This document shows positions 1 to 64,000 of a stretch of DNA of 64,000 bases, one piece after another. The stretch spans positions 64,001 through 128,000 of the forward strand of contig SCQK01000013.1 of the NCBI GenBank assembly GCA_004321885.1. The letters are read 5' to 3'. Positions within the stretch are counted from its first letter, which is position 1. Every line of letters begins with the position of its first letter. Origin of the DNA: Patescibacteria group bacterium (GTDB lineage: Bacteria > Patescibacteriota > Patescibacteriia > Magasanikbacterales > GWA2-37-8). The notes beneath the pieces are model-generated. The model did not search any database. It saw only the letters and a program-made list of their open reading frames with translations, and was not told the origin of the DNA. Both the position numbers and the translations under genes were made by a program.

Positions 1-596
1 AAGTACCGCAAGCCGTAAAATTTTCTGCCGGCAACAGCCAGATAGGTAAAATTCAGCAAACTGGGAATGGCGTAGGCGATTATCAGCCACATCAGCGGCC
101 AATGCAGAAGCAGGGCGGCCGTGCCCACAATCAGCGTGATGAACTGCGCGGCCACGATGGCGATTGATTCAAAAATCAAATTCTGGCGCGCGCGGAAAAA
201 ACTGTTGAACACCGACTGTAAACTGTCAAAAAACATCGTCACGCCAGAAATGTAAACCAAAAGCCTGGTCTCGGCCGCATACCCCAAAATATTGATAAAA
301 AAAATCGCCAACAAATAAGCGGCGACGCCGAAAAGCGCCTTGGTCCACAATATCGTATTAACGTAATTTTGCGCGTTGCTCGTGTCGCGCGCGACCTCGC
401 GGGTAAGCACCGGTGAAAGCCCGAAATCCGCCACCACGGTAAAAATAGTGGTAAAAGTGAGCGCGAAAAAATATTGTCCGGTATTGGCCGCCCCTAAAAG
501 GCGGGCAACCAAAATAAAATAAAAAAAAGAAATTATTTTTTGAAGCACCGAAGCCGCCGTCAAAAACGTGGTATTTTGCGCGACCGTATAAGACAT
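1..596 (-). CDS. Polysaccharide biosynthesis / oligosaccharide flippase family membrane protein, N-terminal part; the gene runs off the window start
   Basis: Minus-strand translation from ATG (cat at 594-596) gives MSYTVAQNTTFLTAASVLQKIISFFYFILVARLLGAANTGQYFFALTF..., a multi-TM N-terminus typical of Wzx/MOP-type flippases. No stop before position 1. Not in the ORF track because it is unterminated. Confidence 0.5.
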   Translation of the reverse strand, partial: MSYTVAQNTTFLTAASVLQKIISFFYFILVARLLGAANTGQYFFALTFTTIFTVVADFGLSPVLTREVARDTSNAQNYVNTILWTKALFGVAAYLLAIFFINILGYAAETRLLVYISGVTMFFDSLQSVFNSFFRARQNLIFESIAIVAAQFITLIVGTAALLLHWPLMWLIIAYAIPSLLNFTYLAVAGRKFYGLRY

Positions 597-666
597 AGAA
601 CCACTAATCTATATTCACTAATCACACTAATTGATGGCCACTTGTTACAATTTTACAGGAATTTGG

Positions 667-698
667 ACAAAAAAACAACCCCGACTAAGTCGGGGTTG
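667..698 (-). terminator. Rho-independent terminator downstream of rpsI: hairpin CAACCCCGACTAAGTCGGGGTTG followed by a T-run on the minus strand
   Basis: Perfect GC-rich inverted repeat at 676-698 followed (minus strand) by TTTTTTTGT. Same CCCGACTNAGTCGGG palindrome family seen elsewhere in the window. Confidence 0.6.
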
Positions 699-705
699 TG
701 TCGGA

Positions 706-1152
706 TTATCGTTTCGCCCACTGCGGAGCGCGTCTGGCTTTTTTGAGGCCGAATTTCTTCCGTTCTTTCACGCGCGGGTCGCGCGTCAGATACCCATTGG
801 TTTTTAGGGTTTTGCGCAGCTGTTCATCCCATTTGAGCAGGGCCCGCGCGATTCCGAGCTGAACCGCAACCGCCTGCCCTCTTTTGCCGCCGCCCTTAAC
901 TTTTACCGAAACGTCAAAATTCTTTTCTTTGGCAACGGCGCCAAGCGGCGCGACAACTAATTCGCGCTGTTCATATTCGGGAAAATAAATCTCCAACGGC
1001 TTGCCATTGATTGCAACATCTCCTTTTCCCAAACTCAACCGCACGCGCGCCGCGGCTGATTTGCGGCGCCCCACCGCGACGGCGGTTTCGCTTGCGGCAG
1101 GAGCTTTCACTGAAACCGGCCGCGCGCTTTTTTTCGCGGAAACTTTTGGCAT
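706..1152 (-). CDS. rpsI: 30S ribosomal protein S9
   Basis: GRRKSAAARVRL...VKGGGKRGQAVAVQLGIARALL...YLTRDPRVKERKKFGLKKARRAPQWAKR; classic S9 C-terminus. ATG at 1152 chosen; a GTG at 1173 overlapping the rplM stop is an alternative. Confidence 0.9.
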   Translation of the reverse strand: MPKVSAKKSARPVSVKAPAASETAVAVGRRKSAAARVRLSLGKGDVAINGKPLEIYFPEYEQRELVVAPLGAVAKEKNFDVSVKVKGGGKRGQAVAVQLGIARALLKWDEQLRKTLKTNGYLTRDPRVKERKKFGLKKARRAPQWAKR

Positions 1153-1169
1153 AAAACTTTGTTCAACTT

Positions 1170-1529
1170 TCACTTAAAACTAATCCTTTGCAGTCTTAAT
1201 TCCCTCATTTTGTTTTTCGGCAGCATTTTTGACACGGCCAAAATAATCGCTTTTTCCGGCTCGGCGGCCATAACCTCTTTGGCCGGCTTTTCTTTCAAGC
1301 CGCCCGGGTGCATGCTGTGATGCCGGTAAACCTTCTGCTGAATTTTTTTGCCGGAAAAATAAACCTGCCCGGCGTGGAGCACCCTCACGCGGTTATTTTT
1401 ATCCACATGCGGAGCATAATCCGGTTCATTTTTGCCCATCAAAAAGACACTTATTTCGGTGGCCACCCGGCCCACGGCCTTGCCGGCCGCGTCAACCTGA
1501 AATTTTTTGCCCTTAATTTTATTGCTCAT
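1170..1529 (-). CDS. rplM: 50S ribosomal protein L13
   Basis: MSNKIKGKKFQVDAAGKAVGRVATEISVFLMGKNEPDYAPHVD...; L13 family. ATGA overlap with the rplQ stop. Confidence 0.9.
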   Translation of the reverse strand: MSNKIKGKKFQVDAAGKAVGRVATEISVFLMGKNEPDYAPHVDKNNRVRVLHAGQVYFSGKKIQQKVYRHHSMHPGGLKEKPAKEVMAAEPEKAIILAVSKMLPKNKMRELRLQRISFK

Positions 1530-1876
1530 ACAAGCTCAATAATGGCTGCCTGGGCCGCGTCCCCTTTGCGCTCGCCCAAAGCCGTAACGCGCGTGTATCC
1601 GCCGACGCGCTCTTTGTAGCGACTAGCCAGCTCGCTCATCAATTTGCGCGCCGCCCTTGAACCGTAAAGCGCGCCCTCAATTTCGCGGCGCGCGGCCAAA
1701 TTTTGCTTTTTGGACTCGGTAATCAATTTTTCCACCAGCGGCCGCACTGCCTTGGCTTTGGCTTTGGTAGTTTTCACCTTTTCATACAAAATAACGCTAA
1801 CGGCCAAATTGGCGAGCAGTGAACGTCTGGCGGCGGTCTTTCTGTCTAAGGTAACCTTCTTTTTTTGATGACGCAT
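1526..1876 (-). CDS. rplQ: 50S ribosomal protein L17
   Basis: MRHQKKKVTLDRKTAARRSLLANLAVSVILYEKVKTTKAKAKAVRPLVEKLIT... matches the L17 N-terminus (MRHRKSGR...). ATG at 1874-1876; the track's upstream extension uses a TTG. Confidence 0.9.
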   Translation of the reverse strand: MRHQKKKVTLDRKTAARRSLLANLAVSVILYEKVKTTKAKAKAVRPLVEKLITESKKQNLAARREIEGALYGSRAARKLMSELASRYKERVGGYTRVTALGERKGDAAQAAIIELV

Positions 1877-1877
1877 A

Positions 1878-2711
1878 TCATTTCTTGACTTTCTTCTTCT
1901 CAATTTTTTCCTTTTTCACCTTCGCCTTTTTTTCTTTCTTGGGGGTTTCTTTTTTCTCTTCTTTCGCAAGGGCGTCTTTTTCTGTTTTCACTTCGGGAAC
2001 GGCTTCTTCTTCTATCTTGGCGTCGCCGGCCGCAGCCAAAATTATGGAAAAATGGTCCATCACGATTTGCGCGGCCTGCCTGATGGCCTCGTGGGGCGTC
2101 AACGCGCCGTTTGTTTCTATATTCAAAATCAATCTTTCAAAATTGGTGATGTCGCCCACGCGCGTGTATTCCACGCTGTAGCCCACGTCTTTAACCGGGC
2201 TGTAAATGGAATCAATCACGATGGTGCCCAGGTCGTAATGTTTTTTGTCTTTTTCCTCCACCGGCTTGAAGCCGCGCCCGCGGCCCGCGATAATTTCCAT
2301 TTCAAAAACACGCGGGCTGGTGAGATTGGCAATAACCAGGTCCTTGTTCATTATTTCAACATTGGCGTTGGGCTCGATGTCGCCGGCGAGTAGCGGCCCG
2401 GGGCCTTTTTTGGAAAAGGTCAGCACGACCGGCTCTTCACTAAATACTTTCAGCGCCAGCTGTTTTAAGTTCAAAATAATCTGCACTACGTCTTCTTTTG
2501 CGCCTTCCACGGCGCTAAACTCGTGCGCCACGCCCTTGATTTTGAAGGCCTCCACCGCGGCGCCCGGCAGCGAAGACAGCAAAACGCGGCGCAGGGCGTT
2601 ACCCAAAGTGGTGCCATAGCCGAAATAACAAGGTGAAATCAAAAACGCGCCCTTGGTTTTGGTTTCGCCTTCCATAAATTCCACCTTTGACGGTAAAAGT
2701 AAATTTTCCAT
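1878..2711 (-). CDS. rpoA: DNA-directed RNA polymerase alpha subunit, N-terminal domain only; the C-terminal domain is replaced by a Lys/Glu-rich tail
   Basis: MENLLLPSKVEFMEGETKTKGAFLISPCYFGYGTTLGNALRRVLLSSLPGAAV... is the alphaNTD. After about residue 235 the sequence becomes KIEEEAVPEVKTEKDALAKEEKKETPKKEKKAKVKKEKIEKKKVKK with no alphaCTD. ATG at 2709-2711; the track's longer ORF is a spurious 5' extension. Confidence 0.85.
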   Translation of the reverse strand: MENLLLPSKVEFMEGETKTKGAFLISPCYFGYGTTLGNALRRVLLSSLPGAAVEAFKIKGVAHEFSAVEGAKEDVVQIILNLKQLALKVFSEEPVVLTFSKKGPGPLLAGDIEPNANVEIMNKDLVIANLTSPRVFEMEIIAGRGRGFKPVEEKDKKHYDLGTIVIDSIYSPVKDVGYSVEYTRVGDITNFERLILNIETNGALTPHEAIRQAAQIVMDHFSIILAAAGDAKIEEEAVPEVKTEKDALAKEEKKETPKKEKKAKVKKEKIEKKKVKK

Positions 2712-2734
2712 ACTGTTCAAAATTTTACCCCTCC

Positions 2735-2767
2735 TCAATCCTCCCCTTAAATAAGGGGGGGATAAGC
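2735..2767. repeat. Palindromic element, family D (CCCCTCCTCAATCCTCCCCTTAAATAAGGGGGGG), intergenic between rpoA and rpsD
   Basis: Near-identical copy at 34084-34117; nested inverted repeat CCCCTTAA/TTAAGGGG. Confidence 0.6.
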
Positions 2768-2772
2768 AGAGT

Positions 2773-3399
2773 TTATCGCGAATAAAACTCAATGATAGTT
2801 TTGGCGTCAAAACCCGGCTCGGCAATCGTCGGCGCATTCAAAATTTTCGCGCGCAACTGGGACGGTTCCAGCCCCAGCCATCCGGGCGCCTCCAGCTTGG
2901 CCAGTTTTTCTTCCATTTTATCGTAAAGCAGGCTTTTCTTTTTGGATTCTTTAAGCGCGACCATGTCGCCGACCTTCACGCGGTAAGACGGAATATTGAC
3001 CGGACGGCCGTTTACGGACAGATGGCTGTGGCTCACGATTTGCCTGGCCGCGGCCCGGGATTTGCCCAAACCCATTCTAAACGCCACATTATCCAGGCGC
3101 GACTCCAGATAGGAAATCAAAAACTTGCCGGTGTTGCCGGTTTTCTTTGCGGCTTCGGCCACATAATTGGCAAACTGCCTTTCGCGCAGGCCGTACAATC
3201 GCTTGGCTTTTTGCTTCTCAAACAATTGTTTGCCGTAAACCGAGCGCTTGGAGTGCTTTTTGCTCGGCCCGTGCGCGCCCGGCGGATAATTGCGCTTTAC
3301 CATGGTGCATTTCGGCCCAAAACATTTTTCGCCTTTCAGCATCAGTTTAACGCCGGCTCCGCGGCACTGGGCGCATTTTGAATCTAACATTAAAACCAT
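2773..3399 (-). CDS. rpsD: 30S ribosomal protein S4
   Basis: N-terminal zinc-ribbon-like DSKCAQCRGAGVKLMLKGEKCFGPKCTMVKRNYPPGAHG aligns with Thermus-type S4 ([26 protein letters not shown]...). S4 body follows. Start Met approximate. Confidence 0.85.
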   Translation of the reverse strand: MVLMLDSKCAQCRGAGVKLMLKGEKCFGPKCTMVKRNYPPGAHGPSKKHSKRSVYGKQLFEKQKAKRLYGLRERQFANYVAEAAKKTGNTGKFLISYLESRLDNVAFRMGLGKSRAAARQIVSHSHLSVNGRPVNIPSYRVKVGDMVALKESKKKSLLYDKMEEKLAKLEAPGWLGLEPSQLRAKILNAPTIAEPGFDAKTIIEFYSR

Positions 3400-3406
3400 A
3401 AATCGT

Positions 3407-3436
3407 GTCATTCCCCCGACTAAGTCGGGGGAATCC
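3407..3436. repeat. Palindromic element, family A (GTCATTCCCCCGACTAAGTCGGGGGAATCC), intergenic between rpsK and rpsD
   Basis: Outer arms ATTCC/GGAAT enclosing the inner hairpin CCCCCGAC-TAA-GTCGGGGG. Copies at 6030-6060 and 19311-19341 lie in frame in alaS and mnmA. Confidence 0.7.
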
Positions 3437-3450
3437 AATCATGAATAAGT

Positions 3451-3924
3451 TTAAACTCTCCTTCGACCGGGCGGACGGCAGCCGTTATGCGGCATCGGTG
3501 TCACGTCGTTCACGGAAACCACGTTGAACCCGTTGATATGCAAAGCGCGAATAGCGCCCTCGCGCCCGCCGCCGATGCCCTTGACAAAAACATGCAAATC
3601 TTTCACACCAAAATCAGCCACCTTCCCGGCCACGTCTTTCACCACCATGCCGGCCGCATAGGGGGTGGCTTTCTTGGGACCCTTAAAGCCCACTTTTCCG
3701 GCCGATGACCAGCTCAAAATATCCCCGTTCGGATCGGCAATGGAAACAATGGTATTGTTATAGGAAGCCTGAATATACGCGTTGCCGTGCGCCACCTGTC
3801 TGACTGCTTTTTTCTTCTTGGATTTCACGACTTTTTTTGCGCCCGGTTTTATTTCCGCCGCCGGAACAGCCGCAGGCGCGCTATCGGCCGCTTCAATTAT
3901 TTTTGTCGCTTGTTCATCGGTCAT
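3451..3924 (-). CDS. rpsK: 30S ribosomal protein S11
   Basis: ...AHGNAYIQASYNNTIVSIADPNGDILSWSSAGKVGFKGPKKATPYAAGMVVKDVAGKVADFGVKDLHVFVKGIGGGREGAIRAL...; S11 family. Confidence 0.9.
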   Translation of the reverse strand: MTDEQATKIIEAADSAPAAVPAAEIKPGAKKVVKSKKKKAVRQVAHGNAYIQASYNNTIVSIADPNGDILSWSSAGKVGFKGPKKATPYAAGMVVKDVAGKVADFGVKDLHVFVKGIGGGREGAIRALHINGFNVVSVNDVTPMPHNGCRPPGRRRV

Positions 3925-3935
3925 ATCTCAATATA

Positions 3936-4322
3936 TCAAGTCTTTAACCCGGCCGGCTTGCGGCCGCTGCCCATGGTTTTGCGCACGTTGCCGCGCACGG
4001 TGCGGCTGTTGGTTTTGGTGCGCTGTCCGCGAACCGGCAAATGCTTCATGTGCCTGATGCCGCGATAGGCCTTAATGTCTTTCATGCGCTTGATATTGGA
4101 CATCACTTCGCGGCGCAAATCGCCTTCGGTCTTGTATTCTTTTTCCACAATCAAACGAATCTTATCTTCCTGTTCGTTGGTCAAATCCTTGACGCGGATG
4201 TCTTCGCTGATTTTGGCCTTGGCCAAGATTTTTTTCGCGGCCACGGCGCCCACGCCGTAAATATAGGGCAAAGACGCCACGATTCGTTTTTCTTTAGGTA
4301 TATTTATACCGGCGATACGCAT
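3936..4322 (-). CDS. rpsM: 30S ribosomal protein S13
   Basis: [33 protein letters not shown]...[27 protein letters not shown]; ATG at 4320-4322. The track ORF carries an N-terminal extension made of a (TAATTGG)x3 repeat. Confidence 0.9.
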
Positions 4323-4340
4323 AAAATCGTCATTCGTTAT

Positions 4341-4362
4341 TGGTAATTGGTAATTGGTAATT
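4341..4362. repeat. Tandem repeat (TAATTGG)x3 in the rpmJ-rpsM spacer
   Basis: ttggtaattggtaattggtaattgg read directly in the sequence. Confidence 0.6.
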
Positions 4363-4375
4363 GGCCATTTCAACG

Positions 4376-4489
4376 CTATCCCTGTCTTTGTTTATGTTTG
4401 GGATTAAAACAAATAACGCGGATTCTGCCTTTTCGGCGCACTATTTTGCACTTAGCGCAAATTTTCTTTACCGACGTTCGCACTTTCAT
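4376..4489 (-). CDS. rpmJ: 50S ribosomal protein L36
   Basis: [37 protein letters not shown] (37 aa) is canonical L36. The track ORF has a spurious upstream extension. Confidence 0.9.
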
Positions 4490-4612
4490 ACGGAAAACCA
4501 GTGTAAGAAAAACTCCAACCACTGCCGCGATATCCACGCCCGACGGCCCGTGCGCCGGACATTTGGCCGGAAAGCGCACGTCGGTCAAGCTACACCGCAA
4601 TGATTGGAATGT

Positions 4613-4831
4613 TTAAAATCTGTAAGTTATCCTTCCTTTGGTCAAATCGTATGGGGTCATTTCCAGCTTTATCTTATCTCCTATTCCCAGACGAATTTTA
4701 TTGAGCCGCATCTTGCCCGACAGATGAGCTATAATCACCTGGCCGCTTTCCAGTCTGACCTTAAAAGTGGCCGCAGGCAAAAGCTCCTCTACCGTCCCTT
4801 TTACCTCAATTACGTTTTTTTCGTTCGCCAT
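4613..4831 (-). CDS. infA: Translation initiation factor IF-1
   Basis: [72 protein letters not shown]; S1-like IF-1. Confidence 0.9.
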
Positions 4832-4881
4832 TTCCTAAGTTAGTTTTAACGAGATTATCTTACCCCAAAAGACAAAATCCG

Positions 4882-5349
4882 TCAAGGGGCGGCTGGCAAA
4901 TTATCCCCATGATTTCCGCTGTCATTCCCGCCCGCGAGTGGAAATCCATTTGCGTACACCCAGTATTTATACAATAAAAAATTCCAGGCCACGGCCACGG
5001 CAATATTTGCCACGCGCGCCAGGCGATAATCCAGGCCGAATTTTTCGTTAAAAAACCACATCCAGCCAATGGCGATGATGTAATTCAAAAACATTACCAC
5101 CAAAAAACGGGCCGCCTGCGTGGCGGCGCATCCGCGGGCTCCAAAAGACCAGTATTTATTCAGCAAAAAAACATAAGCCACCATAAACACCTGGTTTATG
5201 GCCACGGCCGCAACCGGACGCAGACGGGCATATTCTTTGAGCAAATAAAGCGAGCCGACGTCCAAAAACAAGGCGCTAAGCCCCACCAAAAAATATTTGG
5301 CAAACTGCGCTCGGCTGGCCCACAGTTTTTTTATAATATCTTTTATCAT
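4882..5349 (-). CDS. GtrA-like family membrane protein (putative polysaccharide-synthesis flippase component)
   Basis: MIKDIIKKLWASRAQFAKYFLVGLSALFLDVGSLYLL...YKYWVY fits the GtrA/DPM pattern. ATG at 5347-5349 overlaps the alaS stop (ATGA). Confidence 0.55.
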   Translation of the reverse strand: MIKDIIKKLWASRAQFAKYFLVGLSALFLDVGSLYLLKEYARLRPVAAVAINQVFMVAYVFLLNKYWSFGARGCAATQAARFLVVMFLNYIIAIGWMWFFNEKFGLDYRLARVANIAVAVAWNFLLYKYWVYANGFPLAGGNDSGNHGDNLPAAP

Positions 5350-7202
5350 TCTAATATCGCCTTTATCCTCCGCACGCCGGCGCTCACTGCCTCTTCTTTG
5401 ATAATGCGGAATTTTCCCAGCACACCCGTGTGCTCCACGTGCGGTCCGCCGCATATTTCGCGGCTAAAACATTGCGAGTTCTCGTGGGCTTCAACTTTGG
5501 CTTGCGAGTCGCCCACGGAATAGACCTTGACTTTTTGCCCGTAACGTGCTTCAAACAATCCAATGGCCCCCAATTTTTTGGCCTGTTCCACGCTCATTTC
5601 TTCAAAAACCACCGTATAATCGCGCTTTATGGCATAGTTGACAAGTTCTTCAATTTGTGCTTTCTGATTTTCAGTCAGCTTCTCGGGATGGCTAAAATCA
5701 AAGCGCAAACGCTCGGCCGTAATATTGCTGCCGCGCTGTGTCACATGCTCGCCCAACACCTTGCGCAGGGCGGCGTGGAGCAAATGCGTGGCCGTGTGGT
5801 ATTTTATGGACATCTCGCCGGTATCAGCCAGCCCGCCCTTGAATTTTTGCTCGGCGCCGGCCCGAGAAAGCTCCTGATGCTTTTTCATTTCCTCGTTAAA
5901 TCCTTTGATATCAACACTTAATCCTTTTTCCTCCGCCAATTCTATCGTCAGTTCAATCGGGAAGCCATAACTTTGATACAGGTCAAAAGCATCTTTCGCG
6001 GAAATTATTTTTCCGCCGTCAGTCACATTGTCATTCCCCCGACTAAGTACGGGGGAATCCAGTAACTCCTCAAATTTCGCCATTCCTCGTTCAATCGTAT
6101 TCCTAAATTTACTCTCCTCTTTTGCCATTTCGTTTATCACAAACTCGCGGTTGCGTTCCACTTCCGGATAAACATCGCTAAAAATTTTGATTGTTTCCTC
6201 GGCCATGGCCGAGGAAAAATTTTCTTTTATTCCCAGCAGTCGTCCGTGGCGCACGGCGCGGCGAATCAAACGTCTCACCACATACCCCTGGTCCACGTTG
6301 CTTGGCGCTATCCCCTTGTCATCGCCCATGATCATGGTGGCGGTACGCAAATGGTCGGCGATAACGCGCATTGATTTGGTGACTTCCGCGTTTTCCACGT
6401 ATTCGCGCCCGGAAATCTCTTCAATTTTTTGTATCAAAGGCCAAAAAGTGTCCACCTGAAAAACATCGGCAAAGCCGTTTAAGGCGACCAGCGTGCGCTC
6501 CAGACCCATGCCAGTGTCCACGTTCTTTTGTTTGAGGGGCGCGTAACTACCATCAACCAGTTTATTGTACTCCATGAAAACGTCGTTCCAAATTTCCAGC
6601 CAATTGTCTTCGTCGTTTTCCGGGTTGCTCTTTTTGGGTGGAAGCTCAGACTCCCCCATCCAATAAAACATCTCCGTGTCCGGACCGCACGGCCCGGTGG
6701 CTCCGGCCGGCCCCCACCAATTATTTTCTTTCGGTAAAAAACAAATTTTGTGCTCTGGCACGCCCGCTTCTTTCCAAATTTCGGCCGATTCTTCGTCGCG
6801 CTCGGCTGTTTTGCCTCCCTTAAACACGGACACGGCCAATTTCTTCGGGTCCAGCCCCAGCCATTTTTGGTCCGTTAAAAATTCCCAACTCCACTGTATC
6901 GCTTCCTTTTTAAAATAGTCACCCAGCGACCAGTTGCCGAGCATTTCAAAAAAAGTATCGTGGCGGTTGTCCCCCACTTCGTCAATATCCTGCAAGCGCG
7001 CGCATTTTTGCGCGCTGGCCAAACGCTTGCCCTCGGGATGTTTTTCGCCCAGTAAATACGGCACCAGCGGGTGCATGCCGGCGGTGGTAAACAAAACCGT
7101 CGGATCGTTTTCCGGAACGAGCGAGGCCGACAAAATCACCTTGTGTCCTTTACTGACAAAAAAATCCAAATATTTCTGCCGCAGTTGTTTTGATATGAGC
7201 AT
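5346..7202 (-). CDS. alaS: Alanyl-tRNA synthetase, short form lacking the C-terminal C-Ala domain; contains one in-frame palindromic insert
   Basis: Class II catalytic core (FTTAGMHPLVPYLLG, FFEMLGNWSLGDYFK), editing-domain motifs HTATHLLHAALRKVLGEHVTQRGS and CGGPHVEHTG. 618 aa against about 870 typical. Insert LDSPVLSRGND is encoded by the family A element at 6030-6060. Confidence 0.85.
   Translation of the reverse strand: MLISKQLRQKYLDFFVSKGHKVILSASLVPENDPTVLFTTAGMHPLVPYLLGEKHPEGKRLASAQKCARLQDIDEVGDNRHDTFFEMLGNWSLGDYFKKEAIQWSWEFLTDQKWLGLDPKKLAVSVFKGGKTAERDEESAEIWKEAGVPEHKICFLPKENNWWGPAGATGPCGPDTEMFYWMGESELPPKKSNPENDEDNWLEIWNDVFMEYNKLVDGSYAPLKQKNVDTGMGLERTLVALNGFADVFQVDTFWPLIQKIEEISGREYVENAEVTKSMRVIADHLRTATMIMGDDKGIAPSNVDQGYVVRRLIRRAVRHGRLLGIKENFSSAMAEETIKIFSDVYPEVERNREFVINEMAKEESKFRNTIERGMAKFEELLDSPVLSRGNDNVTDGGKIISAKDAFDLYQSYGFPIELTIELAEEKGLSVDIKGFNEEMKKHQELSRAGAEQKFKGGLADTGEMSIKYHTATHLLHAALRKVLGEHVTQRGSNITAERLRFDFSHPEKLTENQKAQIEELVNYAIKRDYTVVFEEMSVEQAKKLGAIGLFEARYGQKVKVYSVGDSQAKVEAHENSQCFSREICGGPHVEHTGVLGKFRIIKEEAVSAGVRRIKAILE
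6030..6060. repeat. Palindromic element, family A, in frame within alaS
   Basis: gtcattcccccgactaagtacgggggaatcc; the reading frame continues through it. Confidence 0.7.
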
Positions 7203-7219
7203 AGCGATAAAAAAATCGC

Positions 7220-7582
7220 CTACTTTACCAAGCGATTTTTGCCCAACAAATTTAAAATTTTAACAATCTCTTTCTTTAATTTTGGTATATCGTTCTCAAC
7301 GATTTTCCAAACCAGATTAATATCAACTCCAAAATATTCGTGAATGAGGACGTCCCGCGTACCGGCAATTTTTTTCCATTCTACCTGAGGATGCTTCTTT
7401 TTAAAACCAGCTGGCAAGCTTTTGCATGCTTCACCGATTATTTCCAAGCGGCGAATGATCGCGTCTTGAATTGTGGTTGAATCAAAAAAAAATTTTGGCG
7501 TTAATTTCGCCGCATTTTTTTCTATTTCTTCAATACTGGTTAAAATATATTCAAGAAAAAATTCAGGCTGTCTTTTTGCCAT
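7220..7582 (-). CDS. hepT: HepT-like (DUF86) nucleotidyltransferase substrate-binding toxin
   Basis: Rx4HxY motif in RDVLIHEY; size and 20-nt overlap with the upstream MntA-like gene are typical of HepT/MntA pairs. Confidence 0.7.
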   Translation of the reverse strand: MAKRQPEFFLEYILTSIEEIEKNAAKLTPKFFFDSTTIQDAIIRRLEIIGEACKSLPAGFKKKHPQVEWKKIAGTRDVLIHEYFGVDINLVWKIVENDIPKLKKEIVKILNLLGKNRLVK

Positions 7583-7859
7583 AAATTACCTTTTGCCCGC
7601 TCAAAATCGTCTTTCGCAATAACGGGTTGATGCCGCCGTATGAAAGCACGTCTACTCGCAAACCGAGTTTGTCTTCCAGCTCTAATTTTAAACCAACCAA
7701 ATCTAATAATGATTTATTTTTTTGTAATTTTACAAGGAGATCCAAGTCGCTTTTTTTGGTCTGTTCGCCTCGGGCGAAAGACCCAAAAATCGCGGCCTTT
7801 GTCACCCCGTTTTTTTTAAGAATCGGAAAAATTTTTTTGTTTAACGTTTTTAAGGTCAT
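7563..7859 (-). CDS. mntA: MntA-like minimal nucleotidyltransferase antitoxin
   Basis: GSFARGEQTKKSDLDLLV = GSx9-13DxD nucleotidyltransferase motif; ATG at 7857-7859. Confidence 0.7.
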   Translation of the reverse strand: MTLKTLNKKIFPILKKNGVTKAAIFGSFARGEQTKKSDLDLLVKLQKNKSLLDLVGLKLELEDKLGLRVDVLSYGGINPLLRKTILSGQKVIYGKKTA

Positions 7860-7941
7860 AGTTGAAATTATTACCAATTAGACACCAACCCATTAGGAAA
7901 GCTAAATCCATTATTATTCTAACCCTTTTTTGCTTTTTTGT

Positions 7942-9000
7942 CTATTTTTTCTTCAACGTCGTTATCGGCCTACTTTGAGTAATGTATACTGTACCGCTTT
8001 CCATGGCCCATTCAATATCACAAGGGAAACCATAGTGTTGCTCAATTTTCTTGCACACCTTGGCCACTTCAATAATTTCTTTGCCGGTCAGCTTCTGCTT
8101 ACCCCCCTCTTTCTCACTCAACTCAATCCATTTGTTGGAGTCTCTCCCCTTTATAAGGGGAGAGTTAGTGAGGGGTAATTTCGCTTTCACCAACTTCTTC
8201 GTCTGTACTCCAACATTTATATCTACAATACTCATTTCGCTTTTGGAAACAATATAACTGTCGGGTGTAATCTGGCCGCTCACAATCGCTTCGCCCAATC
8301 CAAACCCGGCCTCAATAATCATCTGGTCGGGGTCTTCAGTAACCGGGTGCACAGTAAAGGCGATGCCCGAAATTTCCGACTGCACCATTTTCTGCACCAC
8401 TACCGCGACCGAAACATAATGGTCAATCAGTTTTTTTTCGTGACGATAAAAAATCGCGCGGGGGGTGAAAAGCGAAGACCAGCATTGCTTAACTTTTTCA
8501 ACAACGTTAACGCGCGTGGTGTTCAAATAGGTTTCCAGCTCCCCGGCCCAACTGGCCACGTCGCTGTCCTCGGCCGTAGCGCTGCTTCTCACCGCCACCA
8601 GGTTGTCATCCTGAACTTGTTTCAGGATCCCCGTTCGCCGTCTGTCATTCAGACCCCGCTTAGCGGGGGAGGAATCCCTCCCGCCCAACTCATCAAACGC
8701 CCCCAATATCTCATTCTCCAAATCTTTCGGCATGGGCGTGTCGTGTATCACATCGCGCAAAACATTACTCGCCTTGTCCACGCTGTTGGTGTCTTCGGGA
8801 TCCACGTCAGCCAATCGCGCCTCAATCTCTTCTTTCAATTTCGTTTCCTCAATAAATCTGTCAAACGCGCTCGCCAATACCACAAAACCCGGCGGCACAC
8901 GCAGTTTCGCTTTAGTCATCTCGCCAAGCGAAGCGCCCTTCCCGCCCGCGCTGGCCACATCTTTCTTGGAAATATCCTTAAAAAATTTTATGTGAGGCAT
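7942..9000 (-). CDS. Stand-alone PEP synthase / pyruvate phosphate dikinase N-terminal nucleotide-binding (PPDK_N, ATP-grasp) domain protein; carries three in-frame palindromic inserts
   Basis: VASAGGKGASLGEM, RSSATAEDSDVASWAGELETYLN, AVVVQKMVQSEISGIAFTVHPVT are PPDK_N hallmarks. No phosphohistidine or PEP-binding domain follows. Inserts [32 protein letters not shown] (elements at 8605-8630 and 8644-8680) and NSPLIKGRDSN (8143-8175). Confidence 0.8.
   Translation of the reverse strand: MPHIKFFKDISKKDVASAGGKGASLGEMTKAKLRVPPGFVVLASAFDRFIEETKLKEEIEARLADVDPEDTNSVDKASNVLRDVIHDTPMPKDLENEILGAFDELGGRDSSPAKRGLNDRRRTGILKQVQDDNLVAVRSSATAEDSDVASWAGELETYLNTTRVNVVEKVKQCWSSLFTPRAIFYRHEKKLIDHYVSVAVVVQKMVQSEISGIAFTVHPVTEDPDQMIIEAGFGLGEAIVSGQITPDSYIVSKSEMSIVDINVGVQTKKLVKAKLPLTNSPLIKGRDSNKWIELSEKEGGKQKLTGKEIIEVAKVCKKIEQHYGFPCDIEWAMESGTVYITQSRPITTLKKK
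8143..8175. repeat. Palindromic element, family D (CTCTCCCCTTTATAAGGGGAGAGTTAGTGAGGGG), in frame in the PPDK_N gene
   Basis: Reverse-complement copy at 22373-22405 in the PEP-synthase-like gene, where it encodes SPLYKGRVSEG. Confidence 0.7.
8605..8630. repeat. Palindromic element, family B (GTCATCCTGAACTTGTTTCAGGATCC), in frame in the PPDK_N gene
   Basis: Hairpin ATCCTGAA-CTTGT-TTCAGGAT; further copies at 30589, 31039, 44822, 54761 and inverted variants at 54820 and 55176. Confidence 0.7.
8644..8680. repeat. Palindromic element, family A variant (GTCATTCAGACCCCGCTTAGCGGGGGAGGAATCCCTC), in frame in the PPDK_N gene
   Basis: Similar copy at 43602-43640 in dnaX. Confidence 0.65.
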
Positions 9001-9036
9001 ATTTCAAAAGCAGTCGCTTTGGGCGACTGCCACGAA

Positions 9037-9453
9037 CTATTTAATATATTCACCGATGATCTTCATAAACTTTTTTATATCTCCACTTTCCGCTTTTAGC
9101 TCGGTCAAAAATCGTTTCATGTCAATGTCTTCGTACTTGTGCACTATCCTGTTGCGCAAACCGACTATCGGAGCCAGTTTTAGAGCAAACGCCATGGGCA
9201 AAATTTTATTCTGGCCAAGCGTGATAAATGTGCTTTGATAATCTTCGGGCGCCTGCAAATTTTTCTCGGCGATAATATGCGTGTTGATATCTACCATACA
9301 GTCCACAATGAGCTGAAACAAGCGCTCAATCGCGTGCAATTTCGTCTCATCCTGAATTAAATCAAAAACATCGTCTTCTAAAAGCGCGTCCAACTCTTTC
9401 TGATACCCGCCGATGTCGGTGAGTTTGTTGTAAATAAGCGTTTTGTTGGTCAT
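9037..9453 (-). CDS. hepT: HepT-like (DUF86) toxin, second pair
   Basis: Rx4HxY motif in RNRIVHKY; immediately downstream of a MntA-like gene. ATG at 9451-9453. Confidence 0.65.
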   Translation of the reverse strand: MTNKTLIYNKLTDIGGYQKELDALLEDDVFDLIQDETKLHAIERLFQLIVDCMVDINTHIIAEKNLQAPEDYQSTFITLGQNKILPMAFALKLAPIVGLRNRIVHKYEDIDMKRFLTELKAESGDIKKFMKIIGEYIK

Positions 9454-9462
9454 ACACACAAT

Positions 9463-9864
9463 TTAAGCCAAAAATTTTTGAAGTTGTTTATGCCTTAATT
9501 CATAAAGCGGTTTCGCCTCAACATATCTCTTAAACGCGTACATGCGAAATTTGGCAAACTCGCCGACTTTATCCTCGTATAGAGGAACTCCGTCTCGCCC
9601 TATTTGCAGCATAAGTAACGGCGACGCTCCGCGCGCGTTCACCACTTCCACGTCGCCGCGGCCAAATATATGGCAAAAATTTTCCCGCAACCCGGCTTCT
9701 TCATAATAAGAAATTGGCCCTTTTGTTTTGACGGCAATATCAATGTCGCTGTATTTATGCGTTTTTCCGCGCGCGGCCGAACCAAATAATACGACGAAAT
9801 CAAGACCAGCTTGTTTAGCCGCCTTTTTTATCGCTGTCTTTGTTGTTGAATTTATGACTTTCAT
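9463..9864 (-). CDS. mntA: MntA-like nucleotidyltransferase antitoxin, second pair
   Basis: GSAARGKTHKYSDIDIAV nucleotidyltransferase motif. Confidence 0.7.
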   Translation of the reverse strand: MKVINSTTKTAIKKAAKQAGLDFVVLFGSAARGKTHKYSDIDIAVKTKGPISYYEEAGLRENFCHIFGRGDVEVVNARGASPLLMLQIGRDGVPLYEDKVGEFAKFRMYAFKRYVEAKPLYELRHKQLQKFLA

Positions 9865-9908
9865 GATAAAAGTATAGCATTTTTGCAGTATTTTGCAAAT
9901 TTTTGTCT

Positions 9909-10229
9909 TTAATCAATTTTTCTCACAATTCCCTTCTCCGCGTCCACCTCCACCATATCGCCATTTTTAATCTTCCACAAAATTTCTTCCGAAAGACCGA
10001 CAATCGCCGGTTTGTTATTTTCGCGCGCCACAATAGCCGCGTGAGAAGTTACCCCGCCATGCACTGCCAAAATCGCCTTCACTTTTTTAGCCAGCGCCGC
10101 GTTTGGTTTGACTTGATTCAATAACACAATATTCTCTTCCGTGCAATGAGCAAATTGGTCAGTATGATTAATAATACAAACCAGCCCGCTCGCCTTGCCG
10201 GGACAAGCAGAAATTCCTTTGAATTGCAT
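9909..10229 (-). CDS. Stand-alone PEP-utilizing enzyme mobile (phosphohistidine swivel) domain protein
   Basis: HGGVTSHAAIVARENNKPAIVGL ... GDMVEVDAEKGIVRKI; 106 aa, only the PF00391-type swivel domain. Confidence 0.8.
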   Translation of the reverse strand: MQFKGISACPGKASGLVCIINHTDQFAHCTEENIVLLNQVKPNAALAKKVKAILAVHGGVTSHAAIVARENNKPAIVGLSEEILWKIKNGDMVEVDAEKGIVRKID

Positions 10230-10275
10230 AAATTATAAATAATGGCTTTGTTCTGCCATTATTTTACTCTTACTC

Positions 10276-10304
10276 TTGACAAAAGTCAAAAAATGTGCTA
10301 TATT
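10276..10304 (+). promoter_or_regulatory. Sigma70-type promoter TTGACA-N17-TATATT upstream of the high-GC histidine-phosphatase gene
   Basis: ttgaca (10276-10281), 17-nt spacer, tatatt (10299-10304). About 190-nt AT-rich leader, then RBS AGGAGAG and ATG at 10493. Confidence 0.55.
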
Positions 10305-10492
10305 GTTTTGTTGTGGTTTATTGGAAAATTGCGCTTTATTGCGCTATTTTCCGGCTATAACGTGAGTGTGTTGTTTTTTGAAAATTTGAGGTTTCTTTGG
10401 CCAGAAGTTGAATGCGTAATGCGAATATCTTTTGTTCGTAATGCGCAGTCAACTTCCACGCCCCACCGATGGGGCACACCAAGGAGAGGAAG

Positions 10493-11140
10493 ATGAAGAC
10501 CACGGTGCTGTTCACGAGGCACGAGGACCACAAAGACCAGGTCCTCCTGCCGGACGCGGTCGAGAGAGCGCGCATGCGCGGTCTGCGCCTGCGTGAGAAG
10601 GACTACAAGATCGACCGGGTCAAGGGCTCGCCCCTGCCCCGCGCCGATGCCACCGCCACCGAGATGATGACCGGCTACGGCCAGACCACGGACATCGAGC
10701 GCGAGGCGCGCCTCGGCGACTTCAAATCCGATCCAAGGACGCCGAAGGAGGCGGTGAAGGAGCTCAAGGCGAACGCGGTGGCCAAGCACGGGGATGACTC
10801 CGACTCCAACTTGGCCAAGGAGCTCATCAACACCCCCGCCCTGCACGACCTCCTCTTCGCCCGCGCGAAGGAAGGCGCCGAGGCCCTGCTGGAGATGGCC
10901 GCCGCCAACCCGGGCAAGACCATCCTGGCCGTGAGCCACGGCGTGGCCCGCATGGAGATCGTCCTGCGCTACCTGCGGGGCGTCCGCGACACCGCGCTCC
11001 TGGACATCGTCCCGGAGCTCATCGACCGCGGCGAGGTCATCAAGCTGACCTTCGAGGTCTCGGAAGAGTGGGACGACCTCGCCGAGACGCACCCGGCGCG
11101 GGCCGAGTTCGTCTCGGCCGAGCCCCTCCCGCTCCTCTAA
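10493..11140 (+). CDS. Histidine phosphatase superfamily (phosphoglycerate-mutase-like) protein encoded in a high-GC islet
   Basis: LFTRHEDH (RHG-type motif) near the N-terminus and ILAVSHGVARMEIVL (second catalytic His). RBS ccAAGGAGAGgaagATG. Local GC about 65% against about 40% background; the minus-strand 290-aa ORF is an antisense artefact. Confidence 0.65.
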   Translation: MKTTVLFTRHEDHKDQVLLPDAVERARMRGLRLREKDYKIDRVKGSPLPRADATATEMMTGYGQTTDIEREARLGDFKSDPRTPKEAVKELKANAVAKHGDDSDSNLAKELINTPALHDLLFARAKEGAEALLEMAAANPGKTILAVSHGVARMEIVLRYLRGVRDTALLDIVPELIDRGEVIKLTFEVSEEWDDLAETHPARAEFVSAEPLPLL

Positions 11141-11262
11141 CCCCCCATCTCGCCCGCGTTCCGCGGGCAACTCCAAACACAACTCACTGACACGGCGGTA
11201 CGCATCGCGCGACCGCCCAACTCTCAATGCTTTTCAACGAAAAACATTGAGCGTTACAAAAA

Positions 11263-11293
11263 ATCCTTCGCGTTTACGAAGGATTTTTTGTTT
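11263..11293 (+). terminator. Rho-independent terminator after the high-GC gene: ATCCTTCGCGTTTACGAAGGAT plus T-run
   Basis: Perfect stem TCCTTCG/CGAAGGA followed by TTTTTTGTTTCT. Confidence 0.7.
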
Positions 11294-11319
11294 CTCAATT
11301 TTAATACCAGCGCGCTATT

Positions 11320-12828
11320 TCAAATTCTCCTCACCACCCCTTTATACCCATCCACCTCCAACCAATCCCCATCTTTCACCACCTCGCGCACAAACCTGGT
11401 TTGTATTACTCCCGGAATTTTGGCTTCCCGCGCAAGCGTGGCCGGGTGCGTCGTAATACCATGCCCGCCATCGCAAACCAAACCTGCCGCTTTCATAATA
11501 GCTGTGGAGAAACTGGGTACCACTTGAATACTGACGATAATATCTCCCTTCTGCACTTTATCGCATTCATCGGGATGCAAAATTACACGCGCTGGCCCCT
11601 TGGCGACTCCGGGCGAAACCGGCATACCGGTAAACTCTTTAGCGTTCTTATCTACTTTACAGAAAAGATTAAACAATCTTTCGGCCTGACTTCTCTCAAC
11701 TATCTTCATTGGCTGTCCGCGCCGACAATACCACAACATCAGTTCTATCCTTTCGTTAATATCAAAAGATAATTCTTTTCCTTTGATCAAAGCCGTTCTT
11801 ATCTCTTCTATTTTTAAGTGCCTGACCTGATTCAGACTCAAATAGAATCTGCGGCCAATCTCTTTCAAAACGCTATCAAAATAATACAAAGATTCGGAAA
11901 CGTAGCGCTTGCGCAATTCTTTCAAGTAAGCCACATGGCGCATGGAATTGAAAGAATCTTGTTCTTGCTTGCTGAAGTTCAATCTGGCCAAATATCTCTT
12001 TCTTTCGCTTTCATTTTTAGCCAAGTTACCGACCAATTTCTCATATTCCTTCCTCACATTGAGTATGAGATAGCCGGTCAAACGTTGAACTATCGATCTA
12101 AAATCCAAAACGGAGTCTTCGTAATCACGCGTTACCCAAAAATAATTTCTTTCATGCTTCCTTATAAGATTACTAAGTTTAGAATCTTTTTTAATGGCGT
12201 CTATATCTTTGGTTGTGACCAGAGAAACCCAATGTTTATCGGCTAAAATCCTTAACGCCAATTCAAACAACGCCTTCAATTCAACAGTCGCCACCATGGC
12301 GCTGGGTTCGCGCGTTAAAATGTCCAAAACTACCGCGGCCTTCCTTTTGTCCGCCACTTTGCCTTCCACCATACGTAGCAGGTCGGCGATATAATGGTCT
12401 TCCGTAATCCAAATCCATCCGTACCGAGCGTACACCTCTTTGTATTTTTTTTCATAATCAGCGAAAAATTCGTACAATGTCTGATTGCTTATTCTTTCTA
12501 AATTAGAATTGCCTGCTTTCTTGGCAAAAGCCACTAAACGCGCACCGTAGATATGCTGTTCTTTAATGAACTTGCCGACCAATTTTGAATCATAATGAAT
12601 TTTATCGGACATGTCGCGAGCAACCTCTTCGTAACCCTTCCTACCAATAAACATGTAGTGTACGTTATGCGTGCAAAAATAAAGTACCTCTCCGAGGGCA
12701 AAGCCGACGGCACTTTTCATCTCATTGCAGACAGCCTCCATTGAAAAATAATTAGGAAACGGACTGACGCGTTGGCGTTGAGACTTAAATACCCAGTGGT
12801 CGATATCCGTTGAAAATTTAACTGGCAT
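11320..12828 (-). CDS. Paralog 1: unknown N-terminal domain (about 390 aa) fused to a C-terminal PEP-utilizing swivel domain (variant His loop)
   Basis: C-terminus MPVSPGVAKGPARVILHPDECDKVQKGDIIVSIQVVPSFSTAIMKAAGLVCDGGHGITTHPATLAREAKIPGVIQT...GDWLEVDGYKGVVRRI aligns with the other paralogs. N-terminus has no PPDK_N motifs. Confidence 0.7.
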   Translation of the reverse strand: MPVKFSTDIDHWVFKSQRQRVSPFPNYFSMEAVCNEMKSAVGFALGEVLYFCTHNVHYMFIGRKGYEEVARDMSDKIHYDSKLVGKFIKEQHIYGARLVAFAKKAGNSNLERISNQTLYEFFADYEKKYKEVYARYGWIWITEDHYIADLLRMVEGKVADKRKAAVVLDILTREPSAMVATVELKALFELALRILADKHWVSLVTTKDIDAIKKDSKLSNLIRKHERNYFWVTRDYEDSVLDFRSIVQRLTGYLILNVRKEYEKLVGNLAKNESERKRYLARLNFSKQEQDSFNSMRHVAYLKELRKRYVSESLYYFDSVLKEIGRRFYLSLNQVRHLKIEEIRTALIKGKELSFDINERIELMLWYCRRGQPMKIVERSQAERLFNLFCKVDKNAKEFTGMPVSPGVAKGPARVILHPDECDKVQKGDIIVSIQVVPSFSTAIMKAAGLVCDGGHGITTHPATLAREAKIPGVIQTRFVREVVKDGDWLEVDGYKGVVRRI

Positions 12829-12858
12829 AATTAACTGATAAAAATTTATTCAATTCTT

Positions 12859-14082
12859 TTAAATTTTTCTCACAATCCCTTTCTCCGCGTCCACCTCCAC
12901 CATATCGCCGTCTTTTAAAACCTTAGTCGCGATTTTCGTGCCGATAATACAAGGTATACCTAACTCACGGCTGACGATGGCAGCATGCGCGGTTAACCCT
13001 CCCTCGTCGGTCACGATAGCGGCCGCCTTTTTGACCGCCGTTATCAACGACGGCGTGGTCATGGATGAAACTAAAATATCACCCTTCTGCATCTTGACCT
13101 GATCTTCCCGCGTGATAACAATTTTGACCTTGCCGCGCACCTTTCCCTTGGATGCCACGAAGCCAATAATTTTATCCACCACCGCTGTTTTGTCTTCTTC
13201 AAAATAAAGCTTAAAATAATTCTGCGCCTTTTCGCCGCTTAAAATTTTTAATTTTCTCCGGCTGATCAGCAATATATAAAATTGTTGGCGGCGTTTCATT
13301 TCGCTTTCGGGCATTTTCTTGCCACCCAAATAATCGCGCAAGCTGACCGGATCGTACCAATCCAATTCAGCCAATTCTTTTTCGTTGTTGATGACCTTTC
13401 GCAAATGATCTAATAGCTGATCGTAAAGATAAGACGACACTCTTTCCCCCATTTCGTAAAAGTAAGTGAACCATGATAAAATTTCCGCAAGCTCTTTTTC
13501 TTTGGCGGTTAATTTTAGCCGTCGTGCAAGATCCTCTCTTTTTCTAATCAATCGCGGACTAGAACAATGCAATTGGTTTAATAGCCCGACAACCGCTTTC
13601 GGCACTGATAAAGTTGATAAGACATCGTCCAGCTCGCGCGCCGATACTTTCGCCGCCAGTAATTTTTTCAGCCGCTGTGCAACAGACTGCTCACCCCAGT
13701 AGCTATAGACAATAGCGCCACGCCCATAAGCGTGATATTTCATGAACAAACTGATGTAACTCCTCAAATCTTTGCGGGTCAAATTTTTATTCTCGTACTT
13801 TCTGCCCCAGTTATAACCTTGGATTAGCAACTTAACTATAATGTCACCCAAACGAGAAATATTTTTCCCTTTAAATTCTCGCAGAATAATTTTCTGCTGT
13901 CTTTTTTTGTCCGCGGGGTCAAAGTATAACGAGGTAACTCTGCCGCGGCCGACAATCGGACTTCTGGCTATTTTCGCCCGCCCAAATTTACCAATGCTCT
14001 GCGCATAAGCAATGGTGCGAAATCCGCGATCAAGCAAAGTATTTTCACGTGTTAATTGTTTGACGTATTTGACTTTGGACAT
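12859..14082 (-). CDS. Paralog 2: unknown N-terminal domain (about 300 aa) plus C-terminal PEP-utilizing swivel domain
   Basis: ...GKVKIVITREDQVKMQKGDILVSSMTTPSLITAVKKAAAIVTDEGGLTAHAAIVSRELGIPCIIGTKIATKVLKDGDMVEVDAEKGIVRKI. Confidence 0.75.
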   Translation of the reverse strand: MSKVKYVKQLTRENTLLDRGFRTIAYAQSIGKFGRAKIARSPIVGRGRVTSLYFDPADKKRQQKIILREFKGKNISRLGDIIVKLLIQGYNWGRKYENKNLTRKDLRSYISLFMKYHAYGRGAIVYSYWGEQSVAQRLKKLLAAKVSARELDDVLSTLSVPKAVVGLLNQLHCSSPRLIRKREDLARRLKLTAKEKELAEILSWFTYFYEMGERVSSYLYDQLLDHLRKVINNEKELAELDWYDPVSLRDYLGGKKMPESEMKRRQQFYILLISRRKLKILSGEKAQNYFKLYFEEDKTAVVDKIIGFVASKGKVRGKVKIVITREDQVKMQKGDILVSSMTTPSLITAVKKAAAIVTDEGGLTAHAAIVSRELGIPCIIGTKIATKVLKDGDMVEVDAEKGIVRKI

Positions 14083-14239
14083 AAATTAAAGCTTCCCCAT
14101 AACCCCCTTTAATATAGAACCCCGAAATTTGACAAATAACGTGCACATGTTATACTGATTATGGAATTGATACCGCTTCAAATAGTCCCGTTTATCGGGG
14201 CGTCCCGCAAGGGTAAGGAGCGGTATTTTTGTTTTACTC

Positions 14240-14869
14240 CTATTTCGGCCATCTTTGCACCCAAATCTCTTTGTCTGCCACGTATTTATAATAATTCGTC
14301 CAATCCTTTTTATTTTGAACTTTTCTGCTGACAACGCCGGTGATGTAATCAGCTACCTGCAGCAAATTATTTGATTTTGAACGCTGTTGTTTTAATTTTT
14401 TTATAACTTTCTTCCCGTTCGTATTTAACCGAACGCGCAAATATTTGGCAAGACGGCTGCGAAAATCCGGCGAACCTGACTTATCAAGTATTACTGTGGC
14501 GTTATTCAAATGCGGAAGCGCGTTGTTAAAAACCATCTGGCAGGCGTATTTGTAAAACGATTCTTTGGTGATAAAACCTGGCCCCCACAATTTATTTGGG
14601 TCTTTGTCTATCACGACTGCGAAGTATATAAAGCGATACGGCTGGATGGCCGATAAAAATCTTTCTTTTATCTTATCCGAATTAAAAGAAAAATGAAATT
14701 CAAAATCGGACGGCAAATCAAGCTCTTTTCGCAATAAATTAATCCGTTGGTCGCAAGATAGGGCGTCTTCATTGTCATCAAAAATAACCAAAGAAATTAT
14801 AAAATATCTGCTGGAACCGGATTCTGTTTTACGGCCGGTATCGCCGGCTTCATCTATAAAGACGAGCAT
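14240..14869 (-). CDS. DUF3800 family protein
   Basis: MLVFIDEAGDTG... start and LLQVADYITGVV motif are characteristic of DUF3800; it sits inside the paralog array. Confidence 0.6.
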   Translation of the reverse strand: MLVFIDEAGDTGRKTESGSSRYFIISLVIFDDNEDALSCDQRINLLRKELDLPSDFEFHFSFNSDKIKERFLSAIQPYRFIYFAVVIDKDPNKLWGPGFITKESFYKYACQMVFNNALPHLNNATVILDKSGSPDFRSRLAKYLRVRLNTNGKKVIKKLKQQRSKSNNLLQVADYITGVVSRKVQNKKDWTNYYKYVADKEIWVQRWPK

Positions 14870-14879
14870 AACTGTTAAT

Positions 14880-16361
14880 TCAAATTTTCTTCACAATCCC
14901 CTTTGTCGCATCCACTTCCACCATGTCGCCGTCTCTGAAAACCTTAGTGGCGATTTTCGTGCCAATCACGCAGGGAATACCGAGTTCGCGCGAGACGATA
15001 GCCGCATGGCAGACAATGCCGCCCATATCAGTAACTATCGCCGACGCCTTTTTCATGGCCGCCACGATTTCCGGTATGGTCATTTCCGAAACCAACACAT
15101 TTCCACTTACCATTTTTTTCATATCCTCTATGGTATTTACAATCGTTACTTTCCCTTTGGCCGCGCCCGGAACCGCGGTTTGCCCCCGCAGTTCTTGAAC
15201 TGATAAATCCACTTCTTCCTCACGAGCCATATTCATTTTTGACATTACGTATCTCGCTTCTTCGCCAACAATAAACTTGGATCCATTGGCGTCCACATAT
15301 AGTAAACTATATTTCCAACGTTCATTTAATTCATCCGCGTCGCACTGCCCGCTTCTAATCGCAGAAGGAACTTCTTGTGGCAAAAAATATCGCGCTTGAC
15401 GAATTGAAATAAGCAATCTTTTTGCTACTTCCCGCAGTATTTTATCAAGCGCATAAAATCCTAAAAATTGGTGCTCTTTGCTCCATGCCTTTTGATAAAC
15501 AAGGTCTTTGGTAACGCGAAATAAATGCTTGTGTTTTTCATCAATTTTTAAATTATCAAACCAGGCGTTTTGTTTTTTTTCAGCTTCAAAAAACTGATTT
15601 TTCTGACGCAAAATTTCTTGCTCAATATCGGTCCCAGCTTCTATAATCTCCTGAATATGCTTTACCACATCCTTCTCTGTCCAAGTCGGCCCTTCACAGG
15701 CAAAGGGCAAAAAACAATACTTCCGCGCATGCGCCGCAATTTTTTCCTCCCCAACGGATAATTGAATTTTGCCTTCCACAACTTCCTTCGCCAGCTCATA
15801 AAGTTCCAAATGTTCCTGTGTACCCAAAGCCGGCTTTGTCAGCGTGAGTAAATCAGCCAAAACAAGAACGGCATCTATATCAGGATTAAACTTTTTTAAA
15901 TAGTTCAATAAATATATTCCTAATTGTTCAAACGGAATTTCCAAAAGCCAACTCGGAACACGATATAAGTGTAATTCCGTCTGTAACGGCAACAGTTGTT
16001 CGTAAATTCGCGCGAGTTCTTCGTTGGATAACTTTGATAAATCACTCTCAATAATTTTCCAGGCATAATTTCTAAGCTGCGGTAAAATTTTATCTGATTT
16101 TACATGCATATCATCAATGAGCCGGGGATTTTCCACAATTGCTTCTAAAGTTTTTTTACCGGCCACTATCCATTCATTGCGAATATAGAATAACTTTGTC
16201 GCGCCGTTTTCATACAAAGGAAGGCTGTGTGCCACATCGGCAAGCCCCAGCTTGCTCAATTCGCTTGTCATGGCGCGAAAAGGCGGCTCCAATGTAATGG
16301 GAGGATACTGATACAACTTCTCAATCATTATCCATTCTTTTCTTAACAATTCTTCATTCAT
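14880..16361 (-). CDS. Paralog 3: unknown N-terminal domain (about 390 aa) plus C-terminal PEP-utilizing swivel domain
   Basis: ...GAAKGKVTIVNTIEDMKKMVSGNVLVSEMTIPEIVAAMKKASAIVTDMGGIVCHAAIVSRELGIPCVIGTKIATKVFRDGDMVEVDATKGIVKKI; 4-nt overlap with paralog 4. Confidence 0.75.
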   Translation of the reverse strand: MNEELLRKEWIMIEKLYQYPPITLEPPFRAMTSELSKLGLADVAHSLPLYENGATKLFYIRNEWIVAGKKTLEAIVENPRLIDDMHVKSDKILPQLRNYAWKIIESDLSKLSNEELARIYEQLLPLQTELHLYRVPSWLLEIPFEQLGIYLLNYLKKFNPDIDAVLVLADLLTLTKPALGTQEHLELYELAKEVVEGKIQLSVGEEKIAAHARKYCFLPFACEGPTWTEKDVVKHIQEIIEAGTDIEQEILRQKNQFFEAEKKQNAWFDNLKIDEKHKHLFRVTKDLVYQKAWSKEHQFLGFYALDKILREVAKRLLISIRQARYFLPQEVPSAIRSGQCDADELNERWKYSLLYVDANGSKFIVGEEARYVMSKMNMAREEEVDLSVQELRGQTAVPGAAKGKVTIVNTIEDMKKMVSGNVLVSEMTIPEIVAAMKKASAIVTDMGGIVCHAAIVSRELGIPCVIGTKIATKVFRDGDMVEVDATKGIVKKI

Positions 16362-17836
16362 ATTTTTCTCACAACCCCACTTGTCGCGTCAACCTTCACC
16401 ATATCGCCGTCTTTGAGTACGGAAGTGATTTTTTTCACGCCCACCACGCAGGGAATTTTAAATTCGCGCGCCACAATGGCCGCATGGCAAGTGATGCCGC
16501 CGTCCTCCGTCACGATAGCCGAGGCGCGTTTCATAGCCGGCAACATCGCCGGATAAGTCGTGAGCGCCAACATAATATCTCCTTTTTCCACCTTATCCGC
16601 GTCTGTTAACGATAGAACAACTTTTACTTTGCCTGAAACAAAACCCGGATACGCGGTGGCGCCCTTAAATCCGTCTTCAACATTTAATTTTATTTCTTCA
16701 ATATCCAAGCCGGCTATAATCGCGTCGGCCTCTTTGCCGTAATAATACTTTGTTCCGCTTTCAGTCGCTTCAATCACGCAATGCTTAATTCTCTCATTTA
16801 TTAAATCAATGTCCAATTTGTCACGCAATAGAGCGTTTTCCATTTCGTCCGTCAAAAAATGATTCGCTTGTTTATGCGATATATTCAATCGCTTGGCAAT
16901 TTCTTTGGTGAGCATGTCCAAAACATAGTGCCCATGCCAAATACAATATTTTCTGAGATCCTTAAGCCAAATAATCTCGCGGGCGATGGCGAACAATCGC
17001 GCGAGCTGCGGGGGCAAGTTGATTTCGGAAATTACTTTATTTTGTTCCGCGATGAGTTTCTCGTAGCGTTCTTTTTCTTCTTTGAGCATTTGGTCCGGGT
17101 CAGTTACGCGAGGCAGGGCTTCCTTAACCTGCTCTTCATAATATTTCAAATCATAAGCCGGCCCGATATAGCCGTATGGCGTCCAGCGCCATTTTTGCCA
17201 ATGCTTTGTTATTAATTCTTTGTACTGGATTCCCGCTTTCGCGGGAATGACAACGGCCTTAAGCAACTCCAAAAAATCCAATTGCTCCAACTGGACAAAA
17301 TTCTGTTTAGCCGGAGTGGTAAGCAGAACAAAATATTCTATTGTTTTTACCGGATCATCTATGCCTAAACTTTTTAAATGTTCTCCTAATTTTTGCTTTA
17401 AATACTCCGAAAAAATCATGCCGTCGCTGTCCACAAACCAAGTGGTGGCGATTGATGGAAGATGACCTTGCTCGGTAAGCCATAAAAGCGTTTTGTAGTA
17501 ATCAAAAAGCTCGGCATTGTTTAGCGCGCCAAAATCTTTTCCCACCAAACTTTGAGCGTAATTAAAATAATCCCAATTTAATTTTTCGGTTCGCGCATGC
17601 AATTCCTCTGCCCACTGCGGCTCGGTAATAATTTTTTCCGCAATCCATTTCACCGTCGTTTCTATTACTTCAACCGGCACATACGCCGTATCCCTGTCGT
17701 TTCTATAATCTTGATACCAAACAGTAAATAATTGTTTGCCATTCTTTTTTGGAATATGCGCAAAAATCCCTTGGGGGTAATAGCCCAGCATGTTAAAATT
17801 CACGTCGCGGATATCAAAATTTATTCGCCATTTCAT
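16358..17836 (-). CDS. Paralog 4: unknown N-terminal domain (about 390 aa) plus C-terminal PEP-utilizing swivel domain
   Basis: ...ATAYPGFVSGKVKVVLSLTDADKVEKGDIMLALTTYPAMLPAMKRASAIVTEDGGITCHAAIVAREFKIPCVVGVKKITSVLKDGDMVKVDATSGVVRKI. Confidence 0.75.
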   Translation of the reverse strand: MKWRINFDIRDVNFNMLGYYPQGIFAHIPKKNGKQLFTVWYQDYRNDRDTAYVPVEVIETTVKWIAEKIITEPQWAEELHARTEKLNWDYFNYAQSLVGKDFGALNNAELFDYYKTLLWLTEQGHLPSIATTWFVDSDGMIFSEYLKQKLGEHLKSLGIDDPVKTIEYFVLLTTPAKQNFVQLEQLDFLELLKAVVIPAKAGIQYKELITKHWQKWRWTPYGYIGPAYDLKYYEEQVKEALPRVTDPDQMLKEEKERYEKLIAEQNKVISEINLPPQLARLFAIAREIIWLKDLRKYCIWHGHYVLDMLTKEIAKRLNISHKQANHFLTDEMENALLRDKLDIDLINERIKHCVIEATESGTKYYYGKEADAIIAGLDIEEIKLNVEDGFKGATAYPGFVSGKVKVVLSLTDADKVEKGDIMLALTTYPAMLPAMKRASAIVTEDGGITCHAAIVAREFKIPCVVGVKKITSVLKDGDMVKVDATSGVVRKI

Positions 17837-17838
17837 AT

Positions 17839-18882
17839 TTATCCGAAGTAGTTTTTCACCGCGAATTCAAATTGCTGGACAAATAATTCCTTAAAGTAGC
17901 GCAAACTATTTTGTTCGTAAAATAAAAGCAACGCCTTCTTGTATTCGGCGCTATCAACGCTTCTAAACGACAAAGGACACCAGTCATGCGCCAAGAGAAT
18001 CGCATTGCCCAAAATTCTGCCTGTTCTTTTATTTCCATCCACGAACGGCTGAATATATGAAATCATCGCCGCCGCGATTATGGCCTTGATTATCGGTTGC
18101 TCCTCTGTATTTACCGCGGAAATCATTTTTTCCATCGCTTCTTTTATTTGGAATTGGTTGTCTATCGGCTTATAATTTGTGCCGACAATACCCACTACAA
18201 TCTTCCTGTAATCATCCGTCACGCCCAAATCTTTTATCAACAAAGAATGCAGGGCGCGTATCAGCGCGGCGGTCGGTTTCTTGAATTTATTTTTATTTTT
18301 CAAAACAAAATCAAGCGCGTATTTATGATTCAATATCATCGTCGCCTCCGCTTTAGTGTGCCCTTTCGCCTCTTTCATTTCCTTTAACAATACTTCCGTA
18401 TCCAATAACGAATAAGTATTACCTTCAAGTTCAGATGATTTCCAGCTCAATTCAATCAAAAGTCGCTCTAATTCTTTTTGAGCGACATCGACCGCCATTT
18501 TGTCTGTTTTTTGTTGATACGCCTTGTTGCGCTTTTCTAAATCTTTTAATTCTTCCTTGTTAAACAAGCCGGATAAATGGTCAAAAATTTCCCAGTCAAA
18601 TCTGTATTTTATTTTTCTTTCATCCACCGGAACCGCAAAATAATCCGCGGCATTAACATAACGCAGAAGCGGAGTTTTAATTTTTGACGAATATGTGACA
18701 CTGCGAGCCTTGCCTCTCTTTTCTATCTGTCCGATCGAGAGTAAAATTTCCAATTCACGCAGGATTGTCGGTTTTGACAATCTGTCAAATTTACCCGCTA
18801 ATCCTTTAATAAGTTCGGCCGCTGTTACCTGTTCATTAGCCTGTACAAATTCCAAAATCGCTTTTTGACGTTTTGTAAGCAT
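17839..18882 (-). CDS. Fic/DOC family protein with N-terminal winged-HTH; the core motif is degenerate (QPFVDGNKRTGR instead of HPFxDGNGRxxR)
   Basis: MLTKRQKAILEFVQANEQVTAAELIKGL... (wHTH); ...AAAMISYIQPFVDGNKRTGRILGNAILLAH carries Gln where the catalytic His belongs and Lys in place of the second Gly. Confidence 0.7.
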   Translation of the reverse strand: MLTKRQKAILEFVQANEQVTAAELIKGLAGKFDRLSKPTILRELEILLSIGQIEKRGKARSVTYSSKIKTPLLRYVNAADYFAVPVDERKIKYRFDWEIFDHLSGLFNKEELKDLEKRNKAYQQKTDKMAVDVAQKELERLLIELSWKSSELEGNTYSLLDTEVLLKEMKEAKGHTKAEATMILNHKYALDFVLKNKNKFKKPTAALIRALHSLLIKDLGVTDDYRKIVVGIVGTNYKPIDNQFQIKEAMEKMISAVNTEEQPIIKAIIAAAMISYIQPFVDGNKRTGRILGNAILLAHDWCPLSFRSVDSAEYKKALLLFYEQNSLRYFKELFVQQFEFAVKNYFG

Positions 18883-18984
18883 ATATTATAGGCAGAGCAT
18901 ATAATTTTATCGGCCTCGCAAACCCGAATAGAATCGGGTTTGTCTCGGCCTTAATAAAATTATTGTCTCATTTTTATAGTTTAA

Positions 18985-19003
18985 TTGTATCATAATGATA
19001 CAA
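18985..19003. promoter_or_regulatory. Perfect 19-bp palindrome TTGTATCATAATGATACAA upstream of the Fic gene (candidate operator)
   Basis: Read directly. It lies in the Fic promoter region about 100 nt upstream of its ATG and just downstream of mnmA. Confidence 0.35.
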
Positions 19004-19004
19004 T

Positions 19005-20186
19005 TCAAGCAATCACTCCCCCGCCCAAACATTCACCTTTAAGATAAAATACCGCGAACTGACCCGGGGTGACGGCGCGTTGGGGGTGAGTGAAAGTAAC
19101 TAAAGGGAGGGAAACAGTGCATCTCTGCAAAGGTTGACGGTGACGCAGGCGCACCTGGCATTTTAGCGGGAAATTGGGTGTGTTTCCACTTATCCAATTT
19201 ACGTCTTTGACCCTTGCTTCCATACTGTACAGCATATCGCTTTTCTCGTCGCCGACAATCAGTTCGTTCTTTTTTATATTCTTACCGACAACAAAGAGAG
19301 GCAACGCGCTGGATTCCCCCGTACTTAGTCGGGGGAATGACAAACTGATACGTTGGCCGATGGTGTAAAACGCCAGGCCATCGTGCTGGCCCACGACTTT
19401 ACCCCTCTCTCGCCACCGCCGCGAGGCGGGGCCCCGCCGTGGCGGTGGCTCTCCCCTTGTAAAGGGGAGAGAGAGCACTATGTTCCCGGGTTTGAATTTT
19501 ATCTTTTTCATCAAAAATTCTTTCATCGGCACTTCGCCGATGAAACAAATGCCCATGCTTTCTTCTTTTTCCGCCGTGGGCAAGCCGAATTTTTTTGCCA
19601 GGGCGCGCACCTGTGGTTTGGCATACTCACCGATGGGAAACAAAACGTGGCGCAGTTGTGCTTGAGATAATTGATTCAAAAAATATGTTTGGTCTTTATT
19701 GAGATCTTTTGACTGCAAGAGGTGCAGAACCCCACCCCCCTTTCGTTCCCCCTTTATTAAGGGAGGAAGAAACGCGTAGTGTCCAGTCGCTAATTTATCA
19801 AACCCTAACGCACGGGCTTTATCCAGCCAGGCGCCAAACTTGATGAATTTATTGCACAAAACATCCGGATTGGGCGTGCGGCCGGCCTTGTACTCGCTAT
19901 ACATGTAATCCAAAACATCGCGCTTGTATTTGCGCGTAAAATCCAGCTTCAAAAGTTTAATGCCCAGTTTGGCGGCCACGCGCAAGGCGTCGCGATAATC
20001 GCCGGTCCAACAGCGCGATCCCACCCCCCCTTCGCCCCCCCCTCTGGCATGAGGGGATATTTTCTCATCATAGTTCACCATGAACGCGCCGCTTACGTTA
20101 TATCCTTGCTTAACCAAAAGAGCGGCGGCAACGGACGAATCCACGCCGCCGGACATGGCGACTAAAATTTTTTGCTTTTTTTTCAT
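19005..20186 (-). CDS. mnmA: tRNA-specific 2-thiouridylase MnmA, carrying four in-frame palindromic-element inserts
   Basis: ILVAMSGGVDSSVAAALLVKQGYNV (PP-loop), GRTPNPDVLCN, NKDQTYFL, GLPTAEKEESMGICFIG. Non-homologous inserts ISPHARGGGEGGVGSR, PPLIKGERKGGGV, LPFTRGEPPPRRGPASRRWRERGKVVG and SLSFPRLSTGESSA map onto elements at 20022-20057, 19736-19776, 19395-19475 and 19311-19341. Confidence 0.85.
   Translation of the reverse strand: MKKKQKILVAMSGGVDSSVAAALLVKQGYNVSGAFMVNYDEKISPHARGGGEGGVGSRCWTGDYRDALRVAAKLGIKLLKLDFTRKYKRDVLDYMYSEYKAGRTPNPDVLCNKFIKFGAWLDKARALGFDKLATGHYAFLPPLIKGERKGGGVLHLLQSKDLNKDQTYFLNQLSQAQLRHVLFPIGEYAKPQVRALAKKFGLPTAEKEESMGICFIGEVPMKEFLMKKIKFKPGNIVLSLPFTRGEPPPRRGPASRRWRERGKVVGQHDGLAFYTIGQRISLSFPRLSTGESSALPLFVVGKNIKKNELIVGDEKSDMLYSMEARVKDVNWISGNTPNFPLKCQVRLRHRQPLQRCTVSLPLVTFTHPQRAVTPGQFAVFYLKGECLGGGVIA
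19311..19341. repeat. Palindromic element, family A (reverse orientation), in frame in mnmA
   Basis: ggattcccccgtacttagtcgggggaatgac is the reverse complement of the alaS copy. Confidence 0.7.
19395..19475. repeat. Compound palindromic element, family D type (…CTCTCCCCTTGTAAAGGGGAGAGAG), in frame in mnmA
   Basis: cccctctctcgccaccgccgcgaggcggggccccgccgtggcggtggctctccccttgtaaaggggagagagag; nested inverted repeats. Confidence 0.6.
19736..19776. repeat. Palindromic element, family D type (CCCCCTTTATTAAGGGAGG), in frame in mnmA
   Basis: ccacccccctttcgttccccctttattaagggaggaag. Confidence 0.55.
20022..20057. repeat. Poly-C/poly-G palindromic element in frame in mnmA
   Basis: cccaccccccccttcgccccccccctctggcatgagggg. 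Confidence 0.5.
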
Positions 20187-20200
20187 AACAATATAATACC

Positions 20201-20236
20201 ACACAAAACAAAAACTGCCAGCCTTGCGGCCGGCAG
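20201..20236 (-). terminator. Terminator hairpin CTGCCAGCCTTGCGGCCGGCAG with a minus-strand T-run, downstream of the zinc-ribbon gene
   Basis: Inverted repeat 20215-20236; RC of 20201-20214 is TTTTTGTTTTGTGT. Confidence 0.55.
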
Positions 20237-20253
20237 TTTCTTGTTTGCAGTAA

Positions 20254-20565
20254 TTACCTATCGCGCCTGGCCCGCAGACATTCTCTGCAGTAAACCGGCT
20301 TGTCGCCGGTGGGCTGGAAGGGCAACTCGGTGATCTTGCCTCCGCACTGGGCGCAGGTCAAGTCCACCTGGTACATCTGGCGCGGAGCGCCAAACGAGCG
20401 TCCGCCGCCGCTCGGGCGGGTCTGGCGGTACGCGCGATTGCATTCATTGCAATACACGGGTCTGTCGCCGGACGGCTGGAAGGGCAGCTGTGAAATATGG
20501 GTCCCGCATTTGCCGCAGGAAAGGTCCACATCGTACATCTGCCTAGTGCTGTTGTCAAAAGCCAT
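20254..20565 (-). CDS. Small tandem zinc-ribbon protein (two CxxC-x17-CxxC repeats) in a high-GC islet
   Basis: QMYDVDLSCGKCGTHISQLPFQPSGDRPVYCNECNR and QMYQVDLTCAQCGGKITELPFQPTGDKPVYCRECLR form an internal duplication. Local GC far above background. Confidence 0.55.
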   Translation of the reverse strand: MAFDNSTRQMYDVDLSCGKCGTHISQLPFQPSGDRPVYCNECNRAYRQTRPSGGGRSFGAPRQMYQVDLTCAQCGGKITELPFQPTGDKPVYCRECLRARRDR

Positions 20566-20881
20566 AACTTTGCTGTTTTTGTTCCCAAAATGTGTTTTGA
20601 GATTGTTTTAGTCGACCTATTTTGGGAACTTTGGCCGAAAACCGGCCTTTTTTAACGTTTCCAAAATTTGTTAAATTATATCACAAAAGCCTGATTTTGT
20701 CAATATCCCCCTAATTTTATCCACAACTATTCCACCAGGCGGCTATTGACAAAAAAACTTATTTGTGATACATATCTGGTATCTTACAATCAAGCCCGGA
20801 GAATGTTTGGCATAAGGAGAAGCGTCCCCTCCTTCGCTTCTTTCCTTTTGTCAAACATCTTCCGGGTTTTTTGTTTGCAGA

Positions 20882-20910
20882 TTGACATTTGGATAAAAAT
20901 TTTATACAAT
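20882..20910 (+). promoter_or_regulatory. Sigma70-type promoter TTGACA-N17-TACAAT upstream of the tRNA-Asp locus
   Basis: ttgaca (20882-20887), 17-nt spacer, tacaat (20905-20910); first tRNA-like sequence begins at 20930. Confidence 0.6.
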
Positions 20911-20929
20911 GAAGCCAACAATTTAACTT

Positions 20930-20984
20930 GGGTCGGTAGTTCAACTGGTTAGAGCATCCCGACTGAGTCGGGAAAGTTGCGGGT
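20930..20984 (+). pseudogene. tRNA-Asp-like 5' fragment with the anticodon arm replaced by the palindrome TCCCGACTGAGTCGGGA, truncated in the T-stem by the GIY-YIG ORF
   Basis: GGGTCGGTAGTTCAACTGGTTAGAGCA is identical to positions 1-26 of the intact tRNA-Asp at 21251. Then the 17-nt palindrome, AAGTTGCGGGT, and the sequence diverges into ATGGAGG (start of the GIY-YIG ORF). Confidence 0.6.
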
Positions 20985-21245
20985 ATGGAGGTAATTTTAT
21001 ATTATATTTACAGTAAAAAACTGAATAAATACTACTTAGGAAAAACCAATGATTTGGAGCGACGTTTTATAGAGCATAATAACGGTGAAGAAATTTTTAC
21101 CAGAACTGGTATTCCATGGAAATTAGTTGGATTTATTAAAGCCAGCGCGAAGATAATTAGTAAATTAGAGTATAAACTAAAAAAAGCAAAAAATCCAAAA
21201 TACGTTTATTGGTATTTCAATCAACACGGAACTGTATTGGAATAA
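20985..21245 (+). CDS. Small GIY-YIG nuclease (COG2827/YhbQ-Slx1-like) nested in the tRNA-Asp locus
   Basis: MEVILYYIYSKKLNKYYLGKTNDLERRFIEHNNGEE... matches GIY-x10-YLG-x-T-NDLERR-x3-H-N of the GIY-YIG (URI) domain; 86 aa. Confidence 0.7.
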   Translation: MEVILYYIYSKKLNKYYLGKTNDLERRFIEHNNGEEIFTRTGIPWKLVGFIKASAKIISKLEYKLKKAKNPKYVYWYFNQHGTVLE

Positions 21246-21250
21246 TGAGC

Positions 21251-21324
21251 GGGTCGGTAGTTCAACTGGTTAGAGCACTGCCCTGTCACGGCAGAAGTTG
21301 CGGGTTCGAGTCCCGTCCGACCCG
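21251..21324 (+). tRNA. tRNA-Asp (anticodon GTC)
   Basis: GGGTCGG-TA-GTTC-AACTGGTTA-GAGC-A-CTGCC-CTGTCAC-GGCAG-AAGTT-GCGGG-TTCGAGT-CCCGT-CCGACCC-G. Cloverleaf with U33, A37, anticodon GUC. Confidence 0.85.
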
Positions 21325-21345
21325 CTTATTATTCCATCAAAGCAA

Positions 21346-21406
21346 GCTGGTTAGAGCATCCCGACTGAGTCGGGAAAGTTGCGGGTTCGAGTCCCGTCCG
21401 ACCCGC
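21346..21406 (+). pseudogene. tRNA-Asp-like 3' fragment (D-loop to 3' end) with a palindrome replacing the anticodon arm
   Basis: AGCTGGTTAGAGCA-TCCCGACTGAGTCGGGA-AAGTT-GCGGGTTCGAGTCCCGTCCGACCCGC; lacks acceptor and D-stem 5' strands. Together with the 20930 fragment it reconstructs one variant tRNA. Confidence 0.6.
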
Positions 21407-21412
21407 ATAAAA

Positions 21413-24379
21413 CTATTTAACCGAGAACAAAGTAAACCAGCCGAGCATCTCGTCAAAGGTTTTTTTGTCGCCAGAAATTTCTATGATGTTTTTGGATTTT
21501 TTGAAACCTTGGGGATAAAGCTCCATTAATTTTGTGCCGTCGGCGCGAGTATAAATTTTGGCCGGAATATTTTGCCATACAGTTGTGGTAGACGAACCGG
21601 ACAGAGAACCCCCGGTCGCCTCAGGCGACCTCGGGATGACAGCTGAGGCTATTATAAACCGGCTTAACTTATCGGCCGACTGAAAACGCACCACCTTGTC
21701 CCCGTGCTCCACTGTCCAGGCCGCCGGATATTGCAAAGTAAACCGCGCGAAAGAATCCTCGCTGTACAAACTCTTGGGCTGTTCGCTTTCCCGCTTGCGA
21801 ATCTCGGCCGCCAGCTGTTCCAGCTGCGTTTTCAATTTTCCGGTTTCTTCCACGATGGCTTTTTTCACGTTTTCGTTCACAATCTGATTATTGGGCTGGC
21901 AGGCGTAGCCGCCCAGCGTGGAAAGCAAACCCACCACGCCAAAAATCAACAACAATTTCGTAGCCGCCGCTATTTTTATAATGGCGCCTTTTTTGGCCGA
22001 AACTTTTTTCTCCAGCCCGGCCACCCGCTCGCGCGCCTTTAGCACCGTGTCCGGATTAAGCGAAATGCTGTCTATCCCCTCTTGCACCAAAAAATCGGCG
22101 AACTCGGGATAGTCAGAGGGCGCCTGACCGCAGATGCCCACCTTGCGTCCATACTTGTGCGCCGTGGAAATCACCTGTCGTATCAAAGTTTTTACGGCCT
22201 CGTTTCTTTCATCATACACATGGCTCACCAAAGCGCTGTCGCGATCAACACCTAGGGTCAACTGGGTTAAATCGTTGGAGCCGATGCTAAAGCCGTCAAA
22301 AATCTGGCTGTACTCTTTGGCCAAAATCACGTTGGAAGGAATCTCGCACATCACGTAAACTTTCAAGCCAGACCCCTCACTAACTCTCCCCTTATAAAGG
22401 GGGGAGGAGCTTCCTCGCTCCAATCCGAATTCTTTCATCACAGCCAGCACCTTTTTTCCCTCGGCCACGGTGCGGCAAAACGGCACCATCACGATTATAT
22501 TTTTCAGCCCCCACTCTTCACGCGCCATTTTCAATGCCGCGCATTCCAGCCTAAAACCGGGCTTGTAGGCCGGGTCATAATAGCGCGAAGCCCCGCGCCA
22601 GCCCAGCATGGGGTTTTCTTCTTTGGGCTCGTACAAATGCCCGCCGATAAGCGTGGCGTATTCATTGGTTTTGAAATCAGACAAGCGCACAATAACATCG
22701 CGCGGATAATACGCGGCCGCGATAAAAGCGATGCCCTCGGCCAGCTTGTCCACGCAGTACCGGGCCTTGTCTTTGTAGCCGATGGTCAGCTCGTCAATTT
22801 TGGCTTTCAATTCCCGGTCCGCCAATTTTTTGTAATTTACCAAAGCGAGCGGATGGATTTTTATAAAATTGGTGAAAATAAATTCCTCGCGCGCCAGGCC
22901 CACGCCGTCACTGGGGATATGCGACAAAGCAAAAGCGCTGCCCGGGTCGCCCACGTTCATCATTATTTTGGTGCGGGTTTTGGCAATGGCTTTTATTTCC
23001 TGTTTTTCTATTTCAAAAGGCAGGCGCCCTTTGTACACATAACCGGCCTCGCCCTCGGCGCAGGAAACAGTCACTTCCTGCCCGGGCTTCACAATCTGAC
23101 GCGCCCTGGCCGCGCCCACCAGGCACGGCGTGCCCAGCTCGCGGCTGACAATAGCCGCGTGCGAGGTCTTTCCCCCCTGCTCCGTGACAATGGCCGAGGC
23201 AATGCGCATTATCGGCTCCCAATCCGGGTCCGTAATGCGCGTAATCAAAACTTCGCCTGGCCGAAAGCTCTTCATCTGCCTGGGCGAGTTTATTACCCGC
23301 GCTTTGCCCTGACCGATTTTTTGCCCGATGCTGATTCCCTCCACCAAAACTTTGCCTTTTTGTTTCAAATGGTACTGCTCTATTACATTTATATTGTCGC
23401 GCGAACGCACTGTTTCGCTGCGCGCCTGCACGATATAGAGTTTTCCGCTCCGTCCGTCTTTGGCCCACTCTATATCCATGGGCCGCTGGTAATGCTCTTC
23501 TATTTGCATGCCCCACTTGGCCAGTTGCAAGACTTCGTCCGGGGAAACGCAGAACCGGTGCTGGTCCGGCATTTTTACTGTTTCCTGCCTGGTGCCTGTT
23601 TTTCCGTAAACAAGTTTTACTTCTTTGCTCCCCAGCCGCTTGCTGATGATTGATTTCAATCCGCGCCGAACCCCATCTTTGAAAACAAAAAACTGGTCCG
23701 GTATCACCCGGCCCTTGACCACATATTCGCCCAAGCCATAAGCCGCGTTTATAAGCACCACGCCCTTAAAACCCGACTCGGTGTCCAGAGTGAACATCAC
23801 GCCGCTGGCGCCCAAATCCGAACGCACCATTTCCTGCACGCAAACCGAAAGCGCCACAGCCGCGTGGTCAAAGCCCTTGTCCACGCGATAGGAAATGGCG
23901 CGGTCCGTAAAAAGAGAAGCAATACATTTCTGGCAGGCTAAAATAAGTTCATCGGCGCCGACGACATTCAAATAGGTTTCCTGCTGGCCGGCAAAACTGG
24001 CGTCGGGCAAATCCTCGGCCGTGGCCGACGAACGCACGGCCACTGAACTCTTGCCCAATTCTTTATACGCCGCTTTCAATTCATCTGCTATTATTCCTGG
24101 AAACTCGGCGCTTAAAACCATCTGGCGAATCTTGGCGCCGGCCGCGGCCAGCGATTTCACGTTTTTGCCGTCGGTCTTGTTTAGAATTTCTTTTATTTTT
24201 TTATCCAATTTGTCCTCACGCAAAAAAAGCCGGTAGGCGTCGGCAGTAAGAGCGAACCCGTTTGGCACGGCCACTCCATTGGCAGTCAAATTATTATACA
24301 TCTCGCCCAGCGACGCGGTCTTGCCGCCCACGCTGGGAATGTCTTTGATGCCGAGTTCCTTAAACCAGCGGATATACAT
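21413..24379 (-). CDS. PEP synthase / pyruvate-phosphate-dikinase-like enzyme (PPDK_N + swivel His domain + PEP-utilizing TIM-barrel) with an about 200-aa C-terminal extension containing a TM helix; one in-frame palindromic insert
   Basis: VGGKTASLGEM, VRSSATAEDLPDASFAGQQETYLN, GGKTSHAAIVSRELGTPCLVG, MCEIPSNVILAKEYSQIFDGFSIGSNDLTQLTLGVDRDS, RKVGICGQAPSDYPEFADFLVQEGIDSISL. Then IIKIAAATKLLLIFGVVGLLSTLGGYA (TM) and a further 190 aa. Insert SPLYKGRVSEG comes from the element at 22373-22405. Confidence 0.8.
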   Translation of the reverse strand: MYIRWFKELGIKDIPSVGGKTASLGEMYNNLTANGVAVPNGFALTADAYRLFLREDKLDKKIKEILNKTDGKNVKSLAAAGAKIRQMVLSAEFPGIIADELKAAYKELGKSSVAVRSSATAEDLPDASFAGQQETYLNVVGADELILACQKCIASLFTDRAISYRVDKGFDHAAVALSVCVQEMVRSDLGASGVMFTLDTESGFKGVVLINAAYGLGEYVVKGRVIPDQFFVFKDGVRRGLKSIISKRLGSKEVKLVYGKTGTRQETVKMPDQHRFCVSPDEVLQLAKWGMQIEEHYQRPMDIEWAKDGRSGKLYIVQARSETVRSRDNINVIEQYHLKQKGKVLVEGISIGQKIGQGKARVINSPRQMKSFRPGEVLITRITDPDWEPIMRIASAIVTEQGGKTSHAAIVSRELGTPCLVGAARARQIVKPGQEVTVSCAEGEAGYVYKGRLPFEIEKQEIKAIAKTRTKIMMNVGDPGSAFALSHIPSDGVGLAREEFIFTNFIKIHPLALVNYKKLADRELKAKIDELTIGYKDKARYCVDKLAEGIAFIAAAYYPRDVIVRLSDFKTNEYATLIGGHLYEPKEENPMLGWRGASRYYDPAYKPGFRLECAALKMAREEWGLKNIIVMVPFCRTVAEGKKVLAVMKEFGLERGSSSPLYKGRVSEGSGLKVYVMCEIPSNVILAKEYSQIFDGFSIGSNDLTQLTLGVDRDSALVSHVYDERNEAVKTLIRQVISTAHKYGRKVGICGQAPSDYPEFADFLVQEGIDSISLNPDTVLKARERVAGLEKKVSAKKGAIIKIAAATKLLLIFGVVGLLSTLGGYACQPNNQIVNENVKKAIVEETGKLKTQLEQLAAEIRKRESEQPKSLYSEDSFARFTLQYPAAWTVEHGDKVVRFQSADKLSRFIIASAVIPRSPEATGGSLSGSSTTTVWQNIPAKIYTRADGTKLMELYPQGFKKSKNIIEISGDKKTFDEMLGWFTLFSVK
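22373..22405. repeat. Palindromic element, family D (reverse complement of 8143-8175), in frame in the PEP-synthase-like gene
   Basis: cccctcactaactctccccttataaagggggg. Confidence 0.7.
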
Positions 24380-24419
24380 AATTGAAGTTCAAAGCGTGCG
24401 GTATTATACCACACTTTGA

Positions 24420-27279
<2,860 letters not shown>

Positions 27280-27389
27280 AACTGTTATTTTAACATAAAA
27301 CGGCTGACTTATGCAACTGCCGGCTGACAAAAAAGCCCCCCGACAAGCTCGGGAGGCTTTTGACTAATATTATGGGGTACCCAATAATA

Positions 27390-27827
27390 CTAATCAGCAA
27401 TGCCTGACTGCGATAATGTTACTGTGCCGCTCATGCCGTTCATATTGCCTTCCAGAGTGGCAACCACGCTGTAACTGCTTGAGGCCGTGCTGGTGTAAAC
27501 ATAGTTCTGCCCGGCTTTCGGATCTTTTGGCACAACCGCCATGTATGGGTCGGCACAGCCAGTGGCGGCGAATCCGGCGGAAGATAAACAGACATAGCTG
27601 CCTCCGGTAACGCCCAGGTTCTGGCCAGTGGCCGCGGCCGGATAACCGCTGTTATCGGTGTAGTACAACTCCAGCGCGGTTTGAATCTGTTTAAGGTCGG
27701 ACAAGCGCTTGGAATCGCGCGCTTTTGTTCTGGCGTTTCCCAAAGCGACCACTGCCAAAGTGGACAACAAACCGATGATGGCTACCACGACCAATAACTC
27801 AATCAAAGTAAAACCTTTCTTATTCAT
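27390..27827 (-). CDS. Type IV pilin-like protein (class III signal peptide)
   Basis: MNKKGFTLIELLVVVAIIGLLSTLAVVAL: prepilin cleavage motif G/FTLIE. Confidence 0.8.
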   Translation of the reverse strand: MNKKGFTLIELLVVVAIIGLLSTLAVVALGNARTKARDSKRLSDLKQIQTALELYYTDNSGYPAAATGQNLGVTGGSYVCLSSAGFAATGCADPYMAVVPKDPKAGQNYVYTSTASSSYSVVATLEGNMNGMSGTVTLSQSGIAD

Positions 27828-27871
27828 AAATTCACCCCCTCTCTATGCGTAAAGTTTCTTGACATATCGTA

Positions 27872-28306
27872 TTAATCTTGTATGCCCCCGGGAACCAAAG
27901 TTATCCCGCCGCTTAATCCTTCCATGGTCCCTTCCAAATTGGCGGTGACGGAATAAGTGCTCGAGGCCGCGTTGTAAGTATAAACATAAACCCCGGAATT
28001 TTTGGGGTCTGTGGGCACCCGGCCCATCAGCGCGTTGGCGCATCCAACAGCCGCAAAGCCGGAAGCGTTCAAACAGGCGTAATTGGTTCCTCCGAGAGCA
28101 GCGCTCGCGCCGGCCGGATAGCTATTGTTCTCGTCCTGGTAAAGCTCCAGCGCGGTTTGAATCTGTTTAAGGTCAGACAGACGTTTGCCATCGCGCGCTT
28201 TTATGCGCGCGCCGTTTAGGGCCACCACCGCCAAAGTCGCAAGCAGGCCGATAATGGCGACAACGACCAATAACTCAATCAGTGAAAAACCCTTGCTCTG
28301 TTTCAT
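27872..28306 (-). CDS. Type IV pilin-like protein, tandem paralog
   Basis: MKQSKGFSLIELLVVVAIIGLLATLAVVAL; 53% identical in architecture to the upstream pilin. Confidence 0.8.
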   Translation of the reverse strand: MKQSKGFSLIELLVVVAIIGLLATLAVVALNGARIKARDGKRLSDLKQIQTALELYQDENNSYPAGASAALGGTNYACLNASGFAAVGCANALMGRVPTDPKNSGVYVYTYNAASSTYSVTANLEGTMEGLSGGITLVPGGIQD

Positions 28307-28310
28307 ACCA

Positions 28311-28703
28311 TTATTTTTTAAGTTTCAAAACGCTTCTCACTTTATCCACCACCTCGGACGGCTTAAAATGGATTTTAATCAAGTAGTCAGCCGCGCCCTG
28401 CTCTATACCGCGTTCCACGTCGTCTTTTTGGCCTAAATTCGTGAGTAAAATTACCGGAATATTTTTGACTTCCGGGTCTTTTTTTAGAGCCTCCAAAACC
28501 GCGAAGCCGTCCATTTTTGGAAGCAAAATATCCAGCAAAATAATGTCGGGCTTTTTTTTCTTCGCGTCGGCCAGGCCTTTTTCCCCGTTGTTTGAAACAA
28601 AAATCTTAAAACCCTCCATTTCAAATTTTTTCTGGTAAATGCCCGCTAAAAATACGTCATCCTCCACGAGCAGAACCACTGTCTCCTTTGGATTTTTTAG
28701 CAT
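28311..28703 (-). CDS. Stand-alone response-regulator receiver (CheY-like) domain protein
   Basis: VLLVEDDVFLAGIY...PDIILLDILLPKMDGFAVLEALKKD...IPVILLTNLGQ...ADYLIK; Asp phospho-acceptor pocket. Confidence 0.8.
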   Translation of the reverse strand: MLKNPKETVVLLVEDDVFLAGIYQKKFEMEGFKIFVSNNGEKGLADAKKKKPDIILLDILLPKMDGFAVLEALKKDPEVKNIPVILLTNLGQKDDVERGIEQGAADYLIKIHFKPSEVVDKVRSVLKLKK

Positions 28704-28745
28704 ATTTTTAATTATACGATTTGAAATTTGCGACTAACGCGTTCA

Positions 28746-29906
28746 TTATACCATATTTCTCAACGCGAGGCCAATAGCCACGGACATGCGCGGCCCGATG
28801 TCTTGCAAAATCGGCCGCAAGCTGTCTTGGTGCACCACTCGCGCCCACGGGTCCCCCACATAGCATTTTGTCTTGAACTTGTCCGCGATGATTTTAGCCA
28901 GATAGGGCAAACCAGCCATGCCGCCCGTCAGAATAATTTTTTCCGGACGCTTGTTTTCATTGCCGGTCTGGCGCAAATATAATTCAAAGCTCACTTCTAC
29001 TTCTTTTATTATCGGTTCAATGACCGCGCCGAACATTTCCAAAAGTTTGGCTGATAAATTCACGCCGCTGCGCGGCTGGGAAACAAAATCAAACAAGTCG
29101 CGCTTAATCTGCTCGGTACCGCCCTCGTCTATCCCCAGCGCGTTGCGCAAAATTTTGTCTATTTTCACTCCGCCCGCGTCTATGGTCTGGTGCGTTACCG
29201 GATAAGCCGAGTCAACGATAAAAAAATTGGTGCGCTCGGCCCCGATGTCTATCAGCATGCAAACGGCCTGGTCCCGCCAAACCAGCGAACGGGTGAGCGC
29301 GGCCGACTCGGGTTCCAGCGCCGATAGCGCGATGCCCGCCTTTTGAAAAACTCTGGTGTAAAAGCTGATAAGCTGGTGCGGCACCGCGTTGATGAGCACG
29401 CGCTGAATTTTCTGCTCTTCGTCCGCGGAGATTATTTCGTGCTCAATAGCCACTTCTTCCAGCGGAATGGGCACGAATTTTTTTATCTCGGCGCGTAAAA
29501 TGCGGTCCAGCTCTTCTTTTTTCACCAAAGGCAAAGTGACCACCGCGTGAAAGACCGATGAAACCGGCAGGCTGACCACCGCGCTTTTGGAAACCACGCG
29601 GCTGGCCCGGCACACGGCCGCGATTTTGGCCGCGTATTCTTTTATTTTTTCTTCGCTGAAATTTTCGGCCTTGGCCGCCGTGGCTTCGGCGGAAGCCACA
29701 CCCGCCTCGGCTCCGATTTTCTTTTTCAGCAATTCACTCACCGCGTCTTCTTTGGCCGTGCTTATCTGGTGCACGTCTTGCGACTGCGAAGTCAGGCCAT
29801 AGGTAAAAAGCACCGGCCTTTTTTTCTCCTGGCGCAATTCCGCTAACTTAATGCCGCCCGCTCCGATGTCTATGCCTAAAAACGATTTCGGCTTGAAGAA
29901 AAACAT
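28746..29906 (-). CDS. pilM: Type IV pilus assembly ATPase-like protein PilM (actin-like fold)
   Basis: FLGIDIGAGGIKLAELRQ... start and overall length; ATG at 29904-29906 (the track start is GTG). Confidence 0.7.
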   Translation of the reverse strand: MFFFKPKSFLGIDIGAGGIKLAELRQEKKRPVLFTYGLTSQSQDVHQISTAKEDAVSELLKKKIGAEAGVASAEATAAKAENFSEEKIKEYAAKIAAVCRASRVVSKSAVVSLPVSSVFHAVVTLPLVKKEELDRILRAEIKKFVPIPLEEVAIEHEIISADEEQKIQRVLINAVPHQLISFYTRVFQKAGIALSALEPESAALTRSLVWRDQAVCMLIDIGAERTNFFIVDSAYPVTHQTIDAGGVKIDKILRNALGIDEGGTEQIKRDLFDFVSQPRSGVNLSAKLLEMFGAVIEPIIKEVEVSFELYLRQTGNENKRPEKIILTGGMAGLPYLAKIIADKFKTKCYVGDPWARVVHQDSLRPILQDIGPRMSVAIGLALRNMV

Positions 29907-29990
29907 ACGGTAATAGTATAGCACATTTTTCCGCTGTTCGTAAGAAGGCCTGTTGATAAGTGGGCGCGAATAGAGTAAAATAAAAGCACT

Positions 29991-31385
29991 ATGCTACAAC
30001 TTTTCAATACCCTGATCAGAAAAACAGAAGAATTCGTCCCGCTCAAAAAAGGCCGCGCAGGCCTCTACACCTGCGGCCCCACTGTCTACAACTACGCGCA
30101 CATCGGCAATTTGCGCGCTTATGTTTTTGAAGATGTGCTCAAGCGAGTTTTGCTCTACGACAAATACAAGGTGAAGCACGTGATGAATATCACCGACGTT
30201 GGGCATTTGACCGATGACGGCGACGCGGGCGAAGACAAGATGGAAAAAGGGGCGCGACGCGAGGGCAAGACCGCCTGGGAAATCGCGAAATTTTACGAAA
30301 ATGCTTTTAAGAACGACTTGAAAAATTTGAACATTTTGCCGGCCGACAAATATCCGCGCGCCACCGAGCACATCAAAAACCAAATCGCTTTGATAAAAAA
30401 ATTAGAGGCGAAAGGATTTACTTACCGCACGAGCGATGGCGTGTATTTTGACACTTCAAAGTTGTCGGATTACGGCAAGCTGGCGCTTTTGGGCAAACAG
30501 GAATTGATGGCCGGAGCGCGGGTGGAGATGGGAGAAAAAAAACACGCGACTGATTTCGCGCTGTGGAAGTTGAGCGCCTCGCAGGGCGGTCATCCTGAAC
30601 TTGTTTCAGGATCCCCAAAACGCCAAATGGAATGGCCTTCGCCCTGGGGCATCGGTTTTCCTGGCTGGCATATAGAGTGCTCGGCCATGTCAGTAAAATA
30701 TTTGGGCCAGCCGTTTGATATCCACTGCGGCGGAGTTGACCATATTCCGGTGCATCACACCAACGAAATAGCGCAAAGCGAAGCGGCCGGCGGCAAACCC
30801 CTGGCGAATTATTGGTTGCACGGAGAGTTTTTGATAACCGGTACGGAAAAAATGGCCAAATCGGAAAACAACTTTTTGACTTTGGCGAAATTGAAAGAAA
30901 AAGGCATCTCTCCCCTGGCCTATCGTTATTTCCTGTTGCAGACGCATTACCGCAAACAACTGAACTTTTCCTGGGAGGCGCTCTCCGCCGCGCAAAAGGG
31001 CTTGGAGCATTTGTATGACTTAATCCCTGTGTCCAATAGTCATCCTGAACTTGTTTCAGGATCTCCGCTCGCTCAACGATTCCAAGAAGCCATCAACAAC
31101 GACCTGGACACTCCGGCCGCTCTGGCTCTGGTCTGGGATGCCCTGCGCGCCAAAACAATTTCCAAAAAACAACTTTTGGATTTTGACAAGGTTCTCGGTC
31201 TTGGTCTGAACAAAGTGAAAAAAGAAAAAATCAAAATCCCGGCCGAAGTTCAGAAGCTGATCAAGGAGCGCGAAACCGCCCGCACGGCCAAGAACTGGGC
31301 CGAATCCGACCGTTTGCGCCGTGAAATAGAGGCCGCCGGTTTTACGGTTGAAGACACGCCGGATGGGCAGAAGGTGAGGAAATAA
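29991..31385 (+). CDS. cysS: Cysteinyl-tRNA synthetase with two in-frame family B palindromic inserts
   Basis: [21 protein letters not shown] (HIGH), KMAKSENN (KMSKS), anticodon-binding C-terminus; duplicated insert HPELVSGSP at 30589-30614 and 31039-31063. Confidence 0.9.
30589..30614. repeat. Palindromic element, family B, in frame in cysS
   Basis: gtcatcctgaacttgtttcaggatcc. Confidence 0.7.
31039..31063. repeat. Palindromic element, family B, in frame in cysS (second copy)
   Basis: gtcatcctgaacttgtttcaggatc. Confidence 0.7.
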
Positions 31386-31388
31386 AAT

Positions 31389-31631
31389 ATGTCTAAATAT
31401 TTGACTGAATTAGATATTACAAGACCTGAGTATTTAGGTAACACAAATTGGCAATTAAAAGATCTTAACGAAATTACAATACTTTTTGGTAAAAATGGTT
31501 CTGGAAAAAGTAAACTGCTACGTACTCTACGCGATAGCAACAAAACTGTCTTTCATTATACATCACCAGAAAGAGCTGGTGACATAACTCACAATGTTGG
31601 TATCATGCAAGAGGAGCTAAACGGAGAATAG
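31389..31631 (+). pseudogene. N-terminal fragment (80 aa) of a P-loop AAA ATPase (AAA_15/21, OLD/abortive-infection-like); truncated
   Basis: ...ITILFGKNGSGKSKLLRTL... Walker A; stop after 80 aa and no continuation in frame. Confidence 0.5.
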
Positions 31632-31768
31632 CCACTCATAGCACCACCTTACTTTCCGCACTCGGTTATCACGACGAAGATAAAACTAGTATTATTTACA
31701 TCAACAATTCCGTAGCAGAACAACCAGCAAAAAAATTTGATAAAGAACACACTCAAATTAGTTACCTG

Positions 31769-32197
31769 ATGCTGGTTGTTACGCTGGCCGTGCTGGCGCT
31801 TTTCGCCTGTGCTTATATTTCGGCTCGGGCAGAACCCCCCTCGTACTACTCCGGCACAAATTTTGCCGCCACCGCCATGATGACATTAATCGTACTTATT
31901 CTTGCTTCCTTGGTGTCGCTCCAAGTAATTATTGATGAAAAATATTTACGAATTAAATTTGGCTACGGTATTTATAAAAAAAGGTTTTTACTTGATGATA
32001 TTGTGTCCGCTAAAACCGTAAAGAATCATTGGTATTATGGCTGGGGAATCAAGGTGTGGTTTTGGCCCAAGATGTGGATTTACAATGTTTCCGGTTTTGA
32101 CGCGATTGAAATAAAACTGAAAAATGGTAAAACGTACAGAATAGGCACGGATGAACCTGAAAAATTGGAGCAGACAATTTTTAATTCGATTAAATAA
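31769..32197 (+). CDS. Small membrane protein with bacterial PH-like C-terminal domain
   Basis: Two predicted TM helices (LVVTLAVLALFACAYI, MMTLIVLILASLVSLQVII), then ...AIEIKLKNGKTYRIGTDEPEKLEQTI. Confidence 0.45.
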   Translation: MLVVTLAVLALFACAYISARAEPPSYYSGTNFAATAMMTLIVLILASLVSLQVIIDEKYLRIKFGYGIYKKRFLLDDIVSAKTVKNHWYYGWGIKVWFWPKMWIYNVSGFDAIEIKLKNGKTYRIGTDEPEKLEQTIFNSIK

Positions 32198-32285
32198 CGA
32201 GGAACGGCAAAATTCTGAACTCAAGCGCCGCCACGCTCTCACTCCACAATACTTAGTTTCTATCTCTTGACAACATATAAACTAG

Positions 32286-32678
32286 AATGGGGGATAGTTT
32301 ACATCTTCTTATCAACAATAACTCTATGGACGACATCGCCTTCTCTGCAATGACGGAAGAAAATGAGATTGACTTTTTGCGCGATAAATCATCTCACAAA
32401 TACGTATACGACAAAACTACGATTGATTCGCTTAAAAAACGTTTCGCGTTAGAGGATAGTTAGAGAAATTCTTGTTGATCTGAATTTCCAAAAACAAGGT
32501 TTCGGAAAGCAACTGATGAGTATGTGCGTAGAACACGCGAGGGATAAAGGGGCCGTGGGCGTGGTGACTGAAACGGCTTTTGACAATATTCCCATGCAAA
32601 AACTGTGTGAAAAACTGGGTTTTAAAAAATGGGAAAATCCGCAATGGAAAAAAGGCATAACTTACAAATTAGTATTCA
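32286..32678 (+). pseudogene. GNAT acetyltransferase remnant, frameshifted and without a start codon
   Basis: Frame at 32440-32678 encodes ...VDLNFQKQGFGKQLMSMCVEHARDKGAVGVVTETAFDNIPMQKLCEKLGFKK (GNAT motif A/B) but opens after a stop. A separate 59-aa ORF at 32286-32465 may be the N-terminal piece. Confidence 0.45.
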
Positions 32679-32987
32679 ATTAGATATGCGTGAGTATGTT
32701 TTCAGAAAATACATCCCTGAATATCGGGCTTTTTACGCTTCAGAAAAGAAAAAAATAATAAAAGCTCTTGGCCCAACAACAAAAATTGAACACGTAGGTT
32801 CAACGGCTGTTCCCGATCTTGGGGGTAAAGGTATTCTTGATATTGTCGTGGGTATCCCAAAATCAAAAAAGAGGCGGTAAAAAAAGCCCTTGGCGATGGT
32901 GAAAAATACAGAAAATATAAAGAGGAATTTATTCAAAATATTTTGAGGATGAAGCCAATCAACATATTCAACGGGAGTTCGAAATAA
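32629..32987 (+). pseudogene. GrpB (UPF0157) family remnant, frameshifted
   Basis: IEHVGSTAVPDLGGKGILDIVVGIP is the GrpB signature. ORF stops at 83 aa; a C-terminal-like segment continues in another frame. Confidence 0.45.
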
Positions 32988-32990
32988 ATT

Positions 32991-33683
32991 ATGCCCGACC
33001 CATCCCAATTCACCGGCGACAAAAAAGTGGGGCAAAACTCACTGTTTAGCGCTCCGGAAAAAAAGTTCATAAACTGGGCCGCGCCAAAAGTGCCGGCTCG
33101 GATCAAAAGCCATCACCTCACCTACTCCACCATTGTTTGGAGTTTGGGTATAATTTTATTCGGCTATTTGGCGCAAGACGACCTCAACTGGCTGTGGGGA
33201 GCAAGCGCCATGATTTTATTGCAATGGCTCACGGATGTGCTGGACGGGGCGGTTGGCAGACGCAGAAACAAGGGGTTGGTCAAGTGGGGCTATTACATGG
33301 ACCATTTTCTGGACTATATTTTTCTCTGCTCGGTGCTTATCGGCTATTCGTTTTTCCTAAACGACTACTTGGACAATTCGCTGTTCTTTATTTTGGCGGT
33401 TTTCGGCGGCTTCATGGTCAATTCCTACTTGTCGTTCGCGGCCACAGGCGAATTCCGCATTACCTACCTCAAAATCGGCCCCACCGAGATGCGACTGGTG
33501 TTTATTATCGTCAACACCCTGCTTGTGATTTTCGGAAAAACTTACATGGCGCGCGCTCTTCCCTACGTGCTCGCTTTTTCCGCGGCCGGATTGTGGCTGG
33601 TGGTGTACAGAACCCAGAAAATGATTTGGAAAAAGGACATGGAAGCCAAAAATCCTAACGCAATTGAATCGTCTGGGCGGTGA
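32991..33683 (+). CDS. CDP-alcohol phosphatidyltransferase family protein
   Basis: DVLDGAVGRRRNKGLVKWGYYMDHFLDYI = D-x2-DG-x2-AR...G-x3-D-x3-D signature; multi-TM. Confidence 0.75.
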   Translation: MPDPSQFTGDKKVGQNSLFSAPEKKFINWAAPKVPARIKSHHLTYSTIVWSLGIILFGYLAQDDLNWLWGASAMILLQWLTDVLDGAVGRRRNKGLVKWGYYMDHFLDYIFLCSVLIGYSFFLNDYLDNSLFFILAVFGGFMVNSYLSFAATGEFRITYLKIGPTEMRLVFIIVNTLLVIFGKTYMARALPYVLAFSAAGLWLVVYRTQKMIWKKDMEAKNPNAIESSGR

Positions 33684-34071
33684 TACTGCCGTCCGAATTA
33701 GCCGCGCCGCCGGCCACGACATTCTCCCCCACCTTCAAATCATCAGCCGATCCGTCGGCTGATTTTGTTATTTGCGTGGAAGTGGAAAAAAATACTATTT
33801 TTGAACCGCCGTCGCGTAATTTAAGAGTAAGACTTTTGTCGTCTTTGGAGATAACTTCACCGGTCACGAAACCGGCGCCGCCGTCAAAACCCTGCCCTTG
33901 TCCGTTTCTTCTTGCCGCGCCTCCCTGGCCTTGCCCGCCTTGGACAAATCTCTGAAAATTATTTTGCCTGTTGGCGGCGACTTGGCTTTGGTTGAATTTC
34001 ATTCCGCCATAAAACGAACCGCCTCCGACCGCTATTAAAACGATGATAAATACCGGCAACATTTTTTTCAT
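33655..34071 (-). CDS. Membrane-anchored Gly/Gln-rich secreted protein upstream of the ABC permease
   Basis: MKKMLPVFIIVLIAVGGGSFYGG signal/anchor, then low-complexity GGQGQGG region. Confidence 0.45.
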   Translation of the reverse strand: MKKMLPVFIIVLIAVGGGSFYGGMKFNQSQVAANRQNNFQRFVQGGQGQGGAARRNGQGQGFDGGAGFVTGEVISKDDKSLTLKLRDGGSKIVFFSTSTQITKSADGSADDLKVGENVVAGGAANSDGSITAQTIQLR

Positions 34072-34083
34072 ATAAATTAATTA

Positions 34084-34117
34084 CCCCTCCTTAATCCTCC
34101 CCTTAATAAGGGGGGGG
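34084..34117. repeat. Palindromic element, family D (copy of 2735-2767)
   Basis: cccctccttaatcctccccttaataagggggggg. Confidence 0.6.
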
Positions 34118-34123
34118 AAATTG

Positions 34124-35347
34124 TTATTCGTAACGCAAAGCGTCTATCGGGTTAAGGGCCGCCGCACGCCTGGCCGGATAATAGCCAAAGATTATGCCGA
34201 TGGCGGCGGAAACGCCGAAAGCCAACAAGATCGAAAACAGCGAAACTTTAGTCTGCAAAATACCCAGCCGGGTGACGCCGAATGAGATCAGCCAACCCAA
34301 AATTACGCCGATCAGACCGCCCAAAAAAGTAAGCGCCACGGCCTCGGTTAAAAACTGAAAATTTATCTCATTGCGCTTGGCGCCGATGGCTTTGCGCAAA
34401 CCGATTTCCCTGGTTCTTTCCGTTACCGTGGTTAACATCATATTCATAATGCCGATGCCTCCCACCACCAGCGAGATGCCGGCCACGGCGGCCAAAAGGA
34501 TCGTAAACGTCTGGGTAACGCTGGAAGCGGCGGCTACGATGTCGGCCTGGTTTAGGGTGTTGAAATCTGCCAATTGCGGATCGGAAATATTATGTCTGTT
34601 CAGCAACAAGCCGGTAATCTCTTGCTGTATTTCGGCCATTGATTGTGAATCTTTGGCTTGCACGCTGATGGTGGTAACGTAAGAATCACCGGCCAAAAAT
34701 TTTTGCGCCGTGCTGATGGGAATAAAAATCATGTCATCCTGACTGCCAAAACCGCCTCCGCCTTTTGTCCTGGTGATGCCGATAATCTTAAACTCTATGC
34801 CCCTGACGCGTATTACCTGTCCCACGGCCTGCACGCCCTCGCCAAACAAGTCATCGCGCGCCGTGGGCCCGAGCACCGCCACTTTGGACAGCCCGCGCAA
34901 GTGCTGTTCGGATATAAAATCTCCCTGGTCTATCTGTATATTTCGCACAGCCGGATAAGCGGGCACGGTGCCAACTACCGAGGTGTTGGTGTTCTTGCCT
35001 TTGGCCGTTACCTGATAACGGCCGGATATCTCGGGAGCGACCGCCTGGGCCAGGGTGATTTCTTTGATGATGGCGTCGGCATCGGCCTGGGTGAGAGTGC
35101 GGGCCGAGCCGCGCCCGGCGCTAACCTGAAAACCCGGCCCTCTCTGCGCCCCGGGCATTACCAAAATCAAATTGGAGCCGATTGATTGAATACTGTTTTG
35201 AATAGTGCCTTTGGCTCCTTCACCGATGGCGATCATGGCTATCACCGAGCTGATACCGATGACAATGCCCAGAATGGTCAAAAACGACCGCGCTTTGTTG
35301 GCGGAAAGGGCCATATATGTTTCCTGCATCATGTCGCTTGTTTTCAT
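34124..35347 (-). CDS. ABC transporter permease, FtsX/MacB family
   Basis: N-terminal TM, large periplasmic domain, C-terminal FtsX-like 3-TM bundle (...LTFLGGLIGVILGWLISFGV...). Confidence 0.8.
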   Translation of the reverse strand: MKTSDMMQETYMALSANKARSFLTILGIVIGISSVIAMIAIGEGAKGTIQNSIQSIGSNLILVMPGAQRGPGFQVSAGRGSARTLTQADADAIIKEITLAQAVAPEISGRYQVTAKGKNTNTSVVGTVPAYPAVRNIQIDQGDFISEQHLRGLSKVAVLGPTARDDLFGEGVQAVGQVIRVRGIEFKIIGITRTKGGGGFGSQDDMIFIPISTAQKFLAGDSYVTTISVQAKDSQSMAEIQQEITGLLLNRHNISDPQLADFNTLNQADIVAAASSVTQTFTILLAAVAGISLVVGGIGIMNMMLTTVTERTREIGLRKAIGAKRNEINFQFLTEAVALTFLGGLIGVILGWLISFGVTRLGILQTKVSLFSILLAFGVSAAIGIIFGYYPARRAAALNPIDALRYE

Positions 35348-36039
35348 ACTCGTGTTTTAGCGTCGTTCACCAATTCGCCGTCTCTGATGGAAATAACCCT
35401 GCCGGCGTGCTGCGCCACTTCTCGTTCATGGGTGATCAAAACGATAGTCCGACCCTGTTCTTGATTCAATTTTTGAAATGTTTCCAGAACGATTTTTCCG
35501 GTTTTGGTATCCAAATTGCCGGTGGGCTCATCGGCTAAAATCAAAACCGGATTGTTGACCAGGGCCCGGGCAATGGCCACGCGCTGTACCTGCCCGCCCG
35601 ACAATTGATTGGGGCGGTGTTCAAAACGGCTTTCTTCCAAACCGGCCGCTTTCAGAGCCAAAGTGGCGCGCTCCTCCCTTTCCTTCTCTTCCACTTCGGC
35701 GTAGACGAGCGGCAACATTACGTTTCTTATCACCGTGGCCCTGGGCAAAAGATTAAATTGCTGGAAGACAAAACCGATTTTATTTTTGCGCAAATCAGCC
35801 AGTTCATCCTCGGAAAAATCAGCCACGTTTTTGTCGTTAAAAAAATACGCGCCGGAAGTGGGGTTGTCCAAGGCCCCCAAAATATGCATAAGCGTGGACT
35901 TGCCCGAACCGGAAGGGCCCATAATAGCGACAAACTCGCCGTCTTCTATCTTGAAACTAACGCCTTTTAGAGCCTGAAATTGACCGCCATCGCCGCTAAT
36001 GTAGGTTTTTACGACATTCTTAACCTCTAACATAATCAA
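35344..36039 (-). CDS. ABC transporter ATP-binding protein (MacB/LolD-like)
   Basis: [15 protein letters not shown] (Walker A), [15 protein letters not shown] (signature), [11 protein letters not shown] (Walker B). Confidence 0.9.
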
Positions 36040-37856
36040 CGGGTTTGCATCCGGAAAGTGCCGCCGCCCGCCCCTCCCGCGCCCCGATTGCCGCCTCCAC
36101 CAAACAAACTGGGGGCCTGCTGGCTTGGCGCGGCGGCCGTCTGGGTGATGGTTCTTGAAACCACCAAATCACCTTCCTTCAGTCCGCTTATAATTTCAAT
36201 GGAAGTATCGTTGGAAATGCCTGTCTCCACGTTTTGCCGGCGCGGCGGCGCAGCCGATATAACGCCCTGATTGCCGCCCGCCTGCGACACGCCGTCTAAA
36301 ATTTCCACGTAACTGGCATCGCCTTGCGTTTTTACGGCGGCCGAGGGAATTAGCAAAACATCTTGTTTCACGTCGGTGATTATGGAAGCCGAAACGCTCA
36401 TGCCCGGCTTGACTTGTTTGTCCTGCGTATCAAAAACGATTTTCACGTTATAGGTGACCACTCCCTGCGTTACCGTTCCAAGCGCATCAATTTCCGCAAC
36501 CTTGCCCGTCATATTCAAACCCTCTATGGCGTCAAACGTCAAAGTGGTTTTTTGACTCGGCTTGACTTTGGCCGCGTCAACCTCGTTTAAAGAAATCTCG
36601 GCCAGCTTCTGTTTGGTAATCAACGTGGCGGCCGCGACTCCGGCTGAAAGAGAATCGCCTTTTTTTACGGTCACCGAAGCCACCACCCCGTCAAACGGGG
36701 CGCGCACCGCGTAATCGGCCAGCTTTTCCCGGGCATCAGTCAAGGCATTCACGCGCTGGGCCACTGCCAGCTCCTGGGATTTTATATCCAACGGATCCGC
36801 CCCCCCCTTTAAGTCGGCCAGCGACAATGTCTTTTCCGTGATGGCGCGGTCGGCGCTGACAATACTATTTTTGGCGCTGTCTATGGCCTGCTTCGCCGAT
36901 AACAAATTCGCCAGCTGGTTGTTGACCTTGGCGGTGAAAGAATCAAGCGATGTCTGGTGGGTGGACACGGCCGCCGGAATCGTGATTCTAATCTGTGATT
37001 GGGCCTGTATCATGGCGTTTTGCGCCGCGTCCACAAAATCATTCATATTTTTCACCGCGTCGGCTATCAGCTTGGCTGTTTCATAAGTTTCAAAAATAAT
37101 ATTTTCCAAAGTGGAAGTGGAAGAGACGCGCGAAGACAATTTGTAGGCGTCAAAGGTAGTATTAAAATCAATGCGCGCCTTGTCATAAGAATTCACCGCG
37201 TCATTTTTATAGCTAACGTATTTGGGATAATTGGCATAATCGTATTGCGCCGACTGCTCCAGATACCAGTTTATGTTTGACTTGGTCGCGTCAAAAGTTT
37301 TGCCGTAAATCATGTCCTCCAATCCCGTCATTGTGGCGGGCAAATCCAAAAAAGCGGCGGCCACGTCATTGTAGCCGTCATCGTAAGACTTGTCTAAATC
37401 GCTTTGGGCCGTGACTTTCGCTTCCCTGGATTGTTCCAAGTCATTTTCCGCCTGCAAAACAGACAGCGGATCAGCCGCCTTTTTCAATTTATTCAAAGAC
37501 AATTTGGCCGAAGTTAGATTTGACTGGGCGTCACGCACGGCTTTCAAGGCGTCCTTGGCGTTAAGCGAAACCAAAATCGCGCCGGCCTTCACTTCTTGCC
37601 CCTGTTTTACCGCCACGTAAAGAACATCGCCCGATGCTTTTGCTTTGGCATCGGCCTGGTTGGACGCCGCTATCTGCCCGCTGCCGGTAATGGAATTTAT
37701 CAACGTTCCTCTTTCCGCGGCCGCCAAAACATATCTAATTTCCGTTTTACCGCCGGCCGCGGCTTTAATGATATAGTAACCTCCGAACGCGAGCGCGATT
37801 ATTATCAGCCCGAAAATTATTTTATGATTTTTCACGAATTGTAAAATTTTTCGCAT
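36036..37856 (-). CDS. Periplasmic adaptor (HlyD/MacA-like membrane fusion protein) with long coiled-coil and Gly-rich C-terminal tail
   Basis: N-terminal TM, extensive coiled-coil, beta-barrel/lipoyl-like motifs, C-terminus GGGGNRGAGGAGGG; translationally coupled to the ABC ATPase. Confidence 0.7.
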   Translation of the reverse strand: MRKILQFVKNHKIIFGLIIIALAFGGYYIIKAAAGGKTEIRYVLAAAERGTLINSITGSGQIAASNQADAKAKASGDVLYVAVKQGQEVKAGAILVSLNAKDALKAVRDAQSNLTSAKLSLNKLKKAADPLSVLQAENDLEQSREAKVTAQSDLDKSYDDGYNDVAAAFLDLPATMTGLEDMIYGKTFDATKSNINWYLEQSAQYDYANYPKYVSYKNDAVNSYDKARIDFNTTFDAYKLSSRVSSTSTLENIIFETYETAKLIADAVKNMNDFVDAAQNAMIQAQSQIRITIPAAVSTHQTSLDSFTAKVNNQLANLLSAKQAIDSAKNSIVSADRAITEKTLSLADLKGGADPLDIKSQELAVAQRVNALTDAREKLADYAVRAPFDGVVASVTVKKGDSLSAGVAAATLITKQKLAEISLNEVDAAKVKPSQKTTLTFDAIEGLNMTGKVAEIDALGTVTQGVVTYNVKIVFDTQDKQVKPGMSVSASIITDVKQDVLLIPSAAVKTQGDASYVEILDGVSQAGGNQGVISAAPPRRQNVETGISNDTSIEIISGLKEGDLVVSRTITQTAAAPSQQAPSLFGGGGNRGAGGAGGGTFRMQTR

Positions 37857-37857
37857 A

Positions 37858-38328
37858 CTAAGGCATAACCCTGATAAATTTCGCTTCTATCTGGCCAACG
37901 TCATTGGGCGAGCCGATGACCACGATATAACTGTCAACTTTCAAATCCCCGGGCTTGACCAAATCGCGAAAAAAACGGATGGCGGTGTTGTCTTTAAGCA
38001 AAACTATCTTTTCCATGCCTTCGCGACTTTTAATCACCAACTGCTTATCTTCAATTTTAATGATTTGCCCGAAAACGCCGTTGGCATTCATAAAATCTCG
38101 GCTTCCTATGACGTTCATCATGCCCATAAAGCCCGTTCTCGGACCGCCGAAATTGCGATGGTAATTATCGCTCCAGCGGTAAGAAAAGCCGGCTTTTCTG
38201 GCGCCGACAAACACGCCAGCTTGAAAAACAAAAAGCAGTAAAAGCAGGCAGCCGACGGACAAGACGGCGATGATAAACGATTTTGACGCCAAAAAGCTAC
38301 TTTTGATATTGATATTTTTGTTCTCCAT
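37858..38328 (-). CDS. Hypothetical membrane-anchored protein
   Basis: TM segment FIIAVLSVGCLLLLLFVF, then soluble domain; no recognisable motif. Confidence 0.4.
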   Translation of the reverse strand: MENKNINIKSSFLASKSFIIAVLSVGCLLLLLFVFQAGVFVGARKAGFSYRWSDNYHRNFGGPRTGFMGMMNVIGSRDFMNANGVFGQIIKIEDKQLVIKSREGMEKIVLLKDNTAIRFFRDLVKPGDLKVDSYIVVIGSPNDVGQIEAKFIRVMP

Positions 38329-38716
38329 AAATTATGATGCCGCGCACGAACAGCCTTAGCGATATTAAAAGCGCCAAAACCGCGGCGAGCAAAATTATTA
38401 AACCCATCACCGGCAATGATTCAAGCAAAGACCAGGCAAAATCCTGCCAATAGGCGTAGACCGAGCCAAAATCGGAAAATAACAGGGAAAAAAACTTAAA
38501 AAATCCGGATTCGGCAAAACCGCGCCCGGCCAGACGCAGGGCGCCCACCAGCGCGACCGCCGAACACAACGTACTGGCGAAAAAAATTACCAGTTTCCGC
38601 CTTAAAGCCAAAAATACCCGCTCTTTTTGAATGCGGTTCATTACTTTATCCAAAAGTTCCTCAGCCGGCCGGGGCGAACTTATATTGGTAAACAATTTTT
38701 CAAAATCTTGGCGCAT
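38297..38716 (-). CDS. Hypothetical membrane protein downstream of the ECF sigma factor (possible anti-sigma factor)
   Basis: Position immediately 3' of the sigma-70 ECF gene, single central TM; the function call is inference only. Confidence 0.35.
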   Translation of the reverse strand: MRQDFEKLFTNISSPRPAEELLDKVMNRIQKERVFLALRRKLVIFFASTLCSAVALVGALRLAGRGFAESGFFKFFSLLFSDFGSVYAYWQDFAWSLLESLPVMGLIILLAAVLALLISLRLFVRGIIIYGEQKYQYQK

Positions 38717-38778
38717 ATTATTCGCCTTAAAAAAAGACCTCTGCTAACTAATACGCACGGGGTCCTTGTTTTGGTGCG

Positions 38779-39345
38779 CTAATCCGCCCGCAAAAGCTTT
38801 TTTAGGGCTACCAGCGCGCGCAAATGGCGGCTTTTTACGGTGTTAAGCGGTTCGTCCAAAGTTTCGGCGATTTCTTGAAAAGTAAGATGGTCGTTGTAAT
38901 GAAGAAACAGCACATCGCGGTAAGCCGGGGCCAATGAAGCCACGGCCCGGGCCAATTCCTCCGCTAAATTTTTCCGCTCGTACAGCTCCGCGGGCAATGG
39001 CGACGGATCGGCTAATGTCTCTTCAAACCTCTCCGCTTCTTCAGCGCCCGAGTCCAATTGAGAAAAAACCGGCATCTTTTTTTTGCGTAAAAAATCAACG
39101 GCCGTATTATGGGCGATTCTGAAAATCCACGGTTTGAAACTTTTTGTTTGGTCAAATTTCTTCAAATTGCGCCAACATTTGACAAAAGTTTCTTGGGCCG
39201 CGTCTTCGGCATCGGGCGCGTTGCCAAGCCGCCTGTATAAAAAAGCGTAAATCGGCCCCAGCCAGCGGGAAAACAAAAACTCCAGCGCCTTTTGGTCGCC
39301 GCTTAAATATTCGGCCACGAGTTGTGGGTCGGACAATTCTTGCAC
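38779..39345 (-). CDS. RNA polymerase sigma-70 family (ECF-type) sigma factor
   Basis: Region 2 (AAQETFVKCWRNLKKFDQTKSFKPWIFRIAHNTAVDFLRKKK) and region 4 (HLTFQEIAETLDEPLNTVKSRHLRAL). Start placed at GTG 39345 (…LVQELSDPQLVAEY…). The track ORF extends over the divergent promoter and is too long. Confidence 0.7.
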   Translation of the reverse strand: MQELSDPQLVAEYLSGDQKALEFLFSRWLGPIYAFLYRRLGNAPDAEDAAQETFVKCWRNLKKFDQTKSFKPWIFRIAHNTAVDFLRKKKMPVFSQLDSGAEEAERFEETLADPSPLPAELYERKNLAEELARAVASLAPAYRDVLFLHYNDHLTFQEIAETLDEPLNTVKSRHLRALVALKKLLRAD

Positions 39346-39394
39346 AAGATAAAGTATATCATTATTTTTGAAAATGTGGTATAATATTGTCGCT

Positions 39395-39898
39395 ATGCCA
39401 GACATAAGCGAGGAGAAACCGTTAGCGGCAGTTGAAGAGAAACCAGCCACTGAAAACGAAACCGAAACGCCCCAGGCGGACCCGGCCGTTGTTGAAGTTG
39501 AGCAAGCGCCGGAAACGGACGAAAAGAAGCCTGAAGCAGAGCCGGCAAGAACCGAGGCTGTCTCCAAGCCGCGTTTTTCGCCTTTCAAAAAACCCGCTCT
39601 GCATTTGCCTCAAAGCCGAGACGAGGTCACGATGAAGATTGAAAAAATTTTAGAGGACGGCTTGAATGAACCATACCAACGCCTGTCGCCCATCGCGCGC
39701 AAGGAATTCAAACTCAAAGGCGAGCAGACCGCGGCCAAAATCCGCGAGCTGATGAGAAGCGCGCGCGTGAAAGCGAAAAAAATCTTGCGCCTGATTTTGG
39801 AGTGGCTAAAAATGCTGCCCGGCATAAACAAATTTTTTCTGGAACAGGAAGCGAAGATAAAAACGGATAAGATAATGGCGCTCAAGAGGGTTTCTTAA
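39395..39898 (+). CDS. Hypothetical acidic/Pro-rich protein upstream of the VirB4-like ATPase
   Basis: MPDISEEKPLAAVEEKPATENETETPQADP... then helical C-terminal half. Extended -10 (TGgTATAAT) 9 nt upstream gives a near-leaderless transcript. Confidence 0.45.
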   Translation: MPDISEEKPLAAVEEKPATENETETPQADPAVVEVEQAPETDEKKPEAEPARTEAVSKPRFSPFKKPALHLPQSRDEVTMKIEKILEDGLNEPYQRLSPIARKEFKLKGEQTAAKIRELMRSARVKAKKILRLILEWLKMLPGINKFFLEQEAKIKTDKIMALKRVS

Positions 39899-39900
39899 CT

Positions 39901-42447
39901 ATGTTTGAAGAACTCCGCCCCATTCTTGATTTCCTCTCCCAAAATAAAGCATTCATGCTTGTACTCCCCTACCTCGGCGGAGCGTTCGCGCTTTGGATTT
40001 TTTTGAAAATCCTACGTTCGGCATTTCACGCCGGCGGACAAAACAGCCGCGCCTATCACAAAGCCGTCCTTGTCATCAAAGTGCCCAAAGAAAAAAAACA
40101 CGAGGGCCAGCAAAACACCACGGCCGCCGAAGACAACATCACTCAAATCCGCGAGCAAATCGCCATTGCCGAAACACTCTTCTCGGCCATCGCCGGCCTG
40201 CGCCGCGAAAAAAGTTTTTTCCGCTGGCTAATCGGGCGCAACGACCACCTATCGTTTGAAATCGCGGTCATTGACAGCAAAATAAATTTCTACGTGGCCG
40301 TGCCCGAAAAATTAAAAAACTTCGCCGAACAGCAAATCCACGCCCAATACCCACACGCCGAAATATTGGAAGAGCCCGATTACAACATCTTTAAGCCGCA
40401 AAGCCATATTTTGGGCGCCAGCTTGTGGTTCAAATACCGCTCGGCTTTTCCGTTCAAGACCTACAAAAAAATTGACAGCGACCCCCTGCTTGCTTTGCTG
40501 AATCCGCTAAGTAAAATTTTGGACAACGAGGGCGCGCTTATCCAATACATCGTGCGGCCGGCCTCGCCCAAATGGCGACGCCAGGGCGTGCACATGATTC
40601 GCGACATTAAAGAGGGACAGAAATTTGAATACGTGGCCCGGCGCGGAAAAATTTTACGCTCCCTGATGCGTTGGAAAAAAGCGATTTTCCCCAAACGGCC
40701 AGACCCTTCCAAACAAACCAGCGTAGCCGAACCTTATCACTTGACTCAAATGGAAGAAGAGATGGTGAAGTCAATGGAAGAAAAGCTCTCCCACGGCGGG
40801 CTGGAGATTACGATTCGCGTCGTCAGCTCGGCCGACAATAAAGAAAAGGCCCAGCTCAATTTGGAAAATATCTTGAACGCGTACAGCCAATACAATATAT
40901 ATAGGTATGGCAACTCGTTTGGCGCGGCCGTGCCCCGCCGGCCCGGCGCCCTGATACGCGATTCCATTTTCCGCAACTTTGACGACAAGCGCTATATGGT
41001 GGCGGCCACTGATGAAATGGCCAGCTTTTGGCACTTGCCCAACCCGCACACCGAGACCCCGCACATCAACTGGCTGGGGGCGCGCAAGGCTCCGCCGCCG
41101 GTCAACATGCCGAAAGAAGGCGTAATACTGGGCCGGGCTGTTTACCGAACCGAGGAAACCATTGTGCGCAGCCAGCGAACCGACCGCCGCCGTCATCTGT
41201 ACACCATCGGCAAATCCGGCGTAGGCAAATCCAACCTGATACAAAATATGGCCGTTCAAGACGTGCAAAACGGGGAAGGTATCTGCATCATAGACCCGCA
41301 CGGGGATTTCGTGGAATACGTTTTACAACACGTACCCAAAGAACGCGCCGACGACGTGATATATTTTAATCCGGCAGATATTGAGCGTCCGATCGGTTTG
41401 AACATGCTGGAAGTGCGCACCGAAGAGCAAAAGGATTTCGCCACCCAGGAAATGATTTCTATTTTTTACAAATTAGTCACGGACCCGGCCATGATCGGCC
41501 CCATGTTTGAACATAACATGCGCAATGTGATGCTGACCCTGATGTCGGACCTGGAAAACCCGGGCACCATCGCCGAAATTCCGCGCATGTTCACCGACGA
41601 TGAATTCGTGAAGGGCTGGAAGAAAAAATTGACCGACCCCATGGTCTTGGCTTTTTGGGAAAAAGAAATGGCCAAGACCTCGGACTTTCACAAATCCGAA
41701 ATGCTCGGGTATTTAATTTCCAAAGTCGGCCGCTTTGTGGAAAATGCCATGATACGCAATATCATCGGCCAGTCGCATTCGGGTTTTAATTTCCGCGAAG
41801 TGATGGACAGTAAAAAAATTCTGCTGGTGAATTTATCCAAAGGTTTAGTGGGAGAAATAAACTCAAACCTTTTAGGTCTGATTATCGTATCCAAACTGCA
41901 AATGGCCGCTCTGGAGCGCGCCTCCATGCCCGAAGAACAGCGCCATGATTTTTACTTATATATGGACGAGTTTCAAAATTTTATTACCGATTCCATCGCC
42001 ACGATTTTGTCCGAAGCGCGAAAATACCGCCTGTGCCTGGTGATGGCGCACCAATATTTGAAACAGCTGGAAGACAACAAGGGCAAGACCGCGGTGCGCG
42101 ACGCGGTGCTGGGCAACGCCGGCACCATCGCCGCTTTCCGCATGGGCGTGGAAGATGCCGAGGTGCTGGTGAAAGAATTCACGCCGGTCTTTAACGCGTA
42201 CGACTTGGTAAATATAGAACAATACACGGCCTATGTAAAATTGCTTATTGACAACACGGCCGCGAAACCGTTTAATATGATGACCTACCCCCCCACCCCG
42301 GGCAACAAGGAACTGGCCGCGGCCATCAAAGAGCTGTCGCGCCTGAAATACGGCCGGCCGCGCGAAATAGTGGAAGCCGAGATAATTGAACGGGCACAAC
42401 TGTCCGCGATAGGGGGGAAAGCCGAGTTAAGCGAAGCGTCGCTCTAG
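39901..42447 (+). CDS. VirB4/TrbE/TraC-superfamily (DUF87-type) P-loop ATPase with N-terminal TM and membrane-proximal domain
   Basis: N-terminal TM (FMLVLPYLGGAFALWIFLKIL); Walker A TIGKSGVGKSNLIQNM at about residue 430; Walker B-like FYLYMDEFQNFIT about 250 aa later; 848 aa. The N-terminal 400 aa are homologous to the separate ORF at 48700-50118. Confidence 0.6.
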   Translation: MFEELRPILDFLSQNKAFMLVLPYLGGAFALWIFLKILRSAFHAGGQNSRAYHKAVLVIKVPKEKKHEGQQNTTAAEDNITQIREQIAIAETLFSAIAGLRREKSFFRWLIGRNDHLSFEIAVIDSKINFYVAVPEKLKNFAEQQIHAQYPHAEILEEPDYNIFKPQSHILGASLWFKYRSAFPFKTYKKIDSDPLLALLNPLSKILDNEGALIQYIVRPASPKWRRQGVHMIRDIKEGQKFEYVARRGKILRSLMRWKKAIFPKRPDPSKQTSVAEPYHLTQMEEEMVKSMEEKLSHGGLEITIRVVSSADNKEKAQLNLENILNAYSQYNIYRYGNSFGAAVPRRPGALIRDSIFRNFDDKRYMVAATDEMASFWHLPNPHTETPHINWLGARKAPPPVNMPKEGVILGRAVYRTEETIVRSQRTDRRRHLYTIGKSGVGKSNLIQNMAVQDVQNGEGICIIDPHGDFVEYVLQHVPKERADDVIYFNPADIERPIGLNMLEVRTEEQKDFATQEMISIFYKLVTDPAMIGPMFEHNMRNVMLTLMSDLENPGTIAEIPRMFTDDEFVKGWKKKLTDPMVLAFWEKEMAKTSDFHKSEMLGYLISKVGRFVENAMIRNIIGQSHSGFNFREVMDSKKILLVNLSKGLVGEINSNLLGLIIVSKLQMAALERASMPEEQRHDFYLYMDEFQNFITDSIATILSEARKYRLCLVMAHQYLKQLEDNKGKTAVRDAVLGNAGTIAAFRMGVEDAEVLVKEFTPVFNAYDLVNIEQYTAYVKLLIDNTAAKPFNMMTYPPTPGNKELAAAIKELSRLKYGRPREIVEAEIIERAQLSAIGGKAELSEASL

Positions 42448-42448
42448 T

Positions 42449-42475
42449 GTCATTCCGGCCCCCGAGCCGGAATCC
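42449..42475. repeat. Palindromic element, family A variant (GTCATTCCGGCCCCCGAGCCGGAATCC), intergenic before dnaX
   Basis: Read directly; inner hairpin CCGGC-CCCCGA-GCCGG. Confidence 0.6.
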
Positions 42476-42481
42476 AGTAAC

Positions 42482-43987
42482 ATGTCCACCCTCTACCGCC
42501 TCTACCGCCCGCAGAAGTTCGCCGACGTGACGGGCCAAGAGCACATCATCCAAACCATAACCAACGAGATATGCGCCGCTAAAACGGCGCATGCTTATCT
42601 ATTCTCGGGCCCGCGCGGCACCGGCAAGACCACCCTGGCCCGTCTGCTGGCTAAGGCCGTGAACTGCCAAAACCGCAAAGATGGGGAATCTGAACCGTGC
42701 AATGAGTGCCCATCTTGCGCGGAAATTTCCGCCAGCCGCAATATAGACGTAATGGAAATAGACGCGGCCTCGCATACGGGCGTGGAAAATGTGCGCGAAA
42801 ATATCATAGACAGCGCGCAATTTCAGCCCACCAAATCCAAATACAAAATTTTCATCATAGACGAGGTGCACATGCTTTCCACTCCGGCTTTCAACGCCCT
42901 GCTCAAAACCCTGGAAGAGCCGCCGGCGCACGTGATTTTCGTGCTGGCCACCACCGAACTGCAAAAACTGCCGGCTACCATTGTATCGCGCTGTCAACGT
43001 TTTACCTTCAAAAAAATCGGCTTTGACCAGATGATGAGCAAACTTTTGAAAATCTGCAAAGACCAGGACGTAAAGGTGGACAAAAAAGTGCTGGAGCGGG
43101 TGATAAACAAAAGCGACGGCTGTATGCGCGACGCTGAATCCCTGCTTGGTCAAATTTTAACGTTGAATCAAAAAAATATCGGGCCCGAAGACGCGGAAAT
43201 GATTTTGCCCACGTCCAATGCGCGACAGATTTTGAATTTCGTGGATGCAATTTTGAACCGCGACGTTAAAAGCGCCGTGGCTCTGATAAACGAACTGGTT
43301 TCCGACGGCGTGAATCTGGAGCAATTCGCCTATGACGCGCTGGAAATTTTGCGCCTGCTGATGATTTTGCAATACGACCCAACCAAGGAAATTTTGGATT
43401 ACAGCGACGAAGACGCCAAACTGATTAAAAAAATGACCAAACAGGCGCCGGCCGAGCAGATTATAAAATTAACGGACGCGCTGATGGCGCGCCGAGCGCA
43501 AATTAAATCCGCGCCTATTCCCCAGCTGCCCCTGGAGCTCTTCGCCGTGGAATTCTCAAACTGTCATTCCGGACTTGATACGGAATCCATCGCCGCCAAC
43601 TGTCATTCTGAGGCCCCGCTTAGCGGGGACGGAGAATCCCTCTCGCCATCTATCACGCAAAAAATCAAAACCACTCTGGACGAAATTAAAAACAAGTGGC
43701 ACGATATAACTGCCGGCCTCACCGAACAAAATCACTCACTCGGCTTTATCCTGAAAATGGGCGAACCGGCCAGAATGGAAGGAAATGAACTGTATTTGCG
43801 CGTGCCATTTTCCCTGCACAAAGAAAAAATTGAAGAGCAAAAAACCAAAAAATTGATAGAGGGCGCGATGACAGACGCCTTTGGGGAAAAAATTTGCCTG
43901 ATTTGCGAGGTGACGCAGGCGCAAAATGATGATGGCGAAATCACCCAGCTCGCGAGTGAATTTGGGGGTGAAGTTGTCTCACTCTAA
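42482..43987 (+). CDS. dnaX: DNA polymerase III subunit gamma/tau with two in-frame palindromic inserts near the C-terminus
   Basis: GPRGTGKTTLARLLAKAVNC (Walker A), zinc module CNECPSCAEISASRNIDVMEIDAAS, Walker B KIFIIDEVHMLS, sensor SRCQRF; inserts CHSGLDTESIAANCHSEAPLSGDGESLS from elements at 43563-43588 and 43602-43640. Confidence 0.9.
   Translation: MSTLYRLYRPQKFADVTGQEHIIQTITNEICAAKTAHAYLFSGPRGTGKTTLARLLAKAVNCQNRKDGESEPCNECPSCAEISASRNIDVMEIDAASHTGVENVRENIIDSAQFQPTKSKYKIFIIDEVHMLSTPAFNALLKTLEEPPAHVIFVLATTELQKLPATIVSRCQRFTFKKIGFDQMMSKLLKICKDQDVKVDKKVLERVINKSDGCMRDAESLLGQILTLNQKNIGPEDAEMILPTSNARQILNFVDAILNRDVKSAVALINELVSDGVNLEQFAYDALEILRLLMILQYDPTKEILDYSDEDAKLIKKMTKQAPAEQIIKLTDALMARRAQIKSAPIPQLPLELFAVEFSNCHSGLDTESIAANCHSEAPLSGDGESLSPSITQKIKTTLDEIKNKWHDITAGLTEQNHSLGFILKMGEPARMEGNELYLRVPFSLHKEKIEEQKTKKLIEGAMTDAFGEKICLICEVTQAQNDDGEITQLASEFGGEVVSL
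43563..43640. repeat. Two adjacent family A palindromic elements (GTCATTCCGGACTTGATACGGAATCC and GTCATTCTGAGGCCCCGCTTAGCGGGGACGGAGAATCCC) in frame in dnaX
   Basis: Read directly; the ORF remains open through both. Confidence 0.65.
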
Positions 43988-43997
43988 CCATCCCCAC

Positions 43998-44831
43998 ATG
44001 AAAATAATTATAATATCTTTATTACTAATCCTTGCTCCGGTCGCAGTTTCGTCAAAAACTCTAGTCAACCTTAACGTGCCCTTTACTCCGGAAACACCGG
44101 ACAATGTTTGGACAGCGCCCTGGAAAGACGCCTGCGAAGAGGCCAGTATCGTGATGGTCAGCCAATATTATTTAGGCAAACAAAACGCGCTCATACCAAA
44201 AGCGGCCGCCAAGGCGCTGATGCAAAAATATTTTACGATAGAAAACAAAATTTTTGGCTGGAACGCCAACACCGACGCGGCGCATACGGCTAAACTCATA
44301 AACGAGCACTCAAAAATTTTTGCCGCGGAAATAAAAAACAATCCGACGTTGGCAGAAATTAAAGCCGAGGTACAGGCCGGCCGGCCGGTAATTGCCGCCT
44401 TAAACGCTCTTGCGTTGACAAAAATCAACGACCATTTGCGCTTCCGCCGCAACGGCTCGTATTATCACATGCTGGTCATAGTGGGCTATGACGATGAAAC
44501 GAACGAGTTTATCGTGAACGATAACGGCGATTACAGCGGACTTGACCATCGCTACAGTTATGATATTATAATGGACTCTTTGCGCGATTACAGCTACAAA
44601 ACGCACAAGGCGAACGGCCCGGCGCGGGCGTTATTTACTTATCGCAAAATGCTGGCCAAAACCGCGACCAGCAACCGAATTTATTGGATAGAAAAAAATG
44701 TGAAACAATACGTCACCCACCCGGCCGTATTCAAACAACGCGGTTGGAGATGGGCCAACGTGCAGGTGGTGGAAAAAAGTGTGTTGGATGGGTTGACCAG
44801 CGGCACGCCAATCGCGCCATTGTCATCCTGA
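43998..44831 (+). CDS. Secreted peptidase C39-like (papain-fold cysteine peptidase, BtrH-like) protein; the stop codon is supplied by a family B palindromic element
   Basis: Signal peptide MKIIIISLLLILAPVAVSS; CEEASIVMVSQYY (catalytic Cys) and YYHMLVIVGYDDE...VNDNG (His). The ORF ends ...PLSS* where TGA lies inside gtcatccTGA of the element at 44822-44846. Confidence 0.6.
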   Translation: MKIIIISLLLILAPVAVSSKTLVNLNVPFTPETPDNVWTAPWKDACEEASIVMVSQYYLGKQNALIPKAAAKALMQKYFTIENKIFGWNANTDAAHTAKLINEHSKIFAAEIKNNPTLAEIKAEVQAGRPVIAALNALALTKINDHLRFRRNGSYYHMLVIVGYDDETNEFIVNDNGDYSGLDHRYSYDIIMDSLRDYSYKTHKANGPARALFTYRKMLAKTATSNRIYWIEKNVKQYVTHPAVFKQRGWRWANVQVVEKSVLDGLTSGTPIAPLSS

Positions 44832-44846
44832 ATTTATTTCAGGATC
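44822..44846. repeat. Palindromic element, family B variant (GTCATCCTGAATTTATTTCAGGATC)
   Basis: Read directly; provides the peptidase stop codon. Confidence 0.65.
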
Positions 44847-44860
44847 TCCAACCCGTAACC

Positions 44861-44931
44861 TCCGAGGTCGTCTAATGGCAGGACTCGAGACTCTGAATCT
44901 CGATATCTAGGTTCGAATCCTAGCCTCGGAA
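44861..44931 (+). tRNA. tRNA-Gln (anticodon CTG)
   Basis: TCCGAGG-TC-GTC-TAATGGCAG-GAC-T-CGAGA-CTCTGAA-TCTCG-ATAT-CTAGG-TTCGAAT-CCTAG-CCTCGGA-A; anticodon loop CUCUGAA. Confidence 0.75.
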
Positions 44932-44933
44932 CA

Positions 44934-45644
44934 ATGAAGATCGTCATTGTAATTCCCACATACAACGAAAGGAAGAACATCTCCAAACTAACCGAGAAAA
45001 TTTTTGCTTTGCGAATTGACGGGCTGGAAATGATCGTAGTGGACGACGGCTCGCCCGACGGAACCGGCGACAAGGTAAAAAAATTGGGCGAACGATTTCC
45101 GGTGACCCTGCTGGCGCGCGAAAAAAAACGCGGACTCGGTTCGGCTTACCTCGCCGGATTCAAGAAAGCCCTGGAAATGGGGGCTGATTTTATTTTTGAA
45201 ATGGACGCGGATTTGTCGCACGACCCCGACGACGTGCCAAGATTACTGGAGCCGTGCCTGGACGGCGCCGATTTGGCCATCGGCTCGCGCCGGGTGGCCG
45301 GCGGAAAGATTATCGGATGGGGCTGGGCGCGCAAATTCATGAGCGCCGGAGCCATGCGGCTGTCGCGCCTGATACTTCAATTAAAAAACAAAGACGTTAC
45401 CTCCGGCTTCAGATGTTGGCGCCGCGAAGCGCTTTTAAGAATTGACTTGGACAAAATCAAAAGCAACGGCTACGCTTTTCAGGAAGAAATACTCTGGCGC
45501 GCCCAGCAGGCGGGCCTGAAAATTGCCGAGGTACCGGTAATTTTTGTTGACCGCGAAGAAGGCAAATCCAAACTGGGCTGGAGAGAGGTATTGGAATTTT
45601 TTAAAGTAATGCTGTCATTGCGAGCGAAGCGAAGCAATCCCTAA
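44934..45644 (+). CDS. GT2 family glycosyltransferase (polyprenol-phosphate / dolichyl-phosphate mannosyltransferase-like)
   Basis: IVIPTYNERKNI, MIVVDDGSPDGT, FEMDADLSHDP (DxD). The last 9 codons and the stop come from the family C element at 45614-45692. Confidence 0.8.
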   Translation: MKIVIVIPTYNERKNISKLTEKIFALRIDGLEMIVVDDGSPDGTGDKVKKLGERFPVTLLAREKKRGLGSAYLAGFKKALEMGADFIFEMDADLSHDPDDVPRLLEPCLDGADLAIGSRRVAGGKIIGWGWARKFMSAGAMRLSRLILQLKNKDVTSGFRCWRREALLRIDLDKIKSNGYAFQEEILWRAQQAGLKIAEVPVIFVDREEGKSKLGWREVLEFFKVMLSLRAKRSNP

Positions 45645-45692
45645 CACAAATGATTGGGATTGCTTCGGCGCTATGCGCCGCCTCGCAATGAC
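45614..45692. repeat. Palindromic element, family C (GTCATTGCGAGCGAAGCGAAGCAATCCC…GGGATTGCTTCGGCG…CGCCTCGCAATGAC), between and overlapping the 3' ends of the GT2 and dus genes
   Basis: 79-bp nested palindrome with perfect outer arms GTCATTGCGAG/CTCGCAATGAC. Related copies at 45860-45939, 51238-51287 and 53855-53936. Confidence 0.7.
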
Positions 45693-46648
45693 AATAACAA
45701 CTCGTCAAAGGTTTTCACCCTCATTAATTTCATTTTTAATTCCTTCACTCCGGGAACGCCTTTGAAATAATAGGCGAGGTGTTTGCGAAAAGTTACCATA
45801 CTTCCTTCGCCGTAGCGCTCTAAATGCAGTTGCGCATGGCGGAGAATGACGTTTAAAATGTCATCGCGAGGAGACTGCAGGCCGACGAAGCAATCCCCTG
45901 CTTTATCAGATGGGGTTGCTTCGCTACGCTCGCAATGACAACGGAAAATCCACGGGTTGCCAAGCGCCCCGCGGCCTATCATCACGCCGTCCGCGCCAGT
46001 AATTTCCAAACACCGGCGGATGTCTTCGGACGAATTTATATCACCATTGGCCAGCGCCGGAATCTTTAACAACTTTTTCACGCGGCCAATCATTTCCCAG
46101 TTCGCTTTGCCGCTGTAGCCCTGCGTCTTGGTGCGGCCGTGAATCGTGAGTAAATCAGCGCCGGCCGCTTCCAATTTAGGCGCGAACTCCAAAATTTCTT
46201 CCTCTCTCCCCCACCCCAGCCGCGTCTTCACGGAAATCGGCGCGCCCAAATCCGCTTTTTTTAATTCTGCCACGATTTTTACCGCTCGCTCGTGGTCTTT
46301 CATCAAAGCCGCGCCCGAATTGACTTTGCCGGTTAATTTCGGCACCGGACAGCCCATATTAATGTCAATCCCGTCGGGTTTAAATTTTTCAACTAAAATC
46401 TCCGCGGCCTGACGCACTTGTTTGGGCTCGGCGCCGAACAATTGCAAAACAATCGGCCTTTCAATCGCGTCAAACTCGCACATTTTCAAGGTCTTGGCGT
46501 TGCCGCGGCAAATCGCCTCGGCGCTCACCATTTCCCGAAAAATCACGAAATCCGGGCCTGAAACCTCGCGGCAAACGCGACAAAACGGCCCGTCGGTCAT
46601 ATCGGCCATGGGCGCGAGCGCGACAATAGATCGTTCATCCATCCACAT
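45671..46648 (-). CDS. dus: tRNA-dihydrouridine synthase (Dus family) with an in-frame family C insert
   Basis: LAPMADMTDGPFCRV, QLFGAEPKQ, DINMGCP, TIHGRTK, GVMIGRGALGNPWIF; insert RCHCERSEATPSDKAGDCFVGLQSPRDD from the element at 45860-45939. Start at ATG 46646-46648; the upstream track extension is a high-GC antisense artefact. Confidence 0.8.
   Translation of the reverse strand: MWMDERSIVALAPMADMTDGPFCRVCREVSGPDFVIFREMVSAEAICRGNAKTLKMCEFDAIERPIVLQLFGAEPKQVRQAAEILVEKFKPDGIDINMGCPVPKLTGKVNSGAALMKDHERAVKIVAELKKADLGAPISVKTRLGWGREEEILEFAPKLEAAGADLLTIHGRTKTQGYSGKANWEMIGRVKKLLKIPALANGDINSSEDIRRCLEITGADGVMIGRGALGNPWIFRCHCERSEATPSDKAGDCFVGLQSPRDDILNVILRHAQLHLERYGEGSMVTFRKHLAYYFKGVPGVKELKMKLMRVKTFDELLLSLRGGA
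45860..45939. repeat. Palindromic element, family C, in frame in dus
   Basis: gtcatcgcgaggagactgcaggccgacgaagcaatcccctgctttatcagatggggttgcttcgctacgctcgcaatgac. Confidence 0.7.
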
Positions 46649-46650
46649 AG

Positions 46651-46688
46651 TAAAAATTAAGGGCCTCCGCGAAGACGCGAGGAGGCCC
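46651..46688 (-). terminator. Terminator hairpin GGGCCTCCGCGAAGACGCGAGGAGGCCC plus T-run, downstream of the high-GC islet gene and 3 nt from the dus start codon
   Basis: Perfect 8-bp GC stem. The minus-strand continuation is TTAATTTTTAC. Confidence 0.6.
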
Positions 46689-46709
46689 ATCTTGCGTCGA
46701 CGCGCCTCC

Positions 46710-47312
46710 TCATCGCGCCGACGAGAACTGATAAACCAAACCCGGATTCTGATACTTCCCCGACGGGTCGCGGTAGCCGAGCTCGCTCCGGCCAGCCTTG
46801 GCGAGCGTCTCGGCAAAGAGATCGACGACAACCTCCTCGCCGCCCTCACCGGCAACCACCACCCAGGTGTAGCCAAATCCGAGGCCCGGCAGCATCTTGC
46901 CGCACGCCCTGGCCTGCAACCCCGCCTCCATCAGCAAGACAAACAGATAGGCGTGATAGTACCGGCAGCACGCTATGGCATGGCTGAGCGCGAATGACAG
47001 TTTGGCCTGCTCCGGCGAGGGCGAGAACACGAATCTGTGATACGTCTGGCGCGCATCCTCGTCCAGCTTCGTGTCGTTAGCCAGAACCACCGCGTTATGC
47101 GGCAACGCGGCGAGCACGAGGGTCTTTACCGCCGCAAGTCGCGCGCCGATGCCCTGCGGAGAGCTGGCTTGTTCCCGCGCCAGCCGCAGATGACATCCTA
47201 TGAAGCGGTACTCGTCATCCATCTGCACGTCGAAGATGTTCTCTCCCACCCACTGTCGCCTCGCCTCAACGACCTGGGGCTTCCCGTTGTCTGCCTGCCC
47301 GTTGTCTGACAT
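46710..47312 (-). CDS. Hypothetical 200-aa protein encoded in a high-GC islet
   Basis: RBS aacAGGAGAGAGAGaacATG on the minus strand; GC about 65%; no recognisable family (MSDNGQADNGKPQVVEARRQWVGENIFDVQMDDEYRF...). Confidence 0.5.
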   Translation of the reverse strand: MSDNGQADNGKPQVVEARRQWVGENIFDVQMDDEYRFIGCHLRLAREQASSPQGIGARLAAVKTLVLAALPHNAVVLANDTKLDEDARQTYHRFVFSPSPEQAKLSFALSHAIACCRYYHAYLFVLLMEAGLQARACGKMLPGLGFGYTWVVVAGEGGEEVVVDLFAETLAKAGRSELGYRDPSGKYQNPGLVYQFSSAR

Positions 47313-47454
47313 GTTCTCTCTCTCCTGTTTTTGCTAACAAAATAATGCCCAAAAAATCGTTTTCTGTCAACAATTGCGTAATTTCATTTCTCGGGTTATA
47401 ATATCCGAAAGATTTGACATAAGCAAGCTATCCGCCTTGCGCCATTAAACCAAT

Positions 47455-48030
47455 ATGAAAAAAATCATCGCCGTAGCCGCAGTCATCATAGTCGCCGCCG
47501 GCCTCTGGTACGGTTTTACACTTAACAGTAAGAAGCAAACCAACAGTTCCAACGACTATCAAAAATACGAAAACACCGCTTACGGTTTTAGTTTGGAATA
47601 CCCGAAAACCTGGCACGCGACCGGAGCAAGCGCCACTTCCACGGTTATCAGTTTCAACGACACGGCGCCCAGCGAACCTGTGGAGGGCGCAGAGACGACC
47701 TCATCAGCCGTGATAGACATCATGATAATAGAAAACTACGACAACATCAGCTTGGGGGAATGGACTGACTTGTCTTTGGGGCTGGGGCCGGAACTGAACA
47801 TTTTGAGCGAAGAAACAATTGAAGCAAACAATACAAAATTTTTGGTGAAAACTTTTACGCCCCTGAAATTGCCCGAGGCCGCGCCGACCGCGGCGGCTTT
47901 TACCGCCTTGAATGATGAAAAATATTTCGCGCAAATTAACTACATGGGCGAAGAGCCGAATTTTACCGCCGGCATGAAACATTTCAAGCATTTACTGTCC
48001 AGTTTTCAGTTGACTTCGGCCGCGCCGTAG
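47455..48030 (+). CDS. Secreted hypothetical protein (signal/anchor plus about 165-aa domain)
   Basis: MKKIIAVAAVIIVAAGLWYGF signal-anchor; FSLEYPKTW-type beta-rich domain common in small secreted proteins; no specific family assignable. Confidence 0.45.
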   Translation: MKKIIAVAAVIIVAAGLWYGFTLNSKKQTNSSNDYQKYENTAYGFSLEYPKTWHATGASATSTVISFNDTAPSEPVEGAETTSSAVIDIMIIENYDNISLGEWTDLSLGLGPELNILSEETIEANNTKFLVKTFTPLKLPEAAPTAAAFTALNDEKYFAQINYMGEEPNFTAGMKHFKHLLSSFQLTSAAP

Positions 48031-48061
48031 GATATAATGCAATAACTAAAAAATTTCAGAT

Positions 48062-48697
48062 ATGCGAACTTCCCTTCCATTTACCCATCGCCAGCTCTCC
48101 CCTTCGCCGCCTTCGCGGCATGAGAAAGGGGAGAGGGGGACGACTGCAATATTGCCAGCTATATTGCTCATCGCGTTTGGCATTGCGGCGAGATTTTTGC
48201 CCCATCCGGCGAACTTTACTCCCATCGGCGCCATTGCTATTTTTGGCGGACTGTATCTGCCCAAAAAACTTTCTGTTTGGCTGCCTCTCTCGGCCATGCT
48301 TATCAGCGATATTTTTATCGGCTTTTATTCATTGCCGATTATGGCCAGCGTGTACGTCGGCTTTATGTTCGCCAATCTGCTATCCTTGACAGCGCGGGGC
48401 AAACTCGCATATACAAAAACCGCCTTTGGGCGGTTTGGGACTATTGCCGGCGCCACGGCGCTAAGTTCAGCCATTTTTTACCTCTTGACAAACGCGGCGG
48501 TTTGGGCATTCGGCTCTATGTATCCGCACAATTTCACCGGCCTTTTGGAATCATACTACCTGGCTCTCCCCTTCTTCCGAAACAGCCTGGCGGGCGACGT
48601 TTTCTTCACTTTCGTTTTAGTAGGCGGGATGGAGTTGCTAAAACATACGTTAAGGGATTCCTCCGCTCTCCGCCGGCTGGCGAATCGATCGGAATGA
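48062..48697 (+). CDS. Integral membrane protein (possible ECF-transporter S-component-like); the N-terminal region contains an in-frame family D palindromic element
   Basis: Five or six hydrophobic segments (ILPAILLIAFGIAARF, FTPIGAIAIFGGLYL, ...). The element at 48104-48138 encodes LSPSPPSRHEKGERG. The true start may lie downstream. Confidence 0.4.
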   Translation: MRTSLPFTHRQLSPSPPSRHEKGERGTTAILPAILLIAFGIAARFLPHPANFTPIGAIAIFGGLYLPKKLSVWLPLSAMLISDIFIGFYSLPIMASVYVGFMFANLLSLTARGKLAYTKTAFGRFGTIAGATALSSAIFYLLTNAAVWAFGSMYPHNFTGLLESYYLALPFFRNSLAGDVFFTFVLVGGMELLKHTLRDSSALRRLANRSE

Positions 48698-48699
48698 CA

Positions 48700-50118
48700 T
48701 TATCCATACGGTAACTCCTCTGGCTCTGGCGGTTCTTCTTTTCTCTCTTCTTCCACAGCAGGCCCGACAGGCAAATCCAAATCAATGGGCAAGCCAAACG
48801 GCGGCTCCGAGCGCTTGGTGGCGGATTTCTGCAACAACGGGGTCTTCACACTCGGCAACGGGAAGTGCCACAAAGTGGCCAGCTCTTCTATGTTCAAAAT
48901 ATAGGGCGTGCCGTACACTTTAATCTTGCGCTTCTTAAACGCGTTCACGAATTTGCGTTTTTTCCAAACCACTATAAGCTTCTTAAACGCGTAGTAGGCC
49001 TTGGTCACCACGTAGGGCGTGAGCTGGTTGCGGTTGACCATGCTAAATTGCTTTAGCGAGCCGACATAGCCGTCCAAGCACCGCGAGGGATTGAAAACTT
49101 CCTTGCGCGCCACATACAGGGCGCGTATTTTTGTCTTAAAGCCGACCTTGGCGATTTTGTCTTCCACGGCCTGCACCGTATTTTTCAGGCCCGGCGGCAA
49201 TTCGCTCACTTTGCCGGCCACGACCTCTTCCCTTTTGACTTCTTTTTCCTTTGGTTCAAAGTTCCAATTCCACACGTCCATGAGCATCTCAAACAGCTTG
49301 GCCGGCAAACCCAAAATGCCGCCCAGAATGCCGGCCTTGGCCGGGGCTTTTTTTTGCGCGATGATTTCCTTTACCAGACTGATGCCGGCGGCCTGCCAGG
49401 TATCGGCCACTGGCTCAATCACGATTTGCGTGAAAAAATTCTCGCCCGCCCCGAGTCGCGTGAAATTTTCCAGCACCGCGGCCATAGGGTCGTTGAACAT
49501 GGCGTCTTTGGTCACGCTGTGCTCAAACTCGGGATAGGTGCGGATGGGGTAGGCATTGTGGCCGGCTAAAGTGAATTCCACGCCGAAGACGTCTTCCGCG
49601 TCATTGGGAAATTTTGTCGGAATGACGCCGACATAATCCTCTATTTCCGTGATTTCGGCCGTCGGGTATTGGGCGTAAATGGCCGCTTCCACCACGTCGC
49701 GAAATTCTTGCTCGGTATAAATTAAAAATTGAATATAGCCGGCCATGGAAATAATCTCAAAGCTGAACCACTTTTGTTTTTTGCCCAGCCAAAATTTTTC
49801 GCCGACATTGGGCCCGACCAGCGCGCCCGACAGGTGCGAAAAAAGCTGTTCCACGGCCTTGGGGCTTTGAATCACCTCTTGCGGAATCTCAATGGCCAGC
49901 ACGAGCCATTTCCATTTGCTTGTGTAAAGCCCCTGCCGATACCACAGCCACAGCTCCTGCCCCATGTAGAAAAAAATTAAGAGCAAAATAGCCCAGCCGA
50001 TGATGCCAAACAGGGCCAAAATTATTTTTCCGCTGGACCACGTAAGCAATTGGTCCCAAAACGAAAAATTTAGATTGAATGAGACTCCGCCAAAAGGCGA
50101 CTCCATGCCAGTGGGCAT
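48700..50118 (-). CDS. Membrane protein paralogous to the N-terminal (non-ATPase) domain of the VirB4-like ATPase at 39901-42447
   Basis: AIYAQYPTAEITEIEDY vs QIHAQYPHAEILEEPDY; ATLWHFPLPSVKTPLLQKSATKRSEPPFGLP vs ASFWHLPNPHTETPHINWLGARKAPPPVNMP; no Walker motifs; 472 aa. Confidence 0.55.
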   Translation of the reverse strand: MPTGMESPFGGVSFNLNFSFWDQLLTWSSGKIILALFGIIGWAILLLIFFYMGQELWLWYRQGLYTSKWKWLVLAIEIPQEVIQSPKAVEQLFSHLSGALVGPNVGEKFWLGKKQKWFSFEIISMAGYIQFLIYTEQEFRDVVEAAIYAQYPTAEITEIEDYVGVIPTKFPNDAEDVFGVEFTLAGHNAYPIRTYPEFEHSVTKDAMFNDPMAAVLENFTRLGAGENFFTQIVIEPVADTWQAAGISLVKEIIAQKKAPAKAGILGGILGLPAKLFEMLMDVWNWNFEPKEKEVKREEVVAGKVSELPPGLKNTVQAVEDKIAKVGFKTKIRALYVARKEVFNPSRCLDGYVGSLKQFSMVNRNQLTPYVVTKAYYAFKKLIVVWKKRKFVNAFKKRKIKVYGTPYILNIEELATLWHFPLPSVKTPLLQKSATKRSEPPFGLPIDLDLPVGPAVEEERKEEPPEPEELPYG

Positions 50119-50119
50119 A

Positions 50120-50281
50120 TCATTTATTTATAAACCGGTACACGCCGCCATAGATAATCAAAACCCCTAACACTGTCCACCACCAGCCAAACAAACCCGA
50201 AACATAGCCGGCGTAATAGGCAATAACGCAAATGATGGTGGCAATAGCCGCCACCATGTGACGCACGAGATTATCGGTCAT
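50120..50281 (-). CDS. Small two-TM protein (53 aa) immediately upstream of 48700-50118 (VirB3-like position)
   Basis: MTDNLVRHMVAAIATIICVIAYYAGYVSGLFGWWWTVLGVLIIYGGVYRFINK. The stop is 1 nt from the downstream ATG. Below the ORF-track length cut-off. Confidence 0.35.
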   Translation of the reverse strand: MTDNLVRHMVAAIATIICVIAYYAGYVSGLFGWWWTVLGVLIIYGGVYRFINK

Positions 50282-50306
50282 AGATAATAATTACCACGTT
50301 AGTATA

Positions 50307-51221
50307 TCACACAACCGCCCGCCTTTGCCATTTTTCCGCCAGCACCAGCAGAGGGGCGGCGATAAAAATGGAAGAATACGCCCCGCTGGCAAAACCAATA
50401 AGCAGGGCCAGGGCGAAGTAATGGATAGAAGCGCCGCCAAAGAGATAAAGGGCGATAAGGGCGAACAAAGTGGTAACGGTCGTGTTGATAGAGCGCATTA
50501 AAGTCTGGTTCAGACCGTTGTTAACCACCTCGGCAAAGTCTTCGTTGCGCCGGCGCAATAAATTTTCCCTGATGCGGTCGTAGACCACGATGGTGTCGTG
50601 CACGGAAAAACCCAGCACGGTTAAGAGAGCCACCACGAAAGCAATATCCACCTCCACGCCCCAGCCATGCCCCAAAACCGAAAAAATACCCATCACCAAA
50701 AAGACGTCATGCACCACCGCGATTATGGCCAACAGGCCGTATTTCCAGCTGGCCACGGGCCGCGACACCTTGCGAAAGGCATAGGCGATATACAATATAA
50801 TGCCCAGGTTGACGAAGATAATGGCCCACACCGCCCGCGTGCGCAATTGCTTGCTTACGGCCGAGCCGATTGTTTCAAAACTAATTTCCTTCACCGTGTT
50901 TTCTTTGGTCTGAAAATTTTGCGTCAAGCGCTTTAGCGCCTCCTGATGTTTTTCTTCGCTCAAAAATTCGGTGCGGATAATAATGCTGTCTTCGCCGACG
51001 TTTTGAACTTGAACATTTTTCAAATCCACTTCGGCAAAAACTTTTTGCACATCAGCGGCCGGCGGCCGGTTGCGGCTAAACGATATTTCCAACAGAGAAC
51101 CGCCGGTAAAGTCAATGCCCGGCTTTAGCCCCCACATAAATATCAAAACAAAGGCGGCCACAGTTACCAGTCCGCTGAAACTAAGCAGTACCTTGGAATA
51201 CTTTATGAATGGTATGGTCAT
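50307..51221 (-). CDS. secF: Protein translocase subunit SecF
   Basis: MTIPFIKYSKVLLSFSGLVTVAAFVLIFMWGLKPGIDFTGGS...; SecD/F family C-terminal 6-TM bundle. Confidence 0.85.
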   Translation of the reverse strand: MTIPFIKYSKVLLSFSGLVTVAAFVLIFMWGLKPGIDFTGGSLLEISFSRNRPPAADVQKVFAEVDLKNVQVQNVGEDSIIIRTEFLSEEKHQEALKRLTQNFQTKENTVKEISFETIGSAVSKQLRTRAVWAIIFVNLGIILYIAYAFRKVSRPVASWKYGLLAIIAVVHDVFLVMGIFSVLGHGWGVEVDIAFVVALLTVLGFSVHDTIVVYDRIRENLLRRRNEDFAEVVNNGLNQTLMRSINTTVTTLFALIALYLFGGASIHYFALALLIGFASGAYSSIFIAAPLLVLAEKWQRRAVV

Positions 51222-51230
51222 AGTGAAAAA

Positions 51231-53333
51231 TTATGTATGGGATTGCTTCCCGCCAGAGGCGGGCAGGCGCTCTTCGCTCGCAATGACATTTTTTTTATGC
51301 CCCAAAAACATCCAATTGCCATACTCATTGAACCAGCGGAAAACAATGCGGATATTGATGCGGGTAACGGTAATGGCCGTAAACATGGAGACCAACGTGC
51401 CGATGGCCAACGTGACGGCAAAGCCCTGCACAAACCCGGTGCCAAACCATATAAGGAATCCGCAACTGATAAGGGTGGTGATATTGCTGTCGCGAATGGA
51501 CGGCCAGGCGCGCGCGAACGACTCCTCGGCCGCCGACAGCAAACTGCGGCCATTGCGTAATTCTTCTTTCATGCGCTCAAACACCAGCACATTGGCGTCT
51601 ACGGCCATACCGATAGACAAAATAAAGCCGGCAATGCCCGACAAGGTTAAAGTTACTCCGATAATCTTAAAGATGGCCAAACTTAAAAGGGCGTAGACGA
51701 GCAGAGAAACATTGGCCAACAAGCCGGGAAAGCGATAATAGCCAATCATGAAAAGCAAAACTAAAATCAAACCAACAATGCCGGCGAAAAAACTTTTACG
51801 CAGATACTCGGAACCCAAAGTGGCGTCCACTTTCTGCTGGCTGATGAGGTCTACGGCCACGGGCAAAGCGCCGGCGTTGAGGCGCTGGGACAAAAGCCGC
51901 GCTTCGCCGAGCGTGAAACTGCCCGAGATGACGGCCGAGCCGCTGGTGATGGCTTCGTTCACGCGCGGAATGCTAATGGGCTCACCGTCCAAAAATATGG
52001 CCACGTTCTTGCCCACATTGCGCGTGGTGATATCGCCGAACAATTTTGTGCCTTCTTCGTTGAATTGCAGATTGACCTGCACTTGTCCGGACTGATTATC
52101 CTGGGTTACCTCGGCGCGCTTGAGCTGCTTGCCCGACAAGCCCGAGCTTTTCCATTCCTCGGCCGGCGGCACGACATCGGAAGCCTGTTTAGTCTTCACG
52201 TACACGCGGGCCACCTCATATTCCCTGGACGGCTTTTCATCTTTTTTGTAAATAATGTGAAAACCGAATTTTGTTTCCACCGCATTGGACACAGCGCCCT
52301 TGGGCATCGCGCCCGCCGCCTCTTCAAACTCCGGCACCATTTGGCCCTTCTTAAACCAGCCCAGCTCTTCGCCGCGCACTTCCAATTTTTTATCCGGAGA
52401 ATATTGCTGTACCAACTGGGCAAAATTGGCGGGCGACGCCTGGGCTTTTATTTCACCGGCTCTTTGGCGGGCCTGGTCTTTGTTCAATTTGCTTTCACAC
52501 CCTTCGGCGCCGGCATAACAAACCAACAAGTGCGACGCGTTTATCATTTTTTCGCCGTCGCGGCCGGAGAGCCGTTTTACCACGTTCAAGCCGTCAAAAC
52601 TTTTCACCAGGGTTTTGCCCGCCTGGCCGTCTTTGGCTTTCTCGGCCCAAGCAAAAATTTCCGGATAAATTTCTTTGGTAATAAATCCCAGATTGCCGCC
52701 CTTGTCTTTGCTGGCCTGGTCTTCGGAATATTGGGCCGCGATTTTGCCGAAATCGGCCCCGGGTTTTAGGGCCGCGGTTAGAGCTGTTTTGGCTTTTTTA
52801 TCGGCCGCGCTGTTAAAAACGTCCAGGTCTTTTTTTTCTTGGGGTGTCAAATCGCGGGCCGGGTCGTGATTTTCTTCCTTAAATTCCAGTATCGGAGTTT
52901 CGCCAATCATTTTGATGGCCTGATTGACATCGGTAACGCCGGGCAATTCCACAATCACGCGATAATCGCCGCCGACCTTGGTGGTTTGCACCAATGGCTC
53001 GGCCACGCCCAGGCCCCCGCGCACGCGCCGCTCTATCACGTCGCGCACGCCTTCCACGGCGTCGCCGCGGTCGCCTTCGGGAATGGTTTCTGTTTTGGCC
53101 TGATAAACCAAATGCGCGCCGCCCTGCAAATCCAGGCCCAGATTAAAGCCCTTATCCGGCAAGCGGGGCAAACCGATGTTGGCCGCGTTGTTGAGCCAGT
53201 CTATGCCGCGGTTGGCGAACGCCGGCAAAACAATAAGCAGGGTGGCAATGGCCAAAGCGACCACGCCGGCCGCGTGCCATTTTAATTTTTTCGCCGACGA
53301 AACCTTGTTGGAAATTTTTACTGCCATAAACAC
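51231..53333 (-). CDS. secD: Protein translocase subunit SecD with an inserted parvulin-type (PpiC-like) peptidyl-prolyl isomerase domain; C-terminal tail and stop supplied by a family C element
   Basis: SecD N-terminus and DLQGGAHLVYQ, C-terminal TM bundle. Middle segment ...INASHLLVCYAGAEG...GEELGWFKKGQMVPEFEEAAGAMPKGAVSNAVETKFGFHIIYK resembles the parvulin rotamase fold. Last residues …ASEERLPASGGKQSHT* are read from 51238-51287. Confidence 0.8.
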   Translation of the reverse strand: MFMAVKISNKVSSAKKLKWHAAGVVALAIATLLIVLPAFANRGIDWLNNAANIGLPRLPDKGFNLGLDLQGGAHLVYQAKTETIPEGDRGDAVEGVRDVIERRVRGGLGVAEPLVQTTKVGGDYRVIVELPGVTDVNQAIKMIGETPILEFKEENHDPARDLTPQEKKDLDVFNSAADKKAKTALTAALKPGADFGKIAAQYSEDQASKDKGGNLGFITKEIYPEIFAWAEKAKDGQAGKTLVKSFDGLNVVKRLSGRDGEKMINASHLLVCYAGAEGCESKLNKDQARQRAGEIKAQASPANFAQLVQQYSPDKKLEVRGEELGWFKKGQMVPEFEEAAGAMPKGAVSNAVETKFGFHIIYKKDEKPSREYEVARVYVKTKQASDVVPPAEEWKSSGLSGKQLKRAEVTQDNQSGQVQVNLQFNEEGTKLFGDITTRNVGKNVAIFLDGEPISIPRVNEAITSGSAVISGSFTLGEARLLSQRLNAGALPVAVDLISQQKVDATLGSEYLRKSFFAGIVGLILVLLFMIGYYRFPGLLANVSLLVYALLSLAIFKIIGVTLTLSGIAGFILSIGMAVDANVLVFERMKEELRNGRSLLSAAEESFARAWPSIRDSNITTLISCGFLIWFGTGFVQGFAVTLAIGTLVSMFTAITVTRINIRIVFRWFNEYGNWMFLGHKKNVIASEERLPASGGKQSHT
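51238..51287. repeat. Palindromic element, family C (half-copy: GGGATTGCTTCCCGCCAGAGGCGGGCAGGCGCTCTTCGCTCGCAATGAC)
   Basis: Shares GATTGCTTCG and CGCTCGCAATGAC with the 45614 and 53855 copies. Confidence 0.6.
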
Positions 53334-53342
53334 AATTATTAT

Positions 53343-53367
53343 GTCATTCCGGGCTTGACCCGGAATC
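53343..53367. repeat. Palindromic element, family A variant (GTCATTCCGGGCTTGACCCGGAATC), downstream of tRNA-Val
   Basis: Read directly. Confidence 0.6.
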
Positions 53368-53387
53368 TATTTCCGTGTGGACGGTGC

Positions 53388-53460
53388 AGGACTCGGACCT
53401 GCGGCCCTTGCGATGTAAACGCAATGCTCTACCAACTGAGCTAACCGTCCGTCCGCATCT
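53388..53460 (-). tRNA. tRNA-Val (anticodon TAC)
   Basis: RC: GGACGGT-TA-GCTC-AGTTGGTA-GAGC-A-TTGCG-TTTACAT-CGCAA-GGGCC-GCAGG-TCCGAGT-CCTGC-ACCGTCC-A. Confidence 0.8.
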
Positions 53461-53505
53461 CGGCTATGATTTTACCCCTTTTTGCCTTTTTTGGCAAGAA
53501 CCATT

Positions 53506-53530
53506 GTCATTCCTGCGCAAGTAGGAATCC
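53506..53530. repeat. Palindromic element, family A variant (GTCATTCCTGCGCAAGTAGGAATCC), upstream of tRNA-Val
   Basis: Read directly. Confidence 0.6.
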
Positions 53531-53537
53531 ACAATCA

Positions 53538-53840
53538 TTACGATTCGTCCAAAATTATCTTTTCTTTGAATCCTCCCCTGTCTTCGGCCTTGGTGGCGCG
53601 TATTTTTTCCAGCTCAACGGCGTCATAACCCTTGAAATCGCGCATGGAATTGAGAACTTCGTAAAGGTCGCCCAAATCATGTGGCGATTCCGAGGAAAAA
53701 AACTCTCCCAGCTCCTCCAGCAGTTTTTCCTTCAACTTTTTCCAGTATTCCTCACTGCCGGCGATATGGTACACCGCCTGTCCGCCTTTGGCTTTGATGA
53801 TTTCGGGAATCTTGTCCCGCACGAGTTTATTGTATTTCAT
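53538..53840 (-). CDS. MazG-like / HisE-like nucleoside-triphosphate pyrophosphohydrolase domain protein
   Basis: MKYNKLVRDKIPEII...EEYWKKLKEKLLEELGEF...DLGDLYEVL pattern of MazG-like all-alpha NTP-PPases (PF12643-like). Confidence 0.55.
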   Translation of the reverse strand: MKYNKLVRDKIPEIIKAKGGQAVYHIAGSEEYWKKLKEKLLEELGEFFSSESPHDLGDLYEVLNSMRDFKGYDAVELEKIRATKAEDRGGFKEKIILDES

Positions 53841-53854
53841 ATAATCTAATCGCT

Positions 53855-53936
53855 GTCATTGCGAGCGAGCCACAAGCGAGCGCGGCAATCCCTTCCGTGT
53901 TTGGGATTGCTTCGCCCCTTCGGGGCTCGCAATGAC
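53855..53936. repeat. Palindromic element, family C (GTCATTGCGAGCGAGCCACAAGCGAGCGCGGCAATCCC…GGGATTGCTTCGCCCCTTCGGGGCTCGCAATGAC)
   Basis: 82-bp nested palindrome between the MazG-like gene and the NUDIX fragment. Confidence 0.7.
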
Positions 53937-53967
53937 ATTTAAGTTTCAAAATAATTTTTACCTGTTT

Positions 53968-54195
53968 TTATCGCTTCCAACATGAAACGAACTTCAAATT
54001 TCCTATTTCAACGCCCAGTTCCTCCGTCGCTTCTCGTTTCACCGTTTCCATGGGGCTTTCTCCAAACTCCACGTGTCCGCCGATGGAACCATAACAACCG
54101 TCCGCGTGCGCGCCCTTGCGTTTGGCGAGCAAGGTCTTGCCATCTTTTATTATCACCGCCCCGGCGCCCACTTTGATTATTTTATCTTCCGACAT
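53968..54195 (-). pseudogene. NUDIX hydrolase, truncated to 76 aa just after the Nudix box
   Basis: MSEDKIIKVGAGAVIIKDGKTLLAKRKGAHADGCYGSIGGHVEFGESPMETVKREATEELGVEIGNLKF... (Nudix box GGHVEFGESPMETVKREATEELGV). The ORF stops about 55 aa short of a normal NUDIX fold, directly abutting the family C element. Confidence 0.55.
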
Positions 54196-54261
54196 AATTG
54201 AAACTTCGAACTTCTGATTATTTGACTTAAAAATATGATTATGGTAGGGTGTTTTTGCCGT

Positions 54262-54512
54262 CAGAGAGTGCTCGAAGGCCCTACTCCGGAAGACGTCCCG
54301 GAGCCAGGAGGAGAAGCCGTCCCACCATTCCATGCCGCCGGCCACAGTCCGGCCGCGAGGTGCGCGCGCTCCGCTTCCAAAGGGGCATCTCGAAAACTGT
54401 GCCGGGGTGGTTTGGCGTCTTTGCGCCAGATTGCACCCCACATGGACAGCGTCCTCCTACGGGGAGGACTATGGTTGCTTAGCGCCATCAACCCTCTCTG
54501 ACGGCGCTTTTT
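54262..54512 (+). ncRNA. Candidate structured non-coding RNA of unknown class: about 250 nt, about 65% GC, closed by 12-bp inverted repeat GCCGUCAGAGAG…CUCUCUGACGGC, ending in a T9 run
   Basis: GC spike with no coherent ORF (all six frames give short Arg-rich ORFs). Multiple local hairpins (CUCCGGAAGACGUCCCGGAG; GGCGUCUUUGCGCC; CCUCCUACGGGGAGG). GCGCCAUCAACCCUCUCUGACGGCGC plus U9 on the + strand resembles an intrinsic terminator. The CAGUCCGG…GUGCCGGGG segment is reminiscent of SRP-RNA/RNase-P P4-like strands but no family signature is complete. Confidence 0.35.
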
Positions 54513-54514
54513 TT

Positions 54515-54733
54515 TTATTTGTATTTCTTCAACAACTCATCTAATTTTTTCATGATTGGCGCGCGCCAGTCGTCAATCATTTGCGTCCTGATAAATTTTA
54601 CCATTTTTTTGTCTTCCGCCGTCATCTTTTTACTCTCAAGTTCGTAAATTTTTCCCAAAATAAAATAATCTCTATCTTCCTTCAAAACATAACGTTTTTT
54701 GTCAATCGGACGAATTTTTGGTAATTTGTTCAT
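54515..54733 (-). CDS. Small hypothetical protein (72 aa)
   Basis: MNKLPKIRPIDKKRYVLKEDRDYFILGKIYELESKKMTAEDKKMVKFIRTQMIDDWRAPIMKKLDELLKKYK. The track's upstream extension is read through family B elements and is probably not coding. Confidence 0.4.
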   Translation of the reverse strand: MNKLPKIRPIDKKRYVLKEDRDYFILGKIYELESKKMTAEDKKMVKFIRTQMIDDWRAPIMKKLDELLKKYK

Positions 54734-54760
54734 ACTACACAATTCGTTGTGGCAACAATC

Positions 54761-54786
54761 GTCATCCTGAACTTGTTTCAGGATCC
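54761..54786. repeat. Palindromic element, family B (GTCATCCTGAACTTGTTTCAGGATCC)
   Basis: Read directly; 30 nt from the inverted-orientation copy at 54820. Confidence 0.7.
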
Positions 54787-54819
54787 CCACTGTCCAATTC
54801 GCCGACTCGCTCGATCGGA

Positions 54820-54844
54820 GATGCCGAAACAAGTTCGGCATGAC
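54820..54844. repeat. Palindromic element, family B, inverted orientation (GATGCCGAAACAAGTTCGGCATGAC); left flank of the GIY-YIG gene
   Basis: Loop ACAAG is the RC of family B CTTGT; stem ATGCCGAA/TTCGGCAT. Confidence 0.65.
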
Positions 54845-54865
54845 AGTGACGCGGCTGGAAACTTA

Positions 54866-55159
54866 TCACTCCCATTCGTCGCTCAAGTCTTTCAAAGTGG
54901 GATTAAGTCCTTTTACTAAATTTATTTTCCACTGACGATGCCAATTTTTGATTTGTTTCTCTCTGTTAATTGCGTCACGTGGATCCAAAAAAACTTCGTA
55001 ATAAACTAACTTTTTCAGATTATACTGTTTTGTAAATCCCTCATTGATTCCATTTTTATGTTCTTCAAGCCGACGTTCTAGATTGTTCGTTATACCTACA
55101 TATAAAACCGTGTTGATGATGTTTGTTAAAATATACACATAAAATGTTTTCCCCTCCAT
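54866..55159 (-). CDS. Small GIY-YIG nuclease (COG2827/YhbQ-Slx1-like), second copy, flanked by family B elements
   Basis: MEGKTFYVYILTNIINTVLYVGITNNLERRLEEHKNG...; GIY-YIG (URI) core; 97 aa. Confidence 0.7.
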   Translation of the reverse strand: MEGKTFYVYILTNIINTVLYVGITNNLERRLEEHKNGINEGFTKQYNLKKLVYYEVFLDPRDAINREKQIKNWHRQWKINLVKGLNPTLKDLSDEWE

Positions 55160-55175
55160 ACGATTTGCGATTGGA

Positions 55176-55200
55176 GATGCTGAAATAAATTCAGCATGAC
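55176..55200. repeat. Palindromic element, family B, inverted orientation (GATGCTGAAATAAATTCAGCATGAC); right flank of the GIY-YIG gene
   Basis: Same orientation as the 54820 copy, so the two form direct repeats around the nuclease ORF. Confidence 0.65.
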
Positions 55201-55201
55201 A

Positions 55202-58045
55202 TTACTGGCCGTGACAGCGCTTGTATTTCTTCCCGCTGCCGCAAGGGCAAGGGTCGTTGCGGCCCACCACTTTGCCGGCCTCGTCGCGCACTTTTTTCCC
55301 GGCCGGCGCGGCGCCGTTGTCGCTGGTCTTGCTGGCCCCGCTAAACATCAGATTCCCCGCCTGCATCACCGACGGCGCTATCTGTATTCCCAAATTTACT
55401 TTATAAACCAAATACACCACTTCTTTTTGAATGTAATTAAGCAGTTCGTTGAACATCCGGTAGGTTTCTTTTTTGTATTCCACCAGCGGGTCGTGCTGGG
55501 CATAGCCGCGCAGGCCAATGCCGGTGCGCAAATAATCCACGGCCACCAAATGTTCCACCCACAGATTGTCTATGGCGCGCAGCAATACTTGTTTTTCTAT
55601 CTCGGCCATCATCTCGGGCGGGGCTTGTTTGACCAGCAGTTCCTCGTATTTATACTTGGCCGTTTCTATCAAAAATTCTATGAGTTGCGTCCTAATCGTA
55701 ACATCATCAACCCGCCCGCCCACCGGCGGGGCGCCAAATTCTCCGATTTTTTTCTTTTCATCGTCAGACAGCGGGAAAATGGTCGTCATTGTTTCGGCAA
55801 TTTCTTTCACATTCCAGTCACTGCGGTCTTCGGCGTTGGTATGGAACGAAACCACCTCTTCAATTTCCTGTTCTATCATTTCCAAAATCATGACGCGCAA
55901 ATTTTTTACCCCCTCTTTCGTCTCCCCCTTATCAAGGGGGAGAGAAGCGGTGGACGTCTCCGCCATATCACGAGAGAGAGAAGCGGTTGATTCAAAAGCG
56001 CGCAATACCTCGCGCCGTTTGCCGTAAATCACCTCGCGGTGCTTGTTGAGCACGTCATCGTACTCCAGCAAATGTTTGCGCGTGTCAAAATGCAAACCCT
56101 CCACTTTGCGCTGGGCGCTTTCTATAATGCGCGTAATCATCCCCTGCTCTATGGGCATGTCATCTGGCACTTTAAGGGCGTTCATTACCCCGCGTATTCT
56201 GTCGCCGGCAAAAATACGCATCAGGTCGTCTTCGGTGGAAAGGAAAAATTGCGACTGCCCCGGGTCGCCCTGGCGCCCGCTGCGGCCGCGCAACTGGTTG
56301 TCTATACGCCGGCTCTCGTGGCGCTCGGTGCCCAGCACAAACAAACCGCCGGCCGCGCGCACGCGCCCGGCTTCTTCGGGTACAGGCGGATTACCGCCCA
56401 AAATTATATCCACTCCCCTGCCGGCCATGTTGGTGGCCAGGGTCACGCGCCCGGGCTGGCCGGCCTGCGCGATTATCTCGCCCTCGCGCTCATGATTCTT
56501 GGCGTTTAGAATTTCATGCGCTATTCCCTCTCTTTGCAAATGCAAACTCAAGGCCTCGTTTTTCTCCACTGATACCGTGCCTATCAAAACCGGCTGGCCC
56601 TTGGCCTGTAATTCTTTTACCATCTGGGCGATGGCCTTGTGCTTGGCCTCTTCGGTTTTATAAATCCTGTCCGGAAAATTCGTGCGCTGGCTGGGTTTGT
56701 TCGGCGGAATTACCACCACTTCCAGTTTGTAAATTTTGCCGAACTCTTCGGCCTCGGTGACGGCCGTGCCGGTCATGCCCGACAGCTTTTCGTACAAACG
56801 GAAATAATTTTGAAAAGTAACCGTGGCCATGGTCTGACTTTCATGTTGAATGACCACGTTTTCTTTGGCTTCTATGGCCTGATGCAAGCCCTCGCTATAG
56901 CGGCGGCCCGGCATTTTGCGGCCGGTAAATTCGTCCACTATGAGCACCTCGCTGTTTTCCACGATATAGTCGCGGTCGCGCAAGAAAAGCGTCTGCGCCC
57001 GCAAAGCCTGCTCCACGTGGTGCACGGTACGCACCCCGCCCTCGGCGTAAATATTGTCCACGCCCAGCCATTTTTCCATTTTAGCGATGCCGGCTTCGGA
57101 AAGCGTGGCCGAGCGCATTTTTTCGTCTATGTTAAAGTCCTCGTTTTCTTTCAAGCGGCGCACCAGCTCGGCGAATTTGTAATACATGTCGGCCGCTTTT
57201 TCGGCCGGCGCGGAAATAATCAAGGGGGTGCGGGCTTCGTCTATTAAAATGGAGTCAACCTCGTCCACGATGGCGTAAAAAAACGGCCGCTGTACCATCT
57301 CGCTCAAATTTTGCACCATGTTGTCGCGCAAATAATCAAAGCCATATTCGTTGTTGGTGCCATAAGTGACGTCGCAGCCGTAGGCCTCTTGGCGCGAGCA
57401 GGGTTCCAAAAATTCCGTTTCCACTTTGTACATTCCTTTGGCGTCGCGTTCTTTGTCTGCTTCACTGCCCTCCTGTAACCCCACCCCCTGCCACCACACC
57501 AAAGATTTTGGTGTGGTGGCCTGCCCATCCCCTAATAGGGGAGGGGTTTTTGCGTAGCGAAAAGAAACACCAAGCTGTTGAATCACGCCCACGCTCAATC
57601 CCAAAGCATCATATATCTGCCCCATCCACACAGCGTCGCGTTTGGCCAAATAATCATTCACAGTCACCACGTGCACTCCCCTGCCGGCCAAGCCGTTTAG
57701 ATACACAGGCAAGGTAGCCACCAGGGTTTTGCCCTCGCCAGTGCCCATCTCAGCGATAGCGCCGCTATGCAAAGCCATGCCGCCCTTTAGCTGGACGTCA
57801 AAATGGCGCATACCAGTCAAACGTTTTGATGTTTCGCGCACCACGGCAAACGCCTCGGGCAAAATATCGTCCAGGGTGGCGCCGTCGGCCAAACGCTTTT
57901 TGAACTCATCGGTTTTGCCCCGCAACTGTTCCAAACTCAAAGACGCCATCCCGCTTTCCAGGGCATTGATTCTTTCCACGAGCGGCTTGTATCCGGCAAT
58001 CACTTTCGCATTCGGGTCGCCAAAAATTCTGCTAAAAAAAGACAT
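55202..58045 (-). CDS. secA: Preprotein translocase ATPase SecA with in-frame palindromic inserts
   Basis: MSFFSRIFGDPNAKVIAGYKPLVERINALE, GEGKTLVATLPVYLNGLAGRGVHVVTVNDYLAKRD, HQAIEAKE, TNMAGRGVDIILGG, C-terminal zinc motif CPCGSGKKYKRCHG; inserts PPLLGDGQATTPKSLVWWQGVG (57481-57546) and ASLPLDKGETKE (55921-55944). ATG at 58043-58045. Confidence 0.9.
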   Translation of the reverse strand: MSFFSRIFGDPNAKVIAGYKPLVERINALESGMASLSLEQLRGKTDEFKKRLADGATLDDILPEAFAVVRETSKRLTGMRHFDVQLKGGMALHSGAIAEMGTGEGKTLVATLPVYLNGLAGRGVHVVTVNDYLAKRDAVWMGQIYDALGLSVGVIQQLGVSFRYAKTPPLLGDGQATTPKSLVWWQGVGLQEGSEADKERDAKGMYKVETEFLEPCSRQEAYGCDVTYGTNNEYGFDYLRDNMVQNLSEMVQRPFFYAIVDEVDSILIDEARTPLIISAPAEKAADMYYKFAELVRRLKENEDFNIDEKMRSATLSEAGIAKMEKWLGVDNIYAEGGVRTVHHVEQALRAQTLFLRDRDYIVENSEVLIVDEFTGRKMPGRRYSEGLHQAIEAKENVVIQHESQTMATVTFQNYFRLYEKLSGMTGTAVTEAEEFGKIYKLEVVVIPPNKPSQRTNFPDRIYKTEEAKHKAIAQMVKELQAKGQPVLIGTVSVEKNEALSLHLQREGIAHEILNAKNHEREGEIIAQAGQPGRVTLATNMAGRGVDIILGGNPPVPEEAGRVRAAGGLFVLGTERHESRRIDNQLRGRSGRQGDPGQSQFFLSTEDDLMRIFAGDRIRGVMNALKVPDDMPIEQGMITRIIESAQRKVEGLHFDTRKHLLEYDDVLNKHREVIYGKRREVLRAFESTASLSRDMAETSTASLPLDKGETKEGVKNLRVMILEMIEQEIEEVVSFHTNAEDRSDWNVKEIAETMTTIFPLSDDEKKKIGEFGAPPVGGRVDDVTIRTQLIEFLIETAKYKYEELLVKQAPPEMMAEIEKQVLLRAIDNLWVEHLVAVDYLRTGIGLRGYAQHDPLVEYKKETYRMFNELLNYIQKEVVYLVYKVNLGIQIAPSVMQAGNLMFSGASKTSDNGAAPAGKKVRDEAGKVVGRNDPCPCGSGKKYKRCHGQ
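57481..57546. repeat. Two adjacent palindromes in frame in secA: GCCACCACACCAAAGATTTTGGTGTGGTGGC and CCATCCCCTAATAGGGGAGGGG
   Basis: Read directly; 11-bp and 7-bp perfect stems. Confidence 0.6.
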
Positions 58046-58176
58046 AGAACCACTAATCTTTTTCGCTAATCTCACTAATCGCGAACGCCGTAATTCTATC
58101 ATATTTACGCGGAAAAGCAAGGGGTCGCGCGGTACACTGGCTCGCGCGATGAACAAATTTATGCTATAATATCCCC

Positions 58177-59898
58177 ATGGCCGAAAACATCTTTTTGCAA
58201 ATAAGCCTGCTGTTGGCCCTCACGGTGGGCGCGGCTTTCATTCTGCGCCTCCTGCGCCAGCCCCTGATTATCGCTTACCTGGCCGTGGGCGTGCTGGCCG
58301 GCCCCATGTTTTTCAATCTGCTCAAAGGCGGGGCAAATGTTTACGACGCGTTCGCCAAAATCGGCGTGGTGCTTTTGCTGTTTGTCGTGGGCCTCAATCT
58401 CAATCTCGGCTATCTCAAAAAAATCGGCAAAGTGGCCATCATCACCGGCCTGGCCCAGGTTACGCTCACCGCTCTCATCGGCATGGCCATCTTGCAGGCG
58501 CTCAAATTTTCCCTGCTCTCTTCCATCTATCTGGCCGTCGCCATCACCTTTTCTTCCACCATCATCATCACCAAGCTGCTCAATGAAAAAAAACACACTG
58601 AAAGCATGTACGGCCGCTATGTCATCGGCCTGATGCTGATGCAGGATTTTGTCGCCATTATTATAATGATGATTCTGGGCATCACCCGCCAGCAGGCCGA
58701 ATTTTCCGCCGGCGCGCCCCTGGCCCTGAAAATTATTTTTCTGGCTGGCTTTATTCTGGCTCTAACAAAATACATTGCCCCCGCCATCTTAAAACGCGTG
58801 GCCGACTCCGGGGAATTTTTGTTTGTCTTTACCCTGGCCTGGTGCCTGGGCATCGCCAGCATCACCTATTGGCTGGGCTTTCCGGTGGAAGTCGGGGCCA
58901 TCATCGCCGGCCTCACCCTGGGCTCAACGCCCTATCAGCCAGAAATTTCCAGCCGCGTCAAACCATTGCGCGATTTTTTCATTGTTTTGTTTTTCATCAT
59001 TCTGGGCGGCAGTTTGGAGCTAAACAATTTGCGCGCTTCCCTCGCGCCCGGCCTCATTCTTTCGCTTTATATCCTCATTGGCAACCCGCTCATTCTTTAC
59101 ATCCTTTATCGCCTGCACAAATTCAACCGTCGCAACAGCTTTTTATCGGCCCTTACCGCGGCCCAGGTGAGCGAGTTCGGCTTTATATTGCTTTACACCG
59201 GCGCCGGCATCGGCCACCTGGGGAAAAACGAGATTCCTGTTTTTACTCTGGTTGCCTTAATCACAATCTTCATTTCTTCCTACCTTATTACTTACAATGA
59301 AAGAATTTATCATTTTTTGAAGCCGTTTTTTGCCCTGTTCGGCAAAGACAACCGAACGCAAAAAGAAGACGATGCCGCCTCTTATGATGTCTGGGTCTTC
59401 GGCTATCATCGCATCGGCTGGAAGGTTTGCGAAGCATTGATTGAAAAAAAGATTAAATTCGCGGTGGTGGATTACAATCCGGAAATTATTTCCAAATTAA
59501 AAAAACGCGGGGTGCCCAGTTATTTCGGCGATGCCTCGGATATAGAATTTTTAGACGCCTTGCCTCTGGGCGAGGCTAAACTTATTATTTCCACTTTGCC
59601 CACGGTAGAAGACCAGCGCGCCCTGATAGCGCATGTAAAGCACAACGGCAAAATTAGACGCGGGCGGGCGCGCCAGGCCCCGTTTTTCATCGCCAGCTTG
59701 TACGACGACGCCTACCTACAGGAGCTGTATGAAATGGGCGCGGATTATGTGATGATGCCGCATCTGCTGGGCGGCCAGCGCATTTACGATGTTTTGAAAC
59801 GCGGGCATTGGGCCAAAGAAGGCTTGAAAAAATTAAGGCAGTACCAAAAAGACGAGCATAATTCGCGCTTTGAGGCGCTGGGCGCCCGCCATTGTTAA
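58177..59898 (+). CDS. Monovalent cation:proton antiporter-2 (Kef/CPA2-type) with C-terminal RCK/TrkA-N domain
   Basis: 12-13 TM helices (…GVLAGPMFFNLLKGGANVYDAFAKIGVVLLLFVVGL…), then VFGYHRIGWKVCEALIEKKIKFAVVDYNPE (Rossmann GxGxxG-like RCK). Extended -10 TGcTATAAT 6 nt before the ATG. Confidence 0.8.
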   Translation: MAENIFLQISLLLALTVGAAFILRLLRQPLIIAYLAVGVLAGPMFFNLLKGGANVYDAFAKIGVVLLLFVVGLNLNLGYLKKIGKVAIITGLAQVTLTALIGMAILQALKFSLLSSIYLAVAITFSSTIIITKLLNEKKHTESMYGRYVIGLMLMQDFVAIIIMMILGITRQQAEFSAGAPLALKIIFLAGFILALTKYIAPAILKRVADSGEFLFVFTLAWCLGIASITYWLGFPVEVGAIIAGLTLGSTPYQPEISSRVKPLRDFFIVLFFIILGGSLELNNLRASLAPGLILSLYILIGNPLILYILYRLHKFNRRNSFLSALTAAQVSEFGFILLYTGAGIGHLGKNEIPVFTLVALITIFISSYLITYNERIYHFLKPFFALFGKDNRTQKEDDAASYDVWVFGYHRIGWKVCEALIEKKIKFAVVDYNPEIISKLKKRGVPSYFGDASDIEFLDALPLGEAKLIISTLPTVEDQRALIAHVKHNGKIRRGRARQAPFFIASLYDDAYLQELYEMGADYVMMPHLLGGQRIYDVLKRGHWAKEGLKKLRQYQKDEHNSRFEALGARHC

Positions 59899-59958
59899 GT
59901 TTTGAATATTAAAAACTCGCACACGAAAACATAGAAAAAGATATCCACAGCCCCGCGC

Positions 59959-59987
59959 TTGACACTAAGCGGGGTGTAAAGTATCAT
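59959..59987 (+). promoter_or_regulatory. Sigma70-type promoter TTGACA-N17-TATCAT embedded in the palindrome CCCCGCGCTTGACACTAAGCGGGG, upstream of the high-GC islet gene
   Basis: ttgaca 59959-59964; tatcat 59982-59987; about 110-nt GC-rich leader with hairpins; RBS cAAGGAGAGacggATG. Confidence 0.55.
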
Positions 59988-60101
59988 ATACCGGCTTCGG
60001 AAAGTGGTAACGGGCCCATCCGTCGGTTGACGGAGAATTAGGGCTACGTGCCAATCCTCTAAAGCCCTCGCATGAGCGAGGCAACGAACAAGGAGAGACG
60101 G

Positions 60102-60485
60102 ATGGAAACCAAGACGCAGAAGGGGAACCTCGCCGTGCCCGTCATCGCCCCCGACACGGACCAGCTCCAAAAGGCAATCTTCACGCACGAGCCCACCCCG
60201 ATCGTCTACAAGAACGAGAAGGGCGAGCTGGTGCGCTGCTGGGCGGCCTTCAACGCCGTCCACGCCGAGACCGCCGACAAGAGCGTGTTCGTGCTGCGGG
60301 GCAAGATCGTGGCCGGCGACGCGAACTTCCTGCGCGCGCACGAGAACGCGGTGCGCCGGAACTACGAGGCGTCCCTCATCTACAAGCTCGGGCAGGACTA
60401 CGCCCAGCTGGAGATGTGGGACAAGTCCGGCAAGGACGAGATCCCGCCGGGCACGTTCTCGAGCGACGACCACCGCGCGCGATAG
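60102..60485 (+). CDS. Hypothetical 127-aa protein in a high-GC islet
   Basis: METKTQKGNLAVPVIAPDTDQLQKAIFTHEPTPIVYKNEKGELVRCWAAFNAVHAETADKSVFVLRGKIVAGDANFLRAHENAVRRNYEASLIYKLGQDYAQLEMWDK...; strong GC3 bias; AGGAGAG RBS. The minus-strand 265-aa ORF is an antisense artefact. Confidence 0.5.
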   Translation: METKTQKGNLAVPVIAPDTDQLQKAIFTHEPTPIVYKNEKGELVRCWAAFNAVHAETADKSVFVLRGKIVAGDANFLRAHENAVRRNYEASLIYKLGQDYAQLEMWDKSGKDEIPPGTFSSDDHRAR

Positions 60486-60639
60486 CGCCACCGACAGAAC
60501 CACGGCGCTAACCGCAACCGCACATTCCCACCAGTCGTCCCCTCCCCAATTCGGGACGCATCTCACAGTAGACTGTGAACCCCATCGCGACACGCGTCGC
60601 GGTAGCGCGGTTCCCTCTGCGAGACACAACACAAGAGGC

Positions 60640-60669
60640 CCGACCCAGCAACAGCAGGTCGGTCTTTTT
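60640..60669 (+). terminator. Terminator CCGACCCAGCAACAGCAGGTCGG plus TCTTTTT ending the high-GC islet
   Basis: 6-bp GC stem and T-run, read directly. Confidence 0.55.
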
Positions 60670-60675
60670 CGTTTA

Positions 60676-60699
60676 CAAAAAACCCCGCTCATTGCGGGG
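60676..60699 (-). terminator. Terminator hairpin CCCCGCAATGAGCGGGG plus T-run (minus strand) after the 60736-61377 gene
   Basis: RC reads ccccgcaatgagcggggttttttgtaaac. Confidence 0.55.
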
Positions 60700-60735
60700 T
60701 CTATAGCTTTATAACTTGATAACTTTCTACTTCAA

Positions 60736-61377
60736 TCACGGTTCCACCAAAATCTGCGCCGCGCCGCCGCCATCGCACGTGATGAAGAACTTGCCCACAT
60801 ACTTGGCCGTGGCAATGGCGAAACCGTATTTGGGCACATAGTACGACTGCTTGCCGAAAGCAACGGTGTGCGCCTTGGCATCGCGGTTGTCCAGCATAAA
60901 CTGCTTGCCTTTTTTCATGGTCAAAGACCCGGGCGTGCCTTTGCATTTATAAAACTGATAATAATACCCGGATTTGCGATAGATACTTAAAGCCTTAGTG
61001 TAACTTAATGTGGCCGAAGGGCTGACGCCTGTTTTAGCGCCAGTACCCGTAACACCACCTGTGCCTGGCACCGTGGATGCGGCGGTAGTGGCGGTAGTGG
61101 CGGTTTTATCCGTGGACGGCTGTTCCCCTGCCTCGGTAGTGGTCGCGGTCTGCTCTTCGCCCGGCGCCGGACTGACGGCCGGTTTCTTGCCCCATTTATT
61201 CCAGGCCAGCAAAGCCACCACAATCGCCACAATCACGATAATTGTGGGCAGATTGCCTTTTTTGTCCGCCGGCGGCGCTTCGGGCGCCGACTGCCCGCCT
61301 GTTGGCGGGTTTCCCGCTCCGCCAACTGGCGGATTGGTATTTTGGTTGTCCATAAAGTCAAAAATTACATTACTCAC
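60736..61377 (-). CDS. Hypothetical membrane-anchored protein with Pro/Thr/Gly-rich linker
   Basis: TM anchor LPTIIVIVAIVVALLAW, low-complexity TATTATTAASTVPGTGGVTGTGAKTG, C-terminal about 90-aa domain. Confidence 0.4.
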   Translation of the reverse strand: MSNVIFDFMDNQNTNPPVGGAGNPPTGGQSAPEAPPADKKGNLPTIIVIVAIVVALLAWNKWGKKPAVSPAPGEEQTATTTEAGEQPSTDKTATTATTAASTVPGTGGVTGTGAKTGVSPSATLSYTKALSIYRKSGYYYQFYKCKGTPGSLTMKKGKQFMLDNRDAKAHTVAFGKQSYYVPKYGFAIATAKYVGKFFITCDGGGAAQILVEP

Positions 61378-61451
61378 ACTTTCCCTCCGCTATCATCAAT
61401 ATACCCCAACCCGCTCAAAAAGTCAACGATTGCGGGATCCCCGCCGCGTTT

Positions 61452-61489
61452 ACAAAAAATCCCCGACTTAGCCGGGAATTTTTTACTTG
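61452..61489 (-). terminator. Hairpin AAATCCCCGACTTAGCCGGGAATTT with flanking A/T runs, downstream of tRNA-Trp
   Basis: Palindrome family E variant; T-run on the minus strand. Confidence 0.45.
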
Positions 61490-61560
61490 CAGGGGCTGAG
61501 GGAATCGGACCCCCAACTTCTCTTTTGGAGAGAGGTGTTATACCACTTAACTAAGCCCCC
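61490..61560 (-). tRNA. tRNA-Trp (anticodon CCA)
   Basis: RC: GGGGGCT-TA-GTTA-AGTGGTAT-AAC-A-CCTCT-CTCCAAA-AGAGA-AGTT-GGGGG-TCCGATT-CCCTC-AGCCCCT-G; anticodon loop CUCCAAA. Confidence 0.75.
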
Positions 61561-61577
61561 GAGAGGGGCGGCTCTTA

Positions 61578-61733
61578 TTATTTCGTCTCTTTGTGCATGG
61601 TATGTTTTTTGCAATGCCGGCAGAATTTTTTCATCTCCAAGCGGTTTTTGAGAGTTTTTTTGTTGCGGGTGCTGAAATAATTCGCGCGCTTGCATTGCGA
61701 GCATTCCAACTTGGCCAAATTATCTTGAGACAT
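61578..61733 (-). CDS. rpmG: 50S ribosomal protein L33
   Basis: [51 protein letters not shown] (51 aa) fits C-x2-C…NY-x2-T-x-NK…L-x2-KK-x-C-x2-C-x-KHT-x-H-KETK; below the ORF-track cut-off. Confidence 0.8.
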
Positions 61734-61797
61734 AATAAAATATTAGGCTTGGTGGAGTGTAGCACACTTCACGCGAATTGTCAAAATTATTTCCCTC

Positions 61798-61825
61798 TTG
61801 ACAACTCATACACAGGAGGTATGAT
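61798..61825 (+). promoter_or_regulatory. Sigma70-type promoter TTGACA-N16-TATGAT driving a + strand GC-rich non-coding region
   Basis: ttgaca 61798-61803; tatgat 61820-61825. A divergent minus-strand TTGACA-N17-TACACT (61756-61784) sits upstream of rpmG. Confidence 0.5.
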
Positions 61826-62046
61826 AAAAGTAGACGAACCTTTTATTTCATACTGTATGGGGACGCGAAAGTGCGGGCGCGCCTAGGCTAACCGAGGCGC
61901 CTCTTTACAAGGAACCGCTGGCTGAAAAACAACCGGTTCGGGGCAAGAGTCCCGAAACAAGCGCTTGGCGCACGGATTGTTTTTCAACCCCAGGTCGGCT
62001 GGGTCTGCCCGCAGTGTAGAGTTAAAAACAGTCCCGACTTAGTCGG
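61826..62046 (+). ncRNA. Candidate small RNA (about 220 nt, GC-rich) between a consensus promoter and a bidirectional terminator
   Basis: Hairpins GGCGCGCC…GGCGCC, GGAACCG…CGGUUC, GGGG…CCCC; ends at ACAGUCCCGACUUAGUCGGGACUGU plus UUUU (62018-62046). Only a 21-codon ORF is present. Class undetermined; the strand call rests on the promoter. Confidence 0.3.
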
Positions 62047-62051
62047 GACTG

Positions 62052-62323
62052 TTTTGGCGCGAGCCGATGAGCGGATTTGAACCGCTGACCACCTCCTTCG
62101 CTTATACTTTATATTGCTATAAAGACTAGACTGTATCTTTGGCTTATCCTTTACCGGACTTAGCCACCCTTGTCAGTCGTTCGCCCGCGATTAGCGGGAC
62201 GGTCTTGTCCCAATTTATTTAGGGATATTAACCGTTATTCGGGATTCACCACGATGTTTCCATCGTGATGGGCGAGGCTTGCGGCTCACCATGGAGGTGC
62301 TCTACCAACTGAGCTACATCGGC
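62052..62323 (-). tRNA. tRNA-Thr (anticodon GGT) interrupted by a 199-nt group I intron in the anticodon loop
   Basis: 5' exon GCCGATG-TA-GCTC-AGTTGGTA-GAGC-A-CCTCC-ATGGT (62288-62323). 3' exon AA-GGAGG-TGGTC-AGCGG-TTCAAAT-CCGCT-CATCGGC-T (62052-62088). Joined anticodon loop AUGGUAA gives GGU. Position equals E. coli thrT in thrU-tyrU-glyT-thrT. Confidence 0.6.
62089..62287 (-). ncRNA. Group I intron (199 nt) in tRNA-Thr(GGU), inserted after U36
   Basis: 5' exon ends in U that can pair with a G in the intron (P1); the intron ends in G. GNRA-capped hairpins (GAGCC-GCAA-GCCUC; CACGAUGG-AAA-CAUCGUG); core-like elements AAUUGGGACAAG (P-like), UAAUCGCGGGCG (Q-like), ACGACUGACA (R-like), AAGAUACAGUCUAGUC (S-like, compare AAGAUAUAGUCC) in canonical order. 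Confidence 0.5.
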
Positions 62324-62328
62324 ATTTT

Positions 62329-62988
62329 CTAATTTTTTTTATTTTCCAAAATCCTCATTAATTCATCTCTCATTTTTTTATTATGGTAATAAACTGTTAA
62401 AACTCCATGTCTACTTTTTTCGCGATAAGTACCTTTTCTAACAGACATTGTTATCGTGCTTTTGTAAAATTGATTTTTATTTACCTTTATTTGCCCCTTC
62501 CAAAACCTTAGCGCTTCAGTCACTGAAATGTCATTGAATAACTGAAGGCTAAACTTAAGGTCTTTTCTTCTAATGGAAAAAAATTTAACTAAAAAGTCAA
62601 TAAATTTCTTGACCAATCTTGGGTCAGTATTTCCCAACCTAACTGTGCATTTATCCGCTTTTGTTCCCTCCCCCCAGTATAACCCAAGTCCAAAACCATA
62701 TAAAATTCCCTCTTTTAATGTATGTGGATACTTTATGACAAATGGATCACCGTTTGGGTTATTTTTTTTGTAAATAGCTTCACTGATAGATCTACACGTA
62801 ATCGAATATTTTTCCATCCAATAACGTATTTTATTTACTGAACATTCGAAAATATTGGCAATTTCTTGTGCCGACTTTCCCTGATTTTGATATAATTTTT
62901 GCAAAACACCTTTGCTTATCATATCACAAATTATATCATAGCCGACTGAATAGTACAAGTAACCCCAAGTAGATAATATGGTTGTCAA
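62329..62988 (-). CDS. HTH plus LAGLIDADG-like protein (possible free-standing homing endonuclease) lying between the two intron-containing tRNA genes, in the position of glyT
   Basis: N-terminal HTH (QGKSAQEIANIFECSVNKIRYWMEKY); central ILYGFGLGLYWGEGTK resembles a single LAGLIDADG motif (LxGFxDGDG); 219 aa. Confidence 0.4.
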   Translation of the reverse strand: MTTILSTWGYLYYSVGYDIICDMISKGVLQKLYQNQGKSAQEIANIFECSVNKIRYWMEKYSITCRSISEAIYKKNNPNGDPFVIKYPHTLKEGILYGFGLGLYWGEGTKADKCTVRLGNTDPRLVKKFIDFLVKFFSIRRKDLKFSLQLFNDISVTEALRFWKGQIKVNKNQFYKSTITMSVRKGTYREKSRHGVLTVYYHNKKMRDELMRILENKKN

Positions 62989-62997
62989 TGAACCTTG

Positions 62998-63292
62998 TGG
63001 GTGGAGTAGGATTCGAACCTACGAAGGCAGAGCCAGCAGATTTCATTTATCCAAAAGTTTCCTTCTAGCATGGACTATATCTTTATCCTATCCGCCAATC
63101 TGGCCGATAGGATACTCTGGTATCTAGTCTCTACGGCGCCCCCGACTTTGCCGGGGTTCCCACGGTATTAGCATGCCCGCCAGTTGGCGGATTTAGCTTT
63201 CACCGTTATCCCAGAGAGTTCATCCTAAAGTTACCTTTAGGAGCTGCGTTTCAACACAGTCTGCTCCAGTTGACCACTTTGGTATCCACCCA
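62998..63292 (-). tRNA. tRNA-Tyr (anticodon GTA) interrupted by a 213-nt group I intron in the anticodon loop
   Basis: 5' exon GGGTGGA-TA-CCAA-AGTGGTCAA-CTGG-A-GCAGA-CTGT (63257-63292), closely matching E. coli tRNA-Tyr (…CCAAAGGGAGCAGACUGUAAAUCUGC…). 3' exon AAA-TCTGC-TGGCTCTGCCTTC (long variable arm)-GTAGG-TTCGAAT-CCTAC-TCCACCC-A (62998-63043). Joined loop CUGUAAA. Confidence 0.65.
63044..63256 (-). ncRNA. Group I intron (213 nt) in tRNA-Tyr(GUA), inserted between anticodon positions 35 and 36
   Basis: Exon CUGU pairs with intron GCAG (U·G at the splice site). The intron ends …AAAUG. Contains CGUAGAGACUAGAUA (R element, AGAGACUA) and AAAGAUAUAGUCCAUG (exact S element AAGAUAUAGUCC), plus AAAUCCGCCAACUGGCGGGC (P/Q-like). 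Confidence 0.6.
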
Positions 63293-63311
63293 TCTTCTTA
63301 AATTTTCTTGA

Positions 63312-63383
63312 GCCGCCTCAGGGATTCGGACCCTGGACCTACGGTTTACAAAACCGTTGCTCTACCGCTGAGCTAAGGCGGCA
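63312..63383 (-). tRNA. tRNA-Thr (anticodon TGT)
   Basis: RC: GCCGCCT-TA-GCTC-AGCGGTA-GAGC-A-ACGGT-TTTGTAA-ACCGT-AGGTC-CAGGG-TCCGAAT-CCCTG-AGGCGGC-T; equivalent of E. coli thrU. Confidence 0.8.
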
Positions 63384-63443
63384 ATTATACCGCTGCCTGC
63401 CCGCCTTTGGCGGGAGCTAAGGCGGTGTCTGCGCGCGTTTGAC

Positions 63444-64000
63444 TCAAGCGGCTACTGCCCTAGTCACCTCTGGCGACCGCACTTCCATTTTTTTTATTCT
63501 TTCCCTAAAACCATCCAATTTGTTGTTGTCGGGATTGACCATCCGCAAACCATTCATTCCCTTCTCAGCCAGCTCTTTGTCGCCGCATATTATAGCAATT
63601 TCCGTCATTAAGTCAAGGTACTTGGGGTTTTGCGGTTCCAATTCCGCGGCCGCCACTATGGCCTCGCGCGCGGTTTTGGGCTGATTCACTCGCAAGAGCA
63701 GTTCGGCGATGTGGTAATAGCGCGGGGAAAAAGAATCATTAAGCAAAACCGCCTGCTGATAATACCCAATCGCTTCTTCCAAATCACCCTGGCTCTCGGC
63801 GATTTCGGCCAGCTTCACCAAAACGCTGTCATCATCAGGCTCCAGTTGAAGCAAAAAGCGATATGTCTGCCGCGCCTCCTCCAAAGAATTCTTAGCCGCG
63901 TAAGTGTCGCCCAATCCTCGGTAAGCGGAGGCGGCTTTGGGGTCAACTTTAACCGCGGAAATAAACAAATTTTCCGCTTTTTCAAAATCTCCTAATTTTA
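63444..64000 (-). CDS. TPR-repeat protein, probably extending beyond the window end
   Basis: …AASAYRGLGDTYAAKNSLEEARQTYRFLLQLEPDDDSVLVKLAEIAESQGDLEEAIGYYQQAVLLND… shows 34-residue TPR periodicity. The track start at 63968 is a TTG and the frame stays open upstream. Confidence 0.5.
   Translation of the reverse strand, partial: KLGDFEKAENLFISAVKVDPKAASAYRGLGDTYAAKNSLEEARQTYRFLLQLEPDDDSVLVKLAEIAESQGDLEEAIGYYQQAVLLNDSFSPRYYHIAELLLRVNQPKTAREAIVAAAELEPQNPKYLDLMTEIAIICGDKELAEKGMNGLRMVNPDNNKLDGFRERIKKMEVRSPEVTRAVAA

Follow-up and report, generated by a model that had tools for sequence, protein, structure and literature searches.

A putative free-standing homing endonuclease gene linked to tRNA-Thr(GGU) in a Patescibacteria tRNA gene cluster with two group I introns

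The tRNA-Thr(GGU) gene of an ultra-small bacterium of the Patescibacteria group is directly preceded by an open reading frame (ORF) whose relatives occupy the same position in many other genomes, and this linkage, not the group I introns found nearby, is the new element of the locus. The ORF lies in a stretch of 64,000 nucleotides from contig SCQK01000013.1 (the window), within a tRNA gene cluster in which tRNA-Tyr(GUA) and tRNA-Thr(GGU) are both interrupted in the anticodon loop. It is proposed to encode a free-standing homing endonuclease of the LAGLIDADG type, composed of an N-terminal helix-turn-helix (HTH) and one predicted LAGLIDADG domain. We consider it likely that the cluster combines two ORF-less group I introns with an endonuclease aimed at tRNA-Thr(GGU), which would allow collaborative homing.

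The genes are arranged on the minus strand in the order Thr(UGU) - Tyr(GUA) - ORF - Thr(GGU) - rpmG - Trp (Table 1). Both split tRNA genes are present as stated in a preliminary description of this DNA, with small corrections to their lengths and ends, and an uninterrupted second copy of either was not found within the 64-kb window. Default ARAGORN and a gathering-mode Rfam scan of the 64 kb overlooked both genes; the latter reported no intron because of its speed filters, and the Tyr intron was recovered in a permissive Rfam mode. A hairpin with a U run forms what appears to be a terminator-like end of the tRNA cluster; located after tRNA-Thr(GGU), it was not reported by a consensus terminator scan, whose T-run rule it narrowly misses. 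The ORF had initially been thought to take the place of glyT; instead, a comparison of loci shows that its place is fixed relative to the 5' end of tRNA-Thr(GGU), irrespective of which genes adjoin. The idea that it replaces glyT or is located within a third split tRNA was rejected because only 73 nt separate tRNA-Tyr from the ORF start codon and only 5 nt separate the ORF stop codon from tRNA-Thr(GGU).

Table 1. Features of the tRNA gene cluster, with positions in the window.
Feature	Position	Strand	Remarks
tRNA-Thr(UGU)	63310..63382	-	uninterrupted, first gene of the cluster; ARAGORN; RF00005 71.2 bits
tRNA-Tyr(GUA), whole split gene	63291-62996	-	
tRNA-Tyr(GUA) 5' exon	63256..63291	-	..GCAGACUGU, last nt U35
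Tyr group I intron	63044..63255	-	212 nt, at 35/36
Tyr P1 guide GCAG	63244-63247	-	
Tyr P2	63222-63243	-	
Tyr P3	63211-63216 with 63115-63120	-	
Tyr P4-P5	63163-63205	-	
Tyr P6	63135-63161	-	
Tyr J6/7+P7	63121-63134	-	
Tyr P8	63085-63113	-	
Tyr J8/7+P7'	63072-63084	-	
Tyr P9	63051-63068	-	
Tyr omega-G	63044	-	
tRNA-Tyr(GUA) 3' exon	62996..63043	-	AAAUCUGC..., long variable arm
ORF	62329..62922	-	197 aa; ATG 62922, stop TAG 62329-62331; N-terminal HTH and one LAGLIDADG-like domain
tRNA-Thr(GGU), whole split gene	62323-62061	-	
tRNA-Thr(GGU) 5' exon	62288..62323	-	..CCUCCAUGGU, last nt U36
Divergent Thr group I intron	62099..62287	-	189 nt, at 36/37
Thr P1	62285-62290 with guide 62271-62276	-	
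Thr P2	62247-62270	-	
Thr P3	62240-62244 with 62166-62170	-	
Thr P4	62230-62235 with 62199-62204	-	
Thr P5	62208-62225	-	
Thr P6	62184-62198	-	
Thr J6/7+P7	62171-62183	-	
Thr P8	62141-62165	-	
Thr J8/7+P7'	62126-62140	-	
Thr P9	62107-62125	-	
Thr omega-G	62099	-	
tRNA-Thr(GGU) 3' exon	62061..62098	-	AAGGAGG...
Hairpin and U run	62024..62052	-	11-bp perfect hairpin ACAGUCCCGAC/GUCGGGACUGU, then U run; read from sequence
rpmG (ribosomal protein L33)	61578..61733	-	conserved downstream neighbour, anchor for comparison
tRNA-Trp(CCA)	61489..61560	-	uninterrupted; ARAGORN, Rfam

The interpretation of both inserts as group I introns of the tRNA-Tyr(GUA) and tRNA-Thr(GGU) anticodon loops is supported, by an RF00028 match for Tyr and by a P1-P9 fold backed by homologues for Thr. 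Model score, folding z-scores and covariation among homologues together exceed what chance would give. The Tyr insert breaks the gene between nucleotides 35 and 36, as first described, and its length is 212 nt, one less than the original estimate of 213 nt. The 5' exon ends in CUGU, the intron in G, and the 3' exon starts with AAAUC, which places a U at position -1 and a G at the intron end; each of the two split genes in the window permits a single U(-1)/G(omega) boundary. When the exons are joined, ARAGORN recognizes a tRNA-Tyr(gta) of 83 nt. The insert matches the full RF00028 model (positions 1-253) with 61.7 bits (E 1e-14; gathering cut-off 50), its homologues score 47-56 bits, and the z-score of its minimum free energy of folding is -6.3. 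The P1 pairing CUGU/GCAG with a U.G wobble at the last exon nucleotide, the R element AGAGACUA (within 63121-63134) and the S element AAGAUAUAGUCC (within 63072-63084) had all been read correctly from the sequence. When 12 other, homologous tRNA-Tyr introns were compared, 26 of the 56 pairs predicted were seen to have changed in a compensatory manner; here and for the Thr intron, the structures derive in part from the alignments that were used for covariation. RNAalifold paired the 5' exon ACUGU of the Tyr introns with J8/7 AUAGU instead of forming P7, which is regarded as an artefact because the two complementarities compete.

The Thr insert is more divergent. Boundary analysis gives a length of 189 nt in place of the 199 nt reported earlier, with the break between nucleotides 36 and 37: the 5' exon ends in AUGGU, the intron in G, and the 3' exon starts with AAGG, so that U(-1) and the terminal G are again present. 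The joined exons yield a tRNA-Thr(ggt) of 74 nt (ARAGORN). A match to RF00028 with Infernal, proposed as a check for both inserts, was obtained for Tyr only; the Thr insert reached 22.7-26.9 bits, under the 50-bit threshold, and the alignment was confined to J8/7-P7'-P9 and parts of P8. Its folding z-score is -5.6. Using 50 homologues, a structure of ten helices and 47 pairs could be defined for P1-P9 with its P3/P7 pseudoknot; pairing holds in 97.3% of cells, compared to 33-49% in slid controls, and 31 of the 47 pairs show compensatory change in these partly structure-defining alignments. P4 and P7 are invariant and thus provide no covariation information. The U.G wobble of P1 is kept in 50/50 homologues. 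The P1 helix had been drawn as AUGGU/GCCCAU; covariation favours exon GGU with intron GCC, in which U(-1) pairs with G, and a covarying extension formed by intron GAG/CUC. A further feature of group I architecture was found in both window introns, in 50/50 Thr homologues and in 13/13 Tyr homologues. Thr-type introns span 178-240 nt and rank among the shortest group I ribozymes. The term 'divergent group I introns' was reportedly coined by Castelle et al. in 2018.

Tyr and Thr hosts had been considered unusual in the preliminary description. However, group I introns at 35/36 of tRNA-Tyr(GUA) and 'divergent' ones at 36/37 of tRNA-Thr(GGU) are both tabulated for Patescibacteria (Nakagawa et al. 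2026, PMC13011429, Table 1), which means that neither intron class is a novelty. A count of 21 settings for tRNA introns in bacteria had already been reached (Williams 2020, bioRxiv 10.1101/2020.01.27.920355), and related Patescibacteria introns at 35/36 of the Asn and Asp tRNAs self-splice in vitro (PMC13011429). The introns of the window resemble the published ones in phylum, host tRNAs, insertion positions and approximate size. They also behave alike in detection: RF00028 misses the Thr intron, as it fails on the published Thr(GGU) class, and ARAGORN miscalls the gene as Arg(GCG) with an intron at 34/35. A resemblance to the Azoarcus/tRNA-Leu introns of subgroup IC3, as hinted at in the preliminary description, finds no backing in the published subgroup classification, in which no tRNA intron of Patescibacteria falls into IC, nearly all are IA and the Thr introns group with IA. 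In contrast to the study of Nakagawa et al., which covered complete genomes, the window comes from a draft metagenome-assembled genome outside their set, both intron types stand side by side in one cluster, and the adjacent free-standing ORF goes unmentioned in the paper. The endonuclease search of Nakagawa et al. was confined to the interior of introns longer than 500 bp, and the authors arrived at a picture of limited mobility.

The start codon of the ORF is most likely the ATG at 62922. A product of 219 aa with an HTH and a LAGLIDADG-like motif had been described; both domains were recovered, but the 219-aa reading begins at a TTG, and translation from the ATG gives 197 aa, which match a 197-aa NCBI protein exactly. 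A TATAAT hexamer is located at 62930-62935, near the start. The structure model (pLDDT 88) predicts an alpha-beta-beta-alpha-beta-beta-alpha domain, in which the motif GLGLYWGEGTK is found where helix 69-85 ends. This motif, including its Glu, is invariant in 43/43 relatives, with G84, E85 and G86 all fixed, and is retained in 70 of 75 ORFs derived from the loci described below; dN/dS is 0.06-0.14. Searches with the window protein against the Pfam LAGLIDADG families PF00961, PF03161 and PF14528 gave no match, and those against all of Pfam and NCBIfam returned weak HTH or transposase-HTH matches only; PF14528 gives weak matches below its cut-off in 14 of the 43 relatives (best E 0.0055). Among PDB sequences, neither phmmer nor hmmsearch yielded a LAGLIDADG match, Foldseek of the model against PDB gave nothing significant, and an hhalign comparison of the family profile with an approximate I-CreI sequence was not significant. 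WhiA, a non-cutting regulator with LAGLIDADG and HTH domains, scores on par with true endonucleases, which counts against reading the ORF as an endonuclease. The protein probably acts as a homodimer.

The distribution of the ORF ties it to tRNA-Thr(GGU). Relatives are located directly upstream of this gene in 72/72 metagenome loci with downstream DNA, at a distance of -6 to 148 nt, while the wider gene order varies. tRNA-Thr(GGU) is interrupted in 46 of these 72 ORF-bearing loci, which were drawn from metagenomes via the ORF, compared to 1 of 37 ORF-less loci, which were drawn from GTDB genomes via L33 (Fisher p = 9e-11, kinship ignored). The arrangement of the window, a free-standing ORF adjoining an ORF-less interrupted tRNA-Thr(GGU), thus recurs in 46 other metagenome loci. 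The ORF-less exception (locus L084) carries a PF11645 PD-(D/E)XK endonuclease gene (E 1e-28) at the equivalent position. In two further loci, L181 and L189, an interrupted tRNA-Thr(GGU) without a Thr-type ORF has a different, Tyr-type ORF about 300-400 nt upstream. The assumption that the ORF always accompanies an intron was overturned by the metagenome sample; since 26 of the 72 loci are intron-less, the intron is not obligatory. Both states are interleaved in the ORF tree, and the ORF is intact with a conserved motif in either. A tie to the Tyr intron was rejected because tRNA-Tyr is uninterrupted in most ORF-bearing loci. The distribution is patchy: in the L33 sample of about 40 close relatives, the ORF was present in 2, but it is spread over many lineages of Patescibacteria.

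The anticodon stem of tRNA-Thr(GGU) changes with these states. The loop-proximal TCC/GGA stem is kept in 29 of 30 plain genes without an ORF and in 41 of 46 genes with both ORF and intron, compared to 3 of 24 genes with an ORF and no intron (p = 2.5e-10 and 8e-11 for the latter against the other classes, kinship ignored). The ORF-bearing intron-less genes contain 19 different compensated stems. These frequencies agree with the prediction for collaborative homing, in which the intron would split the target of a homing endonuclease encoded by a free-standing gene.

The following sequence of events is proposed. Once transcribed, each intron would adopt the group I core structure (P1-P9), an external guanosine would attack 3' of the U in the P1 U.G wobble, and the freed 5' exon would then attack beyond the terminal G, resulting in mature tRNA-Tyr and tRNA-Thr. 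The ORF product would target the near-palindromic anticodon stem-loop DNA of tRNA-Thr(GGU) (..TCC-ATGGTAA-GGA...). The host's own copy is proposed to be protected because the intron splits the target site, and in ORF-bearing intron-less relatives, compensated changes in the anticodon stem would give equal protection. When DNA of an ORF-less relative is encountered, cleavage and recombinational repair would copy both ORF and intron, a homing process in trans. An endonuclease aimed at the tRNA-Thr gene would therefore explain the spread of introns that lack their own endonuclease gene. The Tyr intron has none here; elsewhere, its lineage invariably follows a paralogous ORF. In this genome, that ORF was probably lost, or the intron moves along with the neighbouring ORF by co-conversion.

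Other roles of the ORF were weighed. LAGLIDADG maturases are an established class, and a protein of this type could help the divergent Thr intron to splice, so that the linkage would arise from a need in RNA folding. That the Thr intron fails RF00028 and almost never occurs without an adjacent ORF would fit such a role, and splicing co-factors have been reviewed (PMC3984707). However, the ORF is intact with its motif in the 26 intron-less loci, whose rewritten stems a maturase would not predict, the motif keeps its invariant acidic residue, and the endonuclease at the same position in L084 is unrelated. We regard a maturase as quite improbable; the ORF may also combine endonuclease and maturase functions. 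It is unlikely, too, that the ORF encodes a domesticated, non-cutting WhiA-like regulator of the tRNA/rpmG cluster and that the association with introns is a phylogenetic coincidence. WhiA is vertically inherited, its HTH is C-terminal, and both of its LAGLIDADG domains are degenerate and devoid of catalytic acids, whereas the ORF product has one domain, an invariant Glu at the catalytic position and an N-terminal HTH. A regulator of the cluster is also at odds with the patchy occurrence across many lineages, the tracking of tRNA-Thr(GGU) through differing gene orders and the concentration of stem rewriting in ORF-bearing intron-less genes. Moreover, paralogues lie next to other tRNA genes and relatives in tRNA arrays of IMG/VR contigs, which is typical of mobile nuclease genes.

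If the inserts were non-functional, the two tRNA genes would be disrupted pseudogenes or chimeric products of assembly, and functional copies would lie elsewhere; this would agree with the omission of the split genes by standard tRNA finders and the whole-window gathering scan. This explanation is highly improbable, as dozens of independent assemblies carry inserts at identical sites, flanked by conserved exons, bounded by U(-1)/G(omega) and with compensatory changes along their whole length, and the exons still form canonical tRNAs. In addition, complete Patescibacteria genomes list the same intron-bearing Tyr 35/36 and Thr 36/37 genes (PMC13011429).

The proposed endonuclease can be compared to several homing systems. 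SegB of phage T4 is a free-standing homing endonuclease of the GIY-YIG type, whose gene lies among the tRNA genes of T4 and is not known to have an intron partner. The window ORF likewise is a free-standing, putative endonuclease gene among tRNA genes, but SegB differs from it in its GIY-YIG type and its phage origin; SegB is the subject of PMC13096335. Collaborative homing is an established pathway with phage examples (Hausner, Hafez and Edgell 2014, PMC3984707), such as T4 mobE with the nrdB intron (PMC2790892) and F-CphI of cyanophage S-PM2 with the psbA intron (PMC6083498). As in these phages, the endonuclease gene would lie outside of, and adjoining, an ORF-less intron, the insertion site would be the cleavage target, and the intron would shield the host allele. 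Unlike in the phage systems, the putative enzyme is encoded by a cellular bacterium, would cut a tRNA gene and combines an HTH with a predicted single LAGLIDADG domain instead of being of the HNH or Endo VII type; furthermore, there are natural alleles that carry the endonuclease gene, lack the intron and show compensated target changes.

According to Bonocora and Shub 2001, as cited in PMC3984707, I-Ssp6803I is a PD-(D/E)XK enzyme (PF11645) that is specific for the anticodon region and is encoded in the tRNA-fMet intron of cyanobacteria. The proposed target of the ORF product is likewise an anticodon arm, in a tRNA gene that contains a group I intron, and a member of PF11645 occupies the equivalent position in L084. 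However, I-Ssp6803I is encoded within its intron, whereas the ORFs described here are outside, upstream of the tRNA, and the window ORF belongs to a different fold family. rRNA introns of CPR bacteria encode single-domain LAGLIDADG endonucleases such as I-ShaI, for which a homodimer was shown (Tsurumaki et al. 2024, PMC11270868). These share the phylum and the single domain with the window protein, but they are intron-encoded, reside in rRNA genes and are matched by LAGLIDADG profiles, while the window protein has an additional N-terminal HTH, is free-standing and is unmatched by Pfam LAGLIDADG models.

The Thr(GGU)-type ORFs form a subfamily of more than 1100 members and are not the only ones of their kind. 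A paralogous Tyr-type family shows 28% identity, the motif LYYGEGAK and at least 595 members; in 11/11 loci, its ORF lies upstream of a tRNA-Tyr gene that carries an intron, at a distance of 5-15 nt. Further paralogues adjoin Thr(UGU) and Trp tRNA genes, and relatives of the window ORF are found inside tRNA arrays of large IMG/VR viral contigs. On balance, the evidence tilts towards a large, unannotated superfamily of free-standing HTH-LAGLIDADG homing endonucleases in Patescibacteria and some large IMG/VR contigs, in which every subfamily would be specific to a single tRNA gene, cut near-palindromic anticodon-arm DNA and drive ORF-less introns by collaborative homing, with the intron or a rewritten stem conferring immunity.

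The introns themselves extend already described classes by one genome. Annotation pipelines miss or mislabel such split genes, Thr(GGU) as Arg, His or Pro and Tyr as Ser, which affects the tRNA inventories of the phylum. In the published view, the tRNA introns of these reduced genomes lack endonuclease genes and, thus, move little (PMC13011429). Here, an endonuclease-like gene sits just outside the intron and is tightly linked to its target tRNA across hundreds of assemblies, which bears on how the introns spread. Owing to their small size, abundance and predicted homodimeric state, the ORF proteins make the model directly testable at the bench. Two natural routes of self-protection, an intron in the target and a compensated stem, occur side by side and bear on the origin of mobile introns. 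If the superfamily is real, it would overturn the inference of low mobility for these introns and would provide a series of naturally occurring intermediate stages along the route by which mobile introns have been proposed to arise.

The ORF that lies between the two split tRNA genes of the cluster probably encodes a free-standing homing endonuclease that targets the tRNA-Thr(GGU) gene and would act as the partner of the intron residing there, as judged from comparative sequence evidence. Exact matching of the exons revealed one boundary per gene at which a U precedes the insert and a G ends it, located at 35/36 in tRNA-Tyr(GUA) and at 36/37 in tRNA-Thr(GGU), and the spliced exon pairs are called as tRNA-Tyr(gta) and tRNA-Thr(ggt). 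Given these unique boundaries and the canonical spliced tRNAs, the split genes noted in the preliminary description are therefore correct, apart from the insert lengths, which are 212 and 189 nt and not 213 and 199 nt. The split genes were absent from the output of default ARAGORN and from a gathering-mode Rfam scan of the 64 kb, both of which reported the uninterrupted tRNAs alone.

Coordinates of the tRNA cluster in the window and of features at comparison loci from other assemblies or metagenomes (L numbers)
Feature	Coordinates	Strand	Remark
tRNA-Thr(UGU)	63382-63310	minus	first in order
split tRNA-Tyr(GUA)	63291-62996	minus	second in order
tRNA-Tyr exons	63291-63256 + 63043-62996	minus	212-nt insert; exact matching
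ORF	62922-62329	minus	between the two split tRNA genes
split tRNA-Thr(GGU)	62323-62061	minus	after ORF
tRNA-Thr(GGU) exons	62323-62288 + 62098-62061	minus	189-nt insert; exact matching
Thr P1-loop triplet and 3' end	62281-62283 with 62099-62101		intron nt 5-7 with last 3 nt, including omega-G
perfect 11-bp hairpin + U run	62052-62024	minus	after split tRNA-Thr(GGU)
rpmG (L33)	61733-61578	minus	after hairpin
tRNA-Trp	61560-61489	minus	last in order
PF11645 endonuclease	L084:3303-3695	plus	directly upstream of interrupted tRNA-Thr(GGU) 3700-3954
mirror loci	L181:2116-2673; L189:2109-2746
HTH-LAGLIDADG-like paralogue	L133:1128-1757		upstream of tRNA-Thr(UGU) 1759-1834
HTH-LAGLIDADG-like paralogues	L121:3414-4082; L034:4203-5000		upstream of tRNA-Trp
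large serine recombinase gene	L003:5319-6806	minus	just downstream of cluster-final tRNA-Trp

Both inserts can be assigned with high confidence to the group I introns, as had been proposed, and the covariance-model check suggested for them succeeded for one of the two. The Tyr insert matches RF00028 over the whole model in a local scan (61.7 bits, E 1e-14; cut-off 50), and a permissive Rfam scan of the whole window returned the same match. Its core is complete, with P1 (CUGU/GCAG, including a U.G wobble), P2 to P9, AGAGACUA and AAGAUAUAGUCC. Twelve tRNA-Tyr intron homologues from other assemblies could be aligned over the full insert and show compensatory changes in P2, P3, P5, P6, P8 and P9; RF00028 scored three of the four homologues scanned at 47-56 bits. 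In gathering mode over the whole 64-kb window, the Tyr intron was dropped at 63051-63263 by the Rfam filters despite its score above the cut-off, and it was recovered with permissive filters only; whole-genome annotation would overlook it likewise.

The Thr insert reached just 22.7-26.9 bits with RF00028, and its assignment comes from structure and not from the Rfam score. Fifty distinct homologues of 178 to 240 nt, all located at 36/37 with U(-1) and G(omega), were aligned, and a P1 to P9 structure was derived with RNAalifold, to which the P3 pseudoknot was added by hand. Standard pairs occupy 97.3% of cells, compared to 33-49% when the 3' partners are slid by one to three columns, both sides have changed in 31 of the 47 pairs, and none of 500 shuffles matched the observed values; the structure was partly built from the alignment used to score it, which biases these figures in its favour; nevertheless, the number of compensatory changes is high. 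The U.G wobble at the 5' splice site is found in all 50 homologues; P4 and P7 (GACUG/CAGUC) are invariant and thus uninformative either way. The shortest Thr introns (178-181 nt; L168:808-985, L189, L161 and L084) retain all of P1-P9 and fall below the 184-nt minimum of a survey of 333 bacterial tRNA introns (PMC13011429). In addition, a P1-loop triplet (CGC, CAC, CAT or CGT) complements the last three nucleotides of the intron (GCG, GTG, ATG or ACG; alignment A2, columns 13-15 with 292-294), with pairing in 96% of 100 cells versus 7-45% in slid controls and changes on both sides in 13 cells. The pairing may represent a contact that positions the 3' splice site.

Both intron classes and their presence in tRNA-Tyr and tRNA-Thr are already known. 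Nakagawa et al. (2026, PMC13011429) listed tRNA-Tyr(GUA) introns at 35/36 and three 'divergent' tRNA-Thr(GGU) introns at 36/37 in complete Patescibacteria genomes, and Williams (2020, 10.1101/2020.01.27.920355) increased the known settings of tRNA introns in bacteria from 4 to 21; the earlier view of Tyr and Thr as unusual hosts is therefore out of date. The Thr introns were missed by RF00028 and called as Arg(GCG) 34/35 by ARAGORN (PMC13011429). The same miscall was obtained here, and the 2-nt boundary shift arises because the P1-loop triplet complements the intron 3' end. Self-splicing in vitro was demonstrated for the Asn and Asp relatives of these introns but for neither the Tyr nor the Thr introns (PMC13011429), and the published subgroup classification assigns nearly all Patescibacteria tRNA introns to IA and none to IC, which includes the IC3 group of Azoarcus.

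Read from ATG 62922, the ORF encodes 197 amino acids and is identical to the NCBI entry 'hypothetical protein EPN28_03575 [Patescibacteria group bacterium]'. Its relatives of about 195-200 amino acids number more than 1100, and almost none of them carries a Pfam domain. Sequence profiles recognised the N-terminal HTH alone in the window ORF, and PF14528 (LAGLIDADG_3) matched 14 of 43 relatives weakly; the GLGLYWGEGTK motif and other polar residues are invariant in an alignment of these 43. In the AlphaFold model (pLDDT 88), the helical HTH domain leads into an alpha-beta-beta-alpha-beta-beta-alpha domain, and searches of the PDB by Foldseek and by sequence returned nothing significant. dN/dS is 0.06-0.14 for moderately diverged pairs, with dS saturated. 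The product thus appears to be functional and to combine an HTH with one LAGLIDADG-type domain; the fold is assigned with moderate confidence. This bears out the HTH and LAGLIDADG-like motif initially recognised. Distant relatives (28-35% identity, HTH plus GLYWGEG) occur on large IMG/VR viral contigs (L171-L177, 100-497 kb), always inside or beside tRNA gene arrays and in L176 directly after tRNA-Thr(GGU).

The ORF is tightly linked to tRNA-Thr(GGU). Among 80 metagenome loci sampled via the ORF, it ends -6 to 148 nt from this gene in all 72 with sufficient downstream DNA, and the linkage persists across gene orders such as Thr-Tyr-ORF-Thr-L33-Trp and Met-Asp-ORF-Thr(GGU)-Thr(CGU). The adjacent tRNA-Thr(GGU) is interrupted in 46 of these 72 loci and plain in 26. 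In a second sample, 80 GTDB species were drawn via the L33 gene, ignoring ORF presence; both ORF-bearing loci have an interrupted tRNA-Thr(GGU), and the gene is uninterrupted in 36 of the 37 ORF-less loci with sufficient upstream DNA. Intron frequency is thus 64% beside the ORF versus 3% in its absence (Fisher p = 9e-11, for differently drawn samples and ignoring kinship). The single interrupted 'ORF-less' gene, in L084, has a 130-aa PD-(D/E)XK endonuclease of PF11645 (E 1.2e-28) in the ORF's place; members of this family also lie within cyanobacterial tRNA-fMet introns. The intron-bearing tRNA-Thr(GGU) can thus have a free-standing nuclease of a second, unrelated family beside it.

Of the 80 metagenome contigs sampled via the ORF, eight (L093, L094, L102, L111, L120, L124, L130 and L163) stop 59-274 nt past the ORF, inside or just short of the expected tRNA-Thr(GGU) or intron, and these ends may be assembly breaks caused by strain variation in intron presence. 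The Magasanikbacteria-like contig L003 carries a large serine recombinase gene (Resolvase/Recombinase/Zn_ribbon_recom), which may belong to an element integrated at the tRNA; the near-identical L004 lists no serine recombinase gene at that spot.

Mature tRNA-Thr(GGU) sequences from distinct genes were compared in three classes for the loop-proximal TCC/GGA of the anticodon stem. It is kept in 29 of 30 genes with neither ORF nor intron and in 41 of 46 spliced sequences with both, versus 3 of 24 with the ORF and no intron (p = 2.5e-10 and 8e-11 against the other two classes). The last class has 19 different stems, all of them base-paired (e.g., CGATC/GATCG, TTCGC/GCGAA, GCACT/AGTGC). The ORF is intact and its motif retained in both ORF-bearing classes, and in the ORF tree the loci with and without an intron are intermixed, which implies that the changes arose repeatedly. 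The anticodon loop is immutable without loss of function; compensated rewriting of the stem is therefore the only intron-less way to alter the site. The simplest reading is that the DNA of the near-palindromic arm ..CTCC-ATGGTAA-GGAG.. is what the ORF protein recognises. A genome carrying the ORF would then survive either because the intron splits the target site at 36/37 or because the stem has drifted beyond recognition. A single-domain LAGLIDADG enzyme acting as a homodimer would fit a site of this kind, nearly palindromic and with the intron insertion point close to the middle; homodimers are documented for enzymes of CPR rRNA introns (PMC11270868).

The arrangement seen here would work like collaborative (trans) homing, where one target site is common to an ORF-less intron and a free-standing endonuclease (PMC3984707). 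The known cases of that pathway involve protein-coding genes of phages and other nuclease families; in contrast, the system described here has a cellular host, tRNA genes as proposed targets, an HTH plus LAGLIDADG-like enzyme, and numerous natural alleles in which the endonuclease gene is present and the intron is not. The 2026 survey sought endonuclease genes solely within long introns and inferred limited mobility (PMC13011429), and no mention of these ORFs was found in the literature searched.

The Tyr intron of the window has no ORF of its own, since tRNA-Thr(UGU) ends 18 nt upstream. In other assemblies, a paralogous ORF of about 200 amino acids (28% identity to the window ORF, the same HTH plus LYYGEGAK architecture, at least 595 relatives) precedes introns of this lineage and ends 5-15 nt upstream of the interrupted tRNA-Tyr in all 11 loci examined. 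L181 and L189 mirror the window, with the Tyr-type ORF and Tyr intron followed by an interrupted tRNA-Thr(GGU) lacking the Thr-type ORF, so neighbouring introns can share an endonuclease gene; one such gene appears to be enough for introns lying side by side. The second intron of a pair may be carried by co-conversion or may have lost its own gene. Further HTH-LAGLIDADG-like paralogues (26-31% identity) immediately precede other tRNA genes, which are uninterrupted, in L133, L121 and L034 (motifs MLYWGEGNK, LLYQCEGGK and LLYWCEGEK). This suggests an HTH-LAGLIDADG-like superfamily in which each tRNA gene has a subfamily of its own.
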